DNA of 64,000 bases, from contig NC_081376.1 of NCBI RefSeq assembly GCF_030684315.1, forward strand, positions 22,363,018 to 22,427,017. The letters run 5' to 3'. A program made the translations under genes and the position numbers. This document shows positions 1 through 64,000 of the stretch, in pieces. Position 1 is the first letter of the stretch. The number at the start of each line of letters is the position of its first letter. Origin of the DNA: Stegostoma tigrinum. Lineage: Eukaryota. The notes beneath the pieces are model-generated. The model was given only the letters and a program-made list of their open reading frames with translations. It did not search any database and was not told the origin of the DNA.

Positions 1-294
1 GGCATGACCAGAAACCATCAAAAGGGCTGTCATCAAGAGGTCCAATACGGAACTCAAAGAACTTTACCTACAGCTGTAAGAATGTAGAACTTATTACCAC
101 GGACAGTGGTTAAAAGCAATCAGCATTAATAGGGAAATAAAACAAGCATATGAAGGAGAACGGAACACAGGATAATGGTGATAGACATAGAAGAGAAAAA
201 ACATGGGTGGAAACTTGAACAGAGCACAAATACCAACATGGACTCAGAGATAATGGGAACTGCAGATGCTGGGGAATTCCAAGATAATAAAATG

Positions 295-1296
295 TTAACT
301 GCGTAATCACTTCCTTTCAAAATTATGTAACGACTTCAATCCAATCATCCTCAACCAGAGAAAAGAAGTTGCTTGAGTTTCTTTGTAATGATAATAGTTA
401 TGAGGTAGCAGTCAATGTTCTGGTCAGCCATAATCTAATTGAATGGTTAGAAGAGGCTTGAGGAACTGAATTGACTTGGTTTTTCTTGTTCATTGTCATC
501 CCTGGTCTCTCTCAAACCAGCTCATAGAGCAAGATGAAACTCTAGCTTTTCTTCTTAACTTTCTGTCTACTTGACATTTTTCTCAATTAATTTTAAATTT
601 GCTTTCACTCTGCTGTACTGTTAAATTTCTGTTATAAAGTGAATATTAATCCTTGGGCTGTTTCAGTTCATTTTGCTAATTTGATGCTTAACCATCCAGT
701 GATAGAGCTGTGCAACACATTGCATTTATATAGCACCTTTTAATGTAGTTTAAATAGTCCCAAAGTGCTCCACAACAACATTGATTCAGTGGCAATTATT
801 GTTCGATTAATGTTGTTGTGGAGCACTTTGGGACTATTTAAATTACATTAAAAGGTGCTATATAAATGCAATGTGTTGCACAGCTCTATCACTGGATGGT
901 TAAGCATCAAATTAGCAAAATGAACTGAAACAGCCCAAGGATTAATATTCACTTTATAACAGAAATTTAACAGTACAGCAGAGTGAAAGCAAATTTAAAA
1001 TTATTTGAGAAAAATGTCAAGTAGACAGAAAGTTAAGAAGAAAAGCTAGAGTTTCATCTTGCTCTATGAGCTGGTTTGAGAGAGACCAGGGATGACAATG
1101 AACAAGAAAAACCAAGTCAATTCAGTTCCTCAAGCCTCTTCTAACCATTCAATTAGATTATGGCTGACCAGAACATTGACTGCTACCTCATAACTATTAT
1201 CATTACAAAGAAACTCAAGCAACTTCTTTTCTCTGGTTGAGGATGATTGGATTGAAGTCGTTACGTAATTTTGAAAGGAAGTGATTACGCAGTTAA
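295..1296. repeat. Long inverted repeat: 488-bp arms (295-782 and 809-1296), 26-bp spacer
   Basis: Reverse-complement match read by eye; about 3 mismatches seen. Confidence 0.95.
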
Positions 1297-1679
1297 GGAG
1301 AAACATCCATCTGTTGGTGGGTGACAAGAGCCAAACAACTTCAGAAAGAAGTTCAGAAACACTTTCATTCAGTGATCAAAATCTGTAACTTTCTTCCACA
1401 AAAAAAAAATCACACCTTGATTAATAAACATGGATGCTGGCTACATTAAAGTTTTTAAAATCCAAGATCAGACTTTCATCAGCCAAAACAGGTAAATGGA
1501 GTTAGGACAGGGATCAGTCACATTGTCATTGAATGTTGGAACAGACTTGGAAGTGTTGGGCGGCCTTCACTGGTTCCTAACAAGGAACAAGAATATCTAC
1601 TGATGCTCATAAGTCTAGAATTTGTGGAGAGGTACAGTATCAGAGTTGGTGGGTGAATGAACAGCATACACACACACAC

Positions 1680-1845
1680 ATATCCAGGTTCAAGAGTAAT
1701 TTATTAATTCCTGAAGTCAGTGTTCTAGAACTTGAAATATCATTGGTTGAACAAATATAATCAGACAACAAAAACCATAAACCAGCACTTATGCATCAAA
1801 AAATGTTTTTGATCCCTCACAGAGTATGCTCCCAGCAGCAAGTAC
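1680..1845 (-). other. NDUFAB1: Putative non-coding terminal (3'UTR) exon of NDUFAB1 with polyA signal
   Basis: Donor G|gtaaga after 2534, acceptor tctttggctttgcag| before 1845, AATAAA at 1700-1705 (minus), (GT)n tract downstream at ~1667-1680. Confidence 0.55.
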
Positions 1846-2560
1846 CTGCAAAGCCAAAGACAGATTTTAGAATTTATGTTTTTCGAATGTTTCCAAAACA
1901 TTTCTCAATGACTGATCAGCTGTGATGTCAGTACTTATTAGGGTAAAGTTGCCTTTCTTCAGTGCTAGGTTCAAACTATAGGTTGTGCTGAATTAGTTAA
2001 TCTCTACAGTTCTTTAGACTGCAAAGATTTGGGGACTTTGGTTTGGAGAGGGCAATGGGGTCTAGTCAAGTCTCTTGGAACGTACTGATCTCCTTGCTGG
2101 GGGAGATAAAGAAAACCTTTTATTTCAGCATCGACTAACTGAATTAAGTGTGTTGCTGATCTACTTACGCCATCCCAACACCAGTTCATACCACAAATAA
2201 AGGCCCAACTGGAGTGGTAATATGCTGAACGATTCAGAGATCAAGCTCCTTCCTCATGGTTGGGATGTCTATGTTCCAACCTCTATCCTGAGGATTGGTT
2301 GAAGCCAGGACAGTTTCAGGGTATCATTTCCTCCAACAGTCAAACATTAATGCAAGCAACATTCTTCAGACACCAGACTCAACAAAGTTTTAGTGCATGA
2401 GTTTTGTCTGTGGGAGAACAGTCCCAATCGATTCTGCTTTTATCTGACAGAGACTGTGTCATTGTGATATGGCTTAAGTTAAAAAATGCACACTTCTCTT
2501 CCCCTTTTAAGAACTTATCTGACAAATTCTTACCCATTTTTTGTCTCCAGGGAAAAAAAG

Positions 2561-10613
<8,053 letters not shown>

Positions 10614-13600
10614 CTTGGAAACGATTCTGTTTCCAGCGTGTAGCGCGGCGGCCGTGGCAAGGTCAACAACGCCCATGCGCGGCCCGGCCTGCCCCGCCCC
10701 CGAACTCCACACCTACCGCCGCTGGTGGCGCTGTCCGTGGAGAGTCTGCAGTCTGACGACTCGTAGCTGCTGTGGAACTTATCTACCTTTGTGGAGATAA
10801 GTGATACAACCAAGTTAAGTCAGTGTGGAGTTATGGGTCATAGTCCAGATTTCAGGGATTTGGATAAGAAACTTTGGATAAGGTTGATCAAAATAGATAC
10901 TCCAGATTTTAATTTTCGTTCTGTCACTTAACTGACTGTTCGTATTGCTTGCAATATAGCGAGATCTGTAGGGTGGTACTCTGGCTTGTAATGAAAAGTC
11001 CTTCTTTAATAGTCAGGATAGGGGAGGTAGTGGTGTAGTCACTAGTCGAGTAACAAGGCTACTAATCTAAAAGCGCAGACCAATGTTCTGGAGGCAGGGG
11101 TTCAAGTTAATACCATCTTGAATTGAAGGCTAGCCTCAGTAATGTTGCTACGAAACTAAAATATTCTGGTTCGTGATTGTCCTTCAGAAGAGGAAATATG
11201 GCGTTCTTACCTAATCTGGCCTACACGTGACTCGAGAACCACTAATGCGGATTACTCTAAAGTACCCTCTGAATTGGCACAACATACGCTCACCTCAAGA
11301 GGAATTAAGGATGGACAACAAATACTGACTTTATGACATCTGCACCTGTGAGAAAATAAAGAAAAAATATGTTCTAACTTCAACATTCCTATTTGACCAA
11401 AAGTTTACAAGGTGCAATCCTGCCATGGGCCACGAGATGGCAGTGGATTGTAGCCCTCAGGGAAGTAGGCGCCATTGCTATCTTTACAAGGTGTTCAGTG
11501 CAGCATAAAGCATTTCCATCCAACATTTTATATGGGGTAAGTGCAGCAGGAAACTGCAGTGCACTACCATCTTTATAGGAGGTAATGTACAACAGAAAGC
11601 ATGTACAGCTGTCATTTTATAGAGCATCCTGGGCTAGAAGCTGCATGAGAGGACCCTTCACCAACTAGCAATTGTCCAGGACTGTTCCATAATTTTCCTT
11701 TCTACCTGGCATCCCACGTCGAGCCTTCTGAGAATTATTTTGTCCTGAGTTACTTCTGTATTTGCATTAACGTGCCCCAGCCTCCAGTCCATTCCTAAAT
11801 CACGTCCATAACCCCCCATGGTAAACAGCTTTTCACCCAGAATTGGTCACTGTCACCAACTCTTTGACCAATGGTAAGTTACCTTGACTGGAATCACCTA
11901 AGTGTAGGAAATGATAACTGTTTACTAATGAAGCTGTGAATTTTCTTATTTATACAACGTATCTTATCAATATAGTTTCAGAGCAGTGGTACCACAGCTT
12001 CTTAACATAGGGTCTCCATGCTTCTATACCAACACTCCCAACCCCAAAGAGAAGAAATCAGTAAGGAAATTGGTAGTGAATGTACTGGTCATACTGGAGC
12101 ACTGTTCTGAGGTACACAAGACAAGTTGGACTGGTACACATCATTTGCAAGTTCTACTGGTTTGTCGGTGTGTCGCTGACCTAATTTCACAATCATGTCA
12201 GCGCAATAACCACCCTGTCCACCACCAAAAAATGTTCTTTATTTATTTCTTAAGAGTTGGTTACCTGCTTTGTACAACTGACCATAAACCACCCACAAAG
12301 TGGCAAGAAAGAATGCTATAATAAGATTTGATTACAAGGACTAATTTGATATGAAGACTTTTGAGAAATGACACGTAGTGAAAGTCATATGCTTGGGTAG
12401 ATCAGAAAAATTTTAAATATGATTCTCAAAGACCTTGATCAATGAGTTTTCTTACGTTATGTACTAATTTACCGTGGACTAATTGAGAACATGATTGTTA
12501 TGAATAGTAATTGATCATTGTTTTAAACATATAAAAGTAAGATTTTCTTCCCCAGGACAGCACAAGGCAAAGTAGATGGGCCTTGGCCTTTGTAAAATCT
12601 AGTAATTCCTAATACTGAGGAAAAGTTGGAGATGCACTCCTTTCATTGAATAGATATTGAGTAGATGTCTGGAGTTCAGCTTGCTGTTGTTACAACAACA
12701 GGGAGCACAGGAGTCTGCCTATGGAACAGCGAGCTTCTGTGAAGAGACTTAACCAGTTGTAGCAACAGCGCCTTATTACCCATGGCTCTTCAGTTCTCCC
12801 TGCAAGCATAACCAAGTGCCTGCGCCATCGTAACCAGGCACTGACTGCTGGTTCCTGCCTGGGTAAGGGAGGTATCTACCCCATCTGGGCCATTGACTGC
12901 ACTCAGTTCACCCTGCGTAAGGCCTGGAGCTGTGCCAATGACCCCATGAAGCTTCAGGAACAGCACATCTTCAAAACCAGAACACGAAAAAGTTGAGAGA
13001 AGCAACCAATATTGGCCCAATTCCCAGACCCTTGTGTGGTGTAGCTTTCTCCTTGTAAATTAGATTACCTGTTTGCTGAAAACATGTTTAAGTTATTTTG
13101 GGCAGATGCATGAGTATGTGTTGCTGCCTTTTGATAATTTATTTTTGTTTTATTAACAGGACGTACTCGCACTTTTTAATATTCAGAGTCTGTATTGTTT
13201 CCTATGTTCTGAAAACAGTTTGTATAAAGCTCATGTAAGTCAGAATAACCAACGAGGGCCAAGTGTACAAAAAAACTAAATAAAAACAGTGCAACCCTTG
13301 TCTTGTGCTCTTGCAGTGTGACTTTTCTTTCCCCAGCTCCTGAACGAGGTGACATGCTCTGCACAATTTGACCTTCCTCTAACCTTAATCCAAGATAAAC
13401 GGTAACAAAAATTAGACGTTTTTGTTTTAACATGACTTGGCCTCTGCAAAAAATTTGCAGGTGAGTCAGTCTAATTGGGTTTTGTTTCCAAATGGTCGGT
13501 ACGGACATAGGGCGAATATGTAACTTGGGCAATTAAAATGTCACTAAAATGTTGTCCTTCTGCCAGCAGGGGGTGGTGTAGTACAGAACCGATGATGAAG

Positions 13601-14384
13601 TGTCAGACTAGTAAACAGATCTCACACAAAAACTGCAGAAAGGCAAATATTGAAAACATTGTATTTAAGAAACTTGTTATACGGACGGTTTGAAGTGCTG
13701 TGATTGCACACCACAATCCTGTGAATAACATATTTATATAAAAACATCACCTTTTGGCAGGCATTGACCTGTACACACAAACCTTTTAACTTGACGTATC
13801 AACTGTGCCTCATGTTTGCTGAGACAGAGTCATGGCTCCAAGTTCTAAAATTCCAATACAAAATCCAAGTGCACTGGTTTAGATGTAAACTGAGATCTTT
13901 GCCCTTTCAGCTGTAAAGCATCATTTCTAGAAAAACAAGGGGGCTGTTCTTTGTCTTCCTGGCCTGATATTTAACTATCAAACATCATATCCTTCATTAA
14001 TCTCAACAGTGTGGTAGACTGCTGTTTTCTCCAGAACAGTGACTACACTAGTAGTACTTAACATCCTGAAGTGCTTTGCAGGTATTTCCGAGATTGTGAA
14101 AGACATTACCTTGATCAACTCTGTTCGAAGCATGCATGACCTGATTTGAATGGTCTAAGTATCACTTAATATACTTGGATCTCTGTGTTCATTGGGTAAT
14201 GCTGAAGGGCATGCTATTATAACACAACAAATAATCCAGACAACATGATTGGAAAATAGCCATGGTAGTTTTTAGAATTTGAATTTAGCTTAAAAAGAAA
14301 CTGAGTAAATGGTTGATATCAGTAAACATTTCTGAAACTTGTGTTACAATAAAATGTATATTAACTTCCAATAAATTACTTAAG

Positions 14385-16085
14385 AATCATAGAGTCATAG
14401 GGCACAGAAACAGACCCCTCAGTCCAACCAGTTCATGCTGAACATAATCCCAACTAAACTAGTCCCATTTGCTTGCTTCTGGCCGATATCCCTCCAAACC
14501 TTTGCCATTCATATATCCATCCAAATGTCTTTTAAACATTGTAATTGGACCTGCATCCACCACTTCCTCAGGAAGTTCATTCCAAATGCAAACGACCCTC
14601 TGTGTTTGAAATTTGCCTCTTGCCTTCTTTTGAAATCTCTTTCCTCTCATCTGCAAAAAGTGTGTGCCCTAGGCTTGAGGTTCCCCATCTTAGGGAAAGG
14701 ACAATGACCATCAGCTCTATATCTGTCACTATTTTATAAACTTCAATTTGGTCACTTATCAAACTCCTACGCTCCAGTGAAAGATATTCCAGCCTCTACA
14801 GCCTTTCCTTATAACTCAAACCTTCCACACCCAGCAACATCCTGATAAATCTCTTCTGAACCCTCTCCAGCTTGATAATATCATTCCTATAACTGGGTGA
14901 CTAAATGGGAGACAATATTCCAGAAGAGGCCTCAGCAATGTCTTGTACTAACCTCAAAATAACATCCCAACTCCTACACTCAAAGGCCAAGCGGCTTTGG
15001 GGAGGTGATAGTCTAGTTGTATTATTGTTTGACCATTAATCTAAAGACCCAGATAACGTTCTGGGGACCTGGATTCAAATCACATCATGGCAGATAGTAG
15101 AATTTGAATTTAATAAATGTCTGAAATTAAGAATCTAATGATTACCGTGAATCCATTGTCAATTGTCAGAAAAATCCATCTGGTTCACTAATGTCCCTTA
15201 GGGAAGGAAATTGCCATCCTTACCTGGCCTGGCCTACATGTTGACTCCAGACCCACAGCAATATGGTTGACTCTCATCTGCCTTCCGGGCAATTAGGAAT
15301 GGACAATAATGCTGCCTATCCTGTAGCACACTCATCCCAAGAATGAGTTTTTTAAAAATCCTGACTATGTGTGATACGAACTTTAGAGAATTATGTACCT
15401 GCACCCCTACTTCCCCCCGTTCAACAATGCTACCCAAGAACCTACCATTAATTAAGGTCTAGCCTTGTTTGTTGCACCAAAAGCAGCACCTCACATTTAT
15501 CTGGATTGAACTCCATCTGCCATTTTTCAGTCCAATGACCCATGTAATCAAGATCCTTTTGTAATCTTGGAAAACTTTCTTCACTGTTTACAATGTCACT
15601 AATTTTGATGTCATCCACAAACTTACCAACCATGCCTTCTACTTCCTCAGCCTAATCATTTATAAAAATGACAAACAAAAGAGAACCACAACCAATCCCT
15701 GTGGAACACTACTAGTCACAAACCTCCATTCGAAAAGCAATCCTCCATCATTATTCTCTGTCTCCTGCCGTTAAGCCAATTATGTATCCAATTGGCAAGG
15801 TCATCCTGAATCCCATGTGACCTAACTTCACTAATTAGTCTACCGTGTGGAAATTTGTCAAAGGCTTCACTAAATTCCAAAGAAACAATGTCTACTGCAC
15901 TGCCATCATCAACCTTTTTGGTAACTTCCTCAAGAAAAATCAAATGTTTGAGAGACACGATTTTCCTCGCATAAAGCCATGCTGACTATCCCTAGTCAAT
16001 TTTTGCCTCTCTAAATGTCATAAATCCTGTCTTTTATAATCACCTCCAACAATTTACCCATAACCGCAGTCAGACTCACAGGTCT
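14385..16085 (-). mobile_element. CR1-type LINE 3' portion, decayed, split by a SINE
   Basis: ORF pieces FLEEVTKKVDDGSAVDIVSLEFSEAFDKFPHGRL, KFVDDIKI, WQMEFNPDKCEVL, FQTQRVVCIWNELPEEVV. Confidence 0.88.
15000..15350 (+). mobile_element. Older tRNA-derived SINE interrupting a CR1 (related copies ~11020-11350 +, ~21450-21620 -, ~28540-28865 -, ~56610-56825 -)
   Basis: Shared core catctggttcactaatgtcccttagggaaggaaattgccatccttacctggcctggcctacatg. Confidence 0.65.
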
Positions 16086-16584
16086 GATCTGGTAGGATGT
16101 AATCCAAATACGAATATAAATCATACCCATGTGCCCTACCCATTTCACATATTGCAAAAACATTCTAATAACTCAGCGTTGGGCTCACTTGTTCAAGATT
16201 TCTGTATCCCTCTAATTGTGGGCTGTAATGCCTCTCAAATTTTAATCATTCCACTAGTAGCCAGAGTTTCTGTTGCTGAGGTACTAAGATCTAGAATTTC
16301 TCCTTACGAACCACACTTTTCTGCAGTAATACAATCCTTAAAGACATCTTCCTCACCAGCTTAAGTATTTAACATAGGTCAGTGTCAAATTTTGCAAAGT
16401 TGCTTGGTACCTTTGTCAGTAGCATTAAATCAATGTTCTTGTTATGATTCTAAACTTTAAAAAAAAGCCTTTTCTAATCTTAAGTATAGACTAAAATTCA
16501 AACAAGCTATGCTGTAAGCTTTGAATAGGTAGACAAGTGTAATTTGTAGCAAATCATCCCTTTGCCTAAGTCCTCATTTATATT

Positions 16585-17093
16585 TCATAGAATCAGAATC
16601 CTGGAGTGCGGAAACAGGCTATTCAACCCAACATGTCCATACCGCCCCTTTGAAGACCATCCCATCTAGACCTATTCCTCCATCCCTGCATTTCCCAGGT
16701 CTAATCCAGCTAACCTAAACACCCTGGGCACTATCGGCATTTTAGCATGGCCAATCCACTTAACCTGCACATCTTTGAACTGTGGGAAGAAACTGGATCA
16801 CCCGGAGGAAACCCACACAGACATGGGGAGAATGTGCAAACTCCACAGACAGAGTCATCCGTGGCTGGAATTGAACCTGTGTCCCTAGCGCTGTGAGATC
16901 ACAGTGCTAACCACTGAGCCACCATGCCACCCTAAACTGCACATCTTTGTATTGTAGGGAGAAAGCAGAGCACCCAGAGGAAACCCACACAGACACAGGG
17001 AGAATGTACAAACTCCACACAGGCAGTCACCCTTCAGTGGAATCGAACCCAGGTCCCTGGTGCTGTCAGGCAGCAGTGCTAACCACCATGCCT
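16585..17093 (-). mobile_element. Two tandem HE1/V-SINE-like SINEs (second 3'-truncated)
   Basis: Two tRNA-like heads ending at ~16932 and ~17093, each with the aaactccacacag core. Confidence 0.8.
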
Positions 17094-17636
17094 TAAATCC
17101 CAATAAATCAGTAATCTCAAAGAAGAAATCTTTAATACATGTGGGGCTTGTCCCTCGAAAGTGCAGCATTACAAGCACAAACTCATTATATTGCTGAAAA
17201 CACCAACAGACTTATTTTATACATTGTATCCAGTGATGCAAGATAACAATTGTAAGATATGAAAACATGACAAACAGGAGTGAAAGAAATCAGAGGATGA
17301 TTTAGTATGTATTCAGGTAATCTTAGTTACACAGTGAGCTTGATTTAAATTTTTTTTAAAAAGCATTTTCGAAACATAAGGACTGAAGCTGAATACAAAG
17401 CATTTGTTTTAGATAGTCATAGACGCGGTATTTCCAGAATTTAAGTTTTTAGTGTTTACAATTTACTTTTTGTTTCAAAGAATATTGTTATAATTCCTCT
17501 TATTATTCTTTGTTTGTAGTGCATTTACATTTTTCATTTTGTAATTCTTTCCAAGCTGGGTCTCATCTCCAGTCAGAATCTCATAAAAGACCAAATTTTG
17601 AATCTTTTATTTTTGCTTGAGGGAGTATTTAGGTTC

Positions 17637-17835
17637 AGAAACTAAGTTGCTGGAAAAGCTCAGCAGGTCTGGCAGCATCTGTGAAGGGAAAAAAACAGAA
17701 TTAACGTTTCGGGTTCAGTGGTCCTTCCTCAGAACTTCTGAGGAAGGGTCACTGGACATAAAACGTTTAGTCTATTTTCCAGCAACTTTGTTTTTGTTCC
17801 TGAATCACAGCATCTGCAGTTCTTTCGGTTTTTAT
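17637..17835. mobile_element. Hairpin mini-element, family 2, 15-bp TSD
   Basis: ...ccttcctcagaa c ttctgaggaagg... inverted centre at ~17735; TSD ggagtatttaggttc at 17622-17636 and 17836-17850. Confidence 0.85.
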
Positions 17836-19488
17836 GGAGTATTTAGGTTCTTGGTTTCAAACCGCTTGTAAAAGTCAACAGTTCTTCAGGCCTCAAGTAT
17901 CAGCATAGTTTTCTGAGCTGAGCTTTCTGAAATGGACTTGAACCAACAACCAACTTAAGTCTAACTGATTAAACCAGCAGCTGGGAACAGTTCCAGATTT
18001 TTCCTTTAACATTCTTCCAACAGTTCACTGCCTGTTCAAAAGCTGGTACCTCTCCACCCTCAAAGTATTAATTCAGGGGCCTGCAACCAGAATTGTCCAA
18101 TCATACACCACTATAGATGTTATGACAATTCTCAATAAATGCAAACAGCTTGAAGATCCCAACCTATCCACAACGTATTTCCAATTTGTTGACAAGACAA
18201 ACAATATCCTCCGTATCTAGTCTTTTAGGCTGGTGGGCCTGCAATCACTGCAGGTAAGTACTTGCTTATATTCTTGCATGCAATGTTTCTGTCTGTTCCT
18301 ATATCCATATTGATTGTTCTATGATCACTTCATTTTGATCAAGTGTACTAGAGTTCTTGACGCTTTGACCATATGCTGTTCTACTAGTAAGTTGTGACTA
18401 GTGATAATTAATTTTCTAATATGAGAGGAAGCAAGGATGTTTTCTAGACACTCTACTCACATTTCTTGGTACATTTTAAATGATGTTCTTTTCATTGACA
18501 TTGCAGCTACAAATCTTTGCCTAGATCAACAATATCTGTTGTAGACAGCTGCACAATCAAAGGTGACTGGCCACATGAATGAAGACAGTTTGTGAGCTGT
18601 AACACAAGAATTCCAAACACTTTGAGCAGGTAGGTACTGAAAAGCTCAAAACTCGGGTAGCTGTTTTGCTGACTACCATAGGAGGAACTGCTCCAGACTG
18701 CCAGATACTATGCAACATTGCAGCATTCAAAATAAGAACTCTGTACCATGGTTTATTATACAGTTTATGAAAGACATTACTTCTTATCCAAATTAGTGTT
18801 TATGTACAAAATGGACTGGTCAACTATCTTTTATTACTGGTAAAGAGCTGTGATTTACTGCTGTTCTTATTCATATGTTTACACTCAAATGATCACAGCA
18901 AGCTATTTGATGATTTCCCCTTACTCCTTCAAAGCTGTAAATCCTAAATTAACAATAATATCTTTCAATATGGGAAGATAATGCAAATGTTTCCAACCTG
19001 ACATTCTCAGGGTCTAATTCCACTAACAAAAAAATTGTGAAAATGAGTAAGAATGACCTGTGCAGTGTAAAACTACGACACAGGAAGTTCACAATGCTTT
19101 TCCTGAATCACCCAGAACTGAACATTTGGAAAGAAAAGTGTGTCTAATGCTCACCTAAACGTACAAAAGGTAATTTTTTTTTATATTGTATACCAGGTAT
19201 CCTCTGAACATTTTGTTGAAATAGGCCTGTCCAGATTTCATATTCTGGCTTTCCCCAATAGCAATAAACAGACACTACACAACAGTTCAATACATCAATA
19301 CAAATTGTAGTACAACTTTATATAGTACAAAGGAAACAAAAGTAATCATCTTTGCACTGCAACGTTTTGTTCTACAAACATATTATTTGGTGTTTTCATT
19401 CAACTGATAAGGTGAGAAGTTTCAAATAAATAAACAGATTTTGAAGCTACTTTCTTGCATCAATCGTGATGCAGTAATACCATTATAC

Positions 19489-19714
19489 TTAATTCAATCC
19501 AGCTCCCAAATATTTATAGATATACACAGTTTGGTCATTCTTTCTGGCCAGGAGGCAGGAATTGGCTTCTGCCCAGTGGAAAAGTGACCAGAATGCATTG
19601 GGGCCATGGTGTAGAACGGTCGAGATGTGGCCAGAAAGTACATCCCAAAGAATCAGGGTTCCAGGGGTTACAATTGCTGCAATTGACTGGTCTTTCACAC
19701 CTCCAACAAGGTAC
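19489..19714 (-). CDS. PALB2: PALB2 exon 14 (last coding exon, WD40)
   Basis: [74 protein letters not shown]. Confidence 0.92.
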
Positions 19715-22700
19715 CTGTTCCAAAAATAAATACATTTAAAAGAAAAAAATTGAACGAAAAATAGCTGTTTCATCACTGCTGTTGTTAGTGAGCTAAGTGA
19801 ATAAAAAGCTGCAGCATAGTCTCCCTACTTTGAGATTGGAGCAGTTATTTTAATCTAACATACCCAGCAGGACAGCAAATACATTGGATCAGGAACCTAT
19901 TGTACACCTCTGCCCAGTTTTAATTTCCTTCAAATTCAAAGTAAAGTTGAATGAAAAATCAGGATGGCTAATCAGACTCCCCCAGTGGAGGGTGGTTAAA
20001 GTAGCCTCTTGTACAGCTTTGATTATTTAAGATGTAATGCAGTGGGATTTGAGTCATCAGATGGGGTCTCATTTGTTTCTGTCATCTAAATTAGAGCTTT
20101 GTATTGCTGGATACATAAACATCTGATTGGTTTATCCAATAGTTCTGCTGCTTAATATAGCAAAATGGGGGTCGATAAAAAAAATGACCACAAAGAATCT
20201 GACTGTAAAATGGAAGGCGAGGACGATAGTTGATATTTGACACAGGACAGGATTCTCACTGTACTTAATTCTGGATCCACGTATCTCATATAGGTAGCCT
20301 TACTATACAGCTCTGATTCACAGAACTGACGAGTTTTCTTGGAAAGCTCACTTGCTTCATTGTGCACCAAACTGAGGAGGATGGTGCCTAAACAGTAACC
20401 CTTTTTTTTGAACAGCCCAATTAGAACATGCGTACAATGAAGACATCCCAACTAATCCACTGTTGTGATCTGCTAACTTAACAAATAGAGATTGAGCTAA
20501 AGAACTTCGAGTCTGCACAGCTCCCTAACGCCAAGGATTGAGTGGCACCTTCCCGATGGACGAGGACATTGATGTATAGGCAGTATAGAATGCATCTTAC
20601 CTTCCATGGCATTCCTGTGGAAGCATATATGACATGACAGGTTTACTTTTACCATTCATAGGATTGACACCAACCATTCTTAAAATACAGATTCCATTTC
20701 CACCAGATCCATCACAAGTGCCAACATACCGATGACTGAGGAGTATGAACAATAAGCCCTAAAACACAAAAATAATAAAAATGAAATAAATGATTAAATA
20801 AATAATTTACTTTGAAAAGGACTATCAATCTATACTTTGCACATTTTTACTGCTGCTTTAGAAGGAGCGATCATAATTCTGTCCAATTATAGTTAGAGCC
20901 CCTGCTTTATGGTAGGTAAATTTCTATACTACTACTATCATTGCTCTGTACACGATATTCTGTAAGTTCTGCATTCTTCTATTTTCCATGAAAATTCATA
21001 AAGTGGTAGCCTTTATCAATTGAATTGGGACAGAAATGCAGCTCCAAAGATAAACAGACTATAAATTCTTAAAATATATATGCAAGACAGTCAAGATTTT
21101 TACACTAGAGAAAACAGGTTTCAGGTATCAACTCTGTTCAAACTTCAGATTTGTCAGAGGACTGATATGCAAACATTAACTTGCCTTTTAAAATCTCACT
21201 GATGCACTAGGTCCTTTTGTAAATTTTGAGTAATTACTGCATGTTATTTAATCAAGTGGGTTGGCCAGTCAACTAGTCCAGATCTTGGAAAGTTCTCACT
21301 TACCAACACTGCAAAAGTGTGTAAATAAGTAATTATTGTTCATCCAAGGTTGTGAAGATTGCACCATAGGTATATGTCCATATGCACAGTTTATTCAAAG
21401 CAAACAGCCCATTTCTGCTATAGAGAATTCATTTATTTATCCGTTTTCTAATGGGACGTGGGCATCATTGGCTTGGCCAGCACTTTTGCCTGGCAGGGAG
21501 TTTAAGTCAACAGCAATCCACAATTAATGTGGATCTGGAGCCGCATGTGATGTTATTTCTGAGTCCTGGATATGGCTAAATAGGAGCAAGCTACATTTAC
21601 CAATTAAAATTCTTACAACCAAACTCATATTTACTTCCATTAATCTGAACTGGAAGTAGAGATGAAGGTTAGTGCTGGGACACTGGCACTCTCCCTCACA
21701 AAGCACACCCTTTCAAAACAAACCACACTTCACATAGTATTTCATTTACTCCATGGTCCCGTCTGTCTTTAAATATATAATGCAATACAAATTCTGTTCT
21801 GAAAACCTGTCACTGTCCTTTACTCGAAGTAGATATGTCGTATGAACATGCAAATTAGGAGCAAAATAGGCCACTCAGCCTCGAGCCTAATTTGCTATTC
21901 AATAAGATCACAGTTATTTTGATTACTCCGCATTCCCAGCCACCCCTATAATCTTTCATCCTTTTGTTTGTCAAGAAGCTATCTGGCTCCAGTTTAAAAA
22001 TATTCAAACGTTCTGCTACTACTATCTTTTGACGAACAGCGTGCCAAAGATTTCCTTACTTTGAAGCAGTTATTCCCAGTTCTAGAATCTCCCACAAGAG
22101 GAAACATCCTCTTTACATGCAGTCTGTCAAGACTCCTGAGGATCATATGTTTCAATCCTGTCACCATCTATTCTTCTAAACTCCAGCAGATACAAGCATG
22201 CCTGTGAAAGCTTTCCTTACAAGGCAATCCACCCATTTCTGGTATTAGCCTAGCAAACCTTCTCTGAACTACACAAGCTAGTAGCCTGGGACATCACAAC
22301 CTTGTGCAGTTAAAAGCATTAAAAAAATTGCTCCTTACAGACTCTGAATAGGCCTTCTGGCAGACAGTGCCTGGGTAGCTTTCACTTAAGTGGATTTTCT
22401 TCAGAAGATGTCCAGTCTTTAAGTTCCTGACAGATAAACAAAAGTTAATCTGAATAGAGTTTCCCCCCTGACTAACACTATCTGAATAGTTTCATATAGG
22501 AATCATTAGAAGAATGACGCAAAACAGAGAAAATAAGGATGGGAGTTGAGCATAACACAGGCTGTGGCAAGATTTAAATTAAAACACCTTAAGTCGTTTA
22601 AAGAATGCTTTTGTATTGAGAATCACCATTTCTGAAAGAAATGTTCAAGTATCTTCAAATATCTTTTATTCCTTTTATGTATATTGGTGTATTAGATGTG

Positions 22701-25700
22701 GCAACTTTATTTGCACAGCAAAATCCTTCAACAGCAGTCTGTTAAGGACCACTTTTTAAACAGTGTTGGTTCAAGGAGGAGTGTTGGTCTACCTTTTCAG
22801 AAAGTTCACTGATGTTTTGTACATGCAGATGGCTGCGTATGAAATAGGAGCAGAGTAGATCACTCATTCCCTGAGCTAACTCCTCAGGTGAATTTGATCA
22901 TGGTTGATCCGTTTGTGTTCTGAATTTTCATTTACCCTCAATAATATTTATTTCCTCTGCTTAATAAGAATCTATCGACCTCTGTCTTAAATATATTCAA
23001 TGACCACGCCTTCTGAGGAATCTGATGCTGTAGCAATGATATGGATTGGGCTCAAAAAAAAGCAGAACTGGGGACAAGAGATGCCTAACAGATGGCATTC
23101 AGAGAATAGGAAAGGGTTAAAAAAATGTTGTACGACAGTGCTGTCTAAACAGAGTATTGTTGAAAAGAGAGAACTGTTGCTGAAGTTCTTTTTGTCTTGC
23201 ACTAATCAAGACAAACAGAACAATACCAAATTTCAAATGGCCACATCAATTTATACAACAGAAGTCAAGAGGTACTATGTGGTTGGTAGGTTAACTCTGA
23301 CTGGCCGAAGTTTCAGGCTCCCACACCTCTATACAATTCAAAAGTCTGAGGCTTGAACAAATTCCTTTTGTTAGCAGGGAATGAATTATTGTGTTTGAAT
23401 ATTTGATGTTTCTAGCAAGCATAAACGAACCATGTTATAAATTCAACTGGTTAGCTTAAATTGGTTGCTAATCCGAGTATCGATGCCCTTGAGATTGTTT
23501 AACTAACAGCACATCCAGGATTGTTAAAAAAAAAAGTGCCGTCCAAAGGCAGAATTACATCTATCAGGAGACATTTTGTTTTAAGTTTCAAAAAAGAGTG
23601 GTATCATCTGTAAGAGGTCTTCCATTATTATGGCATAGACGGAAACAGTAGTGGTATAAAGAAAGGAGGACATTTCTGTAATGTATTCAGGAGAATTCTC
23701 GCTAGCAGTGCATTTTAAGCCCAACAAGAAAGCAAAAATATAAACAGAAAATGCTGGAAGCACACAGATATACTGTGGAAAGAAACAAGTGTTAAAATTG
23801 TAAGCTGATGATGATCCTTCATCAGAACAAAATCAGGGGTTCTACAAATAAATTAAGAAGGTGTGGAACTGATTAAGAACCATAAAGGAGACTTACATGT
23901 GAAAGCAGAGGAAATGGCTAAACAAACACTTTGCAGGGAAGAAGATGTCACTAAAGCATTGTGAAAGAGAATGCAATTGAGATATTAGATTGGCTAAAAG
24001 TTGATAAAGCAGAGACACCAGGAAAGGCTGGCTATAATCAGATTTGCTAAATCACCACTATCAGATTAGATGCATCGAAGGTTTCTGAAAGATGCAATGA
24101 TGGAAATTTCAGAGGTACCAACTTTCCAATGTTCCTCAGATTCAGAAGTGATTCCAGAGGACTGGAAAACTTTAAACATTACACCCTTGTTCAAAAAGGG
24201 TGCAATGATTAACCCAGCAAGGCAAGGTCTATGAAGTTTAACCTTAGTGGTAGGAAATCATTGAGAAATAATAATCCAGAATAAAATCAACAGTCTCTTG
24301 GATAATTTTAAGGAAAGCCAGCATGAATCTACTAAAGGCAAACTATTTTCAACCAATTTAGTTAAGATTTTTCATTAGGGAACACAGGCCAATGAGGATA
24401 ATACACCTTCTGTAGTGTGTGTGGACTTGCAAAATATATTTGGCAATGTGTTATATAACAGATTAGTCAGCAAAGTTTAAACCTATGGAATAAAAGAGAA
24501 ATAGGTAGCATGGATACAAAGTTGGTGAAATGACAGGAAACAGAACATACCAGTGAACTATTGTTTTTTGGACTGGAGAAAGGAATGCAGTTGTGTTTCC
24601 AGGAATCAATATTAGGACCACTGAAATAAATGACTCGGACTTGAGTGTACAGTGATTAATTTCAAAATTTTCAGATTACTGAAGACTCAGAAGTATGATG
24701 AACGCTGAGGGAGATAGTGATAGACTTCAAGAGGTCATAGACAGGTTGGCAGAATGGGCAAATAAACACATGAGAGAGAAATGCTTTAAAGCAGAGATGC
24801 GAAGAGTAAGACCTTTTGTAAGGAAGAATGAGAAGAGACAATAAAAATTGAAGGATACAATTTAAAAACAGGTGCAGGAAAAGCAAGAACTGGTGGAAAA
24901 TGTGCACAAAATCATGGGTGGCAGGAAGGGTTGAGGAAAAAGATTAAGAAAATGTTAATTGTCCTAAGCTTTATAAATACAGGCAAAGATCACCAGAGCA
25001 AGGAAGTTATAATGAATCTTATAATAAACTGGTGTGGCCTCAACTGGAGTACTGCATCTAATTCTGGGCCTCTCTTTGGGAAGAATGATGATCTTAGGAA
25101 AGATGCAGGTAAGGTTTTGAGAATGGCTGCAGGGATGAGGAAGTTCGCTTAAATTGAGAAGCTGAGGTTGTTTTCTTTAAAGAGGACTTTGAGAAAAGAT
25201 TTGATTGATGTATTAAAAATCGTGAGAGATAGGATAGCTCGAGATAAATTGTTCCCATTGAAAGAAACGTTTAAAACCAGAGTAAACAGATTCAAAATGA
25301 TTAGCTCTGTTACCAAAGACAAGTTATTAGAATCTAGGATGAACCGCCTGAAAGGGTGATACAGATAGGCCCAATCCCAGCTTTCGAAAGAAAATTGGAC
25401 AGCACCTGAAGGGAAAAGTAGTTTACAGGACAAATGGGAGGACAAACTAAACTGCACCTGCAGATAGCCAGAACAGACACATCTGAACAAAGTCTCCTTC
25501 TGTTGTGTAACCATTCTAAATTTCCATAGTTCTTTGGCCTTCTTCCAAAGGATCTTTGAATCTGAACAGGAGCCAGTATTCAGGACCTGGGTTAATGATG
25601 CATCCAAAGGATAGAATGTACAACACAGTGGCATTTTGAGTGATGCACTTGAGTGCCAGCTCATGTCTTAGGTTGACGCTGAAAACAACAACAGCCTTCT

Positions 25701-28700
25701 TACTCATAAGCATGAACTCATAAGTGATTCAAGCTGGCATCATATCTCAACATTACCTTCACTTGCTTTGAAAGATTGATTGAAAGACCCGGTTACATCC
25801 AAGAAAGCCAATGTTGCTATTTCAGTGAAATATGAAACAGCCAATCAGAACTTGTACAAGTAAATGTTACTAATCCTCAATGAATTTGTTGACGTACAAT
25901 GTGTACAGAATACAGACCTTAAGGTAAGTGAGAGATATGGTCCACAGATGTTTATGATCACATTGGAAATCAGTGCCATCAGACTGACCTTAAAACTATA
26001 ATCCCAAAGAAAACTTCAGTTTTTAAAAAATTGCCACAATCTAACTGTATGTCAGAAAATACGAAGGAGGTCATTTGACCTCCTGCACATCTCTACTTGC
26101 GAGAAACACCGAAAAAACAACTAGTGGAAGGGAGCAAAAGGTAAAACAGATTAGCTTAGAACAGCTTTCCTTTCTATCTCACTACCATAAAGATAGCAAA
26201 ACAAAGGAAGGAGTTTATTTGGGAAAGAAATAACGGTGATTGCAAGGGCAGACAGAATCAGCAAAAAATTGTATCCTGTGCAATTATTTGGCATGTTAGA
26301 GTTAGTAAAGTTACTACTGATGTTTTAGTTTATTTCTTCTAGATGTTTATATTACTAATTTCAGCCTCGCTGTACAAATTAGTCACAGGAAACAGTCAGA
26401 CCAGACATAAAAATGGATATATGAATGAATTCATAAATGATTAACACATCTGATCTGTAATCCAGTTAAAGGGAATTGTGTACTTACCAAATGACAACAT
26501 TGCTCATTATTGTCGATCCAATCAAAGCTTCTGCCTCCCCTTTGATTTCACTGAAAGCCAGAATCATCTCATTGGGTGGGACCAACTGCATACGTCGTTC
26601 ACTCCTAACCACAAAAATTCAGGCAGGAAATCACAAAACTGCTATTACCTCACAAGCGACACTTTTTCCTCATCTCCTTATATAGCCTCTCCGCTTCATA
26701 AAGGCAATACTCACCAGCTCGGGCTCTCTTCATGGGCCTTTACCAGTATAGGGTTTGAAAAAGGAGTTATGAATGTAATTAGTCTGTGGTTTCCTGAATT
26801 TTGCTTGATTGCATTACTTATGTCTCCACTATAAGACTTGGATCACTTGTCTTGAACAAGTATTAACTTTTGTGACATCATTCAAATATGGAGTCAGAAA
26901 GTAGCCACAGAAGAATATAAGAAATGTTAAAGTCCATTTTATCTCAGTCATCAGGGCCTAAAAAATATTATAACAAGATTGGAATATAGCTGACAACATT
27001 TCCAGTCACATTTCTGGCTAACTGCTGACAATTAAACTGCATTCTAAGGAATCAAAAATATTTCTGTTTAGAAATTAAAATCTAGATTATTTGCTTATTA
27101 CAACTTTCACAATTGCCTTGCTGTGAAATTATTCTTCTGCCACAGAAAAAGTTCTGTTTATGTATCCTTCCTATTTCGCTTTATTGTGCTGGAATTGTTT
27201 TGTATTTGGAGGATACTGAGTAATATTCTTCATTCCAGCTAAGGAAACAAAAATCTGGGACTGAATAAATAATTGTGATCTTTTGCTCAGAGAAAGTACC
27301 TGGTGTTACAGACTTAACCAGTAAAATATTGAGAGTAATTCTATCAAATCCGGTTTTAACATCCCGGAGTCTTTTACATTTAAAACATAAAATCAAAAGT
27401 TTTCCAGCAGCTTATCTTTTAAAAATAAGTCAAAAGTTCTGCAATGGTTTTCTTCACGTCTCATTTATTTTCTCTTATTTAAAGGTTTGACTTTGAATCA
27501 CACTCTAGGTAGGTGTTGACTTTATCCAAGAAGGGTTTTGAATCTGTATTTATATTCCCATGGAACAACCTGATCAACATTACAGGGCCCAGGTTTAGTA
27601 GACGTTACTCCTTGCTGTTACTTGAGAAGGGGTATAATAATGAAATGTTATCTACTGTCTGCCTTCGGCATTGAGCTTAATGCTAAGTCAAAAATGTTAA
27701 AGGAAGACAATGAATCAAGATTCAATTTGGGGTATGCACAGATGACATGTTTGAGGGTCTTATTACTAATAAGGCTCCTATTTAAATTATGACACACCTC
27801 TCTTGGTTCTGAGGAAGGGTCACTGGACCCAAAATGTTAACTGTATTTTTTTTCTTCACAGATGCTGCCAGAGCTTTTCCAGCAACTTTGTTTTTGAAAC
27901 CAACAAGTAACATTCTGAAGAAAAAGCTATCGGATTCTGACCTTCCTTCTTTGGATAAGATGTTCAATTCTATGTGCTGACTCTGGAGTGTGCCACAAGA
28001 GCAGACCAGCCTCCTTCCAGGTAACCCAAGCACTGCATTAATATCTCCTGTCTGCAGCAGGGTGTGTTCCAAACAGTTTCTGTCCACAGAGTGCAATACC
28101 CTTTAGAAACAAAACACAGGGACAATAGAAAACAAAAACAATCAGCAGCTTTGACCGAGTTGCAATTTTAATTGGGTCCATTACTAGGAATGTTCTAATA
28201 ATCTGGGTAAAAATAATTTCTTACATATACACAAAAAGAATTTGATGAAGTACATAAGATGCCTGTGATGGGAAGAGAAAATCTCACCACTTTCAACACT
28301 TTGGTATATAGTTAATACTGAAAACAAATCAGTTTAGGTACAGGGCAAAGCTCCCCATGCATTAAACACATCAAATGGCAAGTACAAGCGCAGGTTAGAT
28401 ATACAGTAAAACTCTTTTCAGTGCTTCAATACAGTAGTTTAAGCATAAGTGAAGTAATTTTGTATTCAAGAGAAGTTAGACGTACTAATAAAATTCATCA
28501 CAATGCGGGGGATGCAGGGGTCGCTGGCAAGCTGCATTTGATGGTTGTCCCTATTGCACTTGAACTGACATTTCAGAAGGCATTTAAGAATCAACACATT
28601 TCTCTGAGTTTGATTCGAATATAGCCTAGATCAGGTAAAAACGGCAGATTTCCTTTTCTAAAGAACAAGAGTGAAACAAATGGGCTTTTTTATACAACAA

Positions 28701-31700
28701 TGGTTACATGGTTACCATTAGATAAACTTTTAATTCCAGATTTCCTTTTTAAACAAATTCAGATCTCTCTCCCTGTCATGATAGGATTCAAACAAATGTC
28801 CCCAGAACATTCACCTGTGCCTCTAAATTACTATTCCAGTGACATTACCACTGTGCCACCACTTCCTCAAGCTGTCTTAAGGTCTAAATCTGTTTTCTTT
28901 ACTCATTAGGTAGAAATATCTAGCCACTATTCCATTCTCACACCTCAGCAATGTTTAAGTTCACTTCTCACTTTTTCAATGCACCACACACACATTGTTC
29001 TTTGCACTATGTGAGGTAGAGTGGGGCTCAATTCCAACTGTTCAATAATATACTGTAGAATTGATTATTTTTATGAAAATATTGTTACTAAAATAGGAAA
29101 TATGGATAAATGAATTTTAACGTCCATCAACTCCTAATTATATATGAGAGCAGTTAGACTAAAGTAATAGACAAAAATGAAACAAAAATGGCTGCACTGG
29201 GTCACTAGACCACAGATTGAAGAGTAATTCAACAGACTTGTGTGGAACAAATAAAACTGGGTGCACTGAAATTACTATTCTTATCTAAAGCTATTTGAAA
29301 CCAGGCAACTGAGTCAGCTTCAAGAAATTCACATCTGTTTAATTCAGATGTGCATGGTATGTTCAAATATTGAGATGGAAGACCACCCTACCCAGGTAAC
29401 CATTTGGAAAGACAAGGGAGCTAGGTTCTGGAATATCCATTAAACTACTTTTCAACAGCTGCTTCTGAGCAGCAGGGCAAAAAGGATAAACGAATTTATG
29501 ACATGAACTATACCTCTAACTCTCATCAAGTTCGAAAACAGAACCTGGTGGAAAAGCAACTTGGAGGAATAACCATTCACCAACAACTCAAAACTTTTTA
29601 GAGATTCTGTTACAAATACAGAAACGAGTCAATGCTAACTAACCTTAGCCTCAGGTTTGAGTCTAATACCTCAATGACACCAAGGCCTTTTAAACTGCAT
29701 AACCTTGGTTCTTCCAGTCTGTACCACTCTGCTTTTTAAATTTATTGTCCATGCTGATATGTATGTTGAAATTGTTTCCTTGGGGTTAGTCAATAATAAA
29801 ATTCTTCTATCTTTTGCTCAAGAAAACCTTGTAATTGGTTCACTTATTAGATCTAATTAATTAAATCTTATGCCAGATGAATAAAAGAAGATAAAAACGT
29901 TTGTTGCAACTGACTGAAGGGAGGGGTTTCTCTTCAACTTGACATAACAATAGTTGGTCTGTGAAAGTCTTATTATCACAAAAATACCCAATTTCAGAAA
30001 AGTATGTCAGGATACAAAACGGAAGTGAAATCACCATTGTCATACCACGTCACACTTTTTCATTAGAGGGAGACAGCTGGTGATGGCTTAACCTAAGGGT
30101 CACCAGGTGAGAAGGGAGGCTGCAAAGGAGTCTCTCTTTGTAATTTCACCTGATACGGAAAACAAAATTACTCCACAACTTTAAATGTAGTGCAAACCCC
30201 CACTTCTCTAATAATATCATATCATATCAGTTCCTTCCATGATTTTGTCAAAATGCTTTGTTGTCTTACTTGACTTCCCTTATTTCCAGGCTTCCAAAGG
30301 CCACACACAGGATGTTCACAGCATCTGGAATGGGGATCAGTTCAATTATAGGAACCTGCAAGAGTGGGGAAGTGGAAATCACATCAAGACAAAATCATAT
30401 AATTTTTTTTAAAATCCTACGAGGGTCCTGTTCACTGCCACTGGTCATAACAACCACGATCATTTGTCTTAGCACACTTCTTGTTTAGCTTCAACTCAAA
30501 AACACAATATGAGCTGTATATGAAACCAAAGTTAAACAGTTGCCAATTGACTACTGAATATAAGCAGCTGGTATAGCTATCAACTTGCATCAGGACATCA
30601 GTGATCTGTGAAGCAAAACTAGATTGGAGTATTTATTTGATTTGGGACCCAGGTAAGTTCCCGATTACACCCTTATCACATTGGGGCTTCTGCTGGGCAC
30701 ATCCCTACCCTTCTCCCACAAACATAAGAGGATGAGGTGGTAGAAAAAGTAAAGGTAATTGAACCCTGGCCTGCTTTTGTCTGTCATGTATCAACTGATT
30801 CAGCAGTTCAGATTAGTGGAAGGCAATACATCCCTCTCCCCTGCTATATTAATCTCTTGTCTAGGGATTTAAGGTTAGAATTTTCTTTTTTTAAATCCAT
30901 ATGTACAATGATTAATATCCCTGAAGGATCTTGTTGTGGGAACATGGAATTGAGACTCCTCCCAACCTCAGGGTAAAGGAACGCAGGTATATAGGGCAAA
31001 TCCAGAAGGATCTTTGGGGATGAGGGGAGGAGAACAGAGAGGTAACTGGTACAGAGGCGTTATTTTTCCAGCTTGTGGCACCGATACTGTTTCTTCTGAA
31101 ATACATCATTCCAACCTTTTCCCATTCTAAGTGGAAGACCGTTATCAGCTGGTTCTGTATGCATGTTTGCACAGACATTAGAAAACAGATTAAAAAGGAT
31201 TCAAACTTTGCAATTTTAACAAGGCATTCACAATTCTGTCAGAATTTAAAGTAAAGTAATTGATTCAAACATCTATTTCAACACCGTTCAATGTAAATTG
31301 TTTGGCACTGAATACTAGATTGTCAGATCAGAGTTAAGGCAATGCACAAAAAGAACTGGCATCCTTACTTTATCAAAGACCCACATATGGATATTAGTCC
31401 ACTGGTTTAACTGTTGTGGGGCCCACAAGAACACTGCTGTTTCACAGGCACAGGCAATGCATGACATTTTGGCATCTTTCACCATCCAGAATACTGTACA
31501 TAAGTCAATAATGCAGGAGGTTGATGGATTCTAAGAATATAAATGAGAAAATCATTTAGACTCCAAATATGAATACAAAGAGCTATTGCAATTGAAGAAC
31601 AACTCTACTTCACAACAGTAACCAAAAGCAGGCATAAATTTGCCTTTTTGAAGGACCAAATGTTGGCATTTCCTATTTAAAAAGAAAACAATTGTTCCTC

Positions 31701-34700
31701 CTCCATTACAATGGGTACTTCCTGGAATTTTGTTCAACAAAACAGAGAAATGTTTAAGTACTGTAAACTGCAAGAAGGGCAATGTAGGACTCCTGAAGAA
31801 TGTAGACAAGTTTGTGGAATGGGAAGATTGGTGGGAAATGGGGTTCATTGCAGAAAAGTGTGAAGTGATGCATTCTGACAGGAAGAACATTAAAAGACAA
31901 AACAGGGGGAGGGTGGGGTACAATTCTAAAAGAGGTGCAGGAGTACAGGAACCTACGTGGATGTGTGTACAGATCACTGAAGGTGGCAGACTAGGTTGAG
32001 AGAGCAATTAATAAAGTGTATAGTATTAGGTTTTATTCATAGGTCCACTGAGTACAAGGCAAAGGAGATGATTTTGAACTTTCGTAAGACAATTGTTGGA
32101 TCTCATCTTGAGTACTGTGTACAGCTTTTAGCGCTACATTTATAGGAAGGATGTGAATGCGCTGTGGACAGTGCAAAAGTGATTTACAAGAATGGTTCCA
32201 GGATGCAAGCAATACAAGGATAAATTGAAGAAGTTGGGACTGTTCTCCTTGGAAGGAAGAAATCTAAGAGGAGATCTGGTAGAGGTATTCAAAATCATCA
32301 GCGCGCTTGACGAAGTATGTTGAGAGAAATGTTTCCCCGTTTTTTAAAGAGTCAAACAGAGCGCACATATTTAAAGTGATATGCAAAAGGAGCAAATATA
32401 ATCCATGATGAAAGCTTTTTCACATAGTGAGCAATTACAGTAAGAAATGTACTGCCTTGAAGTGTGGCAAAGACAGATTCATTTGAGGGATTCAATGGTT
32501 ACCGGAAGATTACTTAGAAATAAATTACGTGCAAGGCAATGGGGATAAAGTGGGAAATTGGCAGTAGGTGATGATATTTGAAGAGCCAGTGTACGTACAA
32601 TGGGCCAAATAACCTTCTGCACCATAATAATTCTGCATTTACCAGCGTCATTCCTAGATCCAACTACAGAGCTGATCAATATTCTGAATGGGTTGATAAA
32701 TCAGGTTGTTTCATTGGTATCTCAGTCACTTGCAAAGAAACATTACCTTTTATAATCTGAAATTGGCCCGTGTTTACTAACCTGTATCTTGGAGATTAGC
32801 TGCAACGTTGGCCTCTGTAGCTTTTGTTGTAACTGGTTGCCAAGAAGAGAAGACAAAGCATCATTATTCTCCTACAGAAAAAAACCCCACAAAACTTAGT
32901 TAGAAGACTCTATCATGAATAAAGAATTGTTATAGACAATCTGTTCGATAGTATAAAATTGTCAAACTTTAGGTGGGTCAGCAGTCTCTTAACTCTGTTC
33001 AAAAACAAATGAAAAGTAAAAGTTGCCAAGTTGCTACCTAAACACAAATATTTTTTGTCAATGCCAGATCCTACCCAAGGCATTTGGGATAGTATTCAAG
33101 GAGTCTAAGAAACTACCATATGAAGTTTGAAGATGTAACACATTAATAATTGTATTTTCTTTGTTTAGGCGGTAATACAGAATGACTGATAGAAACTGCT
33201 GCCGCAGCAGTAGAGTCAGATCAGGAGTACCAAACAAACTAAAAAAGGTGCGCTAGGTTGCGGTTGGAGTTGTTGGTTGGATCGCCGAGCTGACTGGTTT
33301 TCATGCAAATGTTTCATCTCCCTTCTAGGTGACATTGTCAGTGCTCTATAGCCTTCACTGTAATGCTGTTGCTCTGTCCCGCTCCGTCACAGTGAGCAAT
33401 CTTCATTTCGGTTTTGTACTGTAGTGCTATGTAGATGGGGTCTATTTCAACGTTTGCTAATTGCATCAGTGTTGAAAACCAGGCCTCTAGGAATTCTTGT
33501 GCTTGTCTTTGTCTTGCTTGACCGAGTACTGGAACTTTGTCTCAGTCAAATTGATGTTCTTTTATGTTGGACTGTATTGAAATGAGGGAGAGTTGGTTGT
33601 GCTATTTTGATGCAAGTTATTGTCAATGTATCCTGGTAGCAAATTTTCTTCCCATCAGTCCTTTGCTGCATGATATTTTATATATCACGTTTGTCCTGGT
33701 CATTGTGGGGATGAGGTCTTCTGTCTTTGAGAGTAACTGGCAAAGTGTGGCTGTTGGTTTGTGTGCTGTCCTTATTCCAAGAGGGTGTAGGCGTCTTGTA
33801 GTCAGTTCTTATGTGTTTTTAACGTAGGGAAGGGCAGCCAGTGTCTTGGGGCGTTCAGTGTCTTCTTTGTGTTATTTGTTTGCCAGACATCGGTAGATGA
33901 AGCTGTTAAGGTAACTATTGTTTGCAAACACTCTATACAGGTGTTCCTCTTTGTTTCTGCACAGCTCCAGAGCGTTGTGGTGGGTCATCACTAGTTTAAA
34001 CAGAGTCTTGACACAGCTCTGTTTGTGGATGCTGGGGTGGTTACTGCTGTAATTCAGGAATTGGTCTGTGTGTGTAGTCTTTCTGTATACGCTGGTAAGA
34101 AATTCCTGATTGTTTGTTCATTCCACTAGTTACATCTAGAAACAGGAGTTGATTGTTGTCTTCTTCCATGGTGAACCTGATCCCGGTGAATATATTGTTA
34201 ATAAGGTGGTGTGTTTCTTCTAACTTTGCTCGTTTAATGATCAGGAACGTATCGTCCACGTATCTGACCCCTAGTTTAGGCTGGTTGGGGAGGGCTTTGC
34301 GTAACAACTTTCACTATGAGCCCTGAGATGGGTGAAAACATGGGTGCTCCATTAATTTGTTCATATACCTGGCCACTGAATACAAAGTGTGTGATAAGGC
34401 AGAGATCTAGTAATTTCAGCATGTTGTCCTTGTTGATGATTTCATTGGAGGTGTGTGTTTTTGGATTGTCCAGTAATATGGCTAGTGTCTCTTTTGCTAG
34501 TGTCATGTTGACGGAGGTGAATAGTGCTGTAATGTCAAAGGATACCATCATTTCCTCATTGTCGATTTTTATGTTCCTGATGTTGTCCAGTAATTCCTGT
34601 TTTGAGTGTAAGGAGTGGGTCGATCCATTGGTGAGGTGTTTAAGTCTCTTTTGTAACTCCATGGCTAGCTTGTGTGTCAGTGCGCCCGGCAGGGAAACTA

Positions 34701-37700
34701 TGGGTCTGAGGGGGCTGTCAGGTTTGTGTACTTTGGGTATTCCATAGAATCAACAGGGTGTTTGACGCATCGGGTTTCACTTTTAGGAAGTCTATTCCAA
34801 TTTTGTAATGTTGTAATTCCTTTCATGTAGAGGTGAGTCTGTTCCCTATCTGTGGTGTGAGGTCTGACTCCCTCTGTTGGTATCTGCAAATAGTTTAATG
34901 CAGCCCGATTTCTTCTTCACAACCATCAAGCAGCCTGTGTCTGCTGGTAAGATTATGATGTTCCTGTCCTTCTTTTGTCCTTTGAGGGCTTTCTTTCTGA
35001 TGTGTTGATTGTGTTTGCCTGGCTTCTCCTGTTCAGCATAGGGTTTATGGTTTGATGGAATGTTTATTATATTTCGTCTGAGTCCATTAGATTTCAGTGT
35101 AGTCACGAGCATCGCCAGGAAGTCCGTTTTCTTGACGTCCTTATAATTATAGTTGAATCCCTGTATTAGGACAGTTTCCTCGGTGTCTGTAAGGGGTCTA
35201 TCTAATAAATTTCTTATCCACGTGTCTGGTTTGTTCTTGTCATTACTGTGCATCAGTTTCATCAGTTTTTCTTGTAGTGAGAGTCTCTTCTTGGTTCTGG
35301 TCCTGTTTTGCTTAACCCTGATGGCCTCTTCAAGAGTTGTGATCATATATTCGTTGGTCAAGTTCAAGTATAGAGATTTCTGGTGCAAAATTTCTCATTT
35401 GTATTTATGGAGGCAGTCATGGGCGTCCATTATCATAACTTATAGCACCCTGCAGATGTTTTTCCAGCTGTTTTTCTTGTTTATGGGCTGTTAAATGGGG
35501 GTGGGGGTGGTTTTATTCAACGATGTGAGGTAGTACCTGGTTTGAGGCATTCTAGCAGAAAACGGAGTTGCTCACAGATAGCACTCAGCCGACTGGCATA
35601 GGTTTCCCATTTTCGGACTTGTTTGAGTGTGTTTCACCTGTAGGTGTTTAACGAAGATCTGTAGCTCAGGTTGCAGTTGGATTTATTGGTTGGCTTGCCG
35701 AAACGACTGGTTTTCATGCAAATGTTTTGTCTCCCTTCTAGGTGACATCGTCTCCTAAAAATGAAACCTGATGGGTCAAATGCCCCCCGATTCAACAGAC
35801 TACACAAAGTACACAAACCTGACATCCCCCTCAGACCCATAGTTTTCCTGCCAGACAAACCAACACACAAGCTAGCCAAGGAGTAACAACAGAGACTGAA
35901 ACGCCTCACCAATGGATTGAGCCACTCCATACGCTCAGCACAGGAAGTGCTGGACAACATCATGAACATAAAAAATCGACAAGGTGGAAATGATGGTATC
36001 CTTTGACATTACAGCACTATTCACCTCTATCGACATGACATTGGCCACATTGCTGGACAATCCGAAAATACAAACCTCCAATGAAACTATCAAAAAGGAC
36101 AACATGCTAAAATTACTAGATCTATGCCTTACCACACACTTCGTCTTTAATGGCCAGGTATGTGAACAAATTAATAGAACATGTATGGGTCCACCCACCT
36201 CGGGGCTCATAAGGGATGCTGTAATGCAAAGACTGGAGCACACAGCACTCCCCCAGATCCAGCCTAAACTATGGGTTAGCTACATGGACAACACTTTCCT
36301 GATCATTAAATGAGCAAAGTTAGAAGAAACACACCGCTTTATTAACAGCATATTCACCAGGATCAGGTTCGCCATGGAAGAAGAGAACAACAATCAACTC
36401 AAGTTTCCAGACGTAATGGTGGAATGAAGAACAACAGGGAATTCCTTACCAGCCTATACAGAAAGACTACACACAGACCAAATCCTGAATTACAACAGTA
36501 ACCACCCCAGCATCCACAAACAGCTCCAAAGAGCTGTGTCAAGACTCAGTTCTGAGGAAAGGTCACCAGACCTGAAACAAAAACTCTGTTTTTTCGTTCA
36601 CAAATACCGTCAGACCTTTTGAGCTTTTCCAGCAACTTTGTTTTTATGTCAAGACTCTGTTTAAACCAGCGATAACTCACCACAACACTCCGGAGCTGTG
36701 CAAAAACGAAGAGGAATACCTGTACAGAGTGTTTGCAAACAATAGTTATCCTAACAGCTTCATCCGCTGATGCTTGGCAAACAAATAATATAAAGAAGAC
36801 ACAGTACATCTCAACACACTGGCCACCCTCCCCTACGTTAAAAACACATCAGAACTGACTACAAGACTCCTACACCCTCTTGGAATAAGGATAGCACACA
36901 AACCAACAGCCACACTTCACCATTACTCTCAAAGACAAAAGACTCCATCCCCACAACGAGCAGGACAAATGTGATATATAAAATACCATGCAGTAAACTG
37001 CAAGAAACACTACATAGGACAGCCAGGCAGGAAACTTGCCACCAGGATACATGAACACCAACTTGCAGCAAAATAGCACAACCAATCTCCCTCATTTCAA
37101 CACACTCCAACATAGAAGAACATCAATTTGACTGGGATGAAGTTACCGTACTAGGTCAAGCAAGACAAAGAGAAGCACGAGAATTCCTAAAGGCCCGGTT
37201 TTCAAACACCAAAGCAATTAACAAACATGTTAAAATAGTAACCAAAAGAGCTGTGGATGCTATAAATCAGGAACAAAAACAAAGTTGCTAGAAAAGCTCA
37301 GTAGGTCTGGCAGCGTCTGTGAAGAAGAAAGGGTTCTGAGGAATGGTCACTGGACCTGAAACATTAACTTTTTTTCTCCTTCACAGATGCTGCCAGACCT
37401 GCTGAGCTTTTCCAGCAATTTTGTTTTTGTTCCATGTTAACATTGACCCCATCTACATGCCACTGTGGTACAAAACCAGAAAAATGACTGCCCAGACCAT
37501 ATAAATTCAGAATGGGACAGAACAAGTGCTTCAAAGAGGGCTACACAGCACTGATGATGTCCCCTAGAAGGGAGATGAAATGTTTGCATGAAAACCAGTC
37601 AGCTCGGCGAACCAACCAACAACTCCAGTTGATCTAGCTCTTGTCAGATAGCTGCATACCTCTACTTTGCAATTTTGCTTGACCAACAACACTCGTTGAG

Positions 37701-40700
37701 AGAGTCAGTACATCTTATACGACACTAACACTTCATGGCAATCACCTCACCACTACACTAACCAACATGTGCCATCTAAAAGAAAACATACCTCTTCAAG
37801 ACATTCCACAGCACAATCCTCATTCACCACCTCTGACTGACTGACATGGCAGCACTGTGTAGGTTGTTCCTCCTTTTCTGGATATTCCATTGCAGACAGA
37901 GTGCCTTTTCCATTCGTTAATGGCACCTCTCCTTCAACAGACGTTTGTAACCCTTCCTCACAGTTGCTATCATTATTCTGTGACAGTATGTCAGTTTGGG
38001 AGGAGTTCTGGTTTCCACAGCTGTTTTGAGAATGTTTTGCAGAACCTGATGCAGGAGTGAAGCCAAGCGAAGGAAAAACAGGGCTACTTGCATCTTGTTC
38101 ACACTGGTGGACCCTCCCTACCTGTGGAGTACAGGAAGGTGTTGACAGCAGAACACTGGAAGATAGTTTATAGCTAGATGTAGTTTTTGGTGTTTTCTGA
38201 TCAGAAGGACAAATGACATCATCTGATGCTGATTTCTCTGCAGTCCTGTTGATTTCCTTGCAATCCAAACTCTCTAGGTGAAAAACATATGTCTATTAAT
38301 GGATTTGACACAAGATCATTATCAACTTACATTCAGTTTTAAAATGGATGACTGGTACATATTTTCTAACAATTCATTACAGAACATCATTGGCAAGGGT
38401 CCTTTTCACAGAGTGGGGTCCAAGATTTAAATCTCCTAGGTAAGCATTTATTGTCTACCCTCAGATGCTCTAAAAATGTGTTAAGGCACTTTCCTGACCT
38501 CCTGCAGCCCTAGTGATTAATATACTCCCAAAGGGAACGTGCGGGGGGAGTTCAAGTGTTGGTGAAGAAGCAGTGATAGGCTTCTTCACAGAAAAATCAA
38601 ATGACACACATATATGGCAACAATCAAAACTAAAAGAATCTCAATCACATAAATTTTCATTACAACAACAATAAATTTGTCATTTATCTTCTGTTCACCA
38701 ATCCATGAGTGAAATAGAACAGACTGCCCCACCCACCAAGCAGCATTACTAGCAGGCATATTGTCAGTCATTGGAGAACTGCAGTTCAGCCTGCTCATTC
38801 ACACAGAATATCTCTACCACTGTTACACGTCAAAATGCACGCACTTTACAGTTATATGCATAAAGATTTGTACTGTAAGGGTGTGATTTATAAATAGCTT
38901 ATTTACACAAGCTCTGTCTGCATTATGAAGCAGTACATGTCCTAACTCTGTCAAAGTATATTGGTTAATAATGATAAATTATTTAAGAGAAAATAAATTG
39001 GGCATTTAACAAACAATGTAACTGGTGCATTTTCAAGAACATTGAGATCTACTGTTTATGGGAATGACTGGGCCATCTTACTTTGTAGGCGGCGTTCTTC
39101 AAAGTTTTCTACATTTTGTTTGCTGTTTCGTGAATGTGGGCTGTCACATTTCCCTATATCCCCATTCTCAGTTTTCACCTGTGTTTCCGTAGCACAGTTA
39201 AACATATTATGCTGGGATGGAAGAAGCAATTTCCTCAATGACTCTGCTTTTAATTTCTCTTTAAGTTGACCATATTCCTCATCGGGGAGGTCAAAATCCT
39301 GGACCTCCAGACTGTGAAATAGCTTTTTGACAACAGGCTTTTTGACAGAGAGTAATGGTTCCGAGCATGTAAGGGTTCCCTCTTCAAGTCCTGTGTTGAG
39401 CTTCCTTAAGCCAGCACGTGTTCTGCGATAAGAGTTACCTACTGGGCAAACACAAGTCGTATTACATCAGCACTTGCAAATGCATATGGAAATTGACAGG
39501 CAGGCAAAGGCCAAACAGTACCAAGACTGCCCCACAATCACAATTTAACCATACTGAGGCTTCCATAATCTCAGAAGTTCAGTAAATCATTAAATGGGCA
39601 GTGTAAATATACAGGTCAGAGCTAATCACTATTGCCCAAATTTTTATTTAATTCTACATCTATAGTGCAGATGAGATGAGGACACCAGGATCCCTTTAAC
39701 ATTAACCTATTCCACAAAATGGAGGTCTCGTATGTCATCTATTACAGAACAGCGGATATCTCCAGTATCTGGTCATCTAGATTTTCGTCCTACTGTTGTA
39801 AAAACCATAAACTTCTCACAATTGTTATAGTTCTTAATAAGTTAGCATCATCAGACTTATTGCTCTTTGATTAAAGATAAGGCTAAACAAAACATGCTTT
39901 TCCTTGAATATTAAGTTGTACACCCAAGATCACTGCAATTTCTTTGGTCACGAGGCCCAACTCTTACAACAGTGGCTACTGTAATACATGTCACAAATTA
40001 CAACTATTGACTGTGAAGCATCAAGACCTCCTAAGGTTGTTTAAAAAAAAGGTGCTTGTGAAGTGCAACCTCTTTCCTTCTCCTAAATAAAGGCTAATAC
40101 ACACTATCCACTCTGTCAGGTCAGAATTAATCAGGAGACTTGCTGTCACACCTTTAAAAATACAATAATGGAAATCTACTTTGAGCTTACCTTTTGACAG
40201 CCTCACCCTCCTTTTGGGCTGAGACACCTGGCATAGAGATTCCTCAGTGTATGAATCAGTTCCCAATGGTAAAGACTGTCTTGTACCTCTGAAACTCTTA
40301 TTCCTTGCTGTGCTAAAAAAGGAATCTTGCTGAGTCTCTGGGATCAATTCTTGACTGTCAGTGGCACTATTTAAGCCTGAATGATGCTCTGACAGAGTGA
40401 ATATAGACTCCTTGTTCACAGTTGACAGATCAATTGAATTCCCTTTGAAAGATTCTACTAACATATTACTGGTCTGGTTTTCAGAGTTCTGTAATGATTC
40501 CACAATATGCTCAGAATCATACTGAGAGGGGTTGGAACCCTTGACAGTAAAGTTAGTAATATTTGAAAAACGACGAGCACCCAACTTATTAACAGCACTT
40601 CCACATAATTCATCCACATCAGACACCGACTGACAAGGGTTACTTTCATTCTCCTTGCTATCTCTCTCCTTTTGAACTTCAGAAGTCATAGCACACTGAA

Positions 40701-43700
40701 CATCATTAGGAAGTCTGTGGTTATTCAAGGTCCACTCTACAAGCTCATCTTTAAACACTTCATTATCAGTGAGTTTGGGTTTTGTGGATTCTTCTCTCTC
40801 ACTTTTTCTCTCTTTTTCTGGACTTGATTTAATTTTCTGAGCATCAATACCAATATTCGAGGGGCACAGTGAGTCCAGCTGTGAAGTATCTGCATCAGAT
40901 ACAGCAATACCATCCTCCTGACTGTTAAAAAGTAATAATGTGTTGCTGAGCTCTCCCTCAGACTTGGGAAAGCCTTTTACAGGATTGCTCTGGTCACGAG
41001 TCAATTTCCTAGACCTTCCCCTACCACCATTTCTGCATTTTCCCAAGTGGCTGTGAATCACTGCATCCAGATCCACTTGTCGCTGACAGTTGGTCATGCG
41101 TCGAGTTGTTCGTACGTAGTACTCAACAGGGAAGAGAAGGCCCTCGACAAGGGTACAAGAGTTCAGTGGGGTCTCTTCCGAAGCTTCAGCTGCAGCAGTA
41201 CTTTCCTGAAGACAATCTGGATTTAACACTGCTGACTTATTTGCAAGATTGCTCTCAGAAGCTTCAATGAGATCCTCAGAGCAGTTTTTCATTACTTGCT
41301 GTTGTTGGGCATCTTCCGTCAGGACGTTGAGGTCTCTTGAACTGAAAGCTTTATTTTCACAAGCAGACACTCCTATAGACTTATCACCAGGACTGCAGTA
41401 AACCGAGCCATTCACAGTGCTGCCCAAGGATAAGATCAAACAATCGCCTTCCACCTCCTGCACTCCATTTTTGAATGATTTAAACTGTTCTTTACCTTGA
41501 GAAGAATCAAGGAATGTTCTATGCTCCACAATTTCCTTTACATCCCCATATTCTAATGTAGAGGCATTTGTATCCCTGTCAAAGTTGTAAGATCTTACAG
41601 GCTCTTTGTAAAGAGGTGAATCCAGTTCCTCTATTTCTTTATCACAGGATTTTCCATCAGCAGCTAGAAATTCATTCTGCTCACTGGCTGCTTCCTTTCT
41701 CAGCATTTCACATGACCTCCTTTTTTTCAGCTTCAGACGACTGTGAACTTGACTGTTTTTCTTTGCATTGGGGATTGTTTGCACAACGGGGGAAAGGGTG
41801 GGATCTGTTGAAGGGTCTTCAACTCTTTCAAATGTGCTTGCCAAAGCCACATTTGGGCTACTGATGACTTCTATGATTTCCGGTTCAAGATTAAAACTCA
41901 CAGCTGATCTCTTCTCTTTGCTTTCTTCTACTGGGACTCGGTTTCTCTGACAAGAAGAGCTTGACTGACATACATCCAAAAATGATGAGGCCTCACCTTT
42001 ATAAAAACAAAAAGAAATTCAGGAAATACATTAGGGCCTGAATTTATTTTTATTGTGGGAGGGGGAGGAGAGGAGGCAGCTAGATACACAATCTGAATAC
42101 AAAGGCAAGCGGCACCAAAACATATTTTTGACAACACTGATGTAACCACTATAAATTTACCAAAAAGAAAAACGGTCTGAGGAATCACAGAATCCCTATG
42201 GTGTGGAAAGAGGCCATTCAGCCCATCAAGTACACATCTCCTCCTATTCCTGGGTGAATGATCTGCTAAGGTGGTTCATCTTATATGAGATGGCTAATAC
42301 CAGTGCCATTTTCAAAGCAGAGATAACAGAAACTGCAAATGCTGCAGAATCCAAGATAACGAGGTGTGGAGCTGGATGAACACAGCAAGCCGAGCAGCAT
42401 CTTAGAGGCAGGAAAGCTGATGTTTTAGGCCTAGACCCTTTATCAGTTTTTCTGATGAAGGGTCTAGGCCCGAAACGTCAGCCTTCTTGCTCCTAAGATG
42501 CTGCTCGGCCTGCTGTGTTCATCCAGCTCCACACCTTGTATCTCCCATTTACAAATCACTTGGTGATAACAGAGAGCAAGTTAACTTGCAAATGTCACTT
42601 GCACAGAGTGCAAGCATTGCCTAGTGAGATGTCATCTGACAGGTTTCATTTCCTATTGGAAACCCCACCACTGAGGCCACTATGATTGAGAAGAAGTCAA
42701 GTGATCCACCCAAAGTTTAAGTAATTTGCTGAAAACCTACCAGTCTTCAATGGAGTTATGCTCTGCTCTTCCAACAGATGATTCTGGTGCATTATGGTGC
42801 TTTTAACATGATTCCGCACCCGTTCAGCTTTCTGAGCACGCTAGTGGCAAAAAAATGAAGGAAAAAGAAAAGAGTTTAATATTAGACTGTCCAACATAAA
42901 GTCAGCAAGAGGGATGCCTTGACTATGGGTTCTAATTCTTTAGTGGGACTTAAACCTACAGCCTCTAACACAGAAGTACATGTCATTTCCAAAAAGTTTC
43001 TATTTCACCGCAGGCTTAATGTATGTTCAGCGCTTTAACTAGAGCTTGATACCACACCCACAGCCTGACACGATATGCTGCTTGACATGATATATTGTAA
43101 TTAAATCCCAAATCATTTTAGTGTAAAGATTTCTCCTCAGCCACATCAACAGAACATAGAACATAGGACAACATAGAACACAGCGCAGAATAGGGCCTTC
43201 GGCCCTCGATGTTGCACCAGCCTATCAACTAATCTAAGCCCCTCCCCCTACATTATCCCATAGACAACCACTTAACTATCTAAATAGTCAGGATAGACAT
43301 TGAAAATGCTCAAAGTATACAACAGGTATAATCTGGACTGATAGTTCATCTTTGGAACACTGACTGCACTTCAAATGACTAGTCTCCCTTCTCAAAGGCT
43401 AAGCTACCAGAATGAAGAACCCAAACCAGAATATCAACTATTATGCTAATTCCAGCCTAACTTATTGTACGTTTTCAATTTTTAGTTTCAATTCACTTTT
43501 CTTTAGTTAAGTACTTTATGAGCTGTAAAACACATTGAGGTGTTGTGAGCTGCTGAAAGCCTTTAAATTTATTGGCTTCTCTACCTCCCAAGGAAGATGA
43601 GAACTGTTGAATGAACAAGAGGATCTGCTCCAACACATTCACCTTGTCATCATGGAAGTTGCATGATATAAAAGTGCTTGAATTACTGCGAATCGAAGCA

Positions 43701-44022
43701 TTCTGTCTATCAATTAGCATGCTGAACTTTGGGATTCACAGGCATCTGTTCCGCTAAAGTCATATGGCACCCATACGTCTGAAAGGTCTCAAGGATAAGT
43801 GTGATGTTGTGAGAAGGGGACATTTACCTGTAACTTATGGACTGTTTTTGCATATTCTTTCTTCAACAAGGCCAGCCTTTCTTTGAGCTGTAAACGAAAT
43901 GATTATATAATGTTTATATAATTTTTACTGTGGTTAAGATGTTGTGAATTTAACAGCGTTGACTTTTGTTTTACCTGCTCCCTGGTTTCCCAGCTCAGGG
44001 GTTTTTTCACACTATGCTCCAT
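19489..44022 (-). CDS. PALB2: Partner and localizer of BRCA2, 14 coding exons, ~1312 aa
   Basis: Exons 43975-44022, 43828-43887, 42741-42840, 40191-41996, 39082-39438, 37792-38273, 32782-32871, 31369-31530, 30270-30355, 27942-28100, 26488-26604, 22339-22426, 20601-20758, 19489-19714 (3939 nt, phases consistent). N-terminal coiled coil [23 protein letters not shown], ChAM motif [19 protein letters not shown]15-binding [11 protein letters not shown]-terminal WD40 exons. Confidence 0.95.
20601..20758 (-). CDS. PALB2: PALB2 exon 13 (WD40)
   Basis: [54 protein letters not shown]|gtaaga. Confidence 0.92.
22339..22426 (-). CDS. PALB2: PALB2 exon 12 (WD40)
   Basis: [29 protein letters not shown]|gtaagg, 88 nt. 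Confidence 0.92.
23830..25520 (+). mobile_element. Decayed CR1-type LINE
   Basis: ccagaggactggaaa...acacccttgttcaaaaaggg; LEYC..FW-like and [17 protein letters not shown] remnants. Confidence 0.75.
26488..26604 (-). CDS. PALB2: PALB2 exon 11 (WD40)
   Basis: [40 protein letters not shown]|gtaagt, 117 nt. Confidence 0.92.
27942..28100 (-). CDS. PALB2: PALB2 exon 10 (WD40)
   Basis: [54 protein letters not shown]|gtcaga. Confidence 0.92.
30270..30355 (-). CDS. PALB2: PALB2 exon 9 (WD40)
   Basis: ttgcag|[30 protein letters not shown]|gtaaga, 86 nt. Confidence 0.92.
31369..31530 (-). CDS. PALB2: PALB2 exon 8 (WD40)
   Basis: [54 protein letters not shown]|gtaagg, 162 nt. Confidence 0.92.
31740..32630 (+). 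mobile_element. Decayed CR1-type LINE 3' end
   Basis: [18 protein letters not shown]; cttgagtactgtgtacagc; CR1-like 3' tail. Confidence 0.75.
32782..32871 (-). CDS. PALB2: PALB2 exon 7
   Basis: ctgtag|[30 protein letters not shown]|gttagt. Confidence 0.85.
33255..35752 (-). mobile_element. Near full-length decayed Penelope-like element (Poseidon-type) with a terminal repeat at both ends
   Basis: ORF pieces [62 protein letters not shown], then GIY-YIG region; repeat gtcacctagaagggagaYRaaacatttgcatgaaaaccagtc at ~33290-33340 and ~35700-35750. Confidence 0.88.
36548..36646 (+). mobile_element. Family 2 single-arm element nested in the Poseidon PLE, 11-bp TSD
   Basis: TSD tgtcaagactc at 36537-36547 and 36647-36657; absent from the sister copy at ~34000-34020. 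Confidence 0.85.
37238..37432. mobile_element. Family 2 hairpin element nested in the Poseidon PLE
   Basis: Inverted arms (aaaagctcagtaggtctggcagcgtctgtgaag / cttcacagatgctgccagacctgctgagctttt); catgttaa on both flanks. Confidence 0.8.
37548..37588 (+). ncRNA. Minimal hammerhead-like motif at the Poseidon PLE 3' terminus (decayed)
   Basis: gca-CUGAUGA-uguc ccc uagaa ggg agau-GAAA(U)-GUU-ugc; stem I gca/ugc. Confidence 0.5.
37792..38273 (-). CDS. PALB2: PALB2 exon 6
   Basis: cacctag|...[13 protein letters not shown]...[13 protein letters not shown]...VECLEE|gtatgt; within ORF 37753-38268. Confidence 0.85.
39082..39438 (-). CDS. PALB2: PALB2 exon 5 (FxLP MRG15-binding motif)
   Basis: cagtag|...[27 protein letters not shown]...RLQ A|gtaaga. 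Confidence 0.85.
40191..41996 (-). CDS. PALB2: PALB2 exon 4 (large exon containing ChAM motif)
   Basis: Overlaps the 652-aa ORF 40021-41979; [39 protein letters not shown]; acceptor ataaag|, donor AAAG|gtaagc. Confidence 0.92.
42317..42544. mobile_element. Hairpin mini-element, family 1
   Basis: Inverted arms centred near 42449; probable TSD ccattt(t/a)caaa at 42306-42316 and 42545-42555. Confidence 0.85.
42741..42840 (-). CDS. PALB2: PALB2 exon 3
   Basis: cactag|[34 protein letters not shown]|gtaggt. Confidence 0.9.
43828..43887 (-). CDS. PALB2: PALB2 exon 2 (BRCA1-binding coiled coil)
   Basis: ttacag|[20 protein letters not shown]|gtaaat, 60 nt. Confidence 0.93.
43975..44022 (-). CDS. 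PALB2: PALB2 exon 1
   Basis: [16 protein letters not shown]|gtaaaa, 48 nt. Confidence 0.9.
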
Positions 44023-44526
44023 TATGCCCAGAGGAAGGGCTATTAACTATTCCTCCGAATGTTAGTGAAAATGAGGGAAGGAGACCACCGAACCTTCACT
44101 CCAGACGAACTGAAGTGAGCGAGGGGAGGCGGCTAACGGACTATCAATCCCCCCCGCCAATTCTAACCAATCCGAATACAGATTCCCCATTTGTCCCGCC
44201 TTCCCCGTTAGCTGATTGGAGAAACGGCAGGGCCACGCCTAGACGCTATTGGTCATTGCCAACTTCAATCATTAAAGGTCTTGGCGCTTCTACGACTTAA
44301 AATAATATTTTTGGCAGCGTGACATCTCTGAACAGTGTGACTAGAAAAATAGGTTAAATATTGCCCATTATTCGGGGATGTCAGTTCAACGAAAGGGAAT
44401 TAAAAGAAGCACGGTGGACTGATTATTTTCATTCTGGCCTTTGCCTTGGGGTCTTTTTGCCCCCGGAAGTGCTCATTGTGTTTCCGGCTGAAACGGGGAG
44501 GCGGTCGCTCCGACAGATGACCGAGG
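44023..44526. promoter_or_regulatory. Bidirectional promoter / 5'UTRs of PALB2 and DCTN5
   Basis: Divergent ATGs ~500 bp apart; CpG-rich; CCAAT/ATTGG boxes at ~44167, ~44215, ~44248; GC boxes (cccgcc) ~44153, ~44195; ETS-type CCGGAAGTG ~44463; E2F-like TTGGCGC 44281. Confidence 0.8.
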
Positions 44527-59238
<14,712 letters not shown>

Positions 59239-61504
59239 GACATGGCTTTACTTCAGAGCATTAAGAGTACAGGTAAGATGATCAGTAGTACCTTGTGCTA
59301 GTGAAGCACTTAGTGAAAATCAGCATATACTAGGTTTGAAAACAAGATTTGATTTAATATTTAAGGTGCTCTTGTTTCATTCCAGCCCCGTCTGAATTCT
59401 TGATCTCCAAGGTCGATTTGAGACCCCATTATTATTTTTTTTTCGTCTGTGGACCAAATCCTGAAGTTTTTATTTCCTTTGTGATTTGCTTGACTCTCTT
59501 CTGACTCCTGTAGAAATATTGATTTCTCTTTAAAGCATTTTCCTTTTGAAAACTGTTGATCTGTTCTCATCCCTCTAACCAGAGTAAAACAATTTACAAC
59601 TAGATCTCCGCTAGATTTTAAAGAGGTGCACTGAGCTAGGAGTTACTGAATAGCCAGTGCTACTGATTAAGAAGGGTGCCAGAAACATTAGGACTTGACC
59701 ATTCTCTCAACTTTCCATTCTGACAGTACTAAGTTGTCACAGGTGCCATCGTCCAAATATGGCATTAAACCAAGGCCCTGTCTTTGTGTCAATAGATGTT
59801 CAAGATCCTAGATATTGTGACATGATATGTATGTAAATAGTTTTGTTTTCCTGACCAACAACCTTCATCAACTATGACTGGTCATCCATGATCCAGTATC
59901 TGTCTATACAAAATGAACATATAATATATAGCTATGTAATGTTGTCTGGTGCATTGTAACTAAATATAAAGCATTCTAGGAAATTTATGATTAAATACAT
60001 GTATTTAGTGACTGATGTTCCAGTGCTTATCTGACTCAGCATTTCTACCCTATCCCACCCCAAACTAATTTTGAAAAATCACTTATTCACAACTGCAAAT
60101 TGTTCTTTCAGTTTTTTCCAACATTTGTTTGGAGGCAGTGTTTGATTTGTCTTGAAAGTTTAGTATAGGGCTGCTATATTTTACAAGCCAACAATGCTTA
60201 AGGACCTAGCTGGATTCATTTGTTCTCAAATTTGCTCATGTACAATTCTGCTTGCTGTGCATAATCTAAATATATATCCAGTGAGATAAGACATGTCGTC
60301 TGTTGATAGTTGATAATTTAATCAATTCTTAACAGTCTTTTAGGATTGTGCAATCCTAACTCTGTCACCATGTTTTTTGTTCTTTGTATAAACCAGCCAA
60401 ACTCTTTCATTTAATCCTGGTTTTTAAACTCACTCTTACTGAGCGTCCATCATTCTACATTTAATTTTACTTTTCTTGTTGCAGAATCCAGTTAATTGGG
60501 AACCTGAAAGTGAACAGCTGGAAAAACAGGGCCCAAATTCTGCCCGAGCACTTCAAAGTGATGGAGTGGCTCTAACATGGAGAAGCTCAAGTCTTCCAAA
60601 TGATAAATGTGTTCAACTTTGGTCTGATGAAGATTTGCTGCTGCTCCACACTGGGAGTGATTCTCTTTGTCTACGTAGCCTTCAGTTCGATGCTAAAGCA
60701 TAAATAGGCTCTGTATAATACCAGAGAAAATTCAGACCCTAAAGAATATACTTATTTGACTAAATGTTAAATCACTGATCCTCCTACACACTTTAACTGG
60801 ATTTAATCCCTTTCTAATTTGGAAAAGACTTCAATTGTGACTGAATGTAAAGATTGTACGAGTTCTGTCTTTAGAATTCACTTACACTAGGTATAATGTT
60901 GGTCTGAAATGCCCTTCTGATTAACTGGTACTTACTATTTGCGAAGTTCGTGACTTTAGTCTGCTTGACTACCAACACCAGTTGGAATTCTCACTGATTC
61001 AGTTATTACTCGGATCTCTAGCGGGCAGGATTCTTGGAAAACAGTGAGTAGTGCAACATGCAGCATTATGTCAGGGCTTTGGCTGTTTCTTGGAACCTGG
61101 TGAGAACTAAGGGGTGGATAGGTGTATAGTAGGGCGTCAGCCCTCCTTTCGAAATAGCAGTCATGCTTGGTTACCTAAAATGTAACTAGGTTGTATGACA
61201 GAACTTTCATTTAAGACCAATTCCTCAGGCAAGGCATGTTGCCTGATGAAATAGTATGACCCAAGGGAATTGACACCACGGGGAAACTAAAGGATAGGCA
61301 GCATTTTGTTTGAGCTTTAACTAACAAATAAAATTTAGTTTTTCAGGCTACTGCAGTGAGCATGCTATGTGATAAATTTAACCCTACTTACAGTTATGTG
61401 CAGTATCGTCTAGCATAGCTATGTGCACTTTAATCCTTCTAACTAAAGATGTAACAGTCCAGATTTGGGGATCTTGAGGCAAGCAAATAGAGTACAAGTC
61501 AGTG

Positions 61505-61730
61505 ATAATAAAGTGTGAAGCTGGATGAACACAGCAGGCCAAGCAGCATCTCAGGAGCACAAAAGCTGACGTTTCGGGCCTAGACCCTTCATCAGAGAGC
61601 TCTCTGATGAAGGGTCTAGGCCCGAAACGTCAGCTTTTGTGCTCCTGAGATGCTGCTTGGCCTGCTGTGTTCATCCAGCTTCACACTTTATTATCTTGGA
61701 ATCTCCAGCATCTGCAGTTCCCATTATCTC
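61505..61730. mobile_element. Hairpin mini-element, family 1 (inverted Penelope termini), 15-bp TSD
   Basis: Perfect 192-bp palindrome 61504-61695; TSD gagtacaagtcagtg at 61490-61504 and 61731-61745; arm matches the PLE end at 9331-9425. Confidence 0.9.
61604..61631 (+). ncRNA. Minimal hammerhead-ribozyme-like motif (antisense twin at 61568-61595; other intact copies at 58542-58569 and 42452-42479)
   Basis: CUGAUGA-A-GGGU(CUAG)GCCC-GAAAC-GUC; PLE termini are known to carry minimal HHRs with a vestigial stem III; stem I is weak here (2 bp); activity untested. Confidence 0.6.
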
Positions 61731-62010
61731 GAGTACAAGTCAGTGTTGGTTTTGGAGCTCCCTGGTTATTTGATTGTTCTTGATCCCCACCCATGGCTAA
61801 TGGATGTTAAGGAATTGGGTAGCCTTTTGGCATCTACTAGGGCAACCTGCCTCACTCACTTGAATTGGTCAGTGGTCCATAAATTGACTTTGTGGAAGGC
61901 ATCATGTAATCCCATAATTCTGAGAGTACAGGTCATCTCACTGCTAGGGGTAAGAATTATACAAGATTCTGAACTACAGGGTTACATTTAAGCTGTCTGT
62001 CTGTTTATAT

Positions 62011-62160
62011 CTTTCTTTTCTGCTGTTTGTACCTTTCTTTTCTGCTGTTTGTACCTTTCTTTTCTGCTGTTTGTACCTTTCTTTTCTGCTGTTTGTACCT
62101 TTCTTTTCTGCTGTTTGTACCTTTCTTTTCTGCTGTTTGTACCTTTCTTTTCTGCTGTTT
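62011..62160. repeat. Minisatellite, 22-bp unit ctttcttttctgctgtttgtac, ~6.8 identical copies
   Basis: Units start at 62011, 62033, 62055, 62077, 62099, 62121, 62143. Confidence 0.95.
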
Positions 62161-64000
62161 ATCTCTTCTTAAAATGATTCTTGTATCCTGCAAATTCTTT
62201 GCATAGTAAATGAGTTGTTTGAAGTTAAACGTATGGACAGTGGCTAGTGAGAACTTGCAATATAACACTCTCTAATTTTGCAGTGGTTAAAAAAATGTAC
62301 AACTACACTGTAGTTGTAAATGGATATCAGTGTTGTTTCATGCAGTACATATCGTGCAATTTCATAGTACCCAGCTCCAACCAAAATCTGAATGCAGCCT
62401 AATTTACTGTTGTTATCAACTGTGTACAGTACCTAGTCTACTTGTCTTTTATTTGGAGGGAGAACCGGATTCTATACTTTCCCATGCCAGTGCTGTCCAG
62501 GATGTTTCCAGACTGGTTCCTTATGCAGTCCACTCTGCATGCAACACTTCAAAAGAAACTGGGATAATTGAACACTAAACTTGGACCTGTTTTGTCAATC
62601 ACATCTGTCAAAGAATTACAAATTGGAAAATGACATGCAAATGAAATAAATGATTGTGGTTACATTTTTGTTTGTGTAAATTCTCTTAATGTATAAATGA
62701 AACATGACAGACTGCAGAACAGGGGGAATTTATACAGCTCAAAGGATAGGTGGGGGAAAGATGTACAATCTATAATAGGCTGTAAACACTCAATCCAGCA
62801 AGCTTTAGAATCACAACTTTACAACACAGAAGTAGGCTATTCAGCTCACTGTGTCAGTGACAATTCTCTACAAAAGCAGTTCCATTTTTCCAATTATCCT
62901 GCTGCTTCTTTTTTCATTCTCAAATATTTACGTATTTTTCAACTAACTATGAAAGAAATATTTGTATTACATTGAGAAAGTCGCTGCAGTAGAAGCACGA
63001 AGTTTGAATATTTTTTTTTTCTTGACCTTGTCTCCCAACGGCTATTCTGTTTAACCTCAGTTACTGCTGCTGGTGCCAGTGGAAATTTTTAAAAGATAGG
63101 CTGCTTGAGTGTGCTATTCTGGCTGTTTTGGAATCCTTTCCATTGTGAGTATTTACCAAGGCTTAGTTGTATTCTTGGTTGACAAGGGAGTCTTCCCAGT
63201 GTGATGACTGTGCAGCATGACCAGGCCACAGTTGGAGTAGTCTTACATCTTGCCGTGTTTCATATGCTCCCTCAGTGAGCCAAGAGAACCACCCAGAGGA
63301 TAAGGGGAATTGAGCAGGCCAAATCTTAAGTAATGATCTTTTATACTACCTTTTACTACAGTAAAATCTCAAAACACTTCAGTAACTGAATCTAAGTTGA
63401 CAACAAGGACATAAAGTATTGAACTAGATGGCTCAAAACCTACTTTTAACAACTTTTTGTGGAAATTAAAAAAGTTTGGGGAGAGATTTCAGGAGTTGGG
63501 GTCCACACTGTTGGTAGGTGATAAGTTTAGACAATGTGTAGGAAGCCATAGCTGAAGGAGTGTAGGGTTCGATAATATGGCAAACTACAATTCTGAAACA
63601 ATGTAAAATAAAATATTTTGCTTTTGAATGCAATAACTTGCTGTGTTGAAAACTACATGTAAGCTGTAAGTGTAGTTGATATTTACTAGTGATGACCATG
63701 ACACTTTGTTTTTCTTCAAGTAATGGCATGCAAGTGTAAATATTTGCTTCAGTTAATTACATTATCTGAAAAATGGCACTTCTGACAGTATACTGCTCTG
63801 TTTATATTGCACCTTTGATCATTATTCAATGAATAGCTCATTATTTTATTCTCTCCTATTCAGTTTTTCTTGTTCTTTCACATAATGCAGCATTTTGCTG
63901 GCTTGACCAGATTTTTTTTGCCATCCCAAATTGCACTTGGAAAGGTGGTGGTGAGTTGCTACATCTATGTGGTGTGGCTACCCAGAGTGTTTTTCAGGAC

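Follow-up and report, generated by a model that had tools for sequence, protein, structure and literature searches.

Endonuclease-bearing (EN+) Penelope-like elements (PLEs) are known, in the portions of the literature drawn on here, to insert with inverted, head-to-head pLTRs, a tail of 30-40 nt at one end, target-site duplications (TSDs) of variable length and a palindromic inverted junction (PMC3846280, PMC8557442, PMC2377424), the one-sided tail being a described PLE trait (PMC3846280, PMC8557442, PMC11167929) and the pLTR containing an internal promoter (PMC2377424). The origin of the inverted repeats and of the one-sided tail is stated to be open (PMC8557442, PMC11167929), self-priming on an antisense template being the explanation preferred in PMC3846280. 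In vitro, the protein of a lizard PLE (PAc of Anolis, Poseidon clade) cuts and extends both DNA strands, two internal RT start sites bound the tail, the 5' end of the RNA sets product length, and the substrate is uncleaved RNA, ribozyme cleavage being unneeded (PMC11167929). Metazoan PLEs also carry minimal hammerheads with a type I core, an extra base after A9, G10.1-C11.1, palindromic 15.2-16.2 and no helix III, which work weakly and as dimers and which in Schistosoma occur as opposite-strand pairs 100-700 bp apart (PMC4209133). Non-LTR retrozymes are short, non-coding elements with type I hammerheads, mostly canonical, for which a PLE origin and PLE mobilisation are proposed; they form head-to-tail tandem arrays and circular RNAs (PMC7229834; bioRxiv 10.64898/2026.07.22.740005). 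Finally, a 2006 BAC survey of the nurse shark described two unclassified repeats, NSRE1 and NSRE2 (PMC1513397).

The element considered here lies at 61490-61745 of the window, i.e. the whole stretch of 64,000 nucleotides (64 kb) of Stegostoma tigrinum DNA that was analysed, and every one of its components is already known. It represents the usual inverted PLE insertion at its smallest (TSD, inverted pLTR, pLTR plus tail, TSD), lacking a coding region. Described inverted-pLTR insertions share its overall layout, whereas the shark hairpins contain neither an ORF nor captured DNA between the pLTRs and, in two families, have their junction at the hammerhead 5' edge. Like retrozymes they are short, non-coding and hammerhead-bearing, but they occur as head-to-head pairs or single arms. 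The parts of the focal element are:

61490..61504, plus strand: left target-site duplication, 14-15 bp, its last base common with the palindrome
61504..61595, minus strand: inverted pLTR arm that lacks the tail, with the first TTATC (putative RT start site 1) at its 3' end and hammerhead C3 at position 61595
61596..61603, no strand assigned: self-complementary junction of 8 nt, AGAGCTCT, which differs from the sequence upstream of body-linked pLTRs
61604..61631, plus strand: minimal type I hammerhead motif, GUC triplet at 61629-61631
61604..61695, plus strand: tail-bearing pLTR arm, NSRE1-like, matching the other focal arm at 92/92 sites
61696..61730, plus strand: PLE tail of 35 nt, ending right after the second TTATC (putative RT start site 2)
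61731..61745, plus strand: right target-site duplication, pairing with 61490-61504

The initial annotation had described a perfect 192-bp palindrome, a 35-nt tail on one arm only, a 15-bp TSD and a hammerhead-like core on both strands, and all of these were recovered. A scan of the 64,000 bases for perfect palindromes of at least 16 bp returned just two, the 192-bp one at 61504-61695, centred on AGAGCTCT, and one of 16 bp at 59992. The tail occupies 61696-61730 on the right arm, with the second TTATC 33 nt beyond the arm-end TTATC, and the core CTGATGA-A-GGGTCTAGGCCC-GAAAC-GTC begins at 61604 on the plus and at 61595 on the minus strand, the two motifs standing 8 nt apart. The TSD copies, 61490-61504 and 61731-61745, are identical at 15/15 positions, a score reached by none of 398 random flank pairs; the duplication is 14 or 15 bp long because its last base doubles as the first base of the palindrome. 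The folding energy of the hairpin is -202.6 kcal/mol (z -30), a stability that none of 200 shuffles attained. No difference was found over the 96 focal arm pairs, which still allows an arm divergence of up to 3.1%. The focal copy ranks with the window's youngest, and the recent activity that the initial annotation read from its zero mismatches is plausible under this loose bound, which lends no support to activity in the present day. Conversion within the hairpin could mask the age of the copy. Zero mismatches between arms are also what an assembly fold-back artefact would leave, but the perfect flanking TSD, the one-sided tail and the diverged siblings with the same layout make that explanation next to negligible.

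Two longer PLEs in the window are relevant to the origin of the arms:

5867..9425, no strand assigned: decayed, rearranged Neptune-type PLE with RT and GIY-YIG fragments
33255-37627, no strand assigned: Poseidon-type PLE, a third element, with its own hammerhead-bearing pLTR

Considered as a separate claim, a PLE origin of the focal hairpin is very probable, as had been proposed from the likeness of its arm to the pLTR of an RT/GIY-YIG element. The match reported at 9331-9425 was found at 9330-9423, with 85% identity over 94 nt; the tail is absent there and occurs instead at 5867-5914, on the inverted partner arm, where the focal arm plus tail match at 81% over 140 nt (5867-6006). Overall, the arms match the long element at 81-86%. 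This element is itself head to head, with a tailed minus arm (5867-6732) and a tail-less plus arm (6735-9425) whose 5' ends lie about 37 codons apart in RT, and thus offers a large-scale parallel to the layout of the hairpins. Its endonuclease region (8688-8951) matches a whale shark protein, P0001, at 81%, and P0001 maps onto 6283-9050 of the window. This protein, in which GIY-YIG scores above and RVT_1 below the cut-off, provides a partner ORF with RT plus a C-terminal GIY-YIG that carries CCHH. P0001 and the frame of the window near 7860 both show a CX4CxxC linker; a CX2-5CxxC linker between RT and EN marks Neptune and Nematis and is missing in Poseidon (PMC8557442). Because of this linker and the vertebrate host, the partner element is best placed as an EN+ PLE of the Neptune type, and we infer that a PLE protein mobilised the hairpins. 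When five fragments of PLEs and two frames of PALB2 from the window were searched against Pfam, the sole match was a sub-threshold RVT_1 in the Poseidon frame. The Poseidon-type element is unrelated; its 5' pLTR (35668-35752, minus strand) begins roughly at G5 within its own hammerhead core.

The initial annotation could not tell if the family had been described, and in part it has. Over 24 nt, the two NSRE1 probe oligos differ from the focal arms at 2 and 3 positions; they have 6 and 7 matches in the window, against 0 in 100 shuffles, and one of the two published NSRE2 oligos matches the PLE endonuclease region twice, once per arm (PMC1513397). On the strength of these probe matches, NSRE1 would be the focal pLTR and NSRE2 a part of the same PLE. 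The host of the focal copy, like that of NSRE1, is an orectolobiform shark. The part of the survey considered here gives no class, hairpin, ribozyme or NSRE1-NSRE2 link (PMC1513397), and no description linking either repeat to PLEs was met in the literature searched. The densities are similar, with 17 NSRE1 per ~170 kb in the nurse shark, or 1 per 10 kb of the clone, and 8 family-A loci per 64 kb here, or about 1 per 8 kb.

Profile searches within this one 64-kb window yielded 13 loci, 7 of them short hairpins; the loci fall into family A (8 loci, 14 arms), to which the focal copy belongs, and a related family B (5 loci, 7 arms) that was not named in the initial annotation. A covariance model built from 15 arms brought no convincing copies beyond those already known. 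The further short copies are:

58404..58651, minus strand: sibling hairpin A, centre AGCCCT; left tail with internal deletion; TSD 17 bp, 1 mismatch
42306..42558, minus strand: sibling hairpin A, older, centre TTTTT; TSD 14 bp, 2 mismatches; in a PALB2 intron
54585..54787, plus strand: sibling hairpin A, tail arm without hammerhead; TSD 13 bp, 2 mismatches, p 0.045
48949..49170, plus strand: diverged hairpin A, tail arm begins in helix II; no TSD found
44699..44820, minus strand: single A arm plus tail, begins in helix II; no significant TSD
246..294, minus strand: A tail plus ~12 nt of arm, adjoining a 1-kb host palindrome; one variant common with the focal copy
17622..17850, plus strand: family B hairpin, centre AACTT; right-side tail; perfect 15-bp TSD
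37226..37443, minus strand: family B hairpin with shortened tail arm; TSD 11 bp, 1 mismatch; inside the Poseidon-type PLE
36537..36661, plus strand: family B single arm, begins at the hammerhead 5' edge; TSD 11-15 bp
27806..27897, plus strand: family B single arm, begins at the hammerhead 5' edge; no significant TSD
9446..9575, plus strand: family B single arm, begins at the hammerhead 5' edge; no significant TSD

The siblings named in the initial annotation (42317, 44698, 48978, 54597, 58421 and 248) are all present but not alike in structure: two of them (58421, 42317) are complete hairpins, two more (54597, 48978) are hairpins whose arm on the tail side is cut short, 44698 consists of one arm and its tail, and 248 of a tail and ~12 nt. 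Hairpins make up 7 of the 12 short loci, all paired copies of both families are head to head, and the tail is one-sided in 7/7 short hairpins and in the long element. Significant TSDs were found at 7 of the 13 loci, with lengths of 15, 17, 14 and 13 bp in family A and 15, 11 and 11-15 bp in family B; they were absent at the other 6 (48978, 44698, 248, the long element, B27806 and B9446), and a TSD search for 248 together with the palindrome and for the Poseidon element gave nothing significant. Short, non-coding copies with a strong inverted repeat, in such numbers, could be taken for a MITE moved by a DNA transposase, its PLE likeness being incidental. This origin fails on TSD length and end symmetry, since the duplications vary from 11 to 17 bp, contradicting a fixed TSD, and the ends are asymmetric, with a tail on one side only; besides, the arms are termini of an RT/GIY-YIG element, so that within the window the hairpin ends are shared with an RT element, and single-arm copies with a TSD exist (36549). 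We therefore judge a MITE very improbable and retain the retroposition favoured in the initial annotation.

The arm ends are informative about how the copies arose. Most A and B arms (14/21) end within ~8 nt upstream of C3; 5/21 start inside or after the hammerhead motif, and 2/21 are body-linked, running into the PLE body. For family B, whose partner is absent from the 64-kb window, the 5' boundary was judged by loss of shared sequence, and the three single B arms begin at the same 5' edge as the hairpin arms. The initial annotation had considered extreme truncation of the element's 3' end as one source of the hairpins. This is disfavoured, as the 3' UTR that precedes the body-linked pLTR is absent in 12/12 short family-A arms, long matches to it being found only beside the two body-linked arms. 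The four intact centres, of 8, 6, 5 and 5 nt (AGAGCTCT, AGCCCT, TTTTT and AACTT), are all distinct, and the three asymmetric junctions also differ in sequence; given that internal deletions occur (one of 13 nt in 54597, one of 38 nt in a B arm), the asymmetry at these junctions may have arisen by subsequent damage. Judging from the protein, hairpins of a similar kind, with different and shorter junctions, are read through by the gene models P0030 and P0033. At the opposite end, tail-less A arms stop at TTATC or a one-base variant in 5/5 cases, and the tail ends near the second TTATC in 6/7 of the tailed arms listed. Variants are common to both arms of a copy and no alignment column separates tail-side from tail-less arms; therefore, both arms derive from one template or were later homogenised. 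Support in the arm tree, which served for description only, is low, and the arms of 58443 and of the long element are unpaired in it.

The minimal hammerhead motifs claimed in the initial annotation are real as motifs: a strict minimal-hammerhead descriptor matched 5 of the window's arms, whereas 100 shuffles gave 0.01 matches on average and 1 at most. The conserved core, the extra base after A9, G10.1-C11.1 and palindromic 15.2-16.2 are all present, as in the described PLE hammerheads, from which the shark motifs differ in a helix II of 4 bp (5 in family B) and, in the focal copy, a helix I of 2 bp (PMC4209133). In the focal motif (61604-61631), with its core, extra A and 4-bp helix II, helix III is replaced by an ACGU palindrome and helix I, at only 2 bp, falls short of 4-5 bp; by inspection, several B arms reach ~4 bp in helix I, and one of the 58443 arms has 6 bp. 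An Infernal-type scan, listed as a check in the initial annotation, was negative, Rfam giving no match at gathering score over the whole window and no hammerhead family around the element at E up to 10. In the comparison of core with flanks, core positions were identical at 11/11 between the A and B consensuses against 53/79 elsewhere (one-sided p 0.018), and 7 of the 10 invariant columns among 15 arms are core bases, which fits, at the level of the alignments, selection on the motif in source elements. Helix covariation was not significant, with 80% of cells paired against 13-44% in slid controls, yet 103/500 shuffles reached 80%.

These motifs do not terminate the element, as the description "ribozyme-terminated" had implied; they lie at its centre. 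The catalytic core lies downstream of the arm 5' ends, and the GUC cleavage site, with which these ends do not coincide, is ~30 nt away from them; hence the focal element was not cut out by the ribozyme. Adopting the active fold would take +7.8 kcal/mol for one arm, which folds with its core strand pairing the cleavage-site strand, and +64.5 kcal/mol for the read-through hairpin RNA, where self-cleavage is predicted to be blocked; with its short helix I, the hammerhead of the focal copy is probably inactive. A hammerhead dimer is impossible in the focal hairpin because the two motifs, 8 nt apart, are mutually complementary. Dimeric PLE hammerheads are reportedly the subject of a 2017 RNA Biology paper.

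Because the 5' edge is fixed, without random truncation, the junctions differ, two 3' ends recur and each copy reflects one template, we favour, with moderate confidence, the formation of each hairpin anew at insertion, both DNA ends priming at two PLE start sites. A Neptune PLE protein would bind an RNA starting a few bases upstream of the hammerhead core, which could be the 5' end of full-length element mRNA or a short solo-pLTR transcript. Its GIY-YIG nuclease would then cut with a stagger of 11-17 bp, as seen in the TSD lengths, and both DNA ends would prime inside the RNA, one at the TTATC of the arm and the other, 33 nt on, at that of the tail, where the arms and tails are observed to end. 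Priming at two sites and on two strands is known in vitro for the lizard Poseidon PLE and would have to be extended to the shark Neptune PLE. Both cDNAs would run off the same RNA 5' end and be joined head to head through a few variable bases, those found at the junctions, whereas in single-arm copies one DNA end alone would have been extended. The hammerhead would be inherited within the pLTR, marking the 5' edge of the RNA, and would remain uncleaved while the element is made. The PAc system resembles the shark copies in its two RT starts bounding the tail, the extension of both strands and the dispensable cleavage, but belongs to the Poseidon clade and has an ORF that begins inside the hammerhead (PMC11167929); no such N-terminal match was found for the shark Neptune pLTR.

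Several observations weigh against formation at insertion. The in vitro work concerns Poseidon, whereas the shark element is Neptune; the evidence comes from one 64-kb window, with a significant TSD at 7/13 loci only; and conversion within the hairpin could also yield arm symmetry. In addition, the most similar hairpins, 61504 and 58443, both have AG..CT centres, derivable from one master by two small changes, and within the window no body-linked copy belongs to their subfamily. These last features would also be accounted for by the main alternative, a self-copying non-autonomous family, in which the whole hairpin is transcribed, the PLE protein primes both sites on the 3' arm, and the cDNAs pass through the centre and, being complementary, anneal, so that each copy is re-symmetrised and its centre inherited. 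Such copying would suit the share of hairpins (7/12 short loci), the resemblance between the 61504 and 58443 centres, neither of which looks like what lies upstream of body-linked arms, and the perfectly palindromic focal centre, as annealing would favour, and it explains the symmetric variants equally well and agrees with a young subfamily lacking a body-linked copy. On the other hand, no centre was found twice, single arms have the same 5' edge, and an RNA duplex of 94 bp would leave the arm-end start site hidden; we thus regard self-copying as possible but rather unlikely. A stop codon of the young subfamily in one pLTR frame, open in body-linked copies, might have been a sign of non-autonomy. 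This argument was dropped because an N-terminus like that frame is found in none of the 37 long relatives (at least 780 aa, among the 150 matches listed; best E 0.22). It can be speculated, though we consider it doubtful, that sharks harbour self-propagating palindromic retroelements whose hairpin RNAs borrow the Neptune PLE protein, are primed twice from both DNA ends and are rebuilt perfect at each insertion; these would have arisen at least twice (A and B), would number ~10^5 per gigabase and would place long double-stranded RNA in introns, and the same two-ended reaction could duplicate host DNA as fold-backs (246-1296).

A further explanation is single priming followed by fold-back, in which cDNA or antisense RNA folds at the CTGA/TCAG or helix-I complementarity and copies itself, much as in the self-priming proposed earlier (PMC3846280). 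The junctions are often palindromic, a single arm folds with its core strand on the cleavage-site strand, and fold-back synthesis at one probable insertion site is evident from the host palindrome of 1 kb next to the 248 tail. A copy of a tail-primed cDNA, however, would shorten the other arm, while the tail-bearing arm is the shortened one in 3/3 asymmetric short hairpins, and the precise stop of the second arm at TTATC is left unexplained. Fold-back therefore fits less well, even if later deletion could explain the shortened tailed arms, and we hold it to be improbable.

ORF-less pLTR hairpins folding at the hammerhead edge were not found described in the literature searched (Dfam, Repbase and subscription journals lying outside it), the nearest prior remark being that on opposite-strand motif pairs in Schistosoma (PMC4209133); PMC8969392 and PMC6155905 yielded nothing further on such hairpins. 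Such copies seem very common and may show how PLEs insert, for they record both RT start sites, the width of the cut and the RNA 5' end within ~230 bp. Their density would let a single genome-wide table test two-ended priming in vivo, and long-unclassified shark repeats would gain a class, with NSRE1 as the pLTR and NSRE2 in the endonuclease region of one PLE (PMC1513397). There is also a risk that they are annotated in error as MITEs or as hairpins of microRNAs; weak miRNA matches were seen with Rfam around the element, far below the cut-off, and reflect the hairpin.

As for the host genes, protein matches place PALB2 exons in the window:

19492-44022, minus strand: PALB2 exons, from protein matches

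A frame piece at 40729-41328 (200 aa) has 100% identity with PALB2 of Stegostoma tigrinum, in keeping with the zebra shark as the host, and 91% with its whale shark counterpart. A gene that looks like DCTN5 has exons at 49.8-59.2 kb. The focal hairpin begins ~2.3 kb past the stop codon of this DCTN5-like gene, beyond two poly(A)-like signals, and thus probably lies outside its transcript. Several other copies sit in PALB2 and DCTN5-like introns, such as the sibling hairpin at 58404-58651 in the last DCTN5-like intron, so that duplexes of ~90 bp are to be expected in the pre-mRNAs.

In all four asymmetric inverted copies, namely 54597 and 48978 among the short Neptune-type PLE hairpins (family A), the family B hairpin at 37270 (-) and the two pLTR arms linked to the Neptune-type PLE body at 5867-9425, the arm bearing the PLE tail has its truncation point farther 3' than the other arm, and in two of the four the hammerhead cleavage site directly precedes the start of this arm. 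The asymmetric copies may hint that cleaved RNA is usable as a template by tailed cDNA; alternatively, the shortened tail-bearing arms may be due to later deletion. Another family A hairpin (58404-58651, minus strand) has its centre at 58536-58541, and the authentic 5' terminus of the RNA from which it was copied may survive there; in the minus-strand reading it pairs, by inspection, with the bases following GUC to give a 6-bp helix I.

Features of the window considered in the following text
19492-44022, minus strand: PALB2
49840-59238, plus strand: DCTN5-like gene
9298-9307 and ~6030-6040: pyrimidine tract with TTTCAG in the two body-linked arms
33255-37627: decayed Poseidon-type PLE inside a PALB2 intron
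9446, 17622-17850, 27806, 36537-36661 and 37226-37443: family B, a second pLTR family

In both body-linked arms the hammerhead core is preceded, at a distance of ~24 nt, by a long pyrimidine tract with a terminal TTTCAG, resembling a splice acceptor. In D. virilis, helix I marks the intron end (PMC4209133). The Neptune RT is interrupted at 7157-7445 by an unrelated repeat, and the plus arm of this element is internally duplicated (6925-7164 with 8005-8238, and 7460-8009 with 8238-8785).

Family B has a distinct hammerhead variant, with a helix II of 5 bp, a helix I of ~4 bp and the triplet GUU, and no coding partner for it was found within the 64-kb window. Two family B insertions are contained in the PLE at 33255-37627, which we take to be of the Poseidon clade from its RT motifs; this element comprises a two-pLTR copy on the minus strand plus an inverted truncated copy, and has a hammerhead-like motif of its own. 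Another fragment lies at ~46357-46665.

PALB2 and the DCTN5-like gene are arranged head to head, and the CpG-rich stretch between them at 44-45 kb harbours the single arm 44698. Hairpins 42354, 54597 and 58443 lie within introns, as 48978 probably does.

A 1-kb palindrome of host DNA (295-1296; arms of ~488 bp, 3 mismatches, spacer of ~25 nt) starts exactly where the family A tail fragment at 246-294 stops. It looks like a fold-back duplication arising at a PLE insertion site, or else may be an assembly artefact; searching the flanks at this locus revealed no TSD around it.

Several further repeat families occupy 14393-17086, 45248-48126 and 56647-57960, some fragments of which resemble CR1-type LINEs. 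Finally, a perfect 16-bp palindrome (59992-60007) adjoins a poly(A)-like signal.
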